A stretch of DNA of 64,000 nucleotides from Scenedesmus sp. PABB004. Lineage: Eukaryota. The notes beneath the pieces were generated by a model, which worked only from the letters and a program-made list of their open reading frames with translations, did not search any database and had not been told where the DNA came from. Where the stretch lies: assembly GCA_014905635.1 (NCBI GenBank), contig CM026548.1, positions 1,178,001-1,242,000 of the forward strand, written 5' to 3'. The position numbers and the translations under genes were made by a program. This document shows, piece after piece, positions 1 to 64,000 of the stretch (position 1 is its first letter; each line of letters starts with the position of its first letter).

Positions 1-1078
1 GGGGACGGGCGGGTCGGCGGTCCACGGCCGCCGCATGCTGTGCGGCGCGCCAACACGAGCGTGCGCGCGCGCGCGCGCGCTCACCGATGTGCATCGCCGC
101 GTACGGCACGCAGGTCATCTCGTTGTGCAGCACAACTTCCTGGTTCGTCTGGTTGTCTGTGCAGTCCAGCTCTGAGTCGGAGGAGCCGTCCCCCGCGCTG
201 TCCACCCAGAGGGGATCATCGTCGTCCTCTTTTTCGCTCGGAGCAGACGTGGTGGCGCCTGCAGCGGCTTGGAGCCCCGGCGCCTGCGCACCGTCGTCGA
301 CGCCACCGTCCAGGCTCATGTCCTTGTAAGCCAGCGCCAGCGCCAACGCGGTGTCGCCTGCGCGCGGCGGGGCTGAGCGCGTGCGGCGGGAGCGGGCGCG
401 GCGCGCGGCGCCAGCGCCGCGCCGGCAGCGCCGCGCGCCGGCAGCGCGCCGCCGCGGCCCCGGCGCCTGCGCACCGTCGTCCGCGTCGCCGCCCTCGGCC
501 ATGTCGGCGTACGCCATCGCCACGGCCAGCGCGGTGTCGGCTGCGGCGGCCCTCAGGGTCAGCGCGGCGGGAGCGCGGCGTGCGGCGGCTGCGCGGCGCC
601 GCCGCGGCCCGGCGCCTGCGCACCATCGTCGACGCCACCTTCCAGGCTCATGTCCTTGTAAGCCAGCGCCAACGCGGTGTCGCCTGCGCGCGGCGGGGCT
701 GAGCGCGTGCGGCGGGAGCGGGCGCGGCGCGCGGCGCCAGCGCCGCGCCGGCAGCGCCGCGCGCCGGCAGCGCGCCGCCGCGGCCCCGGCGCCTGCGCAC
801 CGTCGTCCGCGTCGCCGCCCTCGGCCATGTCGGCGTACGCCATCGCCACGGCCAGCGCGGTGTCGGCTGCGGCGGCCCTCAGGGTCAGCGCGGCGGGAGC
901 GCGGCGTGCGGCGGCTGCGCGGCGCCGCCGCGGCCCGGCGCCTGCGGAACGCACCATCCTCGGCCTCTTCTGCCGTCACGGCGTGCGGGTAGCTCTCCTC
1001 GCCGGGCTGGCCGGCCACGACAAGCAGCAGCAGCGCCAACGCTGTCAACACGCATGCGCGGCACGGGGAAGCCTCCAT
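1..1078 (-). CDS. Secreted protein with four acidic ~21-aa repeat exons (3' end runs off window)
   Basis: ATG at 1078 gives MEASPCRACVLTALALLLLVVAG (signal-peptide-like). Phase-1 GT-AG exons encode ADTALAVAMAYADMAEGGDADD and GDTALALAYKDMSLEGGVDD twice each, then SEKEDDDDPLWVDSAGDGSSDSELDCTDNQ...YAAMHI before a GTGAG donor near 84. Confidence 0.6.
   Translation of the reverse strand, partial: MEASPCRACVLTALALLLLVVAGQPGEESYPHAVTAEEAEDGAFRRRRAAAAPRSRRTPRSRRADPEGRRSRHRAGRGDGVRRHGRGRRRGRRCAGAGAAAARCRRAALPARRWRRAPRPLPPHALSPAARRRHRVGAGLQGHEPGRWRRRWCAGAGPRRRRAAAARRAPAALTLRAAAADTALAVAMAYADMAEGGDADDGAQAPGPRRRAAGARRCRRGAGAARRARSRRTRSAPPRAGDTALALALAYKDMSLDGGVDDGAQAPGLQAAAGATTSAPSEKEDDDDPLWVDSAGDGSSDSELDCTDNQTNQEVVLHNEMTCVPYAAMHIGERARARARSCWRAAQHAAAVDRRPARP
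279..945. repeat. ~330-bp tandem duplication (two exons plus two introns per unit)
   Basis: Near-identical copies at ~279-610 and ~611-945. The period is 332/326 bp because of a 6-bp indel. Confidence 0.92.
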
Positions 1079-2403
1079 AGCGCCTGGCAGTGAGGCACGC
1101 GGAGGGCTTCAATCGATGGCAGCGGCGGAGCGCGCGCGAGGGGGCGTGTGGTGGCGGGGGAGCCCATGGCGCGCTTTTGCGCCAAAATGCGTCGCACCAT
1201 CGATCGGAGCCCCCCGCGTGCCTTACCGCCGGCACGAACTCGCGACGGTCAATCGTGAGCGCAGCTCAGCGTGGCTCCGGGCCCACCACCAGCGTGCCGG
1301 CAGGCCAAGCTGTCGCGGGCCGCCGCGCGCCCAAGTCGCAGCGCGCTGCTGCGTGTGACTGGGCGCGCCCGCGCCATCGCGCCGGCCGGGGCGCCCTCCA
1401 GGCCGCCAGCGCGCGGCGCTGGCGGCGCCGCCAGCGCGCGGCGCTGGCGGCGCCGCCAGCGCGAGACCGGGCTCGGGTGGGGCGCGGCGCGGGGTGGCGC
1501 TGCATGGTGCAGCTTGACCGACGCTCGGCGCCGTGCAGGGCAAGCCGCTGAGGCGCTGGGCTTTGACCCAGAGTCTGGGTCCCAGACCGCACCGAGTGCC
1601 GCGCGCGGCCCAGGCGCGCGCAGGCGGAGCGGTCGCTGTCGCCCGCTGCGGTGCACGCGGCGGCTGCAAGCGCGCGCTGACCAGCTGTTGCCCTGGCTCG
1701 CCGGCCGGCTGCGCTGGCGGACGCGGCCAGGGCGCCGTCGCCAGCAGCCAACACCAGGACCCGGGCGCCGGCGGTGCTGCTGCTGGCGCACCAGCTGCTG
1801 GCGCACCAGCTGCTGGCCCAGCCGGGCTGGGCCAGCCCCCAGGCGTGGCAGCGCAGCATCGCCGGACTGGCGGTGCAGCGAGGACTCGTGCGATTGAACG
1901 TTTGCGGCGGTCAGCGCGGCGCATTGCGAGTGCCGCAGTCGCCGCGCTGGCTGAGTCGCTCTCTCCGTGCGCGCCGGGCAGCGTTCAGGTGCGCTGAGAG
2001 CCGAGCGCGCACAGGGGCTGACGCCGAGCGCTGCCGGCGCGCCGCACCGGCGCCGCCGCGCCGCGCGCCGCGCTGCGCGCCGCCGCGTGTGGCGGGCAGC
2101 GCGCCTGGGCGCGTGCAGCGCGGACCGTAACGGAGAGCTTTGTGGCGGCACGCGCTGCGCTTGCAGCGGTCTGCGCGCGTGGAGCCGGGCGGGCACCTGC
2201 GGCCAGGTCCAGGTCTCGGCGCCCGTTGAGGGGCGTCGCAGCGCGCGGCCCGCCGGCGCCAACGGACGTCGGCCCACCACCAGCGACTGCGCCCAGCGGC
2301 TGCACGCACACTGCCGCACGCACGAAGGCTGCCACCGCCACCCGGCGCCACCGGCACCACCAAACACCCCCGCAGCTCTCGGCGCGGAGCGCGGTGAACG
2401 CGC

Positions 2404-5393
2404 ATGGACGGCCGCGCCAGCGTGCGGCTCGCGCCAGACCGCGGCAAGGCCCTTGCACCGGCGTACAGCTCGCTGGCGAGCGCGCCCCTTGCGCTCGCCG
2501 GCTGGCAGCTGCGGATCGGCACCGTGCTGGCCGAGGCGCTGGCCGTGACGTCGTGCGGGCCGTGCGTGCTGCGGCGCGTGCTGGGCCGCGCGCTGCCCCG
2601 ACTGCGCCAGGTGCGCCGGCAGCAGCGGCGCCGCGCTGCCGCCGCGCGCGGCCGGTCCCTGACCCCTGCGCGCCCCGCAGGCTCTGGATGAGGACACCTT
2701 CTCCGAGTCGCCGAGGCGCGCAGCGCGGCGGGGCCGCGCGTGCTGGTCGCCGCGCGCGGCTGCCAGACCAGCGCCGGCAGCTGCGCGCTCACGCGCCGAC
2801 CGCCCGCGCGCAGGGCGAGCGGGCCGCCGCCCGACTGGCCGGGCCTGGAGGAGGAGGTGGTGGTGGCCTCTCTGGACGCGCATGTGCGCCTCGAAGCAGC
2901 GCTGCGCAGCCTCGACCACGCGGGCACGACGCTCGTGTCGACGGCGTCCAACTGCCGCCCCACCGTGCTCGACTACCATACTGAGTATGAGAGCGGTGCG
3001 CGCGGCCACGCAGCGCCAGGCCCGCCGCCGGCGCCTCGCCCCGGCCCGCACGCGCCGGCGGCGCTCGCCGGCGGCGCGCCACCACGCACCCGCGCGCCGC
3101 GCCCGCGCCGCACCCGCGCCGCCGCCGCCCCCCAGGCATGGTCACGCCGACGGAGGTGGCGGAGCGGCTGATCGCCTTCCTGGAGCGGCACAACCCCAGG
3201 GAGCGCTGGCTGACCGCGTGGGACGCGGCCGACATCCGCGCGCAGGCGGCCGCGGCGGCCGCGCGCTACGCGGCGGGCGCGTCGCTCTCGGTGTTCGACG
3301 GCGTGCCGTTTGTGGTGAAGGACCTGCTGCCCGCGCTGCCCTACCCCACGACGTGCGGCACGGCGTTCATGACGTGAGCCGCCGCGCGGCGCAGCGCGGG
3401 AGCCCGGCGCCGCGGCGCCCGGCGCCGCCGGCGCGCGAACGAGCCGCCCCTGGCCCCGCCGCCGCAGCGAGCCGGCCGCCGCCGACGCGCCGTGCGTGTC
3501 GGTGCTGCGGGAGATGGGCGCGGTGCTGCTGGGCAAGTCGGCGCTCAACGAGTTTGGCTGCCTCGCGCACGGCTGCAACGCGCACGCCGGCAGCACGCGC
3601 AACCCGCACGACGGCTCGCGCCTCGCCGGCGGCAGCAGCGCCGGCTCGTGCGCCGCGGTCGCGGCGGGGCTGGTGCCGGTCGCCATCGGCACCGACGGCG
3701 GTGGCTCCTGCCGCATCCCCGCCAGCTACTGCGGCGTGGTCGGGCTCAAGCCCACGCTTGGCCGCCTCGCAGACGACCACGGTGTGGCCCGCGCCGTCCA
3801 GGGGCCCGCGGCCCGCACGCACTCGTCTCGGCGCCCTGCACCGAGCCTCGCCCCCCCCCCCCCACACACACACACCGCCGCCGCCGCGGCCGCGCGCAGC
3901 GGCGCACGGCGGCCGCACCAGCCTCATCGTCAGCGGGCCGATCGCTGGCAGCGTCGCCGACGCGGCGCTGCTGTACGCGCTCATGGCAAACGTCGGCTAC
4001 GGCGACGGCGGCGACGGCGGCGACGGCGGCGCGCCGCGCCGCGCGCTGGGCCTGCCGCGCGCGCTGCTGCCGCTGCGGCCGGGCGCGGCGGTCAACGGCG
4101 AGCGCGTCATGGAGGGGCTGCGCCCGCTGGAGGGGCTGCGTCTGGGCGTGATGCGCGAGGTGCGCACGTGTGTATGCATGTTTGTGTGTGTGGGGGGGGG
4201 GCAGCGCGGCGGCGGGTCCTCGCGCGACGGCGCCGGCGACGCCGCCGCTTGCCCGCGCGTGCTGCGCAGTGGGCCGACGACTGCGCGCCGGGCGTGCGCG
4301 ACGTGGTGCGCGCCGCGCTCGCGGCGCTCGAGGGCGCGGGCGCGGCGGTCGTGGAGGTGGCGATCCCGGAGCTGGACCTCGCCGCTGTGGCGCACCTGGT
4401 CACCTGGGCCAAGGAGGTGCAGGCCGACGGCGCGGCGCAGGGCTGGCTGCGCGACTGGGCGCTGCGCCGGCAGCTAAACTGCGACACCCGCCTCTTCGTC
4501 GCCTCGGGCGCCGCGCTGACAGACGCCGACTACGCGCAGGCCCAGGTGCGGCCGGGGGGGGGGGGGGGCGCCCGCCCCGCGCGCGCGCCCGCCCGGCGGC
4601 CGCGCGCACCAGCCGCGGCGCCCGCCCACGGCGCGCCCACGGCCGCCGCCGCCCCGCCCCGCACCCCGCGTCGTCGCTGCCGCGCGCTCAGCGCATCCGC
4701 ACGCGCGTGCTGCGCCACTTTGAGGCCGCGTTTGAGGCCTGCGACGTCATCGTCACGCCCGCGACGCCCCACGTCGCGCCGCGCATGCCGCGCGAGGCCG
4801 ACACCACGGGTGCGTCGCGCCGCGCCACGCCGCGGGCCTCGCCCACGCGGCGCTGCCGGCCGGGCTGCGCGCGGCGCGGCGTCGAGCCCCGCGCCACCGC
4901 CGCCGCCCCCGCTGCTCACAGGGGTGTATGACCCGCCGGCCAACCTCGCGGCGTGCCGCTTCACGCAGGCTGCCAACCTGACGGGCCTCCCCGGGCTTGT
5001 CGTGCCCGCGGGGCGCCAGGCGGGCGTGGCGATGCCTGTCGGGTGAGCGCGCGCGCGCACGCGCCGCGCCGCCGCCGCCACCCCTGCCGCCGCCCCGACT
5101 GCAGAGCCCCTCACGCCGCCTCGCCGCCGCCGCGGCGCCCACCGACCCGCCCGCCCGCCCTAAACCCTCACCCCACCAGCCTCCAGCTCATGGGCCGGCC
5201 ATGGGCCGAGTCGACGCTGCTGCGCACCGCCGCGGCGCTGGAGCAGGCCCTGCTGGAGGCTGGTCAGCCGCACCCTCTGCCGGGGCTGCTGATCAACCCC
5301 ATCGCCTGCGCCAAGGGCGTGCACCCGCTCGCGCGCAAGCTCACCGAGCGCGTCTGGGCAAAGCGCTATCGCGGCGGCGGCGGCGGCGACTGA
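2404..5393 (+). CDS. Amidase signature family, fatty acid amide hydrolase-like (multi-exon)
   Basis: Exons give [27 protein letters not shown] (catalytic Lys), [65 protein letters not shown] and [14 protein letters not shown]. Stop at 5393. Confidence 0.9.
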
Positions 5394-6043
5394 GGCGCGC
5401 TGGCGCTTGCGCGCGCGACGGACGACGATGGACTGCGCTGTGCGCGCGCGCGGGGCTGGACCCGGGCTGTCTGCTCGCCTGCACTGTCTGCTCCTCACAC
5501 TGCACTGCGCGAGGCATGGGGCGCGGCCGAGCGAGTGGCCACGGGCGGGGCTGTGCTGATCGTCAAGGAGCGAGGGGGGAGGGGGATTGCGATGGCGACG
5601 AGATTGGCGGGACTCGTGTTGTTCTTGCAGCGGGGATTGCGCTGCGGCGGCGACGCAGCGCGCGCGTGTTTGCGCGGCGCGGTCTAAACCCACGTGCGAC
5701 CGGCGGCGGCCTCCCGCACTCCACGGGCAGATCGCAGTGGACTGCCGCCCGCACCGACCCCAGCCGCCCCCCACGATCACCGCCGCTGCCGCGCCCGCTG
5801 CTGCTGCTGCCGCGCCGCGCCGCACAGCTCGGGCGCACCCTGCGGCCTCGCCGCGCCTCACCGTAGCTCCAGGGGACGCGATAACACCGCCCTTCGCCGG
5901 ACACGCCCGCGCGGCCAGCCCACGCGCGAGGCGGGGCCCCCCACATCAGCGGCGCCGGCGGCGGCGCCCGCGGCCCGCCCGGGCCCCCGCGGCGGCCCGC
6001 TCCGGGCCCTCGGCCCGCGGTAGCCTCCCGCTCTCGGGCCAGC

Positions 6044-8363
6044 ATGGCGGACGATGAGCTGGGCCTCTTTGGCTCCGACGACGACGAGCAGCAGCAGCAG
6101 CCGGCGGCGGCGGCGCCGCCGTCGCCGTCGCCCGGCGGCGAGGAGGCCGGCGGCGCCGACGCCGGCGCCGGCGACGCCGACGGCGACGACGGCGCGGCGC
6201 GCGCGCAGGCGGAGTACGAGGCGGGGCTGGAGGACGACATGGACGAGGATGAGCCGCCCGCCGGCGCGCGCGGGGCAGCGGACGGCGGCGGCGGCGCCGC
6301 GCCGGACGAGGATGACCTCTTTGGCGGTCCCGACGACGACGACGACGACGACGCCCCGGGCGCGGCGCCGCCGGCCGAGGCGGAGGCGCGCGGGCCGCCC
6401 ATCGACGTCCACGCGCCGCTGCTGCCGCGGTGCGCGGCCGCGGCCCCCGCGCCCTCGGCAGCACACCCCCTGCCGTGCCGACGCCGCGCCGCGCCGCCCG
6501 CCGCGCCGCGCCGCGCCACGCCGCCCGCCGCGCCGCGCCGCGCCGCGCCGCGCCGACGCCGCGCGCCGCGCGCCGCGCCTCAGGCCGCCGCCGGGGCGCG
6601 TGGTCGTGATGCGGCTGCCCAACGTGCTGCGCATCGACCCGCGGCCGTACGACCCCGAGGCCTTTGACGGCGGCGCCGAGGAGTATGTGGACGAGCGCGG
6701 CGTGACGCGCGTGCGGCCGCGCGACATCAACGTCATCCGCTGGCGATACAGGTGCGGGGGGGGGGGGGGGCTGCGCGTGCTGCTGGTCCTTGCTTGTGTG
6801 TGCGGTGTGTGTGTGTGTGTGGGGGGGGGGGGTGCGCGCTTGCTCGGGCGTGGGTGTGAGTGAGTTGCAGGGACGGGCGCTGCGGCGGCGGCCGACGCGC
6901 CGCGCCGGCGCGCGCGCCGACGCAGGCCCGGCGGCGGCGAGGGCGGCGCGCCGGCGCGCGAGTCCAACGCCCGCTACGTGCGCTGGAGCGACGGCAGCGA
7001 GGGCATCCTCCTGGGCGACGAGGTGCTGGACGTCACGCGCCAGGCCGCCGCGCGCGCGCACAGCTACCTCTTTGCCGTGCGGTGCGTTGCCTGCGCCCGG
7101 GGGGGGGGGGGGGGCAGCGCGCGCCGGGGCGGCGCGTGCCGCGGCTGCTGCCGAGGGGCCTGCGCGGCACAGGGCGGGGCCGGTCCGCCGCGCCGCCGCG
7201 TCCCGAGCCCCGACCTCGACCGTCGGACCCGCGCCACCGCCGCCGCCGCCTGCAACCGACAGGTACGACACGATCGAGGGCCAGGCGCACCTCGACCAGC
7301 GCGTGACCGTCACGCCCGCGAGCCTCGACTCCAAGCTGCACAAGCGCCTCAAAATGACCGTCACGCAGGCCGCGCACCGCGCCGACAAGGCGCGCCGCGC
7401 CGCGGCGCCGCAGCCCCGGCGCGCGCCCAGCGCCCTCGCGCGTCCCCCGGCCCAACACCGCTGCCCCCCTCCCACACACACACACACACTCACACACCCA
7501 CGCCCGCACACGCTCACACGCCCACACACCCACCCGCCCACACCCAGGTGCGCATGCACTATGCCTCCAAAAACCCGGAGCTCGAAAAGGCCGAGAAGGA
7601 AAAGGCCGCGGCCGAGGCGGCGCAGCTCAAGTGCGCGCCGCCGCGCCGCCGCTGCGAGCTTGCCGCGTGCTGCGCCGGCTGTACGCGTGCGTGCGCCCGC
7701 GCCCGCACTGGCGGCTGACAGGCCCCGCGCGCCGCCCGCGCCTCCCTCGCAGGGCCGCGCGCGAGCGCGCCGCGGGGCGCGCCGCGCCGCGGCCGCGGCG
7801 GCCCGCCTTCACCGCGGCGTACCTGGAGGAGGACGGGGCGGAGGCCTACGACGCATACGACGGCGGCGCCTACGGCTCGGGTGCGGCGGGCCGGGCCGTG
7901 CGGCCGCGCGCGCCGGCCGCCCCGCGCCCGCCGCGCTGCGGTGGGGCGGCGCCGGCACGGGGCGGCGCTCACGCAGTCGCGCGCGCCCCCGCGCGCCCCC
8001 GCGCAGGCGACGAGGAGCAGGAGGAGGAGCTGGCGCGGCGGGGCGCAGACGAGGACGCCGAGGTGCGGCGCGCGCCGCGTGCTGTGCACGGCGGCGCGCC
8101 GTCACAGCACGCCCGCCCCGGCCGCCCGCCCGACGGCCCACGCGCGCCGCGGCCGCGCCGCGCAGGCCGAGGCCGCGCAGCGCCTGCGCAGCGCCAAGCG
8201 CGCCAGCCCGCCGCCGCTGGGCGGCGGCCGCAAGCGCGGCGGCCGCGAGAGCGACGAGGACGAGCCGGACGAGCCCGCGCCGCCGCCGGCCGAGGAGCGC
8301 GCGGCGGCGGCGCCCGGCATCACCGTGCGGCGCGGCGTGCTGCTGGACGACGACGACGACTGA
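6044..8363 (+). CDS. LEO1: RNA polymerase-associated protein LEO1 (PAF1 complex)
   Basis: Acidic N-terminus MADDELGLFGSDDDE, then Leo1 motifs MRLPNVLRIDPRPYDPEAF, NVIRWR, ESNARYVRWSDGSEGILLGDEVLDV and PASLDSKLHKRL. Ends ...VLLDDDDD*. Confidence 0.9.
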
Positions 8364-8631
8364 GCGGCGGCCGCAGCAGGCGCGGCGGTGGCGCCTGCGA
8401 CACGCCTGTCGCAAAAACCCCGAAGCGCGGGCGCCGGCGTTGGCCTCGGGCTGTGTTGCGATCGAGTGCGCTGCGCGGTAATCGCGCCTGCCGCCGGGAG
8501 TTCAAGCCGCCGCAGCCTCGATCCGCGCGAGAGTGAGCCGGCAGCGGCAGCAGCACTCTCTGCTGGGAGCGGCGGCGCATCTCCCTCCTGCAGCAGCGTG
8601 CTCGCCCGCGGGGCGGGCATCGCGCTCCGAC

Positions 8632-10990
8632 ATGAGCTCGGTTCAGAGCCACGGCGCCGGCAGGGAGCAGCACGCGCACGGCGCCGCCGCCGAGCACGCT
8701 CACGGCAGCGGCGCCGTCGACCCGGCGCTCAGCGGCAGCTGGCGCCAGCGCACGCCGTTCCTGGGCCGCAGCGGGGCCAGCAGTCGGTTGTGCTCCGCCG
8801 ACCACGTGATCACCGTTGCCGACCCGTCCCGGCGCTCGGGTGCGGGCGAGCTGCTGCGGCCGCCGCGCCCCGCGCGGCGCCGCCGCCGACGCCCCCGCGC
8901 GCGCCGCGCCCGCAGTGCCCGGCTCGCCGTCGCCCGGCCGCGCCACGCCGTCGCCGCCGCCGCTGCCGCCCTGGGCGGCGGCCGGCAGCGACGCGGAGGC
9001 CGCGGCAGCGGCGCGCGCGGCGAGCGCGGCGAGCACGGCCAGCAGCGAGGTCGACGGCGGCGGTGACCTCTCCGCGCCGCTGCTGCAGCACGACCACGGC
9101 GCGGCGCAGTTTGCGGCGACCGCGGCGGCGCGCGCGCAGGCCGCCGCCGTCGCGTTGGCGCTGGCCGCGGCGTCGTCGGGCAGCCGCGAGCACCTCGAGC
9201 GCGCGGCGGGGCCCTTCAAGGGCAGCTTTGTGGACCTCGCCGGCCCGGGCGCCGCGGTCGCAGCGGCGGCCGAGGCGGCCGGCGGCGCGCTGCCGGCCGG
9301 CGGCGAGCAGCAGCGGCGCTTCCAGCGGCAGCTCGCGTTTGCGTACAGCCTCAGCTGGCTGGTCAAGTGAGCGGCGCGCGCGGCTCGTTGCCCCGCCGCC
9401 GCGACCGTCGAGCGCAGCACTCCCTCGCTCGCTCTCACTCTCTCTCTCTCTTTCTCTCTGTTGCACGCGCACCGCCGCTGCGCAGCATCCTGCTGCTGGT
9501 CGCCAAGCTCTATGCCTTCTGGGTCAGCCAGAGCAAGGCGGTGCTCGCGTCGGCGGCCGACAGCGCGGTCGACCTGGTGCGCCGCGCCGCGGCGCCGCGC
9601 CCGGGCAGCACGCGGGGCCGCGGCGCGGCGCGGCGGCGGCGCGAGCGCGCCCGCGCGGCTCCGCGGTGGGCGCGCCCGCAGGTGAGCCAGATGGTCATTG
9701 CCTACACAGACTGGAAGATCAAGCGCCAGGACCCCCGCTTCCCCGTCGGCCAGGCCCGGCTCGAGGCGATCGGCGTGCTCGCCTGTGAGCGGCGCGGCGC
9801 GGCGCGCTGCGCGCGCTGCGCGCGCTGCGCGCGCTGCGCGCGCTGCGCGCTGCGTGGCCAGCTGGCGGCGGGCGGCGCGGGTGGCACGGGCGCGGGCGCC
9901 GCGCGCGACCGTGGCGCGCCGCCGCCGCCGCAGGCGCGTGCATCATGTCTGTTGCCAGCTTCGAGGTCATCAGCGAGTCGGTGCAGGTGCTGGTCGAAGC
10001 GTACATCACGGGTGCGCCCGCCCGCGCGCGCGCGCGCCACGCTCGCGCCGCCCCCGCTCCCGCGCGCGCCCCCTGGGCCGGCGGCGGCCGCTCGCTCGCG
10101 ACCGACTGCTCCCTCCGCCGCCGCCGCGCTGGCACGGCGCCCCGCCAGGCGAGGCGCCGGTGCTCAACCTGGGGCTGGTCATGTATGTGGTGCTCGGCAC
10201 CGCGACCGGCCTCAAGGGCGTCTGCTGGGCGGTCTGCGCGGCGCTGCAGGGCCGCAGCGACAGCATGCTCGCGCTCGCCGAGGTGACCGCCGCGCCGCGC
10301 CGCGCCGCGCCGCGCCGCGCCGCGCGCGGCCCGCCGCCGCCGACGGCGCGCGCCGGTCAGCCAGCCGGTGGCTGCAGCCACACCAAATTACCACGCTCAA
10401 AGCCAAGCTCACGCCCAAAACCGCGCCCGTGCCCTACCTTAAAACCCCCTCGCAGGACCACCTGAACGACATCTTCAGCAACCTCACCGCCATCGCGACC
10501 GCGGTGCTCGCCGGCGTGCTGCCCGGCGGATGGTGGGTCGACCCGAGCGGCGCGATCGCGATCAGCGCCTACATCGTGGTCCGCTGGCTCGCGATCGCCA
10601 AGCAGCAGGCGAGCACAAGCACAGCGCGCGCGCGTGCCGCCGCCGCGAGATCTCCTGCCGCGCGCGCGGGAGCGCGCCCGCCGGCCCCGGCCGCCGCGCC
10701 CGGGCCCCGCGCCGCCCGGCACACGCTTGACGCGCGCGGCCGCGCGCGCCGCTCTGCGCCGCGCCGCGCCGTGCCAGGTGGACAAGATCGTTGGGCGCGG
10801 CGCGCCGGCGCTGTTCATTGAGCAGCTCGAGGCGCTCGCCAACAGCCACCACGAGGCCATGGGCCTGGACGTGATCCGGGCGTACCACTTTGGCGCGCGG
10901 TGCGCGGCCGGCCGCCTACGGCCGCAACGGCCGTCCAAGGGGGCGCCCGCGGCCAGCGGTCAGGCCGCCCACGCAACCTCCCTCCCCCCC

Positions 10991-11021
<31 letters not shown>

Positions 11022-11022
11022 C

Positions 11023-11077
<55 letters not shown>

Positions 11078-11557
11078 GCACCCCTCTCACCACCACCCGC
11101 CCGCCCGCAGGTACATCGTTGAGATGGAGGTCCTGCTGCCCGCGACCATGAGCGTGCGCGACTCGCACGACATCAGCCTCGACCTGCAGCACAAGGCGCG
11201 GCTGCGGCGGCGGCGGCTGCAGGGCGCGGCTGCGCTGGCGGCCACGGGGCCGCGCGCCCTGCAAGCGCCGTGGCGGCGAGGGCGGCGCCGCGCCGCCGCC
11301 GCCGCGCCGCCGGGCGCGCTCACCGCGCCGCGCCGCGCGCGCGCGTGGGCGCGCGTGTGGGTGCGCCGCAGGTGGAGATGCTGGACGAGGTGGAGCGCGC
11401 GTTCATCCACGTGGACTATGAGCGCCGCGACGGCCTGGAGCACAAGGTGGAGCGCGAGCTCGCGCTCGCGAGCGCGCGTGAGCTCTCCGCGCAGGGCAGC
11501 GGCAGCGCCGGCGGCGCGCGCCACGCCGACGTGCTCGGCTCGCTCGAGGCCGCGTGA
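8632..11557 (+). CDS. Cation diffusion facilitator, Mn-CDF / metal tolerance protein (MTP8-11-like)
   Basis: TM exons with ASAADSAVDL (DxxxD), FPVGQARLEAIG, DHLNDIFSN, WVDPSGAIAIS, IRAYHFG, DSHDISLDLQHK and EVERAFIHVDYE. Short His-rich N-terminus. Confidence 0.9.
10990..11072. repeat. (CT)n microsatellite in MTP intron
   Basis: Direct reading. Confidence 0.95.
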
Positions 11558-12086
11558 GCGCGGCGCGCGGCACGGGAGCGGCCTGCCAGCGAGAGAGACC
11601 GTGGGTCGTGTGTGGGAGGGGGCGGGGGAGGGGGCTGAGCTGAGCGGCGGCGCGTGGGAGTGGGGAGCCGCAGTGACCAGCGACTGGACTGCCACCGCCC
11701 GGGCGCCTCGCCTTGTTTGGGCGGCTCGCCATCTGGCTGCTTGTGGGGCCGGCGGCGGACGGGCGCGTGACCCCCTGGTGAAGTCCCTGGAGCCCCCGAT
11801 CACGGCGCGATGACCGCAAACCGCCGCGGTTCTTAGACCTCGCGCCGCCGCTACTTGTGCTGCTCGTGCGCGCCCAGGCCCGCCAGTCGCCCCTCCACGC
11901 GCACGAGCACGCCGCCCACGCCCCCGCATCCAGCCGGCCGTCCAGCGACCGTCCAGCGCCGGCAGCAGCAGCAGCATCTCTCGCAAGCAGCTGGCCCGCC
12001 TGCGACCGCAGCAGTCGCAGCCACCGCCACCTGCGACCGCAGCAGCAGCAGCAGCAGAGCGACCGGCGCCTGCGACCGCAGCAGCG

Positions 12087-12527
12087 ATGGCGCCGCTGCC
12101 GCCGCTCGACGACGCTGCCTTCCTGGGCGCCGCGCGCGTGACGGCGGCGTTCCTGCTGCTCATCGCCGCCGCACTGATACGGCAGGGCGTCACGCGCACC
12201 TCGCACCAGCTGGCCGCCAAGAAGGCTGGCAAGAAGTATGTGAGAGCTGAGGACCGGACCCTGCTGCCCCTCGACCGCACCGTGGGCAACTTTTTGGAGT
12301 GGGGGCCCGTCTTCTTGGGCTTTTTCTGGGTGTCGATCTTCATCACTGGCGGCGCGACCATCACCGCGGGCTGGGTCTACGTCGCCGCGCGCGCGGCCTA
12401 CCCCTTTGCGGCTGCGTGGGGCGGCGTCAACTCAGGCGGGGCCGCGCCGCCCATCCTGGTCGCGACCGTGCCGGCATACTTGGCGCTCGGCGTCATCGCG
12501 GCGCCCGTGCTGCGCGCCGTGCTGTGA
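12087..12527 (+). CDS. MAPEG family membrane protein (single exon, 146 aa)
   Basis: Hydrophobic helices with DRTVGNFLEWGPVF (RxxxNxxE) and GWVYVAARAAY. Confidence 0.8.
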   Translation: MAPLPPLDDAAFLGAARVTAAFLLLIAAALIRQGVTRTSHQLAAKKAGKKYVRAEDRTLLPLDRTVGNFLEWGPVFLGFFWVSIFITGGATITAGWVYVAARAAYPFAAAWGGVNSGGAAPPILVATVPAYLALGVIAAPVLRAVL

Positions 12528-13210
12528 GCTGCGCTGCGCTGCGGGCGTGCGCGGGGCGCGGGGCTGCGAGGCTCGGCTGCGCTGCAAGCTGCGAGCTCGG
12601 GGCAGGCGGGAGTCTGAGTAATTGTTGCAGTTCACACACCGCACGCTCGGCTCGCCAGCCGGTTTGTGCTCCGCGCCGCGCAGTCTCGAGGTTCCCCCCT
12701 TCCCTTTCTCTATCCCGAGCTAGCTAGCTAGCTAGCGGCAACGCCCGCGTTGCCAAGCCATCGCGTGCACGCCAAGCGACGCAGGCGTGCAGCCGCGGCG
12801 GCTGCGCTCCACCTGTGCGCAGCCGCGCGCAAGCGATGCAGAGATGTGTCGGGATCGTCGGAACTACCTGCCGCGCAGCTCAGCACGGTCAAGTGTGCCA
12901 GCGTGAGGCCCTCGGTGCCCAAGCATCACCGTCGTCGTCATCATCACGACGCTCACACAAAGACGGAGCGCGTGTGCCGCACGCGCAGCCGCAGCGGCGG
13001 CCGCGCTAGCTGCTGTCCCGCGACAGCAAAATCCCCCCGCGTGTTTGCTGCCCCGCCTCGGCGCACCGCCATTCTGCCGCTCACGTCATGCACACTACTG
13101 GCGGCGCGCGTTGTCCGCGCCAGGCCCACCGCTGCGCGGCGAAGTCACGGCCAGGGATAATGATGAGACTGCCGGTCCTCCTGTCAACAGCGCCCCTGGC
13201 AATGCACGAC

Positions 13211-13236
13211 TCACCCCGGCTGCTGCTGCTGCGGCG

Positions 13237-13280
<44 letters not shown>

Positions 13281-14531
13281 GGCGGCGGCGGCGCCGTGGC
13301 CCGGGCGACCGCCTCGCCGGCTGCATCGCCAGCCGCCGCCTCGCCGACCACCTCCACAGCTGCCTCGGCGTGCGGAGGCGCCTCCACAGCTCCCTCGCCG
13401 TGCGCCTCACCCGCCGCCTCGGCAATCTGCGGCATCGCCAGCGACCGCCGCCGCGCGCCGCTCGCGGCGGCGCCGAGGCGCAGCGCGCCGCCGCCGCCGC
13501 CGCCGCCGCCCTGGCCCCAGTCGAGCCGGCGGATGATGAGCACGTCAGAGTCATCCAGGCTGGCCTCCAAGTAGAAGCTTCGGTCAGGGTCGTCGCCGCC
13601 GCCCCCGGCGGGCGGCTCGGAGCCGCCGCAGCCCGGCAGCGGCGCGGAGGGGCCGTCGCCGGTCGTCGCGCTGCCGCTGATGGTGCCGGTGCGGCTCGCG
13701 GCGCGGCTGCCGCCGTGGCTGCTCGGCGCCCCGCCGGCCGACGCGGCCGCGGCGGCGGCCATCGCCGCGGGCGTCGACGCGGCGCCGAGCGTGCGCGGCA
13801 CGACGTGCAGCGCCGACGTCGGCCGCGGGTCGGCCGCCCGCATCGCCAGCAGCTCGGCCAGCACCTCCTCAAACGTCGGCCTGCGGCGCCGCCGCCGCCG
13901 CCGCGCGTGAGGGGCAGCGCGCGCGGCGGTCGCGCGCGGCCGCGCACCCACGCGCCGGCCGCCGCGCCGCACCTGAGCTCCCAGCGGCTCTGCCAGCAGC
14001 GCATCGCGAGCTCGGCGTACGCGGGCGGCGCGTCGCTCGGGAAGCGCGGGCGCAGGTGCTCGCGCGTAATCTGGTGCCCCAGCAGCGCGCGCGGGATGCC
14101 CTCAAACGCGCGGCCGGCGGTGAACATCTCCCACAGCGTGATGCCTGCGCGGGCGCAGCAGCGGGCGCGGCGTGGGCGCGGCGCGACGTGGGCGCGGCGT
14201 GCTGTGCCGCCGAACGCGCTCGGATGCGCGCTGCCGCCGCCGCACCAAACGCGTAGACGTCGGCGGCCTTGCTCACGCGGCCGTCCAGCATGATCTCGGG
14301 GGCCATGTGCGACATGGTGCCCTGGAAGACCTGCGGGGCGGGCCAGGGCCGCGCGGGGCGGGCGCGGCCTCGACGGCGCGCCAGCATGATGCGCGGCGCG
14401 CCAGCGCATGCGCGGCGCCCAACCACACCACCCACCCACCCACCCACCCACCCACCCACCCACCCACCCACCCACCCACCCACCCACCCACCCACCCACC
14501 ACCCACCCACCCACCCACCCACCCACCCACC

Positions 14532-14606
<75 letters not shown>

Positions 14607-17600
14607 CGCCCACCTGGGAGATGTGCGTCTCCATGTGATCCATCTTCAGCGAGAGGCCGAAGTCGCCGACCTTGCCGACGACGCCGCGGCCGTCGGAGCT
14701 GCCCGTCGCGAGCATCACGTTGCGTGCCTTGCTGCGGGCGCGCGCGCGGCGCGGGCGGCGCGTGAGCGCGCGCGCACGCGAGCGCCGTGCGCCGCCCTGC
14801 CCACGCCCGCCGCAGCTGCCCCCTCACAGGTCGGAGTGCAGGACGTTGAGCGAGTGCAGGTGCACCATGGCCTTGGCCACGTCGGCCGCGGTGTCCAGAA
14901 TTGCCAGGTAGTTCACGCCTGACCCTGGGGAGGGACGCACGCGAGCGCGCGACGGACGGCAGTCAGCGCGTGGCGCGGCGGCCAGCGCGGCACAGCGGAG
15001 AGGCGGGCGCGGCGCGGCGGCGGTGACCGACGGCGGGGCGAGCACGGTGGCGGCGCGGCGCGTCGCGGCGCACCGAGCTTGAACGCGCCGTCGTCGAGCG
15101 CGTCGCGCAGGCAGCCCTTGTCTGCAAACTCCAGCACCAGGCGCACCTGCGGCGGCGGCAGGCGCGCGTTGGGCCCCGCCGGAAGACAACGCGGGGCGTC
15201 GCGCGCCCGGGCTGCGGCGCGCCGCACGGGGCACCTCGTAGCTGTGCACGGACGAGCCGTCGGCGTTGCGCGGCGTGAAAGACGTTTTGGATGCTACGAC
15301 AGTCGACAAGGACTCCCTGCCGCACGGCACGCGGCGGCGCGGCGGTGAGCAAGGAGCTTCGAGCCGACCGCGCGGGGCGGCGCCGGGCGGCGCCGCGCGG
15401 CCCCGCGCGCGGCGCACCTGCGGGCGCCGGCCTCTGGGTCTGTCAGACTGGCGTTGCTGCTGTTTGAGCCCTCCTGGTCGCGCATCGGCCGGATGGCGTA
15501 GGTGTAGGTCTGCGGGGCGGCCGCGAGGCAGGGAGGCACAGGGACGGGTCAGGGCCGCCAGCAGCACGCGCGGGCTAGCGACGGCGGGCCCCGCGCCGAC
15601 GGCGGCGCCCAGCGCCCGGCACGCCGCCGGGGGCGCGAGCGAGCGCGGGGCGCGCGCGCCTGCACGACGTTGGGGTGGCTCAGGGACGACGAGATTGCTG
15701 CCTCCATGACCGCCCTGCGGCGCGCGCGCGGCGCGGGCGCGTGAGGCGGGCGTGCGTGCGTGCGCTGCGGCGGCCGCCGCCGTGGGCCGCGCCGAGCCGC
15801 CCGCGTGCGCCCCGGCCCGCGCGCTGCCTCACATTTTCTCGCGCTTCTCCGCGCCGCTCATGTTGGCGGGCAGCAGCATCGTCTTGACCGCCACGACCGT
15901 GCCGCGCCACAGGCCCTTGTACACCTGCGGCGCGCGGCGGCGGCGGCCGGTTCGCAGAGGCCCGCCGGCGAGCTGGCGCTGCGGCGCGCGCGCGCGCGCA
16001 TAAGACGCACGCGCGTGCGCCGCCGCCGCGCACCTTGCCAAACGTGCCCTCCCCGAGCAGCTCCACGGTCTGGATGCTCTCCAGGTCCTGCGTGCTCGTG
16101 TTGCTGTTCACGGCCAGCTGGCGGCGCATGGTCTCGATGCGGTCTGCCCGCGGCGGCGGCGGCAGCGGGCGAGGCGCGGGCTCGGCGCGGGGCCGTGGGG
16201 GCCGGCGGCGGCGGCCCCGCGCCGCTGCGAGCGGGGCGCGGCGCGCGCGGCCGCCCCGGCGCGCGCGCGCGCGCGTGCTGGCGCTGGCGCGGGCGCGGCG
16301 CGCACCCAGGGTCAGCCCCTCCTTGGAGGCGAGCGAGGCGTCGGGGCTGCCGGCGTCGCGCGCCTGGCTGCCGCTGCGGCCGCCGAGCACCGCCAGCAGG
16401 TTGTACTGCCGAACCTGCCGGGGCGAGCGGGCGGCGCGGCCAGGGCGCGAGAGCAGCGGCGCGGGCGGCCGTCGGGCTCCGACGCGCGGCCGCAGCGCGC
16501 GGCCGCCCCGCGCGCCGCCCAGCGCGGCGCGGCGCGGCGTGCGGGCGCACCAGCAGCGCGTCCAGGCGCAGCTTCTCCTCCTGCAGCTTGCCGGTCGTCT
16601 CCTCCAGCTGCACGTTGCTCTCCTGCGCGCACGCGCATGGCGCGGCGCGGCGCGGGTGCGCGCTCGCGGGCCGCCGGCGCCGCCGCCGCGCCGCCCAAGC
16701 CGCCCAAGCCGCCCAAGCCGCGCGTGCCCCCCCCCCCCCCCCCGCGCCGCACCATCACGTCGCCAAGCAGCCGCTGCTGCTGCGCCCAGCTCGCCATGAG
16801 CGTGCCCACGAGCGCCGCGACGAGCAGGTTGCCCAGCACGACCGCCGCGATCACGCCGCGCTCCCACTCGGGGCGCCAGCCGCCCTCGGGCTCCAGGTAG
16901 ACCCGCCACACAGCGTTGCCGAGCTTGATGTCGCTCGCGACCGCGCCGTCCTGCAAGGCGCGGCGCGCACGCGGGCGCGGCGGGGTTAAGGGTTTACTCG
17001 CGCCGCGCGCGCGCCAGCGGCGGCCGCGGCCGGCGGTGGCCGAGCCCTGCGCCCTGCGCCCCGCTGGGCGCGCAGCGCCTGCTGGGCGCGCCTGGTGGGG
17101 CCAGGACGAGGAGTTGGCAAACACGTAGTCGCCGGCGTCGTCCGTCCACTTGGGGCGGTTCAGCGCGGGGTCGCCGCGCTCGGTGGCGGTGTAGGGCCGC
17201 GTCATGCTGGCCGGGGCGCGTGGACGGCGGGCGGACGGCGAGGCGGCGGGCGGCGCGTCGGCGCGGCGACGGCCGGCCCGGCGGCACCGCACGCCTCGGA
17301 GCCGTGCCCCCTCCCAGCCGCGGCGCGGCGGCGGCGCGGCGGCGCGGCGGCGCTCACAGCCACTTGTAGTGCTTCTGGCGGAGCAGGTCGAGCCGCGAGT
17401 CGTTGCCGGCGCGCAGGTCGTCGAGCGGGCCGACCGCGGTGGCAAAGCCCCAGAACTTCTCCCGCGCCGCCGCGTCGTAGCAGAGGTCAGTGCAGTTCTC
17501 GGGCACTGCCGCGCGCGCGGCGGGCGCGGCGTCGCGCGGCGGGCGCGGCGGGCGCGGCGTCGCGGAGCGCGCGGCACGGCGTGCCGCCCTGCCCCCGCCG

Positions 17601-19022
17601 CGCGGGCCAGCCCGCCCGCCCGCCCGGCCGCGCGGCGCACGTGTGCGGTTGGTGCCAAACGTCTCGTCGGCGCTGACGTTGCGAATGAAGATCGGGACGC
17701 GCGCGACGGTGCCGAAGTTGCCTTGCACGAGTTTAAGTGGACCATTCATCACGATGTCGCGCGCCTGCAGCGTCGCGAGCGCGCCGCCGCGCAGCGCCGT
17801 CTGCGCGGCGGAGGGCGGGACGGCGCGGCGCGGGGCGGGGCGGGGCGCGGTCGTCGGCGCGCGCGGCGCGGTCGTCGGCGCGCCGCCGCCGCAGCGCGCC
17901 CGCGCGGCGCGGGCCGGCCGCGCGCGCCGGCGCCGGCGGCGGTGGCGTCGGCGGCGGCGCGCCTGGTTGAAAATGTTGATGCCCAGCCGGCTCGCGGTGG
18001 CGTTGTTGTCGGGGCTGATGGCGCTGATGATGCCCATGGGCGAGAGCTGCAGCTCCTGGATCACCTGCCGCCCGCCGTTGACCTGCGCGGCCGCGCGCGC
18101 GGGCGCCGCTCGCGGGCGCCGCGCTGCGCTGCGCCGCGCAGGCAGGGCCCTGGCACCGCGCCACGCCGCGGCCGCGGCCGCGCCGGCGCGGCGGCGCCCG
18201 CGCACCGAGCTGAGCAGCTGCTCCGCGACCGCGGGGAACTCTGCGAGCAGCGGCGCGACGCGGGGGTCCTGCTTGACCAGGATTTTGAGCGTGACCAGCG
18301 GGGTGAAGATTTTCTCAATGGACAGCCGGAACGACGCCGCCTGCGCGGTGGCGTGGCGGCGCGATGGCGATGGCGATGGCGTGGCGGCGTTGGCGGCGGG
18401 CGCGCCACGGGCGCCGCGCCGCGGCGGCGAGCGGCGCGCCAGCCGTCCTCCGCGCTCCGGCTCCAGCCAGCGGCGTGCCGACCGGCGCGCGCGCGCCCGC
18501 GTGCCGCCGCCGCACCCAGTCGAGCGCCGCCGCCGCGGCGGTGGTCCGCGCCTCGGCCTCATACTTGTTCGCGCCGAGCACCACGCCGACGATGCTCAGC
18601 GAGCAGAGCACGGCGAACACCAGCGCCGGCAGCAGCAGCATGAACAGCGGGCGCTCCTTGACGTTGCGCCAGTAGCCCTGCGCGCGGCGGCGGCGGCGGC
18701 GATTCGCGGCGCTGCGGCAGCGGCGCTGCTCGCGGCCGCTGGGCGTTCCTGGGAACGCCTGCGGCGCCGGCCCCGGCACATCCACGGCATCCGAAAGGCC
18801 TGGGGGGGGCCCGCATCGGGCGCGGCTGGCCCCACGGCTCGCCTGGAGGGGGTTGTGCGTGTGCGCTGCTGGCCGCCGCAGCCGGCGCGGCGCGGCGGCC
18901 GCTGGCGGCTTCACGACCAGCGCGACGTGCGACCCGTTGGCGGCCACGGTCGGCTCATCGGGCAGCGCCTTGTCCCCATCGGCTAGCGGAAGCCGCAGCA
19001 GAGATGCAGTCGCTGTCGACAT
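13211..19022 (-). CDS. CHASE-domain transmembrane receptor-like Ser/Thr (TKL) kinase
   Basis: TM1 (LLLPALVFAVLCSLSIVGVVLG); CHASE-like exons (ELQLSPMGII, NGPLKLVQG, ARVPIF, FWGFAT); TM2 (GVIAAVVLGNLLVAALVGTL); coiled coil; kinase motifs LGEGTFGKVY, VAVK, HPNVV, HSDLKARN, DFG, GTMSHMAPE, DVYAFG, RPTF. The poly-Q tail and exact 3' end are less certain. Confidence 0.88.
14427..14604. repeat. (CCCA)n followed by (CA)n microsatellite in kinase intron
   Basis: Direct reading. Confidence 0.95.
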
Positions 19023-19679
19023 AGTCGCTGTCCAAGCCCCCGCCGGGCTCAGCGGGGCGTGCGGAGCTCCATGCCTCTGCCGTGCTGGGAGCGGGAGCGA
19101 GCGGGAGCGAGCGGGTGCGGGCCGGCGGCGGCGGCGGCACCGGCGGCGCAGCGGCAGAGCCTGGCGCGGGCTGCTGAGAGCACGCCGTTTTTACCCAACG
19201 GATTCCCGGGATCACGCCCCACCCGCGGCCAGCAAGCACAGCGTCCCAGCTTGCGGGCGGCCGCCAAAACGCCGGGGGCGCGAACGCGCGCCGGCCGGCG
19301 GCGCCCAAGCAATGCGAGCTGCTCCGATGCTCCGACCACCCCGCCCGCCCTCCCGTCTGCCGCCACCCGCCCCTCCCCCCGCCGCGGCCGCCGCAGGGGC
19401 CGTCCCTCCCTGTGAGTCGCCGCACGGCCACCGGCGGCCGCGCCGGCCGGGGCTTTGCAGCCCCGCGCCACTGCGCGGCCGCGAGCGGCCGCCGCAGCAG
19501 CCGGCCGCTGCCGGCTGCTGCGCCACGCGGGCGCCCTGATTCCGCAGGGCCCCGCCGCGGAGCCCCACGCCCCCTGCCCCGCCCCGCGCGGGGCCGGCGC
19601 GCGCCGCCGGCGGTCTGCCGCTAGGCACGGCAGCGGGCCGGCGGCGCGCGCCGCGGCCCCCGCGCGTCCCTCTCGCGCA

Positions 19680-21008
19680 TCACTGCTCCTTCTCGAGCTC
19701 GGCCAGCGCCTTGGTGCGCCTGCGCTCGCTGCTCTTGGCGTTGACGCTCTTGTAGGTGTTGTTGCCGGTCACGCCCGCGAGCACCAGGCCCAGCACGATC
19801 GCGATGTTGCGCCAGTGCGCGGTCGTCGTGGCCATGCCCAGGCTGGCGTACGAGCCCTGCGACGCGCGGGCCGGGCGCGCGGGTCGAGCGCGGCCCGCGG
19901 CGTGGGCGCGCGGGTGCGCGGCGGGCGCAGGGCGGCCGGGCGCGCGCGGCAGCGCGTGCCCGGCCGCCGCGCGCGGCCGCCGCACCGCGATGAGGGCGTA
20001 GCGCGTGATCTGCTCGCGCGGCGTCATGATGTAGATGCCGTACGCGCTCGACTTGGTGCTCTGCGGCCACGGGCGCCGGCAGCGGAGGTTGTTGCAGCGC
20101 GTGGGCGCCGCGCGGCGTGCGTCGCGGCGGCGGGCAGCGGGCGCGTTGGCGTCGCGGCGGGGTGCGCGGGCGCGGGGCGCCCGCCTCCGCACCTGCTTCT
20201 CCTTGGACTCGAACTCGGCGACGTACGTGACCGTCGCGGGCGCAAACTCGGCGGCAAACGCGCCGTCGTCGGCGACGAGCGTGTAGCTGTGCTGCGCGCT
20301 GCCGCCGACGTCGATCTTGCCCAGGCTCGCCTCCAGGGCGCCCTCGATCAGGCGCAGGCCCTTGGGCACCGGCGCGTCCTCGAGCTGCACGTCGCTCGCG
20401 GCGCTGCGGCGGGCGGCGCGCGGCGGCGCGGCAGCAGCAGCGGCGGCGGCGCGTGAGGCCCCGCCGCTCGCCCCAGGGCGGCCGCCGCGGCGCGCCGCCG
20501 GTCCCCGCCGCGGCACCCCGGCGCGCCGGCGGCCCGGGCGGCCGCGGGCCGTCGGCGGGGCCGGGGGCAGGCCGGGGCGGGCGCAACCGCCGGGCGGCCG
20601 GGCTTGCCCGCCCCTCCCCCGCCGCCACGCACGCGCTGCCGGCGTTGTAGGCCTCCAGGTGGACGGTCAGATTGCGGCCCTGCACGCCCAGCTCCTCCTT
20701 GAACCACTTGCGCACCACCACTGCGCGCGGGCGGCGGCCACGGCGCGCCGATGATCCGCGCGCCCCGCCCGCGCCGCGCCGCGCCCGGCGCCCCGCGCCC
20801 GCCCCAGCGGCACCGCCGGACCACTGCCCAGCAACCCTCGCGAGGCCCCGCGGCGCTCACGGTGCGCGCGGTCGGTGGCGCTGTCGTAGTCCTCATCGTC
20901 CTCCGCCTCCTCCGCCGCGGGAGCCGCCTCCGCCTCCGCCTCCTCCGCCCGCACCACCGCCGCGCCGGCGAGCAGCGCCAGCAGCAGCAGCGACTTCCAG
21001 GCGGCCAT
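19680..21008 (-). CDS. SSR2: Translocon-associated protein subunit beta (TRAP-beta)
   Basis: Signal peptide MAAWKSLLLLALLAGA, then GRNLTVHLEAYNAGS, ASDVQLED, LGKIDVGGSAQHSYTLV, FAPATVTY, a C-terminal TM and a basic tail. Confidence 0.85.
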
Positions 21009-21547
21009 CTCGACCGCTCGATGTGGTTGGGGCGGCGCTCCCGGCGCGTGCGGGCGGTGGGGGAAGCGGTGTGTGTCGGGCGCGCGGGGCGACGGCGGCC
21101 GGGATCGGGAGCGCGGTGCAGGGCCGTTTCTTTGCCCTGAACCCGGCGGCAGGCCGACGTCGGCGCCGCCGCCCGTGCCGCCGGCCGCGCAGGAGAGGTC
21201 CGCCTATGCCGGGCCGATGCAGCGGCGGCCTGGGCGCTACTCCAGCGCGCTGTGGCGGCGGCAGGGAGTGCACTCCGGCGGCGCAGGGCGGCCGGCGCGC
21301 GCTGCGCGGCGAGGCCCGCGCGCCGCCCGGCCGCCGGCGGCGCACCACTCACAATGCCGTCGTGTGAGTCGGGCGGAGCTCTGCCGACGACGTGACGAAC
21401 ACCCCGGGCAGCGCCAACCGCCGCGCCTGCCCGGCTCCCGGCTCCCAGGCAGCACGTGCGCGCGCACGGCGCTCCGCCGCACTCCCCGCCCCGCCCGGCG
21501 CCGCGCCGCACCGCACCTCCCGGCCCCCAGGCTCCAGGCCGCAGGTC

Positions 21548-23279
21548 ATGGCGCCTGTCCCAGGCTCGGCGGCCCCCGCACTGGCGGCGGCGGCGGCGTC
21601 GACGCAGCGCGCCCCGGACGGCGGCGCGCCGAGCCCGGCGGGGCAGCGCAGCGGGCTCAGCCCGCTGCGCTGGCTCACGCGGCGCACGCCGACCAACTAC
21701 GACATGCTGTCCATGCGCTGCCTCGCGCGCGACCTCGGCGGCGCGGCCGCCAACGACGACGGCGTCGCGGGGCTCTTCTTCGCCCGCCTCCTGCCCGCGC
21801 GCGCGTGGTGGCTGCGCCGCGTGCCGGGCGCGGCGCGGCGCTGGCGCGCCGCGCTCGAGCACCGCCGCCTGGGCGCGCCGGGTGCGCCGCGCGGCGGCAA
21901 GCGCGCGCGGGCGCTGCGCGAGCTGCGCCCGACCCCGCTGAACCCGCCCGACCTCAACACCCCGCCTCGACACCCCGCCGCGCGGTCCCACAACCCAACC
22001 CCCAGGCGTCGTGGGCTTTGTGGACGCGCGCACCAAGTGGCTCGACGCGGTGCTGGCGCGCGCGCTCGCGGCGGGCGTCGACCAGGTCGTCGTCGTCGCG
22101 GCCGGGTTCGACACGCGCGCGTACAGGCGCGCCGCACGGGCTCAGCGCGGCGGCGGCGGGCGGCTCCGCTGGCTGCGCAGCGCCGCGCCCGCCGCCGCGG
22201 CCCGAGCTCGCGCGCGCGCCGGGCGCCAGGTTTGGCGCGGCGCACGCGGGCGTGGCGTTCTTCGAGGTCGACCTCCCGCACGCGAGCCGCGCGAAGGCCG
22301 CGCTGGTGGAGGAGCTGCTCACGCCCGCCGCGGCGTTCCCGCGCCCCGCCTTCGTGCCCGCCGACCTCGCGGCCACGCCGCTCGACGCCGCGCTGCTGGC
22401 CGCGCACCCGCCGGGCGGCGGCGGCGGCGCCGGCGGCGGCGGCGGCGGCGCGCGCTTCGACCCCGGCCGCCCCGCGCTGTTCACGGTCGAGGGCCTGGTG
22501 CGCCGCCGTGCGCGTGCGGGGCCGGGCGGCCGGCGGCCGGCGCGCCGGGCGCGGCGCGCACGCGCCGCGCGCCATGCGGCGCCCACGCGGCGGCGGCGGC
22601 GGCGCGGCGGCGGCGCAGGTGTACTACCTGCCGGAGTCGGCGGTGACGCGCCTGCTTGGGGCCGTGCTGCGCCTCGCCGCGCCCGGCTCGCTGCTCGCGT
22701 TTGACTACCTCCACGCGCAGGTGCCTGCGCTGGCGCCAGCGCCAGCGCGAGCCCGGGGCGGAGCGGCGGGCGGGCGGGCGGGCGGGCTCCGCGGCGCGCC
22801 GGCCTGGCGCAGCCGCTCACCCATGCACTCGCCGCCGGCGCCGTGGCCGCCCCGCGCAGGTGCTGGACGCGCCGCCCGGCGCGGTGGTGCCGCCAGCGTA
22901 CGCGGTCACCGCGCGCGCGGTCGCGAGCAAGGGCGAGCCCTTTGTCAGCGGCATCGGCGACAGCGCCGCCGCGCTGGCCGCCTTCCTCGACCGCGTGTCG
23001 GCCGCCGAGGCCGCCGCCGCTGAGGCCACCCCCGGCGGCGAGGGCGCCGCGCCGCCGGCGCCGGCCGGCGCCGCGGCGGCCGCGGGCGGCAAGCGCTTTG
23101 CGGTGAGGGCGCACCTGGGGCCGCGCGAGATGGCAGCCGCTCACCTCCCGGGCGCGGCGTGGGACGACGCCGCGCCGCCGCTACTGAGCTTTTATTCGTT
23201 CGCCGAGGTGGAGGTGGTCGGCGGCGCTGGCTCCTCCGTTGCCGAGGTCGAGGCAGTCGGCGGCGGCGCCGGCGCGTGA
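21548..23279 (+). CDS. SAM-dependent methyltransferase, LCM/ML2640-like family
   Basis: GFVDARTKWLD, QVVVVAAGFDTRAYR, FFEVDLP, FDPGRPALFTVEGL/VYYL, GSLLAFDY and KGEPFVSGI. The start may lie in an upstream exon near 21354. Confidence 0.85.
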
Positions 23280-23795
23280 GATGCTCACTGCGGCGTGTGA
23301 GGCGCGTGGCGCGCCGCACGCCTGGCGCGCTGCGCAGGCGCGCGTAGGCGGCGCGCGCCAGCAGGGCGTGGCGTCCTGATCTGGGAGGTGACGAGTTGCA
23401 GCCAGGAGGGCCGGCCACGCCGCGCAGCGCCGCCGACAACCGACCGCGCGCGCGCGCGACGGCGGCGCAAGCCGCACAACCGCTGCCGCCGCCGCCGACC
23501 CCGCGCAGCGCGCCGCCTCCACACCGCGTCCCTGCCGGCCCCGGACACCCACAAACCACACACGCACAGCCCTCAGCACGTGCATGCGCGCAGGTCGACC
23601 CTGCAGCAGCAGCTCTGAGAAAGCCCCCGCCCGTCGCGCCGCCGCACCTGCTGCCCCTGGCGCGCGGCGGACCGACGCTCAGCCGCGCTTTCTTGCGCCC
23701 CGGGCCGCCAGCTCGGCTCGCTGCTGCTCCGCTGCGGCACACGGCTGAGGGCGGGCTGCGCAGCTCGCTCGCCCCGGCCTCCCGCGCGGGCCCGC

Positions 23796-24768
23796 ATGGC
23801 GTACGCCATGTACGGCAGCCACTTCGGCTCTCTGGAACGAGAGTGAGTGCGCAGCGCCGGCGCGTCGGCAGCTAGCAGGCGCCGCGCCGCCGACGCGTGC
23901 CCCGCTGCTGCTGCCGCTGCGCGCGGCGCCGGCGCAGGCGCAACCAGCAGATCGAGGAGCTGGCGCGGCAGTTCCCGGCCTGCCGGGCCATCAACCAGGA
24001 CCGGTGCGCGCACAAGCGACGGGCGCCGCGGCCGCCGCCAGCGCGCGGCGGCGCGGCGGTTGCAGCGCCGCGCCGCACCGCGCTGCGCGCCCACCGCCCG
24101 CGTGCTCTGCTGGGCGCGCCAGGTCGGTGTTTGACCTGCCCGTGGAGCTCAAGGACAAGAAGAGCACAGCGCTGCGCATCACGCTCACGCCCCACTTCCC
24201 GCAGGCGCGCGCGTGTGGGCCCGACCCGCGCTGCGAGGAGGGGCGCTCGCTGAGCAGCGCCGGCGCCGGCGGCGCCCAGCTCCGCCGCCGCCGCCGCCGC
24301 GCGCAGGAGCGGCCGGGGGTGAGCGTGCTCGTGCCGGTCGCGCACCCCGCGGTCGACCCCACCGGCCGCGTGCATACGCCGCTGCTCGCGGGCTGGGTGT
24401 ACGGCGCGAGCCGCCTCAGCAGCGTCGTTGCCGAGGCGGTGGCCACGCTCGCAGAGGGCCCCGGCGGCGGCGGCGATGGCACCGTGCCCTACCCGGCTGG
24501 CTACCCAGCGCCGGGGCCGCTGTCGCAGGGCCGCGCCAACCTGCTGGGTGCGCCGCCGCGCGCTCCGCCGCCGCCCCGCACCACCGCCGCGGCCGCGGCA
24601 CGCCGCCCACGCGCCGCGCCGCACCGCGCCGCGCCACGCAGGCAGCCCCGGGCGGCCTTCGTCCGCGTCGCCGCAGCGGCACCAGCAGGTGCTGCCGGGG
24701 CCGGCCACGTCGGCGGCGCTGCCCGACTTCAGCAGGCGCGGCGCGGCGGGGGGCGCGCCGCCGCCGCG

Positions 24769-24809
<41 letters not shown>

Positions 24810-25832
24810 GGCGAGCACAGCCGCGGCTGCAGGGGCCCTGCTGGCGCCGAGCGCGCCGCGCCGCCGCCGCGCCGCAGGTTCACCGCGGCGCAGCTGGAGG
24901 AGCTCATGCGCGACGCCTCGGCGTTCAAGGCCCTGCTGCGCGAGGCCGTGCGCGGCTCGCCGGTGCGCGCGGCGCGCCGCGCTCACGCACGGGCGTGCTC
25001 GCGCGCGGGTGACACTCGCGCGCGGGGCCGCGCTCACGCGCGGGCCCGCGCCCTGCGCCCGCAGATGGCCGCGACGCTGGAGGACATCCGGGTGAAGAAC
25101 CGGCAGCTCGCCGAGTCCAACCTGAGCAAGCAGAGCGCGATCAGCGAGGCGCGCCGCCGCGCGCGCGCGCCGCTGCGCGCCCCCCGGCGCCTGCCTCCTT
25201 CGCCCGCCCTCCGCCGCCGGGCGCCGCCCCTCCGGCTGACGCTGAGAGCCACTCCCCCGCCGCCGCGCCCTCCCTCACCCTCCCGCCGCGCCCCCGCTGC
25301 GCTCCCATGCCCAGGCGCGCAACCAGCTGGCCGTGGTGCGTGGCAGCGAGTACACGCTCATCAAGAGCCGCTTCGACGCCCTCTACGCACGCCAGGCCAA
25401 GGCGCGCGGGGCGGCGGCGGCGCGGCGGGAGGGGCGCGCGGGAGGGGGTGCGGAGGGGACGCGCGGCGCAACGCGGTCGAGTCAACCGCTGTGCTGCCTG
25501 CCTGCCGCGCGCCGCAGGTGCTGTCGGTCATGGGCGGCGTCGTGTGGCGGGAGCGGCTCGAGGAGGCCGTCTCCGCGAGCGACGCCGCGTCGGGCGCGCT
25601 CGCCGCCGACTTCCTCGCGGGTGCGCGCCGCCGCGGCGCGCGGGGCGCGCCGCGGGCCGGGCGGCTTGCTCAGCCGCAAGAGCTGCCCCCGCGCGCAGGC
25701 GACCTCCCGCTGGATGACTTTGTCGGCAAGCACGTGGAGGCGCGCATCGCGCACCACGCGCTGGACCTCAAGCGCCAGGCCGCCGAGGCGCTGCTCGCGG
25801 CGGACGGCTCCGCAGCCGCCGGCGGCGCGTGA
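23796..25832 (+). CDS. VPS37: ESCRT-I subunit VPS37-like (N-terminal UEV-like plus C-terminal Mod(r) domain)
   Basis: N-terminal ALRITLTPHFPQ/ERP...VAHPAVD...LAGW (UEV-like). C-terminal LEDIRVKNRQLAESNL, RLEEAVSASDAASGALAADFL and LDDFVGKHVEARIAHH (Mod_r). Confidence 0.78.
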
Positions 25833-26231
25833 GCGGCCGGCGACGGGCGCGGTGAGCGTCCACAGGCGCGGTGCTTCCGTCGCGACGCCGCAGGGCTGGC
25901 GGCGTCGCCGGCGGCCGGCGGCGACGCCGGCGGCCGGCGGCGCGGAAGGCGCAGGTTCAAGGTTATGGCCCCGCTGCTCAATCCGCTCCGCTCAATCCCC
26001 CCGTGACATTCCGCTGACGACCATCAGGCCCCTCGCCGTCGCGGCAGCACCCGCGGAGCAGGGCAGCAGTCGCCGGCCGCATCTCAGGGCTCTCCCGGCG
26101 CGCCAAGCCGGCCGCAGCGCCCAGCCGCCCGCCAGGGACCGCCGTACACGCACAATAATCGGCACACCGCCGCGCGCCGTGCCGCGGCACCCAGGCGCTC
26201 CGCGCACCGCGGCGGCAGCAGCAGCGGCGCA

Positions 26232-27343
26232 ATGGCCTGCGGCGGGCGCCGCGCCGCGGCGGCGTGGCTGGCCTGCCACCTGGTGCTAGCCCTGGCGCTG
26301 CCGGCGCTGGCGGCGGACCAGCAGGCGGCGGCGGCGTGCCCGGCGGCGAGCCAGTGCCCGTTCCGCGTGCTCGCGCTCGGGGACTCGCTCACGCTCGGCG
26401 CCGTGCCCAGCGCCGGGTCCAACCACCCCTACGCGACGCGCCTCCAGGAGCTCCTGACCACCAAGTTTGCGGGCCGCGCGACGCCGAGCGTGACGGTCGC
26501 GGGTGCGCGCCGCCGCCGCCCCGGCCTGCCGCGCACCGCCGCGCTGCGCGCGAGCACATGGCTCACGCCGCCGCCGCCGCCGCCGCCGCCGCCGCACGCA
26601 CGCATGCGCCACCACGCCAGCCTACAACTACATGGGCGTCTTTCAGCCCGCCCGCGACGCGTCGGGCGCGCCGCTCGACGTCACGCTGCTGCCGCTGCTG
26701 CGGTCCAAGCTCGCCGACGCGGCGGCGCGGGGTGAGCCCTACGCCTGGGTCGTGGTCATGGCGGGCGTGAACGACCTCGGCGCCGGCAACCGCACCGCGG
26801 CGGCCGTCATGCCGCGCCTGGCCGAGGCGTACCGCCTCGCCGCCGCCGCGGGCGCGGCGGTGCTCGCGGTGCCGCCCTTCCCAACCGCTTCGTGTCGCGC
26901 GACAGCCCCAACGAGCGCGAGCGGCAGCGCCTCGTCGCGGCGATCCGGTCCGCGGGCGCCGCCGCGGCGGGCGCGGCGGGCGCGGCCGACTGCGGCGCGC
27001 CGCGCCTGCACGTGCTGTCGCTGCCGCCGGAGTGGTTTGGCTTCTGGTCGATGCCGGCCGGCCGCGTCGCGAGCATGCAGGTGTGGCGCCCATCAGCGGC
27101 GGGCGCTGGTCGGCGCAGCGCGCACGCGTCGGCCGGCGCAGCGCGCGCCCCTCGGCTGACGCACGCCCGCGCCCGCGCCGGCCCGGCCCGCAGGACGACC
27201 TGCTGCACCTCACGCCGGCCGGCTACGACATGCTGGGCGGCCTGGTGTTCAACGCGATCAGCCAGGCCACGCCGCTGCGAGGCTGCCTGTGTCCCGCGCG
27301 CGGCGGCGCGCCGCCGCCGGCGGCCGCGGCGCGGTCGGGGTAA
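26232..27343 (+). CDS. Secreted SGNH/GDSL hydrolase (apparent 1-nt frameshift at ~26880)
   Basis: Signal peptide; block I LALGDSLT; block III MAGVNDLG; block V DDLLHLTPAGY. The frame switches at cccttcccaac, where PPFPNRF needs one more C. Confidence 0.82.
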
Positions 27344-27469
27344 CGAGCAGCGCGCGGTTGCCTCTGCTGCCTCTGCTGCCGCAGCACGCGCGGCTGCGTT
27401 CCTCTGCAGCGACGGCCTGGCACGCCGCCCCGCGCACGACTGCAACTCCCGGCCGCACACCGCCAAGCC

Positions 27470-27898
27470 TCAGCACGTGCCGTCGCCGGCGTTGGGGATG
27501 CCGCACGCGCGCAGGAAGGCCCGCAGCGAGCCCGCGTTCAGCCCCGCGGCGCCGGCCTGGGCCTGCACCTCCGCCCAGACGCCGGCGTCGCACAGGCCTG
27601 CGCGACGCGCGGCGGCAGTGAGACCAGCGGCGGCGGGCCGAGGGCGCGGGCGAGGGGTTGCGCGGCGCGCCGCACAGCGGGGCGGCCCCTGCGCGAGTGC
27701 GGCCTTGGTCTGGTCGCAGCACTCCGTGAGCTTGAAAGCGCGCTGCTGGCAAGCGGGGACGTTGGCGGAAATGCCCGCAGCGCCGCCGGCGGCGTCGAAC
27801 GCGGCCTGGCACCCCTGGCGCAGGCTCTGCTCCGCCGCGGCGCCGGCGAGCGCCGCCAGCGCGAGCGCGAGCAGCAGGAGAGCGCGAGACGTGGCCAT
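27470..27898 (-). CDS. Small secreted eight-cysteine-motif (nsLTP/prolamin-like) protein, 116 aa
   Basis: Exons 27898-27676 and 27597-27470 with a 78-nt GT-AG intron. Signal peptide, then C-X19-C-X9-CC-X13-CLC-X28-C-X9-C. Confidence 0.78.
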   Translation of the reverse strand: MATSRALLLLALALAALAGAAAEQSLRQGCQAAFDAAGGAAGISANVPACQQRAFKLTECCDQTKAALAQGPPRCAARRATPRPRPRPAAAGLTAAARRAGLCDAGVWAEVQAQAGAAGLNAGSLRAFLRACGIPNAGDGTC

Positions 27899-28215
27899 GG
27901 CGGGGCGCAGGGAGCGCGGCGTGGGCGGCGGCGGCGCGGCGCGCGGGGTCCGGCGGCAGGTGGCGAACGCGGGCGCGCGCGAGCGGGTCGCAGGGGGCCG
28001 CGGAGGTGCTGCGGACGCCGGCGACGGCAGCTTTGAACGCCGAGTGTCACAGGCGAGAAGCTGCCAAAAACCTGGCCAGCTGCGCGCAGCTGCCGCCTCG
28101 GACCGCGTCCGCGCGCGCGCCGGTCGCGCGGCAGCTGCCCAGCGCACACGCCGGTCGGCGCGGCAGAGAGGGGCGTTGACACAGGCGTGCGTGCGTCGCC
28201 GCCGCCGCCGAGCGG

Positions 28216-30055
28216 TCAGCCCGCCTGCGCGGCCGCCGCGTCGTCGCCGCCGTCCGCCGCGGCCGCCGCCGCGAGCTTGGCCGCACGCGAGGCCTGCTGC
28301 GCCCGCAGCGTCACGAAGCGCTGCGGCTCGGGGGCCCGCACGTGCAGCGGCGCGCCGGTCGCGGGGTGCATGAGGCGGACCTCCAGGCTCTCCAGGTAGA
28401 TGCCCTGGTTGGCGATGTGGTCGTCCTTGCTCAGCGCGTAGCGCCCGTCGCCGACGATCGGGTGCCCCAGCGCGGCGGCGTGCAGGCGCAGCTGGTGCTT
28501 GCGCCCCGTCACTGCGCGGGCGCGGGCGCGGGCGCGGCGGGCGGCGTGTGGGCGGGGGCGGTCAACGCGCCGCGCGCGCGCCCAGGTCGCCGCCGCGCAC
28601 CTGGGCTGAGCGCGACGCTCGTCATCCAGCCGCCGAAGCGCCCCGCGCGGCTGTAGCCCAGCACGGCGTAGAGGCTGGCGCAGGGCCTGCCCTCCAGCGC
28701 CAGGTCAATCACATGCACGCCCCGCCCGGCCAGCCCCGGCAGCGCCGCGGCGTCAGCGTCAGCGTCGCCGCCGCCGCCGTCGCCGGTTGCGTCGGGCGGC
28801 GGCTCGAGGCTGGCGTCGCCGAGGTCCGCCGCGCCGACGGTGAACGCGGGGCCCCGCCGAGCTGCCGCGCCAGCAGCTCGGGCAGCGGCAGCTCCGCCGC
28901 CGGCGCCGCGCCGCCGTCGCCGTCGCCCTCGTCGCCGTCGTCGCCCGACTCGCTTGCAGCGCCCTCCGCCGCCGCCGCCGGCTGCTGCTGCTGCGCGGCG
29001 GCGCCCGCGAGCGCCGCGGCGGCGCGCCGCGGCTCCAGCCGCCCCGCGAGCAGCGCGTGATATACCTTGTGCACGCGGCGCTCCTGGAACTGGGCCGAGA
29101 GCGCCGCGAGCGCGTCGGCCGTCTTGGCCACGACCAACAGCCCCCGACCGCGGCGTCCAGGCGGTGCACCGGGCGCGGCTCCGGCAGCGCGCCGGGCGCG
29201 GCGCTCGGCGCGAGCGCGCCGCCGCGCAGCGCGCCCGTCACGGTGCGCCGCGCGTCGCCCGAGTACATCTTGACGCCCCAGGGCTTGCGCACCACGGCGA
29301 GGTGATCGTCCTCGTGCAACACCTGCGCGAGCGGCGACGCTGGGCCCAGGGCGCAGGCGCCGCCCGGCCGGCTGCCCGCGCCGCCGCCGAGGAGGCCTGT
29401 CGCGCGCGCTGCCCCGCCGCCCCACACAGCCGCCGCCGTAGCGGTCGGCAAGCCCGCGCCGCGGACCGGGCTGCCCGCGCTCGCGCTGCCCGCCTGCGCA
29501 CGCGCCGCGCCGCGCACGCGCCTCGAGGCTGACGGCGCGCGGCGGCTTGTGCTTGGGGACGGCCTCGAGCTGCGCGAGCAGCTGGCCCGGCGCGACCTCC
29601 GTCCTGCACGTCGCCACCACGCCATCGACGAGCACAAGGTCTTTTCGGATCGCGCGCCGCGCCGCCGAGAGCGTGGGAAACGACGCCGGCAGCGTGGCAG
29701 ACAGGACGTCGGGCAGCGCCCCCGCGGCCACCGCCGGCGCGCTCGCCAGCACGGCGCCGCCCGGCGGCGGCGCGGGCCGGCGCGCCGCGCGCCGGTCGCG
29801 CGCGTCCGGTTCGCGCTCTGCCTGCTGCTGGGCGGCTGCCTGGTCGGTGGGGGCGGCCTCTCCGGCCGCCGCCGCCGCGCAGCGGCACCGGCTGCTGCCG
29901 CTGCTGCGGCAGCCGGTGCCGCCCAGCCGCTGCCCGCTCTGCGGCGCTGCCGGGCGCGACCAGCGCGCTGCTCGTGCCAGGACCGGCGGCGCGGCCGCGC
30001 GGCCGCCGGGCAGCCCGGCGCGGCCGGCGGCGCCGGGCGGCAGCAGGCGGCGCAT
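28216..30055 (-). CDS. RluA-family RNA pseudouridine synthase, probably organellar (apparent 1-nt frameshift at ~29141)
   Basis: Transit-like N-terminus; S4-like SAARRAIRKDLVLVDG; VLHEDDHLAVVRKP; PVHRLD (catalytic Asp) then GLLVVAKT in another frame; VHKVYHALL; TGRKHQLRLHAAALGHPIVGDGRY. Confidence 0.88.
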
Positions 30056-30258
30056 CGTGGCGACTGCGGCTGTGGAGGCAGGGCTGGTGGGCGGCGGACC
30101 CGCCACGACGCGGAATCGGCGGCCGGCGGCGAGCGGCGGTTTGCGATTCACCGACGGCGGGCGGCGGTTTGCGGTTGACTTGGCACGCGCGGCACGCCCA
30201 GGCGTGTGTCATCGCTCACGCGCCCGCGTCGCACGCCCCGGCGCGTGTGTCTCATCGC

Positions 30259-33235
30259 TCACGCGCCCGCGTCGTACACCGCGCGCTTGTGCCGGTCGCG
30301 CAGCACCTGGTACGCCTCGGTGACCTCCTGGAAGCGCCGCGTCGCGGCGGCCTTGTCGGCCTCCGGGGCGCGGTCGGGGTGGTCCGCCAGCGCCCGGCCG
30401 CGGAACGCAGCCTGGATCTCGGACGTCGTCGCCCCAGGGGACACGCCCAGCGTGCGGTAGTAGCCGCGCGGATCGCGCGGGTCGCGCGGCCCGACGACGC
30501 GCCGCCGCCGCCGCCTGGCGCCGTGCGGCGGCGCTGCTGCTCCTGCGACCGCTGCTGCTGCTGCTGCTGCTGCTGCTGCCCGTAGTAGCCGCCGCCGCCA
30601 CCGCCAGCCTGCCGCCCCTGCTGCGCCTGCTGCTGCGCCTGCTGCTGCGCCTGCTGTGCCGCATAGAGGCGCTCCATCCACGCGAACGGATCGCGCACAA
30701 AACCCGCAAAGCTCCCAAACGGGTCGCCGCCGCCGCCGTCCGCGCCGCGCGCGCGCGCCTGCTGCTCCCGCCGCCGCGCCTGCTCCTGCTGCCAGAACGC
30801 GCGCGCGCGCTCGGCCTCGCGCTGCCGGCGCTCGTGCGACTCCAGCGACTGCACAAACGCGGCGTTCCAGTCGGCCTCGCAGTAATCTGGGCCCGGCGGC
30901 ACGGCGCGGCGGGGTGAGCGGGCGCGGCGGCGCGGGGCCGCGCGGCGCTGCGCGCAAGCGCCCGGCCCGCGCCCGCCGCACCCTGCGCGGCGGCGCGCCG
31001 CCACGGCCACCAGCCGTGGCGCGCGCCGGCGTCGGCCCGGAGCCAGAAGCTGCGGAGGAGCGGCCAGAAGCGGGCGACCAGCCCGGCGCCGAGGAACGGC
31101 ACCACCAGGCACCCCCAAAACTGAAAGGGGAGCGGCGCGCCCGCCAGCAGGCCCAGGCCTGCGCGCGCGGGCGCCGGGGCGGGGCGGGCATGGGCGGGCG
31201 TCGCGGCGCGCCGCCGCGCCTCGCGCGCGCCGCGCGGCAGTGGCGGCGCGCGCCTGTGGTCGCCGCCGCGACGACGGTCGCCACCTTTGCGTCGTCCAGC
31301 ACGTGGCCGCCCGACGCGACGCCCGGCACGGCGCCGCTGACAAACGTGCGCACCTGGCGGCGCCGCGGCGGGCGCGGGCCGCGGGCGGGCGCGCGTCGCG
31401 CGCGTGCCGTCGCACGCCCCCTGAGTCCACCCGCCGAGCCCCGCTGACGCGCCGCGCGCGCGCACCTTGGCGCCGCCGTGCCACCAGCTGAAGACGTAAA
31501 CGGGCACGTACAGCGGCGAGACGTCGAGCCCGCCCGCACCGCCGCCGGCCGCGCCCGCGCCGCGCGCGGTGCCGGTGCTGCCGGACCACGTCGTGTGCAG
31601 GTCCACGAAACGCACCTGGGACGCCCTGCGGCGCGGCGACGCGGCGCGGCACGCAGCCGTTTGATCGCGCCGGTGGCAGGCGCCAGAGGCCCGCCGTGCG
31701 GCGCTCGGGCCATCGCCGCCCCTGTGAGCTGGCTCACCCCGTGAGCTTGGCGATCTGCTCCTCAGCCACGCGCCGCTCGCGCGCCTGCGGGCGGGCGGCG
31801 TGCAGCGCGCGCCCGCTCGACGCAGCGGGGCGGCGACGGCCGCCGCCGCGCCCGCGGGCCGCCGCGCGGCGCCGGCTGCGCGCGCGCGCGCGGCGCGAGC
31901 GTGCGGCGCGCCGCGCCTCAATCTGGGACATCAGCAGCCGCCGCGCGTCGTGGGGCGTGAGCGTGAAGGGTCCCACGCGCCGCGTGTCCAGCCCCGACCC
32001 CGGCGTCGCCTGCCCCAGGCGCGCGGGGCGGGCGTCGGCGCGCGGCGCGCCCCCGGGCGCGCAGGTTGCGGCGCGCGCGGGGCGCAGCGGCGCGGCAGCG
32101 GGGCGCCACGCACCTGCAGCATGTCGGGCGTGATGGCCCGCGCCAGGCGCACCGCCTCGCCCGGCCGCAGCGCCTCCACGTCGCGCCTGCGCGACGCGGC
32201 GCGGCCCGGCGGCCGGCGCTCGGCCCCGCGCCGCCGCTGGCCCGCCCCACCTGCGAGAGCCCTCTGCTGCCTCGGCCCACGAACCAGGCGCCCTGAGGTT
32301 CTGTGCAGCAAAAAAGCCGGCCCTAAACCCCGGCGGCCGCGCACCGTGGATACTTCCAGCTCGCGTAGATCTGCATTGCAGCGTCCCCCGGCGCCAGCTG
32401 CGCCTCCCACGCCATGCTGAGGCTCACACGGCTCCAGACCGTCTCCCAGCGCGGCTCCGCGCGGCGCGTCGCCTTGTCGTATCTGCGACGCCAGCCAGCG
32501 GCGGCGGGCGCTCGCGCGCGCGGGGGGAACCCTCGCGCGCCGCCCCGGGGCCGCGCGGGGCCGCGCTGCGCCGCGCCTCGGCGCGCGGCGCTCACCGCGT
32601 GACCAGGTGCTCGTGCCCCACCTCCGCGCCGCGCACCTCCACCAGAACACTGCCGCTGCCGACCTGCGCGCGCGGGCCGCACGGCGGCACGAGACGCGTC
32701 GTCGCGCCGCCGCGGCCGCCTCCCTCCAGCCGGCGCGGCCGCCGGGGCCGCGCGCGCGCAGCTGCAGCCCCCCCCCCCACCCAACCACCCACCCACACAC
32801 ACGCGCGCGCGCGCGGCGGCGCCGCACCCAGAACGGCAAGAACGTCTCCTTCGCCGGCTTGGCCAGGCCCGGCGCGCCGCGGGCCTGGTACCAGCTGCCC
32901 CGGTGGTACCCGACAAAGGTCTCCTCCGCGTCGCCGCGCCGCACAGCAAACGGAAGCGCCGCGAGCGCGCGGCGCGGCGGGCCGCCGTCCGGCAGCGCGC
33001 CGCGCGCGCTCTTCGCGGGGTTTGCGGCGCCGCTGCTGCTCGCGGCGCCGCCGCCGCCGCCGCCGCCCGCGGCGTCGGCCGCAAAGGCGCGGCGGTCCGC
33101 GGAGCCCGGCCACGCCGCCTGCTGCCGCTGCCACGCCGCCGCCGCGGGCCAGCAGCGCGGCGCGAGCGCCTCTGCCTGGCGCCGCCAGACCACGCACAGC
33201 GTGCGCGCCGCGTGCGCGCCCGCGGGCAGCAGCAT
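30259..33235 (-). CDS. Organelle-targeted membrane protein with C-terminal DnaJ domain
   Basis: Presequence-like N-terminus; LPFAV...KETFLPFW; LYVPVYVF...FVSG; a TM segment; C-terminal GYYRTLGV...EIQAAFR...HPD...FQEVTEAYQVLRD...YD. Confidence 0.82.
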
Positions 33236-33751
33236 CGCCGCGCGCTCCTGCCGGCGGCGCCGGGCGTGCAGCCGCGGGCGCGGCGCGGGCGTGCTCGGCG
33301 CAGGCGGTGCCGCTGCCGCGCGCCGCCGCCGGCCGGCCCTCTCGCGCCGCCGTGGCGGCTCGACGCCGCTGGCTCGCCGCGCGCTCGGCGCCGCGGTTGG
33401 CGTTCGACAGCGGCGGCCGCCAGGCGGCGGCGTCGGCGGAAAAGACGTGGAGCTTGCCCTCTGCCTGCTGCACTCGGCTGCGATCGGCGGCGGCGAATGC
33501 GCGAATGCGCGAATGCGCGAGCGCGGGCGCCGCGCCGCTGCTGCGCGGCGCCGCCGGCAGGGTTTTTCTCTCCCCCGCCTGTCCGCTCGCGGCCAGTTCT
33601 CCCCATCCACCCCGCCAGCCCGCCCCGCCATTGAGCGCGCGCCCGCAACGCACGCCGGCAGCGAACCGCGGCCTTCGGCGTGCGACAGCACACCGCGCAG
33701 CTCGGGCGGCCGTCGATCTCGCACGCCGCACTCTCTCACCCCTCTCGCGCC

Positions 33752-36700
33752 ATGCTGTCGTCCGCGCAGCGCGCCGCGGCGCCCGCGGGCCGGCGTGGCG
33801 GCGTGGGCCACGCCCGCCGACAGCCCCTCGCGCCCGCCCGCGCGCGCCTGGGCCGGCTGCGGGTGAGCTACGTGCCGAGGCCGCGTCGCCGAGCTGCGCC
33901 GCAGCCCCGCCGCGCGGCGCCGGGCAGCGGGCAGCGGCCCCGCGCCAACCGCAACGCGCCGCCGCGCGCAGTGCGCGGCGTCCGCCGCCAAGGAGGAGGC
34001 CGCGGAGACGGTGCCGGTGCGCTTCAGGATCCGCCAGAAGGTGCGCGGCGCCGCACCCGGCCGGCAGCGCGCGGCAGCCGCGGCTCGCGCACGCGCGGCA
34101 GTCGCGCGCAGCGGTTGCTGGCCGCAGCCGCCTGCTTTTTTGAGCCGCTGCTCATGGGCCAGCCGCTGCGCGTGCCCGCCGAGCGTGCGGGGGCGCCGGG
34201 CGCCGCCGCGCCGTGCCGCGCTGCGCCACCGAACGGCCGCGCCCCCCACGCAAAAACGGCGCGGCCAGGTTGAGTATGGGGAGCGGCTGGTGGTGGTCGG
34301 CAACGCGCCAGCGCTGGGGGCGTGGGACGTCGGCGCCGCGCCCGCGCTGACGTGGCACGACAACGACCTCTGGGCGGGCAGCGTGGAGCTGCCGGTGGGC
34401 GTGGACATCGAGTTCAAGGTGCGGCGGCCACGCCCCCGGTGCTTGCCCCCGCGCGCCCGCGCCGCCGGGCGCGCGGCAGCCCAGCCGCCGCGCGCGCGCC
34501 GCCCGCGGCGCGAAGGCCCACGCGCCGCCCGCGCCGCCGCGCCTGCGCGCAGTGCGTGCGCATGTCGGGCGGCAAGGACGGCGGGGAGGTGAAGGCCGAC
34601 TGGGAGGGCGGCAAGAACCGGACCTTCAAGGCCCTCGGCCCCAAGTTCAGCCTGGACGTGCGCTGCACCTGGGACAAGCCGCGCAGCACCGGTGCGCCGG
34701 CGCGGCGGCTGGCTGGCTGCGGCGGCGGCAGCGCCCGGCCGCCGCGCGGCCCGCCCACCGCCCGCCGCCCGCGCCGCGCCGGGGCCCGGACCCGCGCAGA
34801 CGTGCACGCGCACGAGCTGAAGCCCGGCGAGCCGGCGTTCCGGGAGCTCGCGTCGTTGCACGCGGCCGACCACGAGGCGGCCGAGGCCGAGGCGCTCGCG
34901 GAGCGGCGCGCGCGCGAGCGCGAGGAGCGCGAGCGCGCGCGCGCGAGCAGCTACGCCTCGCTCTCCTCCAGCGACGAGGAGTTCAGCGGCAGCCGCAGCT
35001 GGCAGGGCAAGGAGGTGCGGGCGCCGCGCGCGCGCGCGCGCGGCGGCCGGCGCCGCTGCCGCGGCTGCCCGGCCGGCACGCTCACGCGCACACGCACGCG
35101 CACCCTCACGCGAAGGCTCAAGTGCGCCCTGCCCCTTTTAACCTCTGCCTCCCTAAACCCCCCGCCCCGCAACCCTAAACCGCCAGGTGACCTTCATGCG
35201 CTCCAACCAGCACAAGCACGAGCGCAGCGGCGTGTGGGACACGAGCAAGCTGCCGCCCGCGCCGCACCCGCTGCACGAGCTCGTCGTCGGCGACCAGAAG
35301 GCGCCGAGCTGGCTCGCCAAGCTCGGCGTGGTGCAGAAGGTGCTGGTCGACGACGCGGAGCGGTGCGCGCGCGCGACGCGACGCGGCGCGGCGCCGGGCT
35401 GCGGCGGGGCCCCAGGGGGCCCTGCGCGCGCGGCCGGCGCGCGCGCGCTGTGGGCCGGCGCGCGGCGCCGCCGCCGGGCCGGCGCCGGGCCGGCGCCGGT
35501 CCCCGCTCACCCCTGGTCGCCCCTGCTCGCGCGCGGCGGTGCACGCAGGGCGCGCCCGGGCGTGGACGCGCTCGCGGCGGGCTTTGTGTACCTTCAGTGG
35601 GTCACCACGGGCGCGATCGAGTGCGTGGAGGGCGGCGGGCACTACCGGCCCAACCACCACGCGCGCACGGCGCAAAACATCTTCAGGCGCGTGCCCGCCG
35701 CGCTGTCCCGCGCGCCGGCCTGCTGTGCTGTTCGCCGCCGTCCCCTCGCCCGCCCCCCCCCCCCTCTCACACACACAGTGCTCTCACACATTCACACACA
35801 CGATGCCCCCCCCCCACACACACACGCGCACGCGCGCCACCACCAGGTCGCTGGAGTGGGTGATCGAGGACGACGCCGACCCGCGCCGCGCGGCGAGCCT
35901 GCTCGCGCGCAAGATCTCGCCCCGCCTGCCCAGCTTCGGCGAGGCGTTCACGCAGACCGTGCCGCTCACGCGCATCCGCGACATCGCGCACCGCAACGAC
36001 ATACCCTCGGTGCGCGCCGTGTGATGTGCTGCCGCGCGCTGTGCTGCCTCGCCGCGCCGCGCCGCGCCGCGCCGCGCCGCGCCCGGCGCTGAGACGCACG
36101 CCGCCGCCCGCCGCGCGCCGCCCGCCGCGCTCCCCTTGTGCCCCCCACCCATACCCCAGGACCTGAAGCAGGAGATCAAGCACACGCTGCAGAACAAGCT
36201 GCACCGCAACGCGGGGCCCGAGGACCTCGTGGCGGCAGAGGCGATGCTCGGCCGCGTCACGAGTGCGCGTCGCGCCGCGCGCCGCGCGCTGCTGGTCGCG
36301 TCCACGCGCCGCCCGCCTTGGCATTTGTTTGTTTGTTTGTTTGTTTGTTTCAGGGAGGGAGGGGCGCGCGGTCTGGGCGCCGCCGCGCGCGCTGAGCATG
36401 CTGCGTGCTTCTTGACCCACTTGGCTCTGACCAAGAGAGAGGAAGGGGCACGCGGCATGCTCAGCGCGCGCGACGCCGCGAGTGCTCGCTGTCCTGTGCC
36501 CGCCCGCGCGCCAGCACTCGCGCGCCCCGCCACGCTCCTCCTCCTGCCTGCCCCCCCCCCCCCCCCACACACACACGCCCGCACCGCCACTGCCCCCGCC
36601 CGCACCGTCACTGCCCCCCCCCCTCCCGCGCCCTCTCCCGCCGCCGCCAGGCGGGCACTACAACGGCGACTTTGTGAACGAGTTCAAAATCTTTGTCGCC

Positions 36701-39700
36701 GAGCTCCGCGACTTTTTCAACGCCGTCACGCTCGCGCAGCTGCTCGAGGCCGTGCGCGGCAGCATGGCCGACGAGGACGCGCAGGCGCGCGCGGCAGCGC
36801 CGCGCCGCCGCGCGCCGCCGTGCGCCGCCGCCGCCCGCCGCGCGGTCCCACTCCTCACACCTCCCCACCGCTCCGCCGCGCCCCCAACCGCCCGCGCCGC
36901 CATGGCCCCGTCAATCCATCATCAATCTATCCATCAATCGAACCATCAATCCACCATTCAACACCAGGTCATCAACTTCTTCCTCTCCCAGAAGGCCGCG
37001 CTCGACGGCAAGGGCGGCGGCGCGAGCCTGGAGGACCTCGTCGCGACGGCGCACGCGCTCACGACCGTGCGCGCGCTGCTCATGGCCTCGCTCAACAGGT
37101 GCGCGTGCGCGGCGGCGGTTGGCGGGCGGGCTGGCGGGCAGAGGGGACGGGAGAGCGGGGCCGCCGCCGCCGCGCGCAGCGCCGCCGGGCTGAGCCCCGC
37201 CCGCCGCGTCCGCCACGCCGGCGCAGCGGGCTGCGCAACGACGCGCCCGACGCGGCGCTCGCGATGCGGCAGCGCTTCCGCCTCGCCGAGGTGCGGTGCG
37301 AGGAGTATGCGTTTGTGCTGCTCAGCCGCCTCGTCAACGGCCTGGAGCAGCAGGTGAGGACCCGGACGCGTCGCGGACGCGGCGGCGGCGCACTGCGGCC
37401 GGCGTCCCTCTCTCCCTCTGCCCCCGGGCGGCCGTGCCCAGTAAGCCCGCGGTCCCCGCACGCTCTGCGCGCCCCCGCGCCGCGCAGGGCGGCGCCGGCG
37501 CGCTCGTGTCGGCGCACGACCTCGCGTGGGCGCCCTGCCTCGGCGGGCTCGTGCTGGGGCTGCGCCACCTGGGGCTGGGCGGCTGGGAGCCGGGCGAAGC
37601 GCTGGCGATCGAGGCGGAGCTCACCGAGTGGCAGCGCGAGGGCGCGTTCACTGAGCGGGAGAACGCGCTCAGGTGGGCGGGGCGTGCGTGTGGGTGTGTG
37701 GGTGTGTTTTTAGAGGAGGGGAGGGCCGGCAGCACGCGGCGCGAGAGCGGGCGCGGACGAGCGCTGACGCGCCGCCAAACGCCCCCGCCCGCGCGGCCCA
37801 CACGCGCGCGCAGGCTCAAGGCGACGCTGGAGCGGCTGCAGCGCCTGACCGAGGAGTACAGCGAACTGCTGCTCGAGCTGCTGCCGCCCGTGGCGCAGTC
37901 CCTCGGCGAGGTGCGGTCGCGCGCGGCGCCAGGGCGCCCTGCGCGCGCCGGCCGGCCCGCGGACGCCGCGGCGCCGCCCCGCCGCAGGCGCTAGGCGTGT
38001 CGCACCACGCCATCATGACCTTCACTGAGGCTGAGATCCGGGCGCACGTCGTGTTCCAGGCGCGCGCAGCACGTGCAGCACGCGCAGCACGCAGCACGCA
38101 GCGCGCGCGCCGCCCGGCGCACCCCCCTCCCCGACACACCGACACACGCTGCCTGCCGCCGCCGCCGCCGCGCGCGCGCGCCACAACAACAACGGCCCGA
38201 CCAGGTCAGCAAGCTCACGACGCTGCTGCTGCGCGCGTGCCGCGCCGCGGCGGGCGCGTCGTCGTGGGACCCGCTCGTGCTCGGCACGGGCGTGGGCAAG
38301 CTCATCTCGCTCGAGGCCCTCGACCCCGCCGCGCTCGCGGCCGCGGAGGGCCCCGTCGTTGTCCTGCTGCGCGGCGCGAGCGGCGACGAGGAGGTCGCCG
38401 CGGCAGGCGGCGCGCTGCGGGGCGTTGTGCTTGCGCAGGACCTGCCCCACCTCAGCCATCTCGGTGCGCGCCCGGCGGCGCGCGGCGCCGAGCACGCTGC
38501 CGCGGCCCCCGCCGCCCGCACGCGCTGACGCGCCGCCCGCCGCGCCCGCGCCCGCACCTCTCGCGCCACGCCCGCCAGGCGTGCGCGCGCGGCAGGAGCG
38601 CATGCCGTTTGCCATCCTGGACGACCCGGACATGGTGGCGGACGCTGTGGAGCCGCTGCTCGGCCAGACGGTCGCGCTGACGGTCACGACGGACGGCGTG
38701 ACGCTGCGCCCCGCGAGCGCGGCGCAGCTCGCCGACGCGGCGGCCGCCGACGCGGCGGCCGCGGCCGCGGTCGCCGCGCGCGGCGGCGGCAGCGCCGCGC
38801 CCGGCGCGGCGGTGAGCAAGGTCAGCGCGGCGCGCCTGCTGCCGCTGCTCGACTGCATGCCCCAGCTCGCGGGCGCCAAGGCCTCTGCGTGCGCGCGCCT
38901 GGAGCAGGTGCGCCGCGGCCGCGCCGCGCCCTCCCCGGCCGCCCCGCGCGCGCGCCGCGCCGCGCCGCGCCGCCTCCGAGCCCCACGCCTCACGCCGCCG
39001 GCCGGCCGGTGCGCGGCGCGCAGGTGTCACTCGAGTCGCGCGGCGCCGAGGCGTTCCAGACGCCGCGCGGCGTGGCGGTGCCGTTTGGCGTGATGGAGCT
39101 CGCGCTCGCCGAGGCGCCGGGGCACGTGGGCCAGCGCTACAGCGCGCTGCTCGCCGCCTCGGAGACTGCGGGGCTTGCCGAGCTCGACGGCATCGCCGCG
39201 GAGCTGCAGGCGCGCACGCGGGCGGCGCGCGGCGCGGGGCACGCGGCGGCGGGGCTCGCAGCCGCGGCCGCGCGCACGTGCTGCTCCCGGGCCCGGCCGG
39301 CCCGCCCCATGCAGCGCGCCGCGCGGGCTGCGGCGTCCGCCCACGCCCGCGCTGCCGCTGCCGCCGCCGCCGCCGCCGCGCACGCGACCCGCGCAGGCGC
39401 TCGTGGGCGGCCTCGCGCTGCCGGCACCGCTGCTCGCGGAGCTCGGGGCCGCGTTCCCGGCGGGCGCGCTGCTCATCGCGCGCAGCTCGGCCAACGTGGA
39501 GGACCTGGCGGGCATGAGCGGCGCGGGGCTGTACGAGAGCGTGCCCAACGTCCCCGCCGACCGCCCGGAGGACGTGCGCGCCGCGGTCGCCGCGGTGTGG
39601 GCGAGCCTGTACACGCGCCGCGCCATCCTCAGCCGCCGCGCCGCGGGTGCGGCTCACGCAGCGCCGCCCGCGAGGGCGACGACACCACGCGCGGCGCCGC

Positions 39701-40391
39701 GGGCGCTCGCGCCCGGCCCCGCCCGCACACCCTCGCCCGCTCGCTTGCCGCCGCCGCCGCCGCAGGCGTGCGCCAGGCCGACGCGTGCATGGCGGTGCTG
39801 GTGCAGGAGCTGCTGTCCCCGACCTACTCCTTCGTGCTGCACACCGCGAGCCCGCTCGGCAACGACCCGAGCACGGCGGAGGTCGAGGTCGCGGCGGGGC
39901 TGGGCGAGACGCTCGCGAGCGGCGCGCGCGGCAGCGCGTGGCGGCTCGCCGTCAGCAAGTCGACCGGCGAGGTGCGCACGCTCGCGTTTGCAAACTTCTC
40001 GGCCGCGCTGCTGCCGTCCGGCGGCGCCGCGCCCGCCGGCGGCGGCGCGCTCGTCGGCGCCGGCGCCGGCGGCGGCGCGCTCGCGGGCGTCGGGCCCGCG
40101 GGGCCGCGCCCTGGCGGGCTGTACAGCCGCGCGGGCGGCAGCCGCGACGGCGGCGACGGCGGCGGCGCCGCGGCCGCGGCCGGCGGCGGCGAGCTGTACG
40201 ACTGCGAGGCTCGCACGATGGACTACAGCCGCCACGGGCTCAGCAAGTCGGCCGACGCGCGGCTCGCGCTCGGGCGGCGCGTCGGCGCGGTCGCTGCGCT
40301 GCTCGAGCGCGCGTTTGGGGGCGCGCAGGACGTGGAGGGCTGCCTCGTCGGGGACCTGCTGTACGTCGTGCAGACGCGGCCCCAGCCCTGA
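33752..40391 (+). CDS. PWD: Phosphoglucan, water dikinase (CBM20 plus dikinase), chloroplastic
   Basis: Transit peptide; CBM20 ([20 protein letters not shown]); [52 protein letters not shown]; phospho-His site [48 protein letters not shown]...VQTRPQP*. Confidence 0.95.
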
Positions 40392-41091
40392 AGGGGGGCA
40401 GCAGCGGGGCGCCGCGCGTGCAGCGGAGCTGGCAGCGGCGCAGCGGCGGGGCGGGGGAGGGTCTCAGCCCTCGGCGCCCCCGCACGCGAGCGGGGGGCGC
40501 TCTGATCATAACGACGGCTTTGGCGGTGGCGCAGGCTCGCGCACGGCACGGCGGCGCGCGCCTGGGCGTGCTGGCGCGCATGCGCCGGCAGCGCCGCGCA
40601 CTTGGACGGGCGGCACTTGTTTACTACTGGTTCGGTGCGGCGTGGCGCGGCGGAGGACCTGGATTGGCGTGGCGGCTGGTGGCAGGCAGGGCGTTGGCCG
40701 GCGTCCGCGCCCGAGCGCGGCGGCCGGCCCTTAGTAACGGCGGCGGTTCTGCGCGACGGCCCGGCCGCGGCGGCGAGCCTTGGCGCAGCGGCGCTCCCAC
40801 CACGCCCCAGCCCTTCCCACGCACGCAGCCGTCCACCCACGCCCCTCTCACTATGAGTACGGCGGAGGCGCTGGTAGGCTGTGGTGGCCCACCGGTGGCT
40901 CTGGTAGGCGCTGGTAGGCGCTGGTGGCCACCAGAGGGCTGCGCAGGTGGGCGCGCGCACTGATGGGATCCCATCACTGATGGGATCCCATATGGGATGG
41001 GCACTCCGGAGTGCCGCGCGTGGTCTGCCGGGCGCGAGCGGGGGATTGTTACGCGGGCCGGGCGGCGCCCCGCCAGAAATAGCAGTACTGC

Positions 41092-41484
41092 TCACGACTG
41101 TGCCCCACGCCCAGTCGCGAAATGCACCAAGCGCGACCTCCCAGACACAGGAACAAACAGCCACGTGCCGTCGTCGGCGTCTTTGCAGCCGTGCAGCGCC
41201 GCGGCAATCGCGTCGAGCGGCACAGCGCGCAACAGCGGCGCGCCGCTGCCGCGCGCAGCCTCAAACTCGTCATGCGCCACCAGCAGCAGCTCAGCGATGT
41301 CGGGGTCGCTGCCCCGTGACTTGAGCTTGAACTGACGGATGATAGCGAGCCGCGCCACGGGCTCCGCGGCGCCGCTGCCGCCGCCGCTGCTGCTGCTCGC
41401 GCCCGCCCCGCGTGGCCACTGCAGCTCCAGGAAGCAGTCGACCTCGCATGCTGACGGCTGCTCATTGCCGTGTCTGGTGCACAT
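41092..41484 (-). pseudogene. Probable C-terminal remnant of the element's transposase
   Basis: 130-aa ORF of globular composition (EVDCFLELQW...RLAIIRQF...ELLLV...RAVPLDAIAAAL...WLFVP) inside the TIRs with no DDE core. Resemblance to EnSpm transposase C-termini is from memory only. Confidence 0.4.
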
Positions 41485-41733
41485 CGCGGCACATGATCCA
41501 CGATTGAACCGCGCGCTTCAAACGCGGGCCGCCTGCGCGCGACGCTTGTCCCTCCACCGCGCCCTCGCTCCCGCAGACCACGCCGCCTCCCCTGTCGTTT
41601 AGGCAGCCCTGCTTGCGATCGCGGCACCGGTCGCGCCACGTTGTTGTTGCGCACCGGGGGGCGGGCTTGTAGCGCGCGCCTTGCCGCGCTCGCGCTCCCG
41701 TGCCCGCCGCAAAAGGCTGCGCTCCGCGAAATC

Positions 41734-43750
41734 ATGGCCCTGGAAGAGCAGCTGCGGCTGGACTGCCTTGTCCTGCGCCCGCGCGGGCCAACCGACGGGC
41801 GCGACCCCCACGCGGGCGAGATCAGGGTCTTCCTCCCTCCGCAGAATTTCGACTTCAACGCGCTGCTGGCGGAGGCGGGCCTGCCGGCGGCCCGGGTGCG
41901 CCTGTACAGCGCGCTTCAGGGCGGGATGATCGTTCTGCGCTGCGCCATCGACTCGCGCGGGGCCATCGCAAGCACGGTCCAGGCTCGCCCCGACGTGTTC
42001 ACCCTGGAAGGTGTGGGGAGAGGAGCGTGGCTGGCCGCGCCCCGCTCGTGCGCGCGGCGGCGCCGCTGCTCACCCCGGGAGAGCAAGCCTGCCCGCCCGC
42101 GCGCCCGCCCGCAGGCGACGCGGGCGACGCCTACGCTCCGCCCACCGACCTCGTGCTGTGGTACGAGATCACTGGGAGCAGCCCCGGCGACAGCCACAGC
42201 GCCGCGCCCAACGCTCATTGCGCGACGTCAGCAAACTTGACTGCAGGCAGCAAGGCAGCCAAGGGCAAGGCCAAGCCAAAGCTGCCCCGACGCGCTGATC
42301 ACATCATCAAGACGCTGACCGGCCGCCTGTGCCAGCGCACCGCCGATGGCGCGCCCGCGCCCCAAGACAACGCGGCCTTCAACAGGGGCTGGCACGAGGC
42401 CATGGCCGCCGGCATCCACGCCGCCTGCAAGGCCGCCGGCTTTGACGACGAGCGCACCGTGCGCAACGCCATCTCGCAGTGAGTGCCAGCGACCCGGGCC
42501 GGGGGCGCGTGCGGCGGCCGCGGGCCCAGGCGCGCGCGTGCGGTGCAGCGCGGCGCGACCGGCGCGACCGGCGCGGGCCCACGCATTGCCCCTTGCCGCC
42601 GGACCCCGCTGCAGGCACATGCGCACCGTGCGCAGCGAGCTTGGGCGGGAGACCTCGACGTGCACCTCGACGTGCACCGCCGACGTGCACCGCCGACTGG
42701 CGCGCGCCTGGGCCTGGGGCCTGGGCCTGGGCCTGGGCCTGGGCGCGCGCCTGGCGCAGCCAGTGCCGCCGGCGCAGCAGCAGCAGCAGCAGGCGGGGCC
42801 GCGGCGGCGGCAGTGCGCGCACGCGAAGCCGGCGCTGGCACGGCAGGCGGCCGGCGCGGCGACGGCGGCGCAGCCGCCGCTGGTGGAGTATGAGCGGCAG
42901 CGCGCGCAGAACATCGCGCGCAACGCAGCTATGCTGGCCAGGCTGGACGTCGCCGCTCCGGCGGAAGGCCTCGCGGCCGCGGCCGCGGCGCCGGCGGGGG
43001 CCAAGCGCAAGCGCGGGCGCGGCCAGGCGCAGCAGGCGCACGAGGCGCAGGAGGAGCCGGGCGACGCAGCCAAACTGCTCAGGCTCGCGCAGGCGCGAGA
43101 CAAGGTGGGGTGGCGCTGCGCCGGGCCTGTGCGGCCGCGCGCTCCGCCGCACCCGGCTGAGCACCGCTCACGCCGGGGGCGCCGTCACCGCGCGTTGCCG
43201 CCGGCCCCCGCAGGCGCTGGCCAACACGGCACAGCTGACGGCCGCCGCGGCCGCCAAGGCCAGCCAGCGCGCGGCGGCGGCCGCCGGAGAGACAACGGGC
43301 GCCCCCGGCCAGCAGACGCAGACCAGCCGCGGGCGGGCGATCAAGGCCCCGTCAAAGGAACTGCGCCCCGCCAGCCAGTACTGGATGCAGCCCAACTATG
43401 TGTCGGCGCCGGCGCTGGCCGCAGAGGCCGCCATGCGGGGCCTGCCGCAGCAGGCGCCGCGGCAGCGCGCCCGCGCGCGCGCCCAGGCGTCGCAGCAGCT
43501 GCCGCCGGCGTCGGAGCAGCAGCCGGCGCTCGGGACCGTGGTGCCAGGCGACTACGGCTCGCTCCCCAGCTACCTTGAGCAGGTCCACGCCACACCAGAG
43601 CAGTGGGGGCAGTTTATTGAGTGGCAGTCCCAGCAGCAGCAGGAGATGCTCGCAGCGGCGGCGGCGGACGGGCAGGCGGGGGAGGGGGAGGCGGAGGGGG
43701 AGGGGGAGGAACGGGAGGAGGAGGCCGGGGACACGGAGGCGAGCGACTGA
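41734..43750 (+). CDS. Transposon-borne ~555-aa protein (TnpA-like or cargo, function unknown)
   Basis: Four in-frame exons (41734-42010, 42115-42478, 42615-43104, 43214-43750) with GT-AG introns. Contains EYERQRAQNIARNAAMLARL, an NLS-like KRKRGR and an acidic tail. Confidence 0.75.
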
Positions 43751-44263
43751 TCGGCAGCCTCGTGGCGGTGTGCGGGCGGGTGGCGGGCGCCCGCTGCACC
43801 GGCGCGCTGCAGCGGCGGCGTGCCCGCGCGCCGCCGCGGGCAGCGCGCAGCGGGGCGGCGGCGGCCCCAGCGGGGCGGCGCGCTGCAGCAGCGCCGCGCT
43901 GCTGCAGCGGCGCCGGCGGGCTGGGCGGGGCGTGGGGAGCGGCAACAGGCCCGCAGCAGCAGCGTTCACGCGCCCGCCCGAGCAGCAGCTCCGCGCCCAT
44001 GCCGCACACGCGCAGCCCCGCGCCGCGGCCCGCGCGGCGCCGCGGCACCGCGCGTGGCCACCGGAAGCTACCAGAGCCGCGCGCTGGTAGCCACGGGTAA
44101 GCATAGGAAAGTTTACCGGAGGCCTCTGGTAGGTGCAGGTGCGGGTTGAGGTAGGCGCTGGTGCGCCGCTGGCGCCCCTCTCACCCCCCCTGCCTACCTG
44201 AGCCTACCAGAGCCTACCAGCGCCTCCGCCGTAGTCATAGTGTCTGAGCCGGCCGCCGCCGAC

Positions 44264-45230
44264 ATGCCGCGCCTCGCCGCCGCGGCGTACCCGCCGCGCG
44301 GCGTGGCGCTGCTCCTGACGCGCCGGCCGCTGCTCGCGATCGCAGGACGCGAGCTGGCGCTCGCCAGCGGTGCGCGCACGAGCGCGTGCGCCGCGCCCGC
44401 CCGGCGCTGCTCACGCCCCGCCGCTGCGCGCGCCCGCCGCAGCCGCCTCGGTCGTGGCGACCGCGTCCGCGTTCTTCTGGCTCTGGTCCCCGCACGTGAA
44501 CGCGCTGCGGCGCCTCCTGGGCGGCGCCGGCGCCGGCGCGGCGGCGCGCTGGGCGGCGCGCGCGGGCGCGGCGCTGGCGATCGTGGCCGAGGTGACGGCG
44601 CTCGTCAACGCACTGTTCGAGGCCCGCGCCTCCACGCTGCAGGCGGCGCTGTTCGACGCGACGCTGGCGCTCGCGGGCGTGGCCGTGTCGCCGGCGTCCG
44701 ACGCCGAGCGCGGCGCGCTGGCGGAGCTGCTGGCGCGCGACGCCGCCGCCCGCGAGGCTGCCAGGCACGTCGCCGGCGGCGGCGGTGGGCTCGCGCGCGC
44801 CGCGGCTGCGGCGGCCCACGGCGCGCGGCGCCTGCTGCTCGCGCCCGCGCCCGGCGATGGCCCCCTGCTGCGCGGCACGCGGCGGCTGCTCAGCGCCGGC
44901 GCGGCTGCGCTCGCGCCGCCGGTGCTGCCGCTGCTCGCCCTGCGGGACGGGGGCGCTGAGGCGGCGGCGCTGCTGGACCGGTATTGGACACTGAAGGGCG
45001 TGCCCCCGCGCGACGCGGCCGCGCGGCGCCTGCTGCTCGCGCAGCGCGGCGCCGAGGCGTGGAGCTTTGGCGCCGCGGCCGCCGCGCTCGGCTGGGCGGG
45101 CGCCGCGGTCCCCGGGGCGGGCTGGCTCGTGCGCCTCGGCTGCGCCGTCGGGGCCGGGCTGTATGCGACCGACCTGGAGCGCGGGCGCGTGCCGCTGGCC
45201 GTGCTGCGCGGCGGCGGCAAGCGCGAGTGA
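44264..45230 (+). CDS. EI24/RRT8(LDS)-like membrane protein
   Basis: N-terminal AYPPRGVALLLTRRPL; LQAALFDATL; C-terminal WSFGAAAAAL...VPG...AVGAGLYATDLE; one intron at ~44370-44440. Family assignment is from recalled motif pattern. Confidence 0.6.
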
Positions 45231-45358
45231 TCACTCACGTGAGACGCCGCCCAGTTGACCGAGGGCCCTGCACCCTCCGCCGCCCCGCTGCCGACCCGGG
45301 CGCCCCCCTCCCCGCGCCGCCAGCCCGCGCAGCGGCTCGCGCTCCCCCGCGCCCCTGC

Positions 45359-46560
45359 TCAGATCGGCCCCGCCTGCAGCGGGTTCATCGCCGCGCCCGC
45401 CATCGCGTTCATCTCCAGCAGCCGCTTCTGCTGCTGCATCTGCTCGTCTGCGCCGCGCAGAGGCGGCGGCGGTGGCGGCGGCGCGGGCTCGGCGGCCGCG
45501 CTCGGCGGCCGCGCGGCGCGCGGCGCGCGCCCCCGCGGCGCTGGCAGCGGCGCGGCTCGCCCCGCTCACAGATGCCGAGCTCCCGCGTCACCGCGCCCTG
45601 GAACACGAGCAGGATGAGCGTGAAGAGCATGAAGCCCACCGCGACTGCGGCGCGCGGGCGCGGCGGCCGGTCAGCGACGCTCAGCTCGGGCGCTCGCGGC
45701 GGCGTGCTCGCCGGCGCCCCCGCGCGCGGGCCGCGTCCCCCCGGGCTCGCTGGTGCCCCCTCCGACAAATGCGGCGCGCACCGATGTAGCCGAGGACGTA
45801 GGTCGCTCTGAACGCGCCGGTCATCACCGCCGTCCAGCCCGCGGCGGCGGTGAGCTGCGCGTCGACGGTGGAGCTGAACCCCTGCATCACGAGCGCGGCG
45901 AGGAGGCAGAAGAAGCTCATCACGAATGCCCAGGCCACGGTGAAGCCGTAACCGAAGCCGGGCCCAGCCTTGGTCATCGACTTGCTGCGCGCGCGGGGGA
46001 CAGAGTGGCGCACGACGGCAGCCGGCTCGGCGCGCCGCGGCCGCGTGCGAGCGCCCTGCGCCCTGCGCCCTGCGCCCTGCGCCCTGCGCCCTGCGCGCTG
46101 CGCCCTGCGCGCTGCGCGCTGCGCGCTGCGCGCTGCGCCCTGCGCGCTGCGCCCTGCGCCCTGTGCCCTGCGCCTGCGCCTGCGCCCGCACCGGATGAGC
46201 ACGAAGCAGGAGGTGAGGTTGAAGAGCACCACCATGAGGCCGCCGAGCGTGCAGGCGGCGATCGGGGCGCGCCAGATGTTGTTGCTGATGAACGCTCGCG
46301 CCGTGGACTTGGCATCCGTCCACGTCGCGATATGGAGGTTGCCCGACGCGTTGGCGAGGTTGGCCGCCGTGGCCCAGGCCATGATGACGTACACCGCGTC
46401 CACGAGCTGGCAGCAGGGAAGGGGGGAGGGCGGAGGGGAGGGCGGCGGGCGGCTGGGCGACGCGGCTGCTGGCGCGCCGCGCCGCAGGGCGCAGGCGCAC
46501 CAAGTTGGCGCTCCAGAAGCTCCAGAGGCAGATGCGCTTATACTCGCCCGGCACCGCCAT
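45359..46560 (-). CDS. Four-TM membrane protein of unknown function
   Basis: Five in-frame exons: MAVPGEYKRICLWSFWSANL / LVDAVYVIMAW...LTSCFVLIR / KSMTKAGPGFGYGF...YVLGYI / VAVGFMLFTLILLVFQG / ...NPLQAGPI*. Confidence 0.75.
46052..46190. repeat. Intronic heptamer tandem repeat (GCGCCCT/GCGCGCT)n
   Basis: Direct reading. Confidence 0.85.
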
Positions 46561-46854
46561 CGTGAGGCGCGGGGCGGCCGCAGCGCGGCGCGGGAGGGCC
46601 GGCGCAGCAGCGGCGCTCGCTGCTCTCTGACGTGCGCGGGGTCGTGCGGTCGCTGGGCTGCGGCTGTGGCTTGTCGAGAGAGCGGAATGCGTTCGTGGAG
46701 CTGTGCGAGAGCCTGTGGGCAGGCGCGGCAGGCGTGGAGGCGTCGGGGAGCCAGGTCGCAAAGTGTTATTGTTGACCCCCGTTGACCGCTGGCTCCGTGA
46801 CCCCGCCAGGCCGCCCTGCGCATTCGACGCTTCGCCAGAGCACGCGCCCCCGCT

Positions 46855-47476
46855 CCCCGCTCACCGGCAGGCCGGCGTCGGCGTCCAGCGCGATGCGCGG
46901 CGGCGCGAGTCGCGCGTTGCGGCGGCGCGCCCCCGCGCTGCTGGTCAGCGCCGTGTGGCGGGTGTGCGAGAGCGCGGCCAGCGCCATGGCGGGCGGCCTG
47001 GGGCGGTGCGGTGCGGGTGCGGGCCGGGGGGTCGGTCCGGGACTGGGCGGCCCCGCGGCCGGGCGGCGGGCTGGGCGGGGCGCACAGGGCGCGCGGAGAG
47101 CCCTGCCACGTTGGATGGGTGACCGCCGATGCGCGGCCCGCGCGCCCCCCGCGCCGGCGCGTCTGGGCGCACGCGCCGCGGCCGAGCCGCACGCGGCGCG
47201 CGGGACCCGGCCGGCGCCGGGTCGCGCGGTGCGGGGTGGCGCGATTGATGACCGCGCCGCTGCGGCGCGCCCGGGGTGCTGCGCCGCCCAGGCGCTGCCG
47301 AGGATGGTCACACGCGCCACCCGCAACGCTCCCGCGCCGCCGCCGGGCCCGCCCGCGCCGCGGCCCCCGGATGCCTGCTGGGGGACAGGGTGGAAGCCGC
47401 GCGCGCCGCGCGGCAGCGGCCGCCGCCCCACGCGGCGCGGCGCGGCCGGCTCACGGCGCGCCCGCCGCCACGCCCG
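46855..47476 (-). repeat. Left arm of a long inverted repeat (partner 52394-53048)
   Basis: Reverse complement of the right arm apart from a few substitutions, a G-run difference and a ~28-bp tandem duplication present only in the right arm. Confidence 0.95.
46865..46987 (-). pseudogene. Orphan duplicate of exon 1 of the 52916-54771 gene
   Basis: Encodes MALAALSHTRHTALTSSAGARRRNARLAPPRIALDADAGLP followed by a GTGAG donor. The rest of that gene is absent on this side. Confidence 0.75.
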
Positions 47477-50400
47477 CGCCTGCCAGCACGCCGTCCAGCA
47501 CGTCGCGCACCGCCGCGCAGCCGCCGCCCGCGCCGCCGTTCGCGGCGGCGAGCAGGGCGTCGAGGCCCAGCTGCCCCCGCTTGGCGCGCTCGTAGAGCGC
47601 ACGCGTGGCGGCGCGCAGCGCTTCGCTGTACTGCTCGCGGCCCACGCGGCGCGCCTCGAGCAGCGGCGCGAGCCGCGCCTTGGCCGCGCTGTGCGCCGCG
47701 AGCTTTGCCTGCTTCAGCGCGTCGGCGCTCAGCGCCGGGGGCCTCGCCGCGGGCAGTGGCGGGCTCGACGGCGCCGCAAACGCGACCTGCTGTGCCTGCT
47801 GCTGCTGCTCTGGCGCGCCGGCGGACGCCCCCGCTGTCGCTGCGCCCGGCCACTGCTGCTGCAGCGGCGGCGGAGCCGAGTGCGGGGTTGGGTCCCACTG
47901 CGCTGGCTGGCCCTGCACCGCGCCCGCGGCCTCGCCGCCGGCCGCCGCAGCTGCGAGGCCGGTCGCGCTCGACGCTGCGCTGCCGGCGCTCGCGCCTGGG
48001 AAGTGCTGCCACACACCCGGCGGGCCCGGCCCGCCGCCGCAGCTCGGCCCAGCCGGGAGCAGCTGCGGCTGCGGCAGCCACGGCGGCAGCCCGCCTGGCG
48101 CAAAACCGCTCGCCAGTTGCTGTGCCGCGCCCGGTGCCACGCCCTGCCACGCCCTGCCCAGTGAACCCTGGGGCTGGGCCTGCGCCGCCAGCTGCTGCTG
48201 TGACGCCGGCAGCTGCTGGAGCGCCGGCAGCTGCTGCTGGAGCGCCGGCAGCTGCTGTGCCACTGTCTGCTGCTGTGCCGCGGTCTGCTGCTGCTGGGGC
48301 GCCTCGCCCGGCAAGCCAGGTGCGGGCCGCAGCTGCGCCATCATCAGGCGCTGCTGCCAGCTCTGCGGCTGCCCCAGCTGCTCCCGGTCTGGCGGGGGCG
48401 CAGGCGCCGCCGGCCCAAAGAACCTGCTGCTTGTGCCGCCTGCTCGCGCAGCGTCGTGGCGCCCGCGCTCCTGCTGCTGCGACGGCTGCAACCGCTGCTG
48501 CTGCGACGGCTGCCCGGATCCGTTCACGCCCGCGGCTGCCGCTGCTGCCACGCCGCGCCGCACCGCCCCCAGCGTGCGCACCGAGCGCGGCAGCGAGCGC
48601 AGCTCCTGCCGCCCGCCCTGGCCGCCGCCGGCCGCAGGGCCCGAACTCGACGTCCGCGTGATGCCGGCCGCGCTGCCGCTGGCGTTTGACAGCCACCGCC
48701 CCAGCAGGCTGCTGCTGCCGGCGCGCCAGCCCTCCGGGACCTGCTGCCGCCGCAGCGCCGCCGCCACGCCGAGCTCGAGCCGGCTCGGCGGCGCGGCCGC
48801 CGCCGCCGCGCCGGCGCTGCCGCCGCCGCGGGCGGAGCCCGCTGCGCCGCTGCCGGCGCGCGCGAGGCTCGCCCGGCGGCGCTGCTCCTCGCCCCGCTCC
48901 CTGGCGGCTGTCACGCCGTCTCGAATGCTGTCCATCCAGCCCGGCTCCGCGGGGTCGGCCGGCTCCACGCGCGACGCTGCCAGGTCACGCTGACGCTGCA
49001 GCCGCGCGAGCAGCGCCGCGCGCAGCTGCGCCTCGCGCTCGCTGGGCGCGGCGGCGGAGCTGGGCGGTGCCGCCGCCGTAGCCTGCGCCGCGCTGCCGCC
49101 TGCGCCGCTAGCAAAGTAGCTGCTGGTGACGCGGCGCTGGCCGCCGCTGCTGCCGCCGGCGCCGCCCGCTGCCGCGGCGCCGCGCGCCGCGCGCCCGCTC
49201 CGGGCCCTGCCGCCGCCGGCTGCGCCTGCGGCCTCCTGTCGCACCAGCTCCAGCGCGCGCCACGCCTCCTCCTCCGAGCCGGGCGCCCCCTCCGGCGCGG
49301 CCGGCGCCGGGCGGTCGCGCGCAGCAGCGGCGCCCGCCGCCGCCGCCCGGCCGCCCGCCGCGGCAGGCGCGCCCGCTGTGGCCTGGCTGCTGCTGGCGGA
49401 GCCGCCAGCCTCCTCCTCGTCCCGCAGCTGCTGCCACGTGCGCAGCCGCGGGTCAGGCGGAGGCCCCGCAGCACCAGCGCTGCCGCCGCGCCGCGCCGCG
49501 CGGCCGTTGCGGCCTGCTGCCCGCGCCCTGCTGGCGCTGCGGCGGCCGCCGCCGCTGCCCACGCCCGCGCTCGATGCGCCGCGTCGCGGGGCGCGCGCGC
49601 TGCGCGACGCGCTGTGCGGCAGCTGCCCCTCCTCGTCCTCCTCCTCATCCTCCTCACCGTCCTCTGCATCGTCGCTGCTGCTGCTGCGCCCCTCGCTCGC
49701 GTCCTGCGAGCCCAGCAGCTGCGCGGCGTCGTCGTCGTCCGCGTCGCTCGGCTCGGCGTCCGAGTCCAGCAGCGTCAGGTCGATCGGCTCCCCAGCAGCA
49801 GCTCCAGCCCCACCGCCGCCGCCGGCGGCGGCGCGCCGCAGCCGCGCGCGGCCGGGCACGGCGCGGCCGGCCGCCGCCGGCGCCGCGCCCTGGCGTCCCG
49901 TGCGGCGCCCCGCCCCGCGCGCGCGCGCGCGGCGCGCCGCGTCGGCCGCCTCTGCCGCCTCGCGCTCGCGCACAAACTGGGCGACGCAGTCGGGGCAGAA
50001 CCAGTCGTCGAGCGGCACGGTGCTGCAGTTGACGCAATAGGTGTGGTACCCCTGGTCGCAGCCTGCGGTTCAGGCGGGGGCGGGCGCGGTCACGCCGCGC
50101 GCACGCGTGAGGCTCGCTCGCGACGGCGCGCGGGGCTGGGCGCACCGCCGCCCACACACACACACACACAAATACGCACCGTCGCAGATGAGCAGCTGCT
50201 CCTCGTCCTCGTCGCCGCCGCACACGGCGCAGCGCAGGGACTCCAGGAACGCGAGGCTCGCGGCGTCGGGGACGTAGACCTGGTCGCGCGGCGTCCGGTA
50301 CGTCCGCGTCTCCAGCGCCGCGCCGCCCACCCGCCCGCGCGGGCTCTCCGCGGCCCCGCCCTCGCCGTCGCCGCTGCCGTCGCTGTCGCCGCTGCCGGCG

Positions 50401-50681
50401 CCGTCACTGCCAGCGGCGCCGTCACCGCGGCTGCCGGCGCCGCCGTCGCCGCCCGGGCCGGCCCGCCGCCGGCGCTTCGCTGGGCGCTGCTGTTCCTGCG
50501 CCCCGCCGCCGCGAGCCCGCACGGCCTTGCGCGAGAGGGTGGTGAAGCGGGATTTGCAAAAGGGGCAGCGAGTCTCGCGGTCGGCCCACGTAGTGATGCA
50601 CGGCCAGCAGAACTCGTGTGCGCAGCAATCCAGCTCCCCCACCTCCTCCACGCGGTCGTAGCAGATGCCGCACTCCGCCAT
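47451..50681 (-). CDS. RING plus PHD finger protein with C-terminal helical domain (PHRF1/SCAF11-like)
   Basis: C3HC4 RING CGICYD...CAHEFCWPCI...CPFC; PHD CAVC...LLICD/GCDQGYHTYC...WFCPDC; long low-complexity middle; C-terminal AKARLAPLLEARRVGREQYSEALRAATRAL. Confidence 0.87.
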
Positions 50682-51168
50682 GCGTGCGTCGGCGGCGAGG
50701 TGCTGAGCGTGTGTGCGCCCGCAGGGGCGGCTGCGCGGTCGCCGCTGTCGGCGCGCGCGCCCCCGGCAGCGGCGAGCGCCGCCCGCCTGGCGGGGGCGGG
50801 AGGGCGCGGGGAGGGCCGTCACGGCGCGGATGTGGGGGAGGCGGCGGAGTGTGCCGTGCTGCGGGCGGGCGGCGGCGAACTTGAACCGCCGTCGGCTCCT
50901 GAGCTCGCCCCCTCATCTCACTCACAACAAATCGTCTCAGAGGAGCGACAGCACCAGCAGCGGCACCACCACCAGAGCAGCAGCAGCAGCAGCAGCAGCG
51001 GCAGCAGCGGTTGGATGCTGCCGTACGCCGCCGGCGTCGCCGTCTGATGCTCGTCGTCCTCGTCGCCGGCTTGGCCGTAGCTCGCGTCGTCGTCTACGCG
51101 GGCGGCCGCATCGAGAAGCTGCAGGTCTGAGCCGGAGCGGGGCCCGGCGCGAGCAGCGGCAGCAGCAG

Positions 51169-52299
51169 ATGGGCTGCTTCCCCAGCCGCCCGGAGGGGCA
51201 ACACTCGGGCGCGCTCGCCGCGCTGCAGAACCAAGTGCGCGCGCTCCAGCAGCAGCTCGCCCAGGGCGGCGCCGGCGCCGCGTACGCGGCGCCCGTGGTC
51301 CACGGCGGCGGCGTGGCCGAAGTGCTGTTCTTCCCCGACCCAGCGCTGCCCTGCAACTACGGCGCCAACTGCCGGCGCCGCAACTGCACCTTCGCCCACG
51401 AGGCAACGAGCCTCGGGAGGTGCGCCCTGTGGTGCGCTGCGCACCAGCGGGGGCCGCGCGGGGCGCGCACCGAGCGGCCGCTGCGCCGCGCAGGCTGCTG
51501 CACATCCTCGCCGGCGCGCGGGCGTCCATCGACGTCTGCGTGTTCACGATCACCTGCGACGACATCGCCAACGCGCTGCTCGCCGCGCACGGCCGCGGCG
51601 TGCGCGTGCGCGTCATCACAGACAACGACCAGGTGATGATGGTCTGGTACAACGCCGCGGTGCCGTTTGTCCCCCTCTCGCCCTCCGCCCCGTTGGCCCC
51701 ACGGGCGCTGCGCGGCGGGCCGGCGACGGCGCCGAGGGGGGGCTGCGTCTGACCCGTCTGACCCGCCGCCGCCGCCGCCGCGCCGCGCCAGGCCGCGACG
51801 CAGGGCAGCGACATCGCGCGCCTGCGCGCGGGCGGCGTCGCGGTTGAGACCGACAGCGACTCGTTCCACATGGTGGGTGGGTGGGTGGGTGGTGTGTGTG
51901 TGTGTGTGGGGGGGGGGGGCTGCGCCGCCGCGGCGACCCTGGCCTCGCGCGTGCCGCCCGTGCCCGCCGCGACCGCGCCGCCGACCGCGCCGCCGACCGC
52001 GCTCAACCCAACCCACAATCAAAGCACCACAAGTTTGCCGTCCTGGACGGCCGGCTGCTGCTCAACGGCTCCTTCAACTGGACGCGCCAGGCGGTGCTGA
52101 GCAACCAGGAGAACGTGGTGCTCACCGACCACCCGCTGCTGGTGAGGGGGCGCCCGCGCGGTCGGCGCCGCCCACCGCGCGGCGCGGCCCGCCCGCGCGC
52201 GCTCCAGCCGCGCCCGGCCGGCCGCCGCCGCAGGTGTCGCGCTTTTCCCAGCAGTTCGAGGCGCTGTGGCGCAAGTACGCCGCGACGCTGCGCAAGTGA
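51169..52299 (+). CDS. PLD6/MitoPLD/Zucchini-like single-HKD phospholipase/nuclease
   Basis: EVLFFP, CCCH insert (CNYGANCRRRNCTFAH), SIDVCVFTIT, RGVRVRVITD, HM/HHKFAVLD (HxKxxxxD), NGSFNWT, NQENVV and FEALW. Confidence 0.9.
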
Positions 52300-52393
52300 G
52301 AGGCTGTTGGCGCGACCGGCGCCGGGCGGCGCGCGCAGCGCTCGGCGCGGTCGCGCGCGCTGCGCCAGCAGTGTAGACTCTGGCTGACTGGGC

Positions 52394-53048
52394 CGGGCAT
52401 GGCGGCGGGCGCGCCGTGAGCCGGCCGCGCCGCGCCGCGCGGGGCGGCGGCGGCGGCCGCTGCCGCGCGGGGCGGCGGCGGCGGCCGCTGCCGCGCGGCG
52501 CGCGCGGCTTCCACCCTGTCCCCCAGCAGGCATCCGGGGGCCGCGGCGCGGGCGGGCCCGGCGGCGGCGCGGGAGCGTTGCGGGTGGCGCGTGTGACCAT
52601 CCTCGGCAGCGCCTGGGCGGCGCAGCACCCCGGGCGCGCCGCAGCGGCGCGGTCATCAATCGCGCCACCCCGCACCGCGCGACCCGGCGCCGGCCGGGTC
52701 CCGCGCGCCGCGTGCGGCTCGGCCGCGGCGCGTGCGCCCAGACGCGCCGGCGCGGGGGGCGCGCGGGCCGCGCATCGGCGGTCACCCATCCAACGTGGCA
52801 GGGCTCTCCGCGCGCCCTGTGCGCCCCGCCCAGCCCGCCGCCCGGCCGCGGGGCCGCCCAGTCCCGGACCGACCCCCGGCCCGCACCCGCACCGCACCGC
52901 CCCAGGCCGCCCGCCATGGCGCTGGCCGCGCTCTCGCGCACCCGCCACACGGCGCTGACCAGCAGCGCGGGGGCGCGCCGCCGCAACGCGCGACTCGCGC
53001 CGCCGCGCATCGCGCTGGACGCCGACGCCGGCCTGCCGGTGAGCGGGG
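52394..53048 (+). repeat. Right arm of the long inverted repeat
   Basis: Carries a stub of the RING-PHD gene 3' end (GMAAGAP*), its downstream region and exon 1 of the next gene. Confidence 0.95.
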
Positions 53049-54771
53049 GCGGGCGGGCGGGATCGGTGCTCCAGACCTTTGCTACCACGCCGCGTGGCGC
53101 GCGAAAAGCTTGCCACGAGGCGCTCAGAGCTGGGCAGCCGCGGTCAGGTCGCCCTCGCGACCGGCGCGCCGGCAGGGGCGGCCCTGGCGCGGCGCGGGGC
53201 GCGGCCATCTCGGGCGCGCTGCCGGCCGTGGTCAGCGGCGCGCCTCAGGCCCGGGCCAATGGCGCGGAGGCATGGGACCCTATGGGAGCAGCCTTAGCGA
53301 CGCGGCCAGGCATCGGAGCGCGCCTGATTGCGCGGCCCGGGCGATGTAGTAGGGGCGCGCCCTCCGCGCTCAATTGCCGCGCGCTCGCCGCCCGCAGGCC
53401 GGCCCGGCGCCACGGACGACCTCGTCGCAGCAGCCCGCCGCGCGCCTGCAGGAGCTCTGGCACGCCGGCGCGCCGGCGCAGCAGCAGGCGCCCGCCGCCG
53501 CCGCGCCCGACGCCGCCAGCTGGGCGCGCGCGGGCGAGACGGAGCTGCAGCCCTGGGCGGAGCGCCTGCTGCGCCAGGTCTCGGCGCTGCCCAGCGGCCG
53601 CGGCGCGCTGGTGCACCTGCTGCTCGCGGCGCAGGGCGTGCTCGCGGCCGCGGAGCGCGCGTGCCCGAGCCGCGCGACCACCGCCGCTGCGGAGGCGTAC
53701 CTTCACCTGGCACTCATCGACATCATCGCCCAGGGCTGGCGGCAGCGCATGGCCGAGCTGCAGGCGCTGCAGGACCGCATCCAGCAGGTGCGGCAAGCGG
53801 CAAGCGGCCGGGCGGGCGGGCGGGCGCGCGCGCCAGCTGCCGCGGCGCCGCGCCGCGGCGGGCCCCGCGCGCGGCGCTCACGCCGCCGCCGTGTCGCCGC
53901 ACGCGCGCGCGCAGGACGCGGCCGCCGCGCGCGCGCGCCCCGGCTCGGCACGCGCGCCCGACCCGTCGGCGCTCGCTGGCGTGTCGCGGCAGGCGCTCGC
54001 AGCGCGCATGTCGCTGGCGGGGTGCCGCTACCTTCGCATCGAGGCGGCCAAGGGCCTCGCGCGCCGCGTGCACCAGCTGCTGGACGGCGAGGGCCACGCG
54101 CCAGGGCTGGACCTCGATGCGCTGCCGCAGGTGCGCCCGCCGCGCCCGCGCGCCGCGCCGGCGCAGCCCGTGCGCCCGCGCCGGCGCCCGCGCCTGACGG
54201 CCCCCCGCCGCCGCCGCCGCCGCCGCCGCCGCCCCGCGCGCGCCCTCAGCCGCACACCACGGGGCTCAACTTTGGGTCCCTGCTGGAGAGCCGGCTCGGG
54301 CTCGACCTCGCGTCGCCCGCGCCGCTCCGGTCGGCGCCGGCGGCGTCGCTCGCGGGGCTGAGCTGGGACGACTACCACGCCGCGTCGACCGACCCGGGGC
54401 TGCAGGCGGACGAGGTCTGCCACTTCTGGAACAACACGGCGAGCCTCGTGCCCGCGCCGCACGCCAAGTTCAGCACTGCGTCGCTCGCGGCGCACCTGGG
54501 GCCCGAGCTCGTGCTGAGCAGCCTCCCCAACGGCGTGTGGGGCCGGGCGCTCGTCGGCGCGGCGATCGAGGTGGGCCTGGTGCTCGACGCCTGGGCGGAG
54601 CAGCCCGCGACGGTCATGGCCGCCGCGGGGTCGATCGGCAGCGCGAGCGGCTGGCTCTGGGTCGAAGCGCAGCTCGGGCTGCAGGGCAAGCTCACCGACA
54701 TGCGCCAGCTCGCGCTCTCGGTCGCGGCGGCGGCGGTGACGATGCTGCAGGCGCAGCAGCAGCAGCAGTGA
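52916..54771 (+). CDS. Hypothetical protein with transit-peptide-like first exon
   Basis: Exon 1 52916-53038 splices in phase 0 to 53398 (AGPAPRTT...RLQELWH...). Later exons give YLRIEAAKGL and HTTGLNFGSLLE...WLWVEAQLGL; stop at 54771. Family not recognised. Confidence 0.72.
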
Positions 54772-55835
54772 GCGGCGCGCGCGCGCGCGGCCGGCGGGCG
54801 CGCAGCCGCGTGCCGCCGGCCGCGCGGGGCCGCCCTGGGAGGGGCGGGTCGGCGCGGGGCGCTGCAGCTCGTGGGCGGCGGGGCTGCGCGGCGCGGCGCG
54901 GCGCGCATGGCGCGCGCGGCGCGTGGCGCCCGCAGCGATCAGACTCGTTTGTAGTAGTAGGGAGGGGCGGCGTGAGCGTGTTGTGGGGCCGTGGCGGCGT
55001 GCGAGAGGGTTCCTTGGTGGTGCGTGGAGCTGCGCAGCGCCCGCCGGCCGGGCCCGCGGCGCGCAGCAGCAGCCAGCGCTGCAGACTGTGCATGCATGTT
55101 GAGCGGTCGGGTCGGTCGGTCGGTGTCGCTGCGGCGTTGGCTGCGACCCCTTGTGTTGCGCCACCTCTACTATTTGGGCGCCCCGTGGGCGCGGGGGGGC
55201 TGCTGCTGCGCATCGTCAACAATTGTGGGCGGGGCGGGGCGCCGCGGGGGCGGGCCGCCGGGCCGGTGCCCGCGCGTGTTCCCTGCGCGTGTGTGCCCAA
55301 CTGACCGAGCGACGCGAGCGAGGGGCGAGCTTGACGGGGCCTTGTGCACGCTTCCCGACTTTATCGATTTGTGTGCAGGTTTTTCCCCGGCGATTTCGCG
55401 CCGGCCGCACCTGCTCTCTGACCAAGCGCCAGCTGACTCCTGCTGCTCCAGCGACGGCCCCGCGCCGCCGCGCTCGTGTTGTCTGTCTGCGAGCGCATGC
55501 TGCGCAGACCTACTGCAACAGGGGGGGGGGTGAACGCAAGGCTTGTGTGTAACGCAGTTACACGCGGACAAGAGAGAGTCTCCCAGCTTTGCCTTTTCTT
55601 CCAGCAGGCGCTGGAGAAAGCACCCCCCCCCCCCCCACAAGCGTCACTTGCTGCAGCATCCCGCTGGACCGCGAGCGCTGCGCATGAGTTTCTGCAGCCA
55701 GTGTGCACGCTGCCGCGGTGTTTGACAATGCCGCCAGTCACCAGCAACCCGTCGGGCCCGCCGGCTCGCCCTGCACACGAGCGTCCGCCGCCGGCGCGCG
55801 CGCCGCCATCCTTTCCCCGCCGTCCTCCGCGGTCC

Positions 55836-57459
55836 TCAGCGCTTCGGCCCGTTGTTGATGCGCGCGAGGATTTGGTTGCCATACTTGCTCATCTTGCAGC
55901 GCGGCTTGCGCAGGCGCACGCCGGGGCGGTACGCCTTGTCGGCAAACGCGTTGGCATACTCGGCGCAACTGAGCTTCCCGTTGCCTGCGGGCGGTCGGCC
56001 GCGCGGCGTGCGTTGGCCCTGACGCCCCGCTACGGCCGCCCCTGCGCCGCCCCGCCGCCGTGCGTGCACACCATCGGCGTCCAGGTGGTCCAACATCGCG
56101 CCGGCAAACGCGAAGCCCACAAAGCCACCTGTAGGGGAGGGGTGGAGGGAGGGTGGGCGGGAGAGAGGAACGTGTGGGACAGACACGTCAGCCAGCGCCG
56201 CTGACCCGCGGGAGCGCACCAGCAGGCCTGGCCCCTGCTGCGCGCGCGCGCCACAGCGCACCTTTGCCGTCCGTGCCCTCAAAGCCGTCGCCCTCAAAGC
56301 CGTCCAGGCAGAAGGTCATGGATAGCCGCTTGGCAAGCTCGCCCACCGACAGGCCCAGCACCTCAGCCATGTCAGGGCAGACATTGTGCGGCGCAGGCTT
56401 GGTGTCGGCCGCGGCCGGGGCAAAGCTGCGCAGCCGGGTGTTGCCGCAGGCGGCGCAGCCGCCGTCCGTGTTGCTGCAGGCAGGTGGGGGCAGGGGCGGC
56501 GCGGCGGTGGGCGTGGGCGGTGCGCCCGGTGCGCCCGGTGCTGCACCACCCGCTGGCGCGACCAGCCGCCAGGGAGCAAGCACGCTCACGCGTTGTGGCA
56601 GCCCGCATCGCACGCGCCGGCAGCCCTGCGGTAGCAGTGTGAGGCGTCCGACCGTTAGCGAGCGCGGTCGGCACGCGGCGCTGCGCTGCGGGCTCAGGGG
56701 GCACTGCGCCCAGCGGCGGCGCCGCGAGCAGCCGCTGTGCCGTGAGCGCGCGGCGCGGCGCACGTGGAGCAGCCCTTGTCGCTTGCAACCGAGCTGTCGC
56801 TGCACGAGGGCTTGCCCTGCGCGGCGCGGCGCGGGCGCCGTCAGGCCGTGGCGACCGCCGGGGGCAGCGGCGGCGCCTGCAGGGGGCGGGGCGCTGCTGC
56901 TTGGCCGAGCCGGCGCGCCGCTCACCAATGGCCCCTGATAGATTTCATTCCTGAGGTGGTCGTAAATTGTAAAGTTGCGCCCGCAGCTCCAACACGGCTC
57001 ACAGTTGCAGCCAAAGAAATTGCAGTACGTGGGGCTGCTCGTGGCATTCACCGGGGTGAGGAGAGGGCTGTCAGGCGCTCGGGCGCCCGCGCAGGGGCGG
57101 CGGCGCGCCGGCGCCCTCCCCTCCCCAGCGCGCGCGCTGCCTCACGTGTACAACGGAATCTCGTAAAGCGTGCCGTCAGGGAGCGTGAAATCATGCATTT
57201 CACCCGAATTGCACTGGTTGTTGGTCGAGGGGAGGAAGTACAATTTGTTATTGTAGTGTGCGCCGATGCAGACCTCCTCCGAGCTCCTGCAGGCAGCCGC
57301 GGTCTGGTGCGAGCGAGACGTGAGGTCAGGCAGCGCTGTGTGAGGCAGGGGAGGCAGCACTGCACGCCCCGCCGCCGCACGCCGGCGCACCTGCAGCAGC
57401 ACGAGCGCTGCCAGCGCGGCCGCAGCTGCGGCGGCAGCGCGCCGAGCGGTGACCACCAT
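55836..57459 (-). CDS. Secreted Cys-rich protein with CNFFGCNC motif and C-terminal EF-hand
   Basis: Signal peptide [23 protein letters not shown]. About 8 frame-compatible exons include YCNFFGCNCEPCWSC, GKPSCSD...GCST, GACDAGCHN and DGGCAAC, and end LDHLDADGNGKLSCAEY...GPKR*. Confidence 0.72.
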
Positions 57460-58979
57460 TGCTGTTGGCAGATCTACGAGGTGGCAGCGCACAGGCAGCG
57501 GCGCGCCGGCTTGGCACGAGGGCTGGGCCGTGCAACAGCACCGGAGGCGGCCCGCTGCATCCCCGGCCAGCCCCGCCGCGCCCGCCCGCCATCGCGGCGC
57601 CGGTCGTGAGGCCAGCACCTCTCGGCCGCCTCACCTGACCTGCCTGTGCAGGGCGCGGTTGGCGCGGAGAGCGCGGCTCGCGAGGGGCGTCACGTAGCGG
57701 AGGCGAGTCAGCGCCGATTGGGCTGGTGCGCAGGGGCCGAGAGTGTCGGTAGCAGGCTGGCGCGGGACTGGCGGGGCCGCGCGGGCGGGGGCGAGGTCGG
57801 GCAAGCCGTGGCTGGCCGCGCACCCTGTTCGCCCTGAGAGTTGCTCTGCTCTGGAGGCTGTGCGCGTGAGCGCCGCGGCTCAGGGCGCTGCATCGCACGG
57901 CGGGCGCCGCGACGGCGGCTGACACCGCTTCTGCGCGGGCGCCGCAGGCTTGCGCGGCGGCCGTGACTGGCCGAGTGTGCAGCACGCTGCTGCTTGGTGC
58001 CTGAGGCGTTGCGGCAGCGCGCACCGCCACCCGCAGCGCTCGCCCGCCGCCGCTCGCCGCTCGCGCGCAACGCCCCCGGCCAGCGGTCGCCGCCGCGCTC
58101 GCCTGTTCTGGGCAGCGCACGCGCTCCCGGCGATGCGCCTGAGTCCGCGAACCTCATTGACCGCCCCGCTGCCCTGCCGCCGCCGCTGCCGGGCAGCTGC
58201 CCGGCAGCGGTGGGCGCTGGGCGCTGCCGGGCAGCTGCCCTCTCCGCGGCTGAACCACGGCCGTCGCCCGGCTCGTGGCGCTCCCGACGTCCGGATTAGG
58301 TCTATTGGTGCTCTAGAGTAGAACGCACGCACGCCAAGTCCCAAGCAGCAGCGCTCGCCCGGTGACCAGGTCGCCCGGCCGCGCCCGAGCCAGCAGGGCC
58401 CGCGCCGCGATGCTCAGGCCTCGCCCCGGAGCTGGCGCTGCCGCCCTGCCGGTGGCGGGCGCGCCAGGCAGCGCAGCGGGCCGTTGACCGCGCCGGCGGG
58501 CGGTCGCCACGGAAGGGCCGCCGCCGCCGCGGACGGTGCGCCAACGACCGGCTGAGCGGCCGGCTCAGTGGCCAAAGCGGCGTCGTCGCGGCGGCGGAGC
58601 CTGGCGCGGCGGCGGCGCCGACGCGCTCGGGGTGCCGCCCCGAGTGCGTCGGCGCCGCCGGCCGGCGAGCACGGCTGCAGAGCCAGCCTAGCCTGGGGGG
58701 GGGGGGGGCGAGCATGTTGGGCTGGGTTGCGGGCCAAGTCACCGGCCGCGCCGCATGGCGCGTGGCGCTAGGCGCCGTGTGGTCTGTGGTGTTGATGGTA
58801 GTCGTCGATCGGCAGCCGAACACCTGGCTGATCACGGGGGGAAGGGGAGGGGGGCTCAAGTCGCCCGCCCGGCCCTGCCCCGGCGGCAGGGGGGCTCGGG
58901 GCCTGTGACGCACCCCCGCCCGCCCTGCTCACAGAGTCTTTGCGGGAGGCGGTCCCGTGCTGGTTAACCCGCACGCGGT

Positions 58980-59010
<31 letters not shown>

Positions 59011-59061
59011 GGGGGGGGGCTGTTGCAAGTCAAAGCACAAGCCAACGCGCTCGCCGCGGCC

Positions 59062-61896
59062 TCACTCGACGGCCGACACAGACGCCGCCGCGCGCGCCGC
59101 GCCGTCGGCCAGCCGCCACGTCACCGACACGCAGCAGCCGGCGGGGCCGCCATCGCCGCCCCCCTCGCCAAGCGACTCGGTGTGGTGCGCCCAGCCGGCA
59201 GGGAAGAACAGGCAATCCCCCGGGAGCAGCACCGCCTCGAGCGCGCCCGCGCCGGCGGCGAGCGGGAAGCGCGCGGCGTCGGGGCGCGCGGCGGAGTTCA
59301 CGCGCGCGCGGCGGCGCAGCAGGTGGGGCTCCGGGTAGGGGTAGAGGCGGTGACGCTGCTCCGGGGAGAGCAGCAGCACGCGCTTCACGCCGCGCAGCTG
59401 CGCGCGCGGCGGCGCGACGGGTGGGGGGTCGGCGCCGGGGGGTCGGCAGCTGCGGGGCCGGCGTCGCGGAGCGCCATCGCCGCCCAAGGGCTCCCCCCGC
59501 GCCCCCTCCCCGCCCACCCGAACACCGCCGCCGCACCTGCAGCAGGAAGGAGTGGCTCGCGTCGTAGTGCAGCGGCGACACCGCGCCCGCGGGGCTCACC
59601 CACAGCCGCGGCGCCTGCGCAAACGCGGGCCCGCCGCCGCGGTCGGCCAGGCCCGCCAGCAGCTCGTGCAGCGGCAGCTGCTCCGACAGCAGTCCTGCCG
59701 GGAGCGCGGCCTGAAGGTAGTGGTGCTCCGCGGGCGCGGGGGGCCGCCACACCACGCGCGGCAGGCGGCAGCCCGGCTGAAGGCGGGCCACAAATTCGCG
59801 CGCCGGCATGTTCACCTCCCAGCTGGGCGCGGCGGCGGGGCCTGGGGGGTGAGCGGAGCGGGCGGGCGCGGCGCGGCGAGCGCGGCGCGGCGGGTGAGCG
59901 CGGCGGGCGAGCGCGGCGCGGCGGGCCGGCGCCGGCCGCCGCGCGCGCACCGCCAGCGATGCGTGCCAGCAGCTCCACCAGCTGCGGCTGCACAAACGGA
60001 AACTGCAGCGACGGCGCCACGCGCACGCGGCCGACGAAGCCAGGCTGCGCCGCGAGCCAGCCCAGGCCCCACCCGCCGTCGCGCGCGGCCGCCGGCCAGG
60101 CCGCCGCGACGCCGCGCAGCACGAGCGGCTGCTCGTGCGGCGCGGCGCGCAGCGCGGACAGCAGGGTGCCCAGCTCTTCGCGCAGCAGCGGGTCGGCCGC
60201 GGTCGCGGCCGCGCGCTCCGCGGCGGGTCCCATGCCGGCCGCCTCAAACAGCTGCGCAGACGGACTGCCGCCGGCGCCGGCGCCCGGGCCGGCGAGCACC
60301 GTGCGCATCGCGGCGCATGCGGCGCGCCGCTCGGCCGGCTCGGCCCAGTCGCACTCCGCCGCCGCGCCCCAGACGGCGAGCAACGCCGGCGGCGGCGCGG
60401 CGCCGAGCAGCTGCCGCGGCTCCCGCGCCGGCGCGGCGGCGCCGAGCAGGCGCTGCATGCCGCGCCGCAGCGCGTCCCAGGCCGCCGGCGCCGCCTGCTC
60501 TGCGGCCCCACCGCCGCTGCCGCCGGGAATCGGGTGCCCTGTGTGCTTGGTGAGCCAGCCGGGCTCCTCGGCGAGCATGGCCTTCAAAAAGAACGTCTCC
60601 AGCCGCGGCTGCAGCGCGTCGGCGACCGTCCACGCGCGCGCCAGCAGCGCCGCGAGCTCGTCGCCAGCCGCGCCGCGGGGGCCAGCCGCGCCAGCGTGCG
60701 CCGCCGCGCCCTGCTGCTGCCGCGCAGCCTGCAGCGCGACGTACAGCTCCAGCGCTGCATCGAGCTGCCCAGCGAGCTGCGGGAGGTGCGCGCCGGCGTG
60801 GTGCGCCGCCCAGAAGAGGTCGCGTGTCCACACGCGCGCCGACGGCTGCGCCAGCTCAAACGCGCCCCGCACCAGGCGCTTCAGCGACCAGCACGCCGCC
60901 GACACTGCGACGCGGAGGGTGGGGGGGGGGGGGGGCGGCGCCGGCGTGGCAGCGCGGCGCCGCGCGCGCGGGGCCGGCGGCGCCGCGGCCCCGGCGGCGC
61001 GCACCCTGGCGGTCGGCGTCGCCCGCGGCCGCCGCCTCGTCCGCCGCGCGCCGCGCGGCGTCCAGGTCCTCGGCCAGCGCCGGCAGCAGCATCGGCCCCG
61101 GCGGCAGCGCCGCGGCCGGTGGCAGCAGCGACGGCAGGTCGATGCCGCGCAGGGTGACCGCCTGGGTCTTTAGCATGAAGGCACAGGGCACGCCAGGCAG
61201 CAGCGCGACGCCCAGCGGCGGCAGCGCCGCGCCGCCGGGCGCGGGCGCGGGCGCGACCGAGGCGGCGGCCGCGTGCGCTGCGAGCGCGGCCGCCGCGGCG
61301 CTGCCAGGCGCGGCCTGCAGCACCGTCGCCTCGAGCTTGGTCAGCCCCAGCGCCAAGGCCTCGGCGCGCAGCGCCGCCGCGGCGCCGCCCGCCGCGGCCG
61401 CGAGCGCGGCGCGGTCGCGCGCGTCGCCAGGGCCTGGCGGCAGCGCGACCGCGACCGTGTCCGCATCGCTCACGCCGCGCAGGAAGCGGCCGAGCGGCAG
61501 CGAGCCGCGCAGGTACACGCCCACGAGCCGCCGCGGCCCCAGCGCGGCGGCGTACGCCGCCGCCATGCGGTCCAGCAGCGGCCGGAGCTCCGGCGGCACC
61601 TGCGCGCGCGGCGGTGAGGTGCTCCGCCGGCAGCGCGCAGCGCCGCAACCGGCCACGCGGCTGCCGCCGCTGCTTCTCGCCTGGCTGAGCGATGCCTCAT
61701 TGCGCACGAAGCCCGTGGCGGGGTCGAGCGGCTCCGGCGGCGGCGCGAGCGGCCGCACCGCGGGTGGCGGCGCGCGCTGCTGCTGCTGCTGCGGCCGCTG
61801 CTGCCGGCCGCTGCTGCGGCACAACACGCTGCGGGCAGTTCGACCAGGGGTCAGCGACGGTCCCCGGCAGCGACCGGGCGCTGCCGCCGCCGCCAT
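59062..61896 (-). CDS. Nucleotidyltransferase (Pol-beta superfamily)-JmjC/cupin dioxygenase fusion protein
   Basis: N-half: GVYLRGS...GVSDAD, FMLKTQAV, CWSLKRLVRGAFEL...TRDL. C-half: PLVLRG..AAWPA, HYLQ, RLWVSPAGAVSPLHYDASHSFLLQLRGVKR, RFP, LLPGDCLFFPAGWAHH. Both halves share one open exon. Confidence 0.82.
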
Positions 61897-62232
61897 CGAA
61901 CCCGAGCGGCGGCGGCGGCGGCGCCGGCGGCGCCGAGCCCTGCTGCTGCTGCTGGCGGGGCTGGGAGCACGCAGGCGGATTGCCGTGAACTGGCAGGGCT
62001 GAAGCGGCTGCGTCTTGCTTGAGCCTGCGGCGCGACGCGTCGCGCCCGTCGAGCTTCTTCTGCACGCTGCGCTCGTTCGGCGAGATGGCGGCGGCACGCG
62101 CCGGACCCACGACGAGACCCGCAGGGCCAGGACAAAGTACTCCCAGCACCACGCCGCCAGGGGCAGCCTCACCGCCGCCCCACGCTCAGGTTGACCCGCC
62201 TCGCGCTCGGCGCCACGCGGCGCGGTCCAGCC

Positions 62233-63252
62233 ATGCGCGTCGTGGTCAACTGTGCCGGCGGCGGCTCCCACTCCATGGTGCGCCGCCCTGCGCCGCGCCG
62301 CGCCGCGGCGGCCCCGCGCCGCCGCCCTGCGCCCCGCGCCGCCACCGCCACCGCCGCGCCACCGAGCTGCTGTCCGCCGAGGTTCCAAAGACCGCCGCCG
62401 CAGCTGCTGTCGGAGCGCAGCACCGTCGCCGACCTCAAGCAGCACCTGCAGCGCGTGGCGGGTGCGGCCGGGCCGGGCCAGCGCAGCGCGCGGCGCCGCG
62501 CCGCGGCTCCGCCGAGCGCGGCGCGCACACGCCGCCGCCGCCGCCAGGCGTGCCGCCGGCGCAGCAGGCGCTGCTGCTGGGCGGCCGGCGGCTCGGCCCC
62601 GACGACGCGCTGCTGCTGGGCGACCACGGCCTGGACGGGTACAGCCTGGCGCACGAGGCAAGGGCGCGCGCGCCGCGCCACGCGGGCGGGGCACGCCGGC
62701 GCCCTGCTCGCGGCGGCGCCGCCGCCGCGCGCGCGCTCACCCCGCGCGCGCCGGCGGCAGGTGGTGATCTACATGCAGCGCACGCTCGCCGCGCCGGTGC
62801 GCGTCTTCCTCGCGGCGCCGCCCGGCGCCGGCGCGGGCGGCGCCGCCGCGCGGCCGGCGGCAGAGCTGGTGGAGGCCGGCAGCAGCCTCGCCAACGTCGC
62901 CGCCCTTCTCTCCGCGCGCGGCCTCGCGCCGGCGCCCTGGCTCGCGGCCGACGCGGCACTGGCGACCGTCGCGGCGGGGCTGCCCGGGCCGCGGCCGGGG
63001 CAGCCGCCGGCGGCGGCGCCGGCTGCGGCGGCGCCGCCGCCGCCCGGCGCCATCCTGCCCGGAGGCGTGGTGGTGTGCCGCGGCGACGGCAGCTGCGTGG
63101 ACCGCGTGCGCGTTGGCGCCGCCTGCACCGTCGGCGAGCTGCTGGCCGCGGTCGAGGCCGCCGAGGGCACGCCGCCGCGGCACCTGCTGTTCCACCAGGG
63201 CGTCGGCGGCGTGCTGCGCGCGGTCGTGGGCGCCGCGAGCGACGGGGCGTGA
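62233..63252 (+). CDS. Ubiquitin-like domain protein (N-terminal UBL plus degenerate C-terminal UBL)
   Basis: STVADLKQHL../GVPPAQQALLLGGRRL..D..LLGDHGL, and a second TVGELLAAVEAAEGTP...LLF. No terminal GG. Confidence 0.7.
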   Translation: MRVVVNCAGGGSHSMVRRPAPRRAAAAPRRRPAPRAATATAAPPSCCPPRFQRPPPQLLSERSTVADLKQHLQRVAGAAGPGQRSARRRAAAPPSAARTRRRRRQACRRRSRRCCWAAGGSAPTTRCCWATTAWTGTAWRTRQGRARRATRAGHAGALLAAAPPPRARSPRARRRQVVIYMQRTLAAPVRVFLAAPPGAGAGGAAARPAAELVEAGSSLANVAALLSARGLAPAPWLAADAALATVAAGLPGPRPGQPPAAAPAAAAPPPPGAILPGGVVVCRGDGSCVDRVRVGAACTVGELLAAVEAAEGTPPRHLLFHQGVGGVLRAVVGAASDGA

Positions 63253-63564
63253 GGCGCGGCACCTCAACTTCGCGCAGCGCGAGGCGTGGCGGCGCGTCAC
63301 TTGGGGCGTAGCGCCCTGTGGCGCGAGGCAACAGTGCCAACCGCCACGTCCACGGCGGTTCACTCACTCGGGGTGCTGTCGCAGCCGCCGCCCCGCGCAC
63401 GCCGACGACCGCCCGCCAGGAAGCAGCGGCGGGCGAGCGCGCGCGTGCGCGTCAGCGGCGGCGGCCGGCACCGCCTGGGGCGCTCGGCAACGTGCGTGGC
63501 GGGTCTTTGTATTGCTGCCGGCCTGCGCGGGGCGAGCAGAGCAGAGCAGAGCAGAGCAGCAGCA

Positions 63565-64000
63565 ATGGACCACAGCGCCGCTGCGCACGCGGGGCACAGC
63601 CACGCCGGCCACAGCAACGCTGGTAGCCCTGCCACGAGCCTCAGCGAACTGACGCACCCGCCACACGGCAGCTTCGAGGGCCACCTGGTCCCGGGTGCGC
63701 AGCGCGGCGCCGCTGCTCGCGGCGCCAGCTTCGCAGCGGCCCACGCGGTTGCCCGCCCCCGCCGCCCGCGCAGGCGTCATGTTCATCGCGCTGGCCGCCT
63801 GGTGGACGTGGAGCGTGCTCGACAGCCACCTGCGCGCCGCCGCGCCGCCGCGCCATGCCGAGTACGCCGCGCTGCCGCCGGCCCCGGGCGCCGGCGGCGG
63901 CAAGCGCGGGGGCGCGGCCGCGCCGCCGCCGCCGCGCGGGCGCCGCCGCGGGCGCCACGACGTGCGGGGGCAGCCGTTCGTCAGCCGCACGTGGTGGCCG
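63565..64000 (+). CDS. TMEM45/DUF716-like membrane protein (5' part, runs off window)
   Basis: His-rich N-terminus, then GSFEGHLVP/GVMFIALAAWW and FVSRTWWP. Confidence 0.75.
   Translation, partial: MDHSAAAHAGHSHAGHSNAGSPATSLSELTHPPHGSFEGHLVPGAQRGAAARGASFAAAHAVARPRRPRRRHVHRAGRLVDVERARQPPARRRAAAPCRVRRAAAGPGRRRRQARGRGRAAAAARAPPRAPRRAGAAVRQPHVVA

What the first reader, a model, noticed from the sequence alone, without database searches (positions are those of the whole stretch)
40846..44245. Complete CACTA/EnSpm element with perfect hallmarks but no full transposase
Seen: TCT|CACTATGAGTACGGCGGAGGCGCTGGTAGGCTGTGGT ... ACCAGAGCCTACCAGCGCCTCCGCCGTAGTCATAGTG|TCT, i.e. 37-bp TIRs (35/37), a 3-bp TSD and repeated CTGGTAGG subterminal motifs. 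Established: CACTA termini, 3-bp TSD and subterminal repeats define the En/Spm superfamily. No DDE transposase ORF fits inside, so it is inferred to be an internally deleted derivative mobilised in trans. The intact TSD and ORF suggest a recent insertion.
Basis: partly seen in the sequence, partly recalled or inferred. Interest (0 to 1): 0.72.

Follow-up and report, generated by a model that had tools for sequence, protein, structure and literature searches.

The report
Broken algal CACTA transposon, recently inserted
This is a real but ordinary jumping gene of a green alga: it landed very recently, has lost most of its cutting enzyme, and still carries an intact helper gene of unknown type.

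Summary
In detail: 37-bp inverted ends (35/37) starting CACTA, TCT on both sides, and clustered CTGGTAG repeats. A second copy on contig C1 has a different flank, is identical over 592 shared bases apart from one 42-base gap, and continues into a minus-strand EnSpm-type transposase gene; a full-length relative folds like RAG1/Transib (Z 17). The large internal gene is an intact four-exon, 555-aa ORF2 facing away from the transposase, with no homologue found. Not supported: 'mobilised in trans'. The deleted form is single-copy, and the only other transposase found is itself broken (in-frame stop, front and right end lost), so deletion in place after insertion is at least as likely. No empty site could be tested. 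EnSpm elements are already known in green algae. Two points for specialists: this transposase group has H-x3-C where the clade motif is H(3-4)H (13 of 13 scorable proteins), and the head-to-head layout recurs in one distant metagenome relative.

The parts
40846..40848 (+). left target-site duplication (TCT)
40849..40885 (+). left terminal inverted repeat, 37 bp, begins CACTA
   Evidence: identical end at G000:C1:3166460 with another flank
40871..40917 (+). left subterminal CTGGTAG repeats (3 copies)
40966..41007 (.). 42-base palindromic block, absent from the C1 copy (exact placement uncertain by a few bases)
   Evidence: 40950-41030 folds at z = -4.0, 0 of 200 shuffles as stable
41092..41482 (-). 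3' remnant of the transposase gene: last 129 codons plus stop, part of a BAH-like C-terminal domain; deletion breakpoint at 41482/41483
   Evidence: identical to the 3' end of the C1 transposase; hhalign to the family 74%, E 2.8e-5; residues 543-737 of a relative's model match BAH domains at Z 8.8
41483..41733 (.). non-coding spacer, inferred bidirectional promoter; minus-strand ATGs at 41494 and 41484, the latter in frame with the remnant
   Evidence: no coding signal in any frame; single copy; promoter role is inference
41734..43750 (+). ORF2, 555 aa, exons 41734-42010, 42115-42478, 42615-43104, 43214-43750; GT-AG introns of 104, 136 and 109 bases
   Evidence: predicted spliced frame has no internal stop, GC3 0.90, codon score positive only in the predicted frame for 4 of 4 exons; no RNA evidence
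44068..44220 (.). right subterminal CTGGTAG repeats (5 copies, both orientations)
44206..44242 (-). right terminal inverted repeat, ends TAGTG
44243..44245 (+). right target-site duplication (TCT)
44264..45230 (+). neighbouring host gene (not part of the element); its likely ATG lies 18 bases past the TSD
   Evidence: GC3 0.95 over 44439-45227; no Pfam family; start codon inferred

Best explanation
A non-autonomous, internally deleted copy of a green-algal EnSpm/CACTA-type cut-and-paste transposon. The parent carried two genes head to head: a RAG1/Transib-fold DDE transposase reading toward the left end and ORF2 reading toward the right end. Shown: the ends, the TSD, the sister copy, the deletion and the transposase family. 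Inferred from how En/Spm works: the transposase cut at the CACTA ends and joined them to a 3-base staggered target cut, giving TCT twice, and the ORF2 protein is the helper that binds the CTGGTAG repeats, as TnpA does in maize (recalled; about 50%). Most likely (about 60:35 against a jump in deleted form) the full element inserted here and then lost at least 2.0 kb, probably 3-4 kb, of the transposase gene in place, by abortive repair of an excision gap or another deletion. With both assembled copies broken the family is probably no longer able to move in this assembly.
For: Ends, TSD, repeats. Sister copy with another flank, 592 of 592 aligned bases identical outside one gap. It runs on for about 2.0 kb of transposase gene missing from the window. 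142 proteins at E<=0.001 among 1.84 billion; 6 of 46 scanned match Transposase_21 weakly and 1 Plavaka. In the 61-row alignment the second D (55 of 55 non-gap rows), C(2)C (58 of 58, 57 of 58) and a His (61 of 61) are conserved; the C1 copy has these and the E motif. Model of relative P0035 (pLDDT 87.6) matches RAG1, ProtoRAG and Transib (Foldseek E 4.7e-7; Z 17.3, rmsd 5.0, 397 aligned). Multi-copy full-length relatives of 952-1054 aa are labelled Tetradesmus obliquus. ORF2 has GC3 0.90, near the transposase (0.87) and below three host exon sets (0.95-0.99). Distant relative L066 has a second spliced gene head to head, 348 bases from the transposase's first ATG.
Against: Only one complete site, so the 3-bp TSD is seen once (4% chance); no empty site tested. 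No protein reached the Transposase_21 cut-off (best 27.5 of 28.6 bits; 39 of 46 had no transposase family at E<=0.01). The clade's H(3-4)H motif reads H-x3-C here. The fold was predicted for a relative, not for the C1 protein. ORF2 has no homologue, its likeness to the L066 gene is not significant (241 of 2000 shuffles as high), and its junction to the transposase gene is not seen in any intact copy.
Confidence: 0.9

Rival explanations
1. The deletion arose elsewhere and the 3.4-kb form jumped here using a transposase supplied in trans.
For: Both ends and the subterminal repeats are intact, so it should be a usable substrate; an autonomous copy could be unassembled or recently lost.
Against: The deleted form is single-copy. 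Only three family ends exist in 40 Mb (two here, one on C1). The only transposase found is the broken C1 copy.
Confidence: 0.33
2. Pack-CACTA: the internal gene is a captured host gene, not the element's own ORF2.
For: Intact, three introns, no match to any transposon family; absent from what remains of the C1 copy.
Against: No donor copy in the genome by DNA (3 of 3 candidates scored) or protein (5 of 5); GC3 closer to the transposase than to host genes; position matches the second gene in L066. The C1 copy breaks off before this region, so its lack of ORF2 says nothing.
Confidence: 0.1
3. An autonomous copy exists but was misassembled: the C1 locus is a chimera and its stop codon an error.
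For: The C1 copy ends abruptly at a 600-base duplicated host segment, and its in-frame TAA with a changed neighbouring codon falls on a near-invariant G-Y pair, although the shared 592 bases have no substitution.
Against: The duplicated segment is 97% identical to its partner, not 100%, which fits a real older duplicate; no second right end or ORF2 exists anywhere in the assembly.
Confidence: 0.1
4. Chance inverted repeat in 79% GC sequence around a host gene.
For: Exact 20-mer inverted pairs arose in 6 of 20 simulated windows.
Against: Second copy starting exactly at CACTA, transposase remnant inside, repeat clustering.
Confidence: 0.01

Closest known systems
EnSpm/CACTA superfamily of plants (maize En/Spm and dSpm derivatives; sunflower Tetu1; raspberry RiCACTA1)
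   Same: CACTA...TAGTG ends, 3-bp TSD, subterminal repeats in both orientations, transposase plus ORF2 (PMC4158355, PMC7139988, PMC11790086; passages read); non-autonomous derivatives are common.
   Different: TIR 37 bp against the 10-28 bp given for plants; genes head to head (tandem in plant elements, recalled); ORF2 has no Transposase_24 or Peptidase_C48 match (those domains per PMC8978399 passages); H-x3-C in place of H(3-4)H.
Green-algal EnSpm elements: Tcr3 of Chlamydomonas reinhardtii; Idaten and Jordan of Volvox carteri
   Same: Tcr3 is classed as EnSpm and active (PMC9940879, passage read). Idaten is recalled, not read (not held), as about 9.7 kb with 36-bp TIRs, a 3-bp TSD and two oppositely oriented transcripts, which would match this layout.
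   Different: No sequence comparison was possible (no Repbase or Dfam here), so family-level relation is untested.
[quoted passage not shown]
   Same: CA..TG ends, 2-5 bp TSD, DDE with C(2)C (PMC12730594, passages read); fold like RAG1/Transib.
   Different: Second His of H(3-4)H is Cys in 13 of 13 scorable relatives; ends differ from PlavakaA (TGT), PlavakaB (CATCA) and the TA-duplicating ESTA.
Ds-, P- and MITE-type deletion derivatives formed by abortive gap repair
   Same: Intact ends around an internal deletion of the transposase gene (PMC3814204, passages read).
   Different: Not amplified; microhomology at the junction cannot be tested without the parent.

Membership tests
EnSpm/CACTA | Termini 5'-CAC(TA)...(TA)GTG-3' within TIRs | tested here: met
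   35 of 37
EnSpm/CACTA | 3-bp target-site duplication | tested here: met
   TCT/TCT at the one complete site; chance about 4%; C1 copy has no right end to test
EnSpm/CACTA | Subterminal repeats, direct and inverted | tested here: met
   8 of 9 CTGGTAG near the ends; 1.69 expected window-wide
EnSpm/CACTA (CMCT clade) | DDE transposase of RAG1/Transib fold with C(2)C after the second D | tested here: met
   For the family, not the window copy: C1 copy has second D, C(2)C and E motif; first D only in relatives; fold from relative P0035. Window keeps only the C-terminal 129 codons.
EnSpm/CACTA (CMCT clade) | H(3-4)H motif before the catalytic E | tested here: inconclusive
   First His present; the fourth position after it is Cys in 13 of 13 proteins that the pattern could score out of 142, and in 31 of 33 non-gap rows of 61. 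Whether Cys serves as the zinc ligand was not tested.
EnSpm/CACTA | Transposase_21 (tnp2) domain at Pfam cut-off | tested here: inconclusive
   6 of 46 relatives match below the cut-off (best E 2.1e-6); the C1 copy lacks most of this region; 0 of 7 further full-length relatives match
EnSpm/CACTA | Second ORF (TnpA/ORF2) that supports transposition | tested here: inconclusive
   555-aa gene model present; no homology to described ORF2 domains; function not testable
EnSpm/CACTA | Excision or an empty site | not testable with these tools
   No sequencing run was listed; no relative genome is held
Plavaka / ESTA | TGT or CATCA termini (Plavaka); TA duplication (ESTA) | tested here: not met
   Ends are CACTA and the duplication is TCT (definitions from PMC12730594)
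Pack-CACTA | Internal sequence copied from a host gene present elsewhere | tested here: not met
   No donor found; the assembly may be incomplete

The most novel reading that the evidence does not exclude
The element belongs to a distinct, mostly green-algal lineage of the CMCT clade whose transposase uses a C2HC zinc site (H-x3-C) and whose head-to-head ORF2 is an unrecognised DNA-binding protein family (by eye a beta-grasp-like N-terminus and a BEN-like helical domain) that reads the CTGGTAG repeats. The hint is a phase-2 intron at the same place after a VRxxI helix in this ORF2 and in the L066 gene, although their overall similarity is not significant. A bolder extension, that the right end or ORF2 now drives the host gene 18 bases downstream, is not excluded but has no evidence.
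Probability: 0.3. Interest if true: 0.5.

Novelty: new member of a known kind. Interest (0 to 1): 0.25.

Why it matters
As a single defective EnSpm copy it is ordinary. It is a clean small case of a transposon family that seems to have jumped and then lost both assembled copies within a time too short for one substitution in 592 bases. If an active full-length relative is found it could serve for gene tagging in this algal group, as Idaten does in Volvox. The H-x3-C motif and the orphan ORF2 are worth noting for transposon classification and explain why Pfam misses these proteins.

Tried and rejected
Sequencing runs: none was listed, so no empty-site or expression test. Viral contigs: 7 pattern matches, none a relative. 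Metagenome contigs: 2 of 34 candidates were relatives, both the same distant element; no close full-length element. Pfam Transposase_21 on the own genome found nothing, but its control rang nowhere either, so it says nothing. PDB sequence searches with the transposase alignment, the two-row ORF2 alignment and ORF2 exon 3 gave nothing significant. ORF2 exon 1 folded alone gave pLDDT 45 and no fold match at Z 5 or more: no conclusion. The Atlas gave no usable hit for exons 1 and 2. A word-index search with exon 2 covered only proteins of 213-2000 aa; the search planned for exon 1 could not be made. ORF2 against the L066 gene: not significant. Rfam: no match. No TGTAA poly(A) signal (motif recalled) in the locus; the bacterial promoter scan is not meaningful here. 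I first took a TCA inside the C1 copy for its right TSD and rejected it: transposase sequence runs on to C1:3169053, where host DNA begins. The first 22 or so residues of P0001 are antisense host sequence, not transposase. One search had exon 3 one base too long; one search is the corrected model. One query (44263-44496) was in the wrong frame and is not used. A looser end pattern gave three more matches, fewer than its reversed control, taken as chance. Earlier scan findings: none. Paper searches showed no description of this family or of the H-x3-C motif in their listings; Repbase, Dfam, the Idaten paper and all supplements were not seen and may hold it.

Full report
Observation. The window is about 79% GC with short GT-AG introns; relatives of its proteins carry green-algal labels, so I treat the host as a chlorophyte. 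The arms 40849-40885 and 44206-44242 match at 35 of 37 positions, begin CACTA and are flanked by TCT on both sides. A 3-base match has about a 4% chance here. CTGGTAG occurs 9 times in the window against 1.69 expected, 8 of them near the two ends. A Markov control gave exact 20-mer inverted pairs in 6 of 20 simulated windows, so the repeat alone is strong but not the whole case.

Other copies. In the 40-Mb assembly a 20-base end pattern with up to 2 mismatches finds three ends: two here and one at G000:C1:3166460; a looser pattern adds only chance matches. The C1 copy has another left flank (TCA before CACTA) and is identical to the first 634 bases of the element except for a 42-base palindromic block it lacks: 592 aligned bases, no substitution. 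The whole-element search scored only 40 of 408 candidates, so I repeated it with parts: the right end (10 of 10 scored) found no second right TIR, only worn relics of the subterminal repeats at C1:2225282 and 2228058; the spacer with ORF2 exons 1-2 is single copy (3 of 3).

What was deleted. Past base 634 the C1 copy continues for about 2.0 kb as a spliced minus-strand gene. Read with X at its one in-frame stop it finds 142 proteins at E<=0.001, and an identical database protein labelled as from a Scenedesmus species. Pfam barely sees the group: 6 of 46 match Transposase_21 below the cut-off, 1 matches Plavaka weakly, 39 match neither; 0 of 7 more full-length relatives match anything. The alignments show the EnSpm pattern: second D, C(2)C, an invariant His, then NLH and an ExxxE motif, with the first D only in longer relatives. 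A confident model of relative P0035 (pLDDT 87.6) matches RAG1, ProtoRAG and Transib over residues 1-510 (Z 17.3, rmsd 5.0, 397 aligned) and BAH domains over 543-737 (Z 8.8, rmsd 3.6, 111 aligned). The window keeps exactly the last 129 codons of this gene, 41092-41482 on the minus strand, inside the BAH-like part. Full-length relatives of 952-1054 aa suggest that 3-4 kb are missing in all (inference).

The C1 copy is also dead. Its stop sits on a near-invariant Tyr, and it breaks off at C1:3169053 into a 600-base host duplicate that starts with the last codons of an ATP synthase alpha gene. It has lost the first catalytic D, ORF2 and the right end. Searches with its two open frames and with a full-length relative find no other transposase of this kind in the assembly.

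ORF2. A plus-strand gene runs from 41734 to 43750 in four exons with GT-AG introns of 104, 136 and 109 bases; the predicted spliced frame is 555 aa without a stop, and a codon model trained on 749 host codons is positive only in the predicted frame for all four exons and negative in all frames for the introns, the spacer and the 3' region. GC3 is 0.90, close to the transposase (0.87) and below three host exon sets (0.95-0.99). No homologue was found, and a single-sequence fold of exon 1 was uninformative. One distant metagenome relative, L066 (26% identity in the transposase), has a second spliced gene head to head with its transposase, 348 bases apart against 239 here. The two second genes have a phase-2 intron at the same place after a VRxxI helix, but their alignment score is reached by 241 of 2000 shuffles, so homology is a lead only. 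That ORF2 is intact needs no selection: the insertion is too young to have decayed.

Mechanism. Shown: anatomy, deletion, family and youth. Inferred from established En/Spm biology (PMC4158355, PMC7139988; passages read): cut-and-paste by the DDE enzyme with a 3-bp duplication, helped by ORF2; binding of TnpA to subterminal repeats is recalled. Because the deleted form exists once and no intact donor was found, I favour deletion at this site after a full element landed, for example by abortive gap repair as described for Ac, P, Tc1 and Mutator derivatives (PMC3814204; passages read), about 60:35 over a jump in trans. The site lies between the stop of a PPDK_N-domain gene, probably a glucan water dikinase (40391; name recalled), and a host gene whose likely ATG is 18 bases past the TSD, so that gene may be cut off from its upstream region; no expression data could be had.

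Comparison and novelty. Ends, TSD and transposase meet the criteria by which fungal families were classed as EnSpm in PMC12730594 (passages read) and exclude Plavaka and ESTA. One clade motif departs: H(3-4)H reads H-x3-C in 13 of 13 scorable proteins of 142; I did not test whether the Cys binds zinc, so membership rests on the other features. EnSpm elements are known in green algae: Tcr3 (PMC9940879; passage read) and Idaten (title seen in reference lists; details recalled, paper not held). PMC11790086 and PMC8978399 were read as passages; other papers only as listings. Repbase, Dfam and supplements were not seen. Verdict: a real, very recent, defective member of a known kind; interest 0.25.

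Noticed in passing
window 46855-47487 and 52383-53048: Inverted repeat of about 630 bases, 99-100% complementary over most of it, enclosing a minus-strand gene that looks like a RING and PHD finger protein (by eye); no obvious TSD at its outer edges.
   Followed up: partly
G000:C1:2225282-2225427 and 2228058-2228213 (L053): Two worn copies (69-74%) of the element's right subterminal region without the CACTA end, about 2.8 kb apart in a local duplication: relic of an older related element.
   Followed up: partly
G000:C1:3160308-3160920, 3169054-3169658 and 2990091-2990362: The 3' end of an ATP synthase alpha gene occurs three times on C1; the C1 transposon copy is fused to the truncated one.
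   Followed up: partly
L036:5672-7600 (G000:C1 about 3161170-3163100): 642-codon frame that looks by eye like the 3' part of a non-LTR retrotransposon, right after the first duplicate; no Pfam match.
   Followed up: no
window 40966-41007: Palindromic block of 42 bases present only in the window copy; strong DNA hairpin, a likely deletion or slippage hotspot.
   Followed up: partly
L066:1-120 and 6620-6830; L065:1905-2107: The distant relative sits between arrays of a roughly 31-base tandem repeat, and its transposase gene seems to stop at such an array.
   Followed up: no
window 42849-42950: ORF2 exon 3 holds a YExxRxxNIxRN stretch, a motif I recall from CDCA7-like and plant transposon proteins; no call confirmed this.
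   Followed up: partly
L034:4240-5000: The gene after the C1 copy looks by eye like a cytochrome P450; a 28-residue piece gave no Pfam match.
   Followed up: no

Follow-up and report, generated by a model that had tools for sequence, protein, structure and literature searches.

A 4.9-kb block carrying a PLD6-like gene and a RING-PHD gene in Scenedesmus sp. PABB004 has probably undergone a recent local inversion, which would have duplicated ~620 bases at one breakpoint. In the window, the whole 64,000-nucleotide stretch of DNA that was analysed, the block is enclosed by two inverted arms composed of two-copy host sequence, and each arm is needed by a different gene.

The inverted arms and their gene content

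The features of the locus are as follows.

45359..46560, minus strand: the flanking gene A, encoding a membrane protein and possessing a conserved first exon of its own at 46560-46501
46843..46860, minus strand: left outer junction, read from the sequence, with the 7-base unit GAGCGGG present twice
46855..47476, minus strand: left arm, comprising the end of the RING-PHD gene with its stop (in use), spacer, and a duplicate of exon 1 of gene B with its donor
46865..46987, minus strand: spare gene B exon 1, 41 codons with a phase-0 GTGAG donor, directed toward gene A
47451..50681, minus strand: RING-PHD gene, ~1037 aa, exons 50681-50180 and 50062-47451, with RING Pfam matches
51169..52299, plus strand: PLD6-like gene (mitochondrial cardiolipin hydrolase), 217 aa, 5 exons, PLDc_2 at E 3.9e-30
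52394..53048, plus strand: right arm, with a dead RING-PHD tail copy, spacer with a 34-base tandem gain, and gene B exon 1 and its donor (in use)
52399..52419, plus strand: RING-PHD tail stub MAAGAP*, its ATG derived from the substitution at 52399
52916..54771, plus strand: gene B, ~416 aa, exons 52916-53038, 53398-53787, 53915-54130 and 54250-54771

The near-perfect reverse complementarity of the arms, reported in a preliminary description, was recovered at the same coordinates. Arm-versus-arm alignment over 621 bases revealed three transitions (0.5% substitutions), a 1-base indel and the 34-base tandem gain. The inverted pair breaks into segments of 406 nt (100%), 176 nt (99%) and 78 nt (90%), and is by far the strongest in the 64-kb window, where the second-ranked pair has just 91 nt at 71%. 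One substitution in the exon (46965/52938) places a His codon against an Arg codon, a second is found at 47430/52440, and the third (47471/52399) creates the ATG of the stub. The left arm has one additional G at 47026, and the gain occupies 52452-52485 of the right arm. The His/Arg codon, the G/A difference and the G-run of the preliminary description hold, whereas its ~28-bp duplication measures 34 bases. In both coding substitutions it is the predicted dead copy that carries the A/T base, a weak pattern that arises by chance in one of four cases. Homogenisation of the arms by exchange, as in a flip-flop inversion between the repeats, may show in a 392-base identical run, which has p ~0.04 given five differences; errors clustered near the junctions would mimic this.

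It is very unlikely that the arms are an assembly artefact in which a single-copy stretch was placed twice. Their 99.5% identity would suit such an artefact, and the left arm and the two new junctions are uncovered by the sequencing records listed, a gap that in itself proves nothing. However, the three transitions and the tandem gain are spread over both arms and go beyond short indels, and they argue against a pure artefact, as had been claimed. Moreover, comparable pairs reach 6% substitutions, and the join of PLD6 to the arm would have to be invented and yet leave all four frames intact. The records come from two runs of one study (DNA contigs, word shares of 0.15 and 0.09), were placed at 85% likeness, and consist of short low-depth contigs and short near-identical pieces. 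One record of 226 bases extends across the right outer junction (53011-53239, with 38 letters in the arm), and is uninformative on the models because this junction exists under every one of them. Record joints with sides of 20-28 letters were discarded as noise.

Each arm contains the last seven RING-PHD codons and stop, a spacer of ~460 bases and gene B exon 1; the stop had been assigned correctly before, with ~8 codons in place of the seven found. A genome search gave two full-length copies among the 56 arm matches listed (40 of 61 candidates scored), the remaining 54 being GC-rich simple sequence of 36-203 nt at 69-93% identity. The N-terminal stretch of RING-PHD and PLD6 (50181-52300) and the last exon of gene B are single-copy in the assembly. 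The earlier assignment of the arm to host sequence rather than a transposon end is upheld by the gene parts and the two full-length copies among the matches listed. Terminal inverted repeats of a transposon carrying two captured genes would fit in arm length and in the 4.9-kb interior, which lie in the size range of such elements, but this reading is highly improbable: the arm has just two full-length copies among those matches and consists of parts of genes, two host genes fill the interior, and no direct repeat common to the outer flanks, as expected of a target-site duplication, was found by reading the sequence at the outer borders.

Among the genes of the locus, the RING-PHD gene is PHRF1/SCAF11-like. 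PF00628 is annotated on the public model P0026, which includes this gene, and the C-terminus gives a SCAF11-like_C/SRI atlas lead with a score of 0.93, the family being found in under half of the members. The PLD6-like gene has 174 relatives at E<=1e-40 in a search confined to proteins under 349 aa. Gene B matches no Pfam family and is alga-specific, its named relatives coming from Scenedesmus and Hariotina, and the closest of them, P0002, is a stand-alone 311-aa protein. Gene A yields a MARVEL-like lead only (score 0.85).

Dependence of two genes on the two copies

The RING-PHD gene depends on the left copy and gene B on the right copy. The RING-PHD stop (47453-47451) lies seven codons inside the left arm and the stub (52399-52419) remains in the right arm, in agreement with the preliminary description. 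The seven tail codons have a mean coding score of 0.21, equal to the 0.21 of coding sequence, although this is weak evidence, being reached by 28 of 433 null windows from the non-coding part of the arm. Prolonging the RING-PHD frame into the left outer flank gave scores of -0.21 to -0.26 in all six joins tried. Of the two alternative arm frames, one runs 55 codons and the other has no stop within the arm. The TGTAA polyadenylation signal showed no enrichment in 862 kb (ratio 1.12). For gene B, 40 of the 41 codons of exon 1 (52916-53038) end in G or C, and a GTGAG donor follows in both arms. Intron 1 contains four ATGs, two of them in frame with exon 2; gene B requires the arm exon because both of these hit a stop before exon 2.

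Since the RING-PHD gene needs the left copy and gene B the right one, the two were probably former neighbours and the 4.9-kb block was inverted; we infer both the inversion and its direction. The ancestral order would have been A(-), PLD6(-), RING-PHD(+), B(+). The duplicated piece would have taken in the RING-PHD stop along with the spacer and exon 1 of gene B, and a second break would have fallen in the interval from the gene A promoter to the 3' end of PLD6. After the event, RING-PHD would end in the left copy and gene B begin in the right copy, both remaining whole. All four genes keep open frames, as had been noted earlier. A function for the structure itself is improbable.

An inverted templated copy without inversion is an unlikely alternative. 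Here the order was always as it is now, and 620 bases, taken from the region upstream of and including gene B exon 1, replaced the RING-PHD end and happened to supply a stop. Local copying is common in this genome (a mosaic at C2:1154365-1155103, and 605 bp copied in direct orientation at C2:939140), and the break lies past the RING-PHD C-terminal domain, where damage would be tolerable. Nevertheless, this reading requires coding-like codons by chance together with an in-frame stop by chance; a stop within eight codons occurred in 8 of 437 random entries into the non-coding part of the arm, in a test that ignores survivor bias. The original RING-PHD end must also have been deleted, and the left flank is non-coding-like in 6/6 joins.

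Relatives, similar pairs and known inversion scars

Scanning metagenomes with gene A yielded two loci (L091 and L092; 2.2 and 2.9 kb) from 115 candidate stretches. A counterpart of the gene A first exon opens both (2/2), and neither PLD6 nor RING-PHD was matched beside gene A in L091 or L092; the upstream neighbour is an unrelated gene in L091, and none is visible in L092. The gene B relative P0003 is fused with a glycosyltransferase-like region rather than with RING-PHD, which counts against the inversion. A search with the RING-PHD C-terminus among 8000 candidates found solely this genome's own protein, and no PLD6 and gene B matches from one same genome were present among the relatives found.

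Elsewhere, the assembly contains comparable inverted pairs of unique sequence with 1-6% substitutions, which support the inversion. Apart from this locus, four unique inverted pairs of host DNA were found in the 982 kb sampled, three of them with spacers of 4.2-5.0 kb; the fourth (C1:2098k, 95 bases at 88%) is a weak candidate. Tandem arrays, perfect palindromes, families of at least three copies, matches below 80 bases and direct pairs were left out of the count, and two nested C1 pairs were scored as a single event. A 1.3-kb pair at C2:1142k belongs to such a multicopy family and was dropped. Three of the other events were followed for gene continuity; in each, a single arm is clearly connected with a functional gene, so their status as inversions is putative. 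One of the four, nearby on the same contig at C2:1154365-1155103, is pieced together from 88, 210 and ~410 bases drawn from three sites 5-7.5 kb distant and mixed in orientation; a simple staggered break cannot produce such a three-fragment mosaic, which favours template switching there. A host gene at C2:939140-942680 lies between the copies of a direct duplication of 605 bp, showing that local copying without inversion occurs in this genome.

A pair on C1 bears on a two-step origin, in which a longer inverted duplication was followed by loss of the redundant genes so that the arms remained and the outcome equals an inversion. The inverted copy at C1:2037324-2038612 retains just the start and end of a 4-kb gene, the remnant expected from such a course. 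Even so, two steps are quite improbable here, as the 0.5% arm substitutions leave little time, and no second PLD6 or RING exon remnant was found.

Under the preferred inversion, the duplication may have arisen in two ways. Template switching of the FoSTeS/MMBIR type is able to leave an inverted block flanked by a duplication, along with short templated pieces at the junctions. This agrees with the 7-base repeat of the left junction, where homology with gene B intron 1 may extend ~11 bases more, and with the C2:1154k mosaic. However, significant microhomology is absent at this locus, the 7-base match between the two flanks being equalled in 23% of 2000 random pairs. Inversion from a RING-PHD/gene B adjacency, as put forward in the preliminary description, is favoured by the internal evidence; the staggered break invoked there is indistinguishable from template switching because both yield the same product. 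We regard replication/repair template switching and staggered-break fill-in as about even, slightly favouring the former.

The locus is probably a further case of the inversion scar known from Drosophila (PMC1885836), and a tidy one in that the duplication itself spared two genes. That breakpoint duplications are established for Drosophila inversions is confirmed by that study, which explains them by a staggered-break model: in the melanogaster group, inverted duplications of unique sequence were found at 17 of 29 inversions, with a median of 321 bp and a maximum of ~1.9 kb, 12 of 18 being at one breakpoint only. There, the duplications are likewise non-repetitive host DNA, including partial genes, opposed at the block ends, and their size and one-sidedness agree with the arms here. 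The Drosophila inversions were proven against outgroup genomes, whereas ours draws on internal evidence; the arms are 99.5% identical here (block 4.9 kb) compared to an average of 88% in Drosophila; and each arm here, unlike there, gives a working part to a different gene (PMC1885836).

As for green algae, a Chlamydomonas reinhardtii study describes Dualen LINE insertions with target-site duplications of median 900 bp, so that widely staggered nicks do occur in a green alga, and one de novo 5.2-kb inversion (PMC9977147). The non-TE inversion breakpoints in its mutation lines, with short deletions and no homology, count against the preferred reading; in addition, the duplications in that study flank an element, and the inversions are mostly transposon-linked, with no transposon at our locus (PMC9977147). 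In Scenedesmus obliquus UTEX 3031, of the same family, inter-haplotype inversions have a median of 3,672 bp, and inversions on the kilobase scale are thus nothing unusual in these algae, while the available text describes no breakpoint duplications (bioRxiv 10.1101/2022.11.30.518549). The accessible portion of PMC13315243 holds nothing on inversions, and no report of breakpoint duplications in green-algal nuclear genomes turned up among the papers listed in our literature searches, supplementary inversion tables aside. Scars of this kind seem to be frequent in this genome, which is compact and very GC-rich, and this makes the breakpoint mechanism and the odd 4-5-kb spacing testable. The gene-sparing events would be the survivors in such a genome.

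Public protein models and the spare exon

The public model P0001 joins PLD6, the arm exon and gene B, and P0026 joins RING-PHD, the arm exon and gene A. Both are probably wrong, and the finding marks them as probable chimeras fused through the duplicated exon. If they were right, the spacer would be an intron, the arm exon would be internal, and two fusion genes would have had their halves exchanged by the event. In favour, the joins of P0001 and P0026 keep the reading frame and have GT-AG borders, and the sequence before the ATG resembles a splice acceptor. Such fusion genes are nonetheless very improbable: P0026 omits the gene A first exon, which is conserved in relatives; PLD6 relatives occur as short proteins (in a search under 349 aa only); P0002 is a protein in its own right; and the proposed donors are merely G-TGA-G at stop codons.

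The use of gene B exon 1 in the right arm stands as earlier described, whereas the left copy is possibly not the orphan it was called, because it can be joined in frame, by splicing, to the second exon of gene A (the 46560 gene). A joint reading, which we consider doubtful, combines such splicing with an active genome-wide process of inversion with a preferred block size near 4-5 kb, in which 300-650 bases at the edges of genes would be duplicated; on this reading ~160 such scars (95% range 44-417, extrapolated from the four other events in 982 kb) would exist in the genome, and the spare promoter would serve gene A too. If so, gene A would gain a new N-terminus in which Ala, Arg, Ser and Thr abound and acidic residues are absent for 34 residues, features that resemble a transit peptide.

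Structure of the locus and its inverted arms

The locus lies in G000:C2:1178001-1242000 (G000, the 40-Mb, 80-contig assembly; C1, C2 and C13, contigs), a window with a GC content of ~79%.

Features of the locus from left to right (window coordinates)
45359-46560, minus strand, gene A, a membrane protein gene starting at 46560
46855-47476, left arm
50681-47451, minus strand, RING-PHD gene, between the left arm and the PLD6-like gene
51169-52299, plus strand, PLD6-like gene, between the RING-PHD gene and the right arm
52394-53048, right arm
right arm to 54771, plus strand, rest of the alga-specific gene B

Over 621 aligned bases, the arm at 46855-47476 is the reverse complement of that at 52394-53048, apart from three transitions, a 1-base indel and a 34-base tandem gain in the right arm relative to the left. 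The next-best inverted pair anywhere in the window reaches at most 91 nt at 71%, which bears out the near-perfect inverted repeats of the preliminary description. These two are the only full-length arm copies among the matches listed for the assembly. A transposon end was rejected as the locus fails its tests, in keeping with the earlier view of the arms as host sequence.

In the direction of gene B, the arm opens with seven codons and a stop; ~460 bases of non-coding sequence follow, then an exon of 41 codons with a GTGAG donor. The right-arm exon splices in phase to 53398 (gene B exon 2). Gene B needs this exon, since none of the four ATGs in its first intron could replace it and the alignment of its relatives begins at exon 2. 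Gene A does not, as both of the two related loci have a first exon like 46560-46501. On the left, a stop ends the RING-PHD frame seven codons inside the arm, directly behind a domain similar to the SCAF11-like/SRI C-terminus (an atlas lead). All four frames are open, as expected from the claim that every gene was left intact. The gene B family lacks annotation (24 representatives, no Pfam match in the B-like part, window 52916-54771), and those of its members that have names come from Scenedesmus and Hariotina. Separately, inside a minus-strand gene at window 276-962, two exons are repeated by a head-to-tail duplication whose period is 326 bases and in which 285 bases in a row are 100% identical.

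The public protein models P0001 and P0026, assigned by their source to Scenedesmus sp. PABB004, are identical letter for letter to window exons. Near-identical pieces from two metagenome runs of one study differ from the window at 3 of 1650 letters (X1, five records) and 8 of 1594 letters (X2, seven records), excluding four records with alignments of just 43-52 letters. A single record reaches across the right outer junction, a junction present under all models; the junctions that an inversion would have created are covered by none of the X1 and X2 records found. The arms diverge by 0.5%, roughly equal to the within-species differences in these pieces, which suggests a recent duplication that may still differ from strain to strain. 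The kind of differences between the arms, together with their spread, makes an assembly artefact very unlikely.

Probable former adjacency of the RING-PHD gene and gene B

If both the RING-PHD end and the gene B start are native to the arm, these genes once lay side by side, and the block that the arms enclose was turned round. The gene B side of this argument is firm. On the RING-PHD side there are three tests: a stop inside the first eight codons, seen from only 8 of 437 random entry points; the codon score of the tail, which equals the coding mean, whereas all six joins tried to the left flank give non-coding scores; and the comparison with the arm's own non-coding part, from which the tail separates weakly (28 of 433 windows reach its score). 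Both coding substitutions between the arms sit in the predicted dead copy. Among the relatives compared none confirmed the order, and the two loci related to gene A carry neither PLD6 nor RING-PHD. Taken together, the evidence within the locus indicates that the block was probably inverted in one step. The ancestral order A(-), PLD6(-), RING-PHD(+), B(+), which adds gene A to the order proposed earlier, is favoured by the stop, codon-score and gene B exon evidence, one of the three RING-PHD tests being weak.

The locus behaves like the duplications that accompany inversions in Drosophila, sharing two of their defining features, and is probably a further case of this known kind. Inversions between haplotypes of Scenedesmus obliquus UTEX 3031 have a median of 3,672 bp (bioRxiv 10.1101/2022.11.30.518549), so kilobase inversions are ordinary in this algal family. 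Our literature search, covering sources in part, found no inversion scars of this type in green-algal nuclear genomes. The parts worth following are the recurrence of such scars and their spacer size.

Similar events elsewhere and possible mechanisms

Self-alignment of 982 kb (2.5% of the assembly: C2:800001-1462000, C1:2000001-2200000 and C13:1000001-1120000) revealed four further events with unique inverted pairs, none of them in the C13 stretch.

Further events (L-numbers, retrieved stretches of DNA; gene names read from translations, not search matches)
G000:C2:867371-872493 (L057-L058), C2:867k event, promoter and exon 1 of a glycosyltransferase-like gene, spacer ~4.3 kb
G000:C2:1154365-1155103 (L026:4365-5103), C2:1154k event, three-fragment mosaic that looks like serial template switching, spacer 4.8 kb
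G000:C1:2028024-2038612 (L073-L074), C1:2028k-2038k event, beginning and end of a single RING gene, 5.0-kb inner spacer
C1:2098k event, short and old, spacer 12 kb

The C2:867k duplication is two-copy and inverted around a block of three genes, and the C1:2028k-2038k inverted copy is limited to the start and end of a 4-kb RING gene, beyond a 5-kb two-gene block. Four arms taken from the first three events each have two full-length copies genome-wide. Substitutions between arms of the sampled events range from 1.0 to 6.2%. Extrapolation from the 982-kb sample gives ~160 events in the genome (44-417). Spacers of 4.2-5.1 kb occur in three of the four further events sampled, with a post hoc p of ~0.001 under the spacer models tried and a small n.

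If a staggered break where RING-PHD meets B were filled in, and the other break, between PLD6 and A, were near-blunt, the present structure would arise in one step, as PMC1885836 describes for inversions with staggered-break duplication; a two-step route is very improbable. The junctions contain a 7-base repeat, and a search there for significant microhomology found none. The same product would result if a tract of replication or repair changed strand and later returned. The insert of the C2:1154k event combines pieces of 88 (direct), 210 and ~410 bases (both inverted) from three sources 5-7.5 kb away, to which they are 94-99% identical, one deriving from the interior of an unbroken gene. As this is beyond the reach of a staggered break, template switching probably acts in this genome. 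Moreover, a 605-base direct duplication of promoter and first exon brackets a small cysteine-rich host gene (G000:C2:939140-942680; L064-L065), resembling a very long target-site duplication but without an element, so gene-edge copying occurs without inversion too. For the PLD6/RING-PHD locus itself, plain inverted copying without inversion is unlikely, and a one-step inversion is preferred.

Other repeats were observed in the sample. A 172-base unit forms two arrays of 8.5-9 kb with an identity of 98-99% (G000:C1:2003777-2012272 and C2:1439240-1448121); both lie near copies of a common 280-400-base sequence, and there is a reverse-transcriptase match at C1:2015670. At G000:C2:1303351-1388593, a 3-kb element bounded by direct terminal repeats of ~400 bases occurs five times within 85 kb, its copies being 81-86% alike. 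A 1.3-kb inverted pair (99%, 1-kb spacer) at G000:C2:1142297-1146034 has a third copy 31 kb off at 1110185-1111989 (89-91%).

Possible flipping of the block and public gene models

The anatomy of the locus suggests that the block would turn over, with all frames kept, if the arms recombined; the 392-base identical run between them is borderline as a sign of exchange (p 0.04). The left arm carries a spare promoter and exon that face gene A and are in phase with its exon 2. A transcript of gene B exon 1 joined to gene A is a possible candidate. P0001 (636 aa, window 51169-54768) splices PLD6 to gene B through the arm exon, and P0026 (1274 aa, window 45362-50681) splices RING-PHD to gene A in the same way, omitting the conserved first exon of gene A. 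Both are probably chimeric gene models arising from prediction errors.

What the first reader, a model, noticed from the sequence alone, without database searches (positions are those of the whole stretch)
59062..61896. Nucleotidyltransferase fused to a JmjC hydroxylase
Seen: an N-terminal Pol-beta-type signature (GS-x11-DAD) and its helical partner domain run into a JmjC domain with an intact HxD...H iron triad (HYD...WAH) and the 2-oxoglutarate Lys (GVKR). There is no stop or intron between the helical domain and the JmjC start (~60905-59955). The N-terminus looks like an organellar transit peptide. The NTase half resembles, from memory, a standalone bacterial family of uncharacterised NTases; the JmjC half resembles JMJD5/TYW5-type cupin-8 enzymes. 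I know no described protein with this architecture. Inference: a coupled hydroxylation/nucleotidylation enzyme acting on RNA, protein or a small molecule.
Basis: partly seen in the sequence, partly recalled or inferred. Interest (0 to 1): 0.72.

Follow-up and report, generated by a model that had tools for sequence, protein, structure and literature searches.

The report
Algal adenylyltransferase-like enzyme fused to JmjC hydroxylase
A green-alga gene joins an antibiotic-adenylyltransferase-like enzyme to an FIH/JMJD5-like oxygen-dependent hydroxylase in one protein, a pairing kept across green algae in two domain orders but never studied, so it may make a hydroxyl group and then cap it with a nucleotide.

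Summary
On the minus strand, 61896-59062, lies a four-exon gene of Scenedesmus sp. PABB004 (GenBank 'hif1an', P0001). Three GT-AG introns all keep the frame. The N-half has an intact G-S-x11-D-x-D plus Glu triad. It folds with confidence (pLDDT 90.5) as a Pol-beta nucleotidyltransferase core plus helical domain, and its best solved match is the aminoglycoside adenylyltransferase AadA. The C-half is a Cupin_8/JmjC domain (Pfam 3e-23) closest to FIH and JMJD5, with H-x-D...H and the 2-oxoglutarate Lys intact.

The fusion is not a gene-prediction artefact. Twelve of the 13 long relatives of the NTase part also carry Cupin_8, among them proteins from Chlorella and Klebsormidium genomes and from Pterosperma and Tetraselmis transcriptome assemblies. 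Four relatives have the two domains in the opposite order.

The 141-aa EF-hand tail of the GenBank model is probably an annotation error. Bacterial origin, organelle targeting and substrate remain untested. I found no paper on this architecture, although automatic database names already list the three domains together.

My best guess is that the JmjC domain hydroxylates a side chain and the NTase then O-nucleotidylylates that hydroxyl. This is inference only.

The parts
59062..61896 (-). Whole coding region of the NTase-JmjC gene (four exons, 828 codons, or 801 if the 81-nt segment is spliced out), from ATG 61896 to TGA 59064-59062
   Evidence: exons joined by coordinates equal P0001 residues 1-801 apart from 27 aa; 100% identity to GenBank 'hif1an' of Scenedesmus sp. 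PABB004
61005..61896 (-). Exon 1: Arg/Ala/Ser/Pro-rich N-terminal extension, NTase core and first helix of the helical domain
61732..61896 (-). N-terminal extension of about 55 aa that looks like a transit peptide (0 acidic and 9 basic residues in the first 50)
   Evidence: composition. (the matching residues 1-86 of the Tetraselmis orthologue have pLDDT under 50). No targeting predictor was run.
61600..61680 (-). In-frame 81-nt segment (27 aa, ARSSGG...PPRAQ). GenBank treats it as a GC-AG intron; whether it is spliced is unresolved.
   Evidence: Without it the flanking motif aligns gap-free with orthologues.
61105..61590 (-). Pol-beta-type nucleotidyltransferase alpha/beta core (P0001 residues 76-237) with G104 S105 (61506-61501), D117/D119 (61467-61459) and E162 (61332-61330)
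   Evidence: PF01909 matched by 10 of 30 family members
60564..61083 (-). Helical (AadA_C / HEPN-like) partner domain, P0001 residues 245-384, spanning intron 1. Invariant residues are W276, R280, R283 and T297-R298-D299-L300.
60905..61004 (-). Intron 1 (100 nt, GTGCGC...CGCAG, phase 1)
59951..60904 (-). Exon 2: rest of the helical domain, variable linker and N-terminal part of the JmjC domain in one uninterrupted frame
59842..59950 (-). Intron 2 (109 nt, GTGCGC...CCCAG, phase 1)
59125..60137 (-). Cupin_8/JmjC 2-oxoglutarate oxygenase domain (P0001 residues 527-781, interrupted by introns 2 and 3). Holds H680/D682 (59569-59561), K695 (59385-59383), R718-R720 and H761 (59187-59185).
59398..59536 (-). 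Intron 3 (139 nt, GTGCGG...CGCAG, phase 0)
59062..59064 (-). TGA stop that I take as the true end. The GenBank model skips it through a GTGAGG donor that overlaps it.
   Evidence: Six of 6 aligned orthologues and the Micractinium protein end 4-38 residues after the last JmjC strand and have no EF-hand tail.

Best explanation
Shown: this is one real gene for a two-enzyme protein. It consists of an N-terminal extension, then a Pol-beta-type nucleotidyltransferase core with its helical substrate/NTP-binding domain (the two-domain layout of AadA, ANT, LinB, GlnE and DrrA-type adenylyltransferases), then a disordered linker, then an FIH/JMJD5-like JmjC Fe(II)/2-oxoglutarate oxygenase. Both catalytic centres are intact. 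Both are conserved across green algae, and they are linked in either domain order.

Inferred mechanism: the two domains act in sequence on one substrate. The JmjC domain uses O2 and 2-oxoglutarate to place a stable hydroxyl on a carbon of the substrate. The substrate is most likely an amino-acid side chain of a protein or peptide, as with FIH and JMJD5. The NTase domain then transfers an NMP (probably AMP) from an NTP onto that new hydroxyl and releases pyrophosphate. The invariant Arg-Arg-Arg stretch lines up with the FIH segment D237-R238-Q239 in the alignment, and it suggests an acidic or phosphate-bearing substrate. That FIH positions its substrate through this segment is recalled, not tested. 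The N-terminal extension suggests action inside a plastid or mitochondrion.

My odds: single conserved fusion gene 0.95; both domains catalytically active 0.75; sequential hydroxylation then O-nucleotidylylation of the same substrate about 0.35.
For: Gene and fusion:
- The exon model keeps frame across three GT-AG introns and equals the GenBank protein.
- An exhaustive search with the NTase part found 67 proteins at E<=1e-3. I scanned 30 of the 66 non-self hits with Pfam, chosen by length and including all 13 of 600 aa or more. Twelve of those 13 carry Cupin_8: 8 in the order NTase then JmjC, and 4 in the reverse order.
- Named members are from Chlorella variabilis, Klebsormidium nitens, Pterosperma sp. 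CCMP1384 (MMETSP transcript), Tetraselmis sp. GSL018 (transcriptome) and Micractinium conductrix.
- Reversed-order proteins match forward ones in both domains. For example, P0052 80-312 matches P0068 534-812 at E 1e-36, and P0052 401-592 matches P0068 162-386 at E 2e-14.
- Atlas clusters of 74, 62 and 71 members carry Cupin_8, JmjC_2 and NTP_transf_2. Their members with a taxonomic record are mainly Chlorophyta.

NTase half:
- G104, S105, D117, D119 and E162 are invariant in 7 of 7.
- PF01909 is matched by 10 of 30 family members, best E 4e-6.
- A family profile hits CdnD at 5e-5.
- The AF2 model has pLDDT 90.5 and pTM 0.81.
- Foldseek's top 8 hits are AadA, E 1e-4 to 1e-3, about 314 columns against a 262-aa target. 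AAD(9), ANT-3,9, ANT(4') and KNTase follow.
- VIA gives two-domain matches to ANT-4 (Z 10.2, 224 aligned), AAD(9) (10.1), LinB (9.3), DrrA (8.3) and GlnE (8.1-8.2).
- From established knowledge, all of these enzymes transfer AMP onto a hydroxyl group.

JmjC half:
- Cupin_8 scores 3e-23.
- The family profile scores FIH 6e-37 over FIH residues 59-297, JMJD5 2e-35, TYW5 6e-16 and JMJD7 5e-12.
- H680, D682, K695 and H761 are invariant.
- From established knowledge, FIH and JMJD5 make stable C3 alcohols on protein side chains.

Logic: one domain makes a hydroxyl and the other family always needs one, and selection has kept them on one chain through a domain-order swap.
Against: - There is no experimental or transcript evidence from this organism: no RNA run was listed.
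- Nothing identifies the substrate.
- The AadA-like fold mostly acts on small molecules, which argues against a protein substrate.
- P0001's own N-half passes no Pfam or NCBIfam threshold.
- The full-length AF2 model of the Tetraselmis orthologue gave confident domains but pTM 0.48 and a disordered linker. No fixed geometry between the two active sites was predicted.
- No bacterial operon pairing an NTase with a cupin was found. The plasmid cupin relatives I looked at sit beside NRPS genes, with no NTase in the stretch shown.
- Fusion shows functional linkage. It does not show the order of reactions or that the substrate is shared.
Confidence: 0.35

Rival explanations
1. Small-molecule enzyme. 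Both domains tailor or detoxify a metabolite or xenobiotic, for example an aminoglycoside-like or peptide antibiotic that would hit the bacterial-type organelle ribosome, rather than a protein.
For: The best fold matches are antibiotic-modifying enzymes: AadA, AAD(9), ANT(4'), KNTase and LinB. Bacterial plasmid relatives of the JmjC half lie next to NRPS genes. The N-terminal extension looks like a transit peptide.
Against: The JmjC half is far closer to the protein hydroxylases FIH and JMJD5 than to anything else solved. The protein reaches no AadA_C or ANT family threshold: ANT_9 scores 17.6 bits against a cut-off of 340, and only in P0057. The matches to NRPS-linked cupins are weak, at 26-34% identity over part of the domain.
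Confidence: 0.2
2. Regulatory coupling. The NTase domain nucleotidylylates the protein itself or its hydroxylase domain, or senses NTP levels, to switch the oxygenase on or off. The models are GlnE acting on glutamine synthetase and MNT acting on HEPN. Alternatively, the two domains modify different sites of one target independently.
For: The helical domain resembles HEPN domains, including AMPylated HEPN toxins (Z 10.4-11.5). GlnE and DrrA also appear among the two-domain matches. The linker is flexible and no fixed interface was predicted.
Against: Z values below about 13 for helical bundles are within background by the tool's own note. The R-x4-6-H motif of HEPN RNases is not conserved in the family. 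No conserved Tyr acceptor was identified.
Confidence: 0.15
3. RNA-directed enzyme. The JmjC domain hydroxylates a modified base as TYW5 does, and the NTase adds nucleotides to an RNA 3' end in an organelle.
For: TYW5 is a significant relative (profile E 6e-16). Weak motif-level matches exist to the CCA-adding enzyme and oligonucleotide cyclases, and to CdnD and OAS1. The invariant RRR stretch could bind phosphate.
Against: FIH and JMJD5 score about 20 orders of magnitude better than TYW5. The NTase fold match is to ANT-type enzymes, not to poly(A)/CCA/TUTase types. The CdnD, OAS and CCA matches cover only the GS...DxD stretch.
Confidence: 0.1
4. Artefact. Two neighbouring genes were merged by gene prediction, or by the long open frames of 80% GC DNA.
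For: All six frames are open here. The same GenBank model probably does contain a false merger at its 3' end. No RNA data exist for this strain.
Against: One exon (60904-59951) spans the junction. Twelve of 13 long relatives are fused, including de novo transcriptome ORFs from two genera. Invariant residues lie on both sides of the junction. A domain-swapped form exists.
Confidence: 0.03

Closest known systems
AadA / ANT(3'')(9) aminoglycoside adenylyltransferases (PDB 6fzb, 5g4a, 5luh, 4cs6), and AAD(9), ANT(4'), KNTase, LinB
   Same: The same two-domain layout: a Pol-beta NTase core with G-S...D-x-D and a later carboxylate, followed by a helical domain. Foldseek gives E 1e-4 to 1e-3 at probability 1.0, covering the whole target. 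VIA gives Z 9.3-10.2 with 214-224 residues aligned. From established knowledge, these enzymes O-adenylylate a hydroxyl.
   Different: Only 13-19% identity. No match to AadA_C or the ANT family models. About 80 residues longer, with Ala-rich inserts. Eukaryotic, and fused to an oxygenase. The antibiotic-binding residues were not compared.
FIH (HIF1AN, factor inhibiting HIF; PDB 1h2k, 1mze) and JMJD5 (PDB 4gjy, 6f4p)
   Same: A JmjC/Cupin_8 fold with the H-x-D...H iron triad, the 2-oxoglutarate Lys and the 'LYPYP' segment. The profile scores 6e-37 (FIH residues 59-297) and 2e-35 (JMJD5).
   Different: The family ends 4-38 residues after the last strand, so it lacks FIH's C-terminal segment beyond residue 297. 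That this segment forms the FIH dimer is recalled. The FIH positions D237-R238-Q239 are R-R-R here. It is fused to an NTase. The GenBank name 'hif1an' therefore overstates the relationship.
Protein AMPylators with the same NTase plus helical layout: GlnE, DrrA/SidM, MNT-HEPN
   Same: The fold is shared at Z 8.1-9.1 for GlnE and DrrA, and the helical domain is HEPN-like at Z 10.4-11.5. From established knowledge, they put AMP on a protein hydroxyl (Tyr).
   Different: The Z values lie within the background for helical bundles. There is no sequence-level match (MntA 17.1 bits against a cut-off of 60, in P0057 only). No conserved acceptor Tyr or HEPN RNase motif was seen.
Skp1 prolyl hydroxylation followed by glycosylation of the hydroxyproline in Dictyostelium and Toxoplasma (recalled, not tested here)
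   Same: A precedent for the logic proposed here: an oxygenase creates a hydroxyl that a second transferase then caps.
   Different: It uses a different oxygenase class (a prolyl 4-hydroxylase), a different cap (sugar, not nucleotide) and separate proteins.

Membership tests
Pol-beta superfamily nucleotidyltransferase (Pfam PF01909 NTP_transf_2) | hG[GS]-x9-13-Dh[DE]h motif | tested here: met
   G104-S105-x11-D117-A-D119. Invariant in 7 of 7 sequences and present in 90% or more of 30 sequences.
Pol-beta superfamily nucleotidyltransferase (Pfam PF01909 NTP_transf_2) | Third carboxylate on a following beta-strand | tested here: met
   E162 ('TKLEATV') is invariant in the forward-order proteins. 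The reversed-order proteins have Asp there ('TKADVR'). It lies on strand E105-112 of the model.
Pol-beta superfamily nucleotidyltransferase (Pfam PF01909 NTP_transf_2) | Score above the Pfam gathering threshold (21 bits) | tested here: inconclusive
   P0001 and its exons give no hit. Relatives pass: P0058 27.5, P0063 24.1, P0057 23.8 and P0052 21.2 bits. Ten of 30 members match at E<=0.01.
Pol-beta superfamily nucleotidyltransferase (Pfam PF01909 NTP_transf_2) | Alpha/beta NTase fold | tested here: met
   The AF2 model has pLDDT 90.5. Foldseek and VIA match ANT, KNTase and LinB across both domains.
AadA / ANT(3'')(9) aminoglycoside adenylyltransferases | NTase core followed by a C-terminal helical domain | tested here: met
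   Atlas rows with AadA_C give TM 0.55-0.66.
AadA / ANT(3'')(9) aminoglycoside adenylyltransferases | Match to the family models (Pfam AadA_C PF13427; NCBIfam ANT_9) | tested here: not met
   No PF13427 hit. ANT_9 scores 17.6 bits against a cut-off of 340, and only in P0057.
AadA / ANT(3'')(9) aminoglycoside adenylyltransferases | Aminoglycoside-binding residues and activity | not testable with these tools
   No residue-level structural alignment was available and no assay was possible.
JmjC / Cupin_8 Fe(II)/2-oxoglutarate oxygenases (PF13621) | Score above the Pfam gathering threshold (27.4 bits) | tested here: met
   83.5 bits, E 3e-23, residues 527-781.
JmjC / Cupin_8 Fe(II)/2-oxoglutarate oxygenases (PF13621) | H-x-D/E...H iron triad and the 2-oxoglutarate-binding Lys | tested here: met
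   H680, D682, H761 and K695 align with the 'HYD', 'WWHH' and 'KGYKR' motifs of FIH and are invariant. The FIH residue numbers are recalled.
FIH (HIF1AN) orthologue, as the GenBank name implies | Closest solved relative over the whole catalytic domain | tested here: met
   Profile E 6.3e-37 over FIH residues 59-297. JMJD5 is nearly tied at 1.7e-35.
FIH (HIF1AN) orthologue, as the GenBank name implies | C-terminal segment after the beta-helix (the FIH dimerisation helices; that role is recalled) | tested here: not met
   The match ends at FIH residue 297 of 349. Family members end 4-38 residues after the last strand.
FIH (HIF1AN) orthologue, as the GenBank name implies | Substrate-positioning residues (FIH R238/Q239; their role is recalled) | tested here: not met
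   FIH 'CDRQSQ' aligns with 'LRRRAR'. The Gln position is an invariant Arg.
CD-NTase / OAS (cGAS-DncV-like) nucleotidyltransferases | Similarity beyond the active-site motif | tested here: inconclusive
   CdnD scores 5.3e-5 and OAS1 0.034, but only over profile positions 94-151/174. PADLOC cyclase models score 16-17 bits, in P0052 only. Neither family appears among the listed fold matches.

The most novel reading that the evidence does not exclude
The protein installs a protein modification not described before, inside a green-algal organelle. The JmjC domain first hydroxylates a side-chain carbon in an oxygen-dependent step. The fused NTase then caps that new hydroxyl with AMP or another NMP. 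This would tie a nucleotide mark on a protein, for instance a ribosomal or translation factor, to the O2, 2-oxoglutarate and ATP status of the organelle.
Probability: 0.2. Interest if true: 0.85.

Novelty: new variant of a known kind. Interest (0 to 1): 0.62.

Why it matters
Both halves belong to well-studied enzyme superfamilies. Their union was found in no paper by my searches, although automatic database names list the domains together.

The link is conserved in Chlorophyta (Scenedesmus, Chlorella, Micractinium, Tetraselmis, Pterosperma) and in the streptophyte alga Klebsormidium. It has survived a swap of domain order. That is the classic sign that two activities serve one pathway.

If the hydroxylate-then-nucleotidylylate reading is right, it would define a new two-step modification and give JmjC hydroxylases a new kind of downstream partner. 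If the small-molecule reading is right, it would be the first native AadA-like enzyme of eukaryotic organelles. That would matter for algae in which aadA is the standard plastid selection marker (recalled).

Practical points: the GenBank name 'hif1an' and the EF-hand tail of the model are probably wrong, and the NTase half is invisible to Pfam in this protein.

Tried and rejected
- RNA evidence: the look-up of sequencing runs listed no RNA holder. It listed only one DNA metagenome run holding 0.16 of the words, which I did not lay.
- Whole genome: none is held for this window.
- Word-index homologue searches were crowded out by Ala-rich words and returned only 1, 3 and 3 proteins. They therefore say little about distribution.
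With a 7-sequence alignment, 22 pattern matches in prokaryote genomes were found and none was a relative. This test is weak, because only near-exact motif matches can be found.
- tblastn of the Tetraselmis orthologue against plasmids found 6 records, all matching the JmjC half only. Phages gave no match. The two neighbourhoods I inspected showed NRPS genes and no NTase.
- Complex prediction with the N-half against the JmjC half gave no verdict (score 0.01, mark 0.34). The alignments were not used and the controls were not run.
- The full-length AF2 model of P0071 had pTM 0.48, so no confident inter-domain arrangement was predicted.
- A Pfam scan of 38 flanking stop-to-stop ORFs (54.0-58.9 kb and 62.0-64.0 kb) gave 0 families at E<=0.001, so the neighbours give no functional context.
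- PADLOC and NCBIfam gave only sub-threshold matches to the active-site motif.
- The search of earlier findings by sequence returned nothing.
- HEPN RNase reading of the helical domain: rejected, because the R-x4-6-H motif in P0001 ('RDLFWAAH') is not conserved in orthologues.
- EF-hand tail as part of the protein: rejected as unlikely (see the full report).
Full report
**What is there.** The window is very GC-rich here (0.75-0.83), and all six frames are open for hundreds of codons. Open frames alone therefore carry no weight.

On the minus strand I built a four-exon model from the sequence and checked it by script:
- exon 1, 61896-61005
- exon 2, 60904-59951
- exon 3, 59841-59537
- exon 4, 59397-59062

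The introns are 100, 109 and 139 nt. All begin GTGCG and end CAG, with phases 1, 1 and 0, and all three keep the frame. The model gives 828 codons and ends at TGA 59064-59062.

A word-index search with exon 2 returned one protein, P0001, named 'hif1an [Scenedesmus sp. PABB004]'. It has 942 aa, is 100% identical to exon 2, and sits on a 1.59-Mb contig. That names the organism.

My model equals P0001 residues 1-801, with two differences:
- P0001 removes an in-frame 81-nt segment (61680-61600) as a GC-AG intron.
- P0001 skips the stop codon through an overlapping GTGAGG donor and adds 141 residues from exons at about 56.48-55.84 kb.

**The 3' end.** In the alignment of P0001 with six full-length relatives, all six end 4-38 residues after the last JmjC strand ('SVTxRF'). 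That is where the window's TGA lies. None has the EF-hand tail. The Micractinium protein also ends there.

The added tail would need an intron of about 2.6 kb, against 100-139 nt for the other three. A poly-C/(CA)n microsatellite follows the stop directly. Only RNA data can settle this, and no RNA run was listed.

**JmjC half.**
- Pfam Cupin_8 matches P0001 residues 527-781 at E 3e-23 (83.5 bits, cut-off 27.4). JmjC_2 matches at 5e-6.
- By sequence against solved structures, FIH is best (4.6e-18), then JMJD5 (about 2e-17) and TYW5 (1.7e-8).
- With a family profile, FIH scores 6.3e-37 over FIH residues 59-297. JMJD5 scores 1.7e-35, TYW5 5.9e-16, JMJD7 4.9e-12 and NO66/JMJD6 about 1e-5.
- The printed alignment puts H680-Y-D682 on FIH's 'HYD', G-V-K695-R on 'GYKR' and A-H761-H on 'WHH'. 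These four residues are invariant in 7 of 7 sequences.
- An invariant R718-R719-R720 aligns with FIH 'D-R-Q'. From memory, that is where FIH positions its substrate.
- The family lacks everything after FIH residue 297.

The domain is thus an intact FIH/JMJD5-like oxygenase, but it is not an FIH orthologue.

**NTase half.** Pfam and NCBIfam see nothing in P0001's own N-half. The evidence comes from relatives and from the fold.
- An exhaustive phmmer search with window 61599-61006 (198 aa) found 67 proteins at E<=1e-3 and 15 at E<=1e-10.
- Several relatives reach the PF01909 threshold of 21 bits: P0058 27.5, P0063 24.1, P0057 23.8 and P0052 21.2. Ten of the 30 members of alignment A2 match PF01909 at E<=0.01.
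- G104, S105, D117, D119 and E162 are invariant. The reversed-order proteins have Asp at the E162 position.
- A profile of A2 hits the CD-NTase CdnD (5.3e-5) and OAS1 (0.034), but only over the GS...DxD stretch.
- AlphaFold2 on P0001 residues 57-400 with the 30-row alignment gave mean pLDDT 90.5 and pTM 0.81. The model is an alpha/beta core followed by five long helices.
- Foldseek against the PDB ranks AadA entries first (6fzb, 5g4a, 5luh, 5lpa, 4cs6; E 9.5e-5 to 1e-3, probability 1.0, about 314-334 columns against targets of 260-267 aa, 18-19% identity). AAD(9), ANT-3,9, ANT(4') and KNTase follow.
- The Foldseek-independent VIA search gives two-domain matches to ANT-4 (Z 10.2, 224 aligned), AAD(9) (10.1), ANT-3,9 (9.6), LinB (9.3), DrrA (8.3-9.1) and GlnE (8.1-8.2). 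The helical domain alone matches HEPN domains at Z 10.4-11.5, which the tool warns is within background for helical bundles.
- The ESM Atlas structure search adds, as leads, bacterial standalone NTase clusters of 254-281 aa (TM 0.80-0.84 normalised by the row) and AadA_C-bearing clusters (TM 0.55-0.66).

**Is the fusion real and conserved?** I scanned 30 of the 66 non-self hits with Pfam. I chose them by length: all 13 of 600 aa or more were included, 36 hits were left out, 33 of them under 220 aa (the other three 224-269 aa), and many of the rest are fragments.

Twelve of the 13 long ones carry Cupin_8:
- Eight have the order NTase then JmjC: P0007, P0014, P0019, P0025, P0032, P0034, P0046 and P0066.
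- Four have the order JmjC then NTase: P0052, P0057, P0061 and P0063.
- The exception, P0015, has the same N-half as the Chlorella protein and then runs into low-complexity sequence.

The names come:
- P0007 is a Chlorella variabilis hypothetical protein (XP_005851046).
- P0066 is from Klebsormidium nitens (GAQ89297).
- P0014 and P0068 are from a Pterosperma sp. CCMP1384 MMETSP transcript.
- P0046 and P0071 are from the Tetraselmis sp. GSL018 transcriptome ('Clavaminate synthase-like protein').

P0076 is from Micractinium conductrix. The two transcriptome-derived ORFs show both domains on one mRNA in relatives.

The reversed-order proteins are unnamed metagenome sequences. They match forward-order proteins in both domains in swapped positions. 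The Atlas places their look-alikes in three clusters of 74, 62 and 71 members. These clusters carry Cupin_8, JmjC_2 and NTP_transf_2. The few members with a taxonomic record are mainly Chlorophyta. One cluster is automatically named 'Cupin-like/JmjC/Nucleotidyltransferase domain-containing protein'.

The architecture is therefore already visible to automatic annotation where PF01909 passes. It is hidden in the Scenedesmus protein, where PF01909 does not pass.

**Literature.** Four full-text searches found nothing on this pairing:
- JmjC, nucleotidyltransferase, fusion, algae.
- JmjC, adenylyltransferase, domain architecture.
- cupin, nucleotidyltransferase, hydroxylase, gene fusion, green algae.
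- Six accession numbers of orthologues.

In the survey of JmjC-related dioxygenases (PMC2938197) I saw the abstract in the search listing and six passages through 'find'; 'nucleotidyl', 'NTase' and 'pol beta' occur 0 times. In PMC2922099 the two passages seen are unrelated. The supplements of these papers were not read.

**Surroundings.** Thirty-eight flanking stop-to-stop ORFs gave no Pfam family at E<=0.001, so the context is uninformative. No whole genome is held.

**Targeting.** The first 50 residues of P0001 have 0 acidic and 9 basic residues. Most orthologues with a complete N-terminus are similar, with 0-4 acidic residues. P0061, with 8, is not. In the full-length model of the Tetraselmis orthologue, residues 1-86 have pLDDT under 50. 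This fits an organellar presequence, but no predictor was run.

**How it probably works.** Two things are shown: there are two intact catalytic centres of known chemistry, and they are kept on one chain in two orders. The rest is inferred.

Every characterised enzyme among the fold matches of the N-half transfers AMP onto a hydroxyl group. The ANTs, KNTase and LinB do so on small molecules; GlnE, DrrA and MNT do so on protein tyrosines. This is established knowledge, and the PDB titles agree. FIH and JMJD5 make stable alcohols on protein side chains.

The simplest joint reading is hydroxylation followed by O-nucleotidylylation of the new hydroxyl. I give it about 0.35. The conserved RRR stretch hints at an acidic or phosphate-bearing substrate.

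Points against:
- The nearest fold relatives act on small molecules.
- No fixed inter-domain geometry was predicted (pTM 0.48, disordered linker 383-414).
- No bacterial operon precedent was found.

The rivals are small-molecule tailoring or detoxification, regulatory or self-AMPylation, RNA-directed action, and artefact. They are scored in their own section.

**Verdict.** The function is open. The finding is a conserved, unstudied union of two known enzyme families, which I class as a new variant of a known kind. Interest is 0.62.

Noticed in passing
window 55839-56481 (minus strand) and the 2.6-kb gap up to 59062: The GenBank model P0001 appends a 141-aa tail from exons here. The tail has a weak EF-hand match (PF00036, E 0.047; 'DADGNGKLSCAEY'). 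No orthologue has this tail, so it is probably a separate downstream gene merged by the annotation.
   Followed up: partly
window 58977-59019: A run of about 26 C followed by a (CA)n microsatellite lies about 40 nt after the TGA stop. This fits a non-coding 3' region.
   Followed up: no
window 61600-61680 (minus strand): An in-frame 81-nt segment that GenBank treats as a GC-AG intron. Removing it makes the 'NEASLSQ-VPPELRP' motif colinear with orthologues, but the donor is non-canonical. Splicing is unresolved.
   Followed up: partly
P0076 (Micractinium conductrix 'band 7', 1394 aa): The orthologue's gene model carries about 650 extra N-terminal residues with PF12708 precomputed. This is probably another chimeric gene prediction.
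   Followed up: no
L001 5941-6798 (Eleftheria terrae plasmid) and L002 about 5866-6426 (Aulosira laxa plasmid): The weak bacterial relatives of the JmjC half (26-33% identity) lie directly beside non-ribosomal peptide synthetase genes. This suggests amino-acid or peptide hydroxylases in natural-product clusters.
   Followed up: partly
P0059 / P0091 (MMETSP Transcript_34148, 436/474 aa): A relative that has the NTase and part of the helical domain, a hydrophobic N-terminus and a Ser-rich tail, but no JmjC domain. It may be an NTase-only paralogue, or the family in another lineage.
   Followed up: no
window 56900-57050 (minus strand, frame): A Cys-rich stretch of lower GC ('CNFFGCNCEPCWSCGRNFTIYDHLRNEIYQ') lies inside the supposed 2.6-kb intron. 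It could be an exon of the downstream gene or just a chance translation.
   Followed up: no
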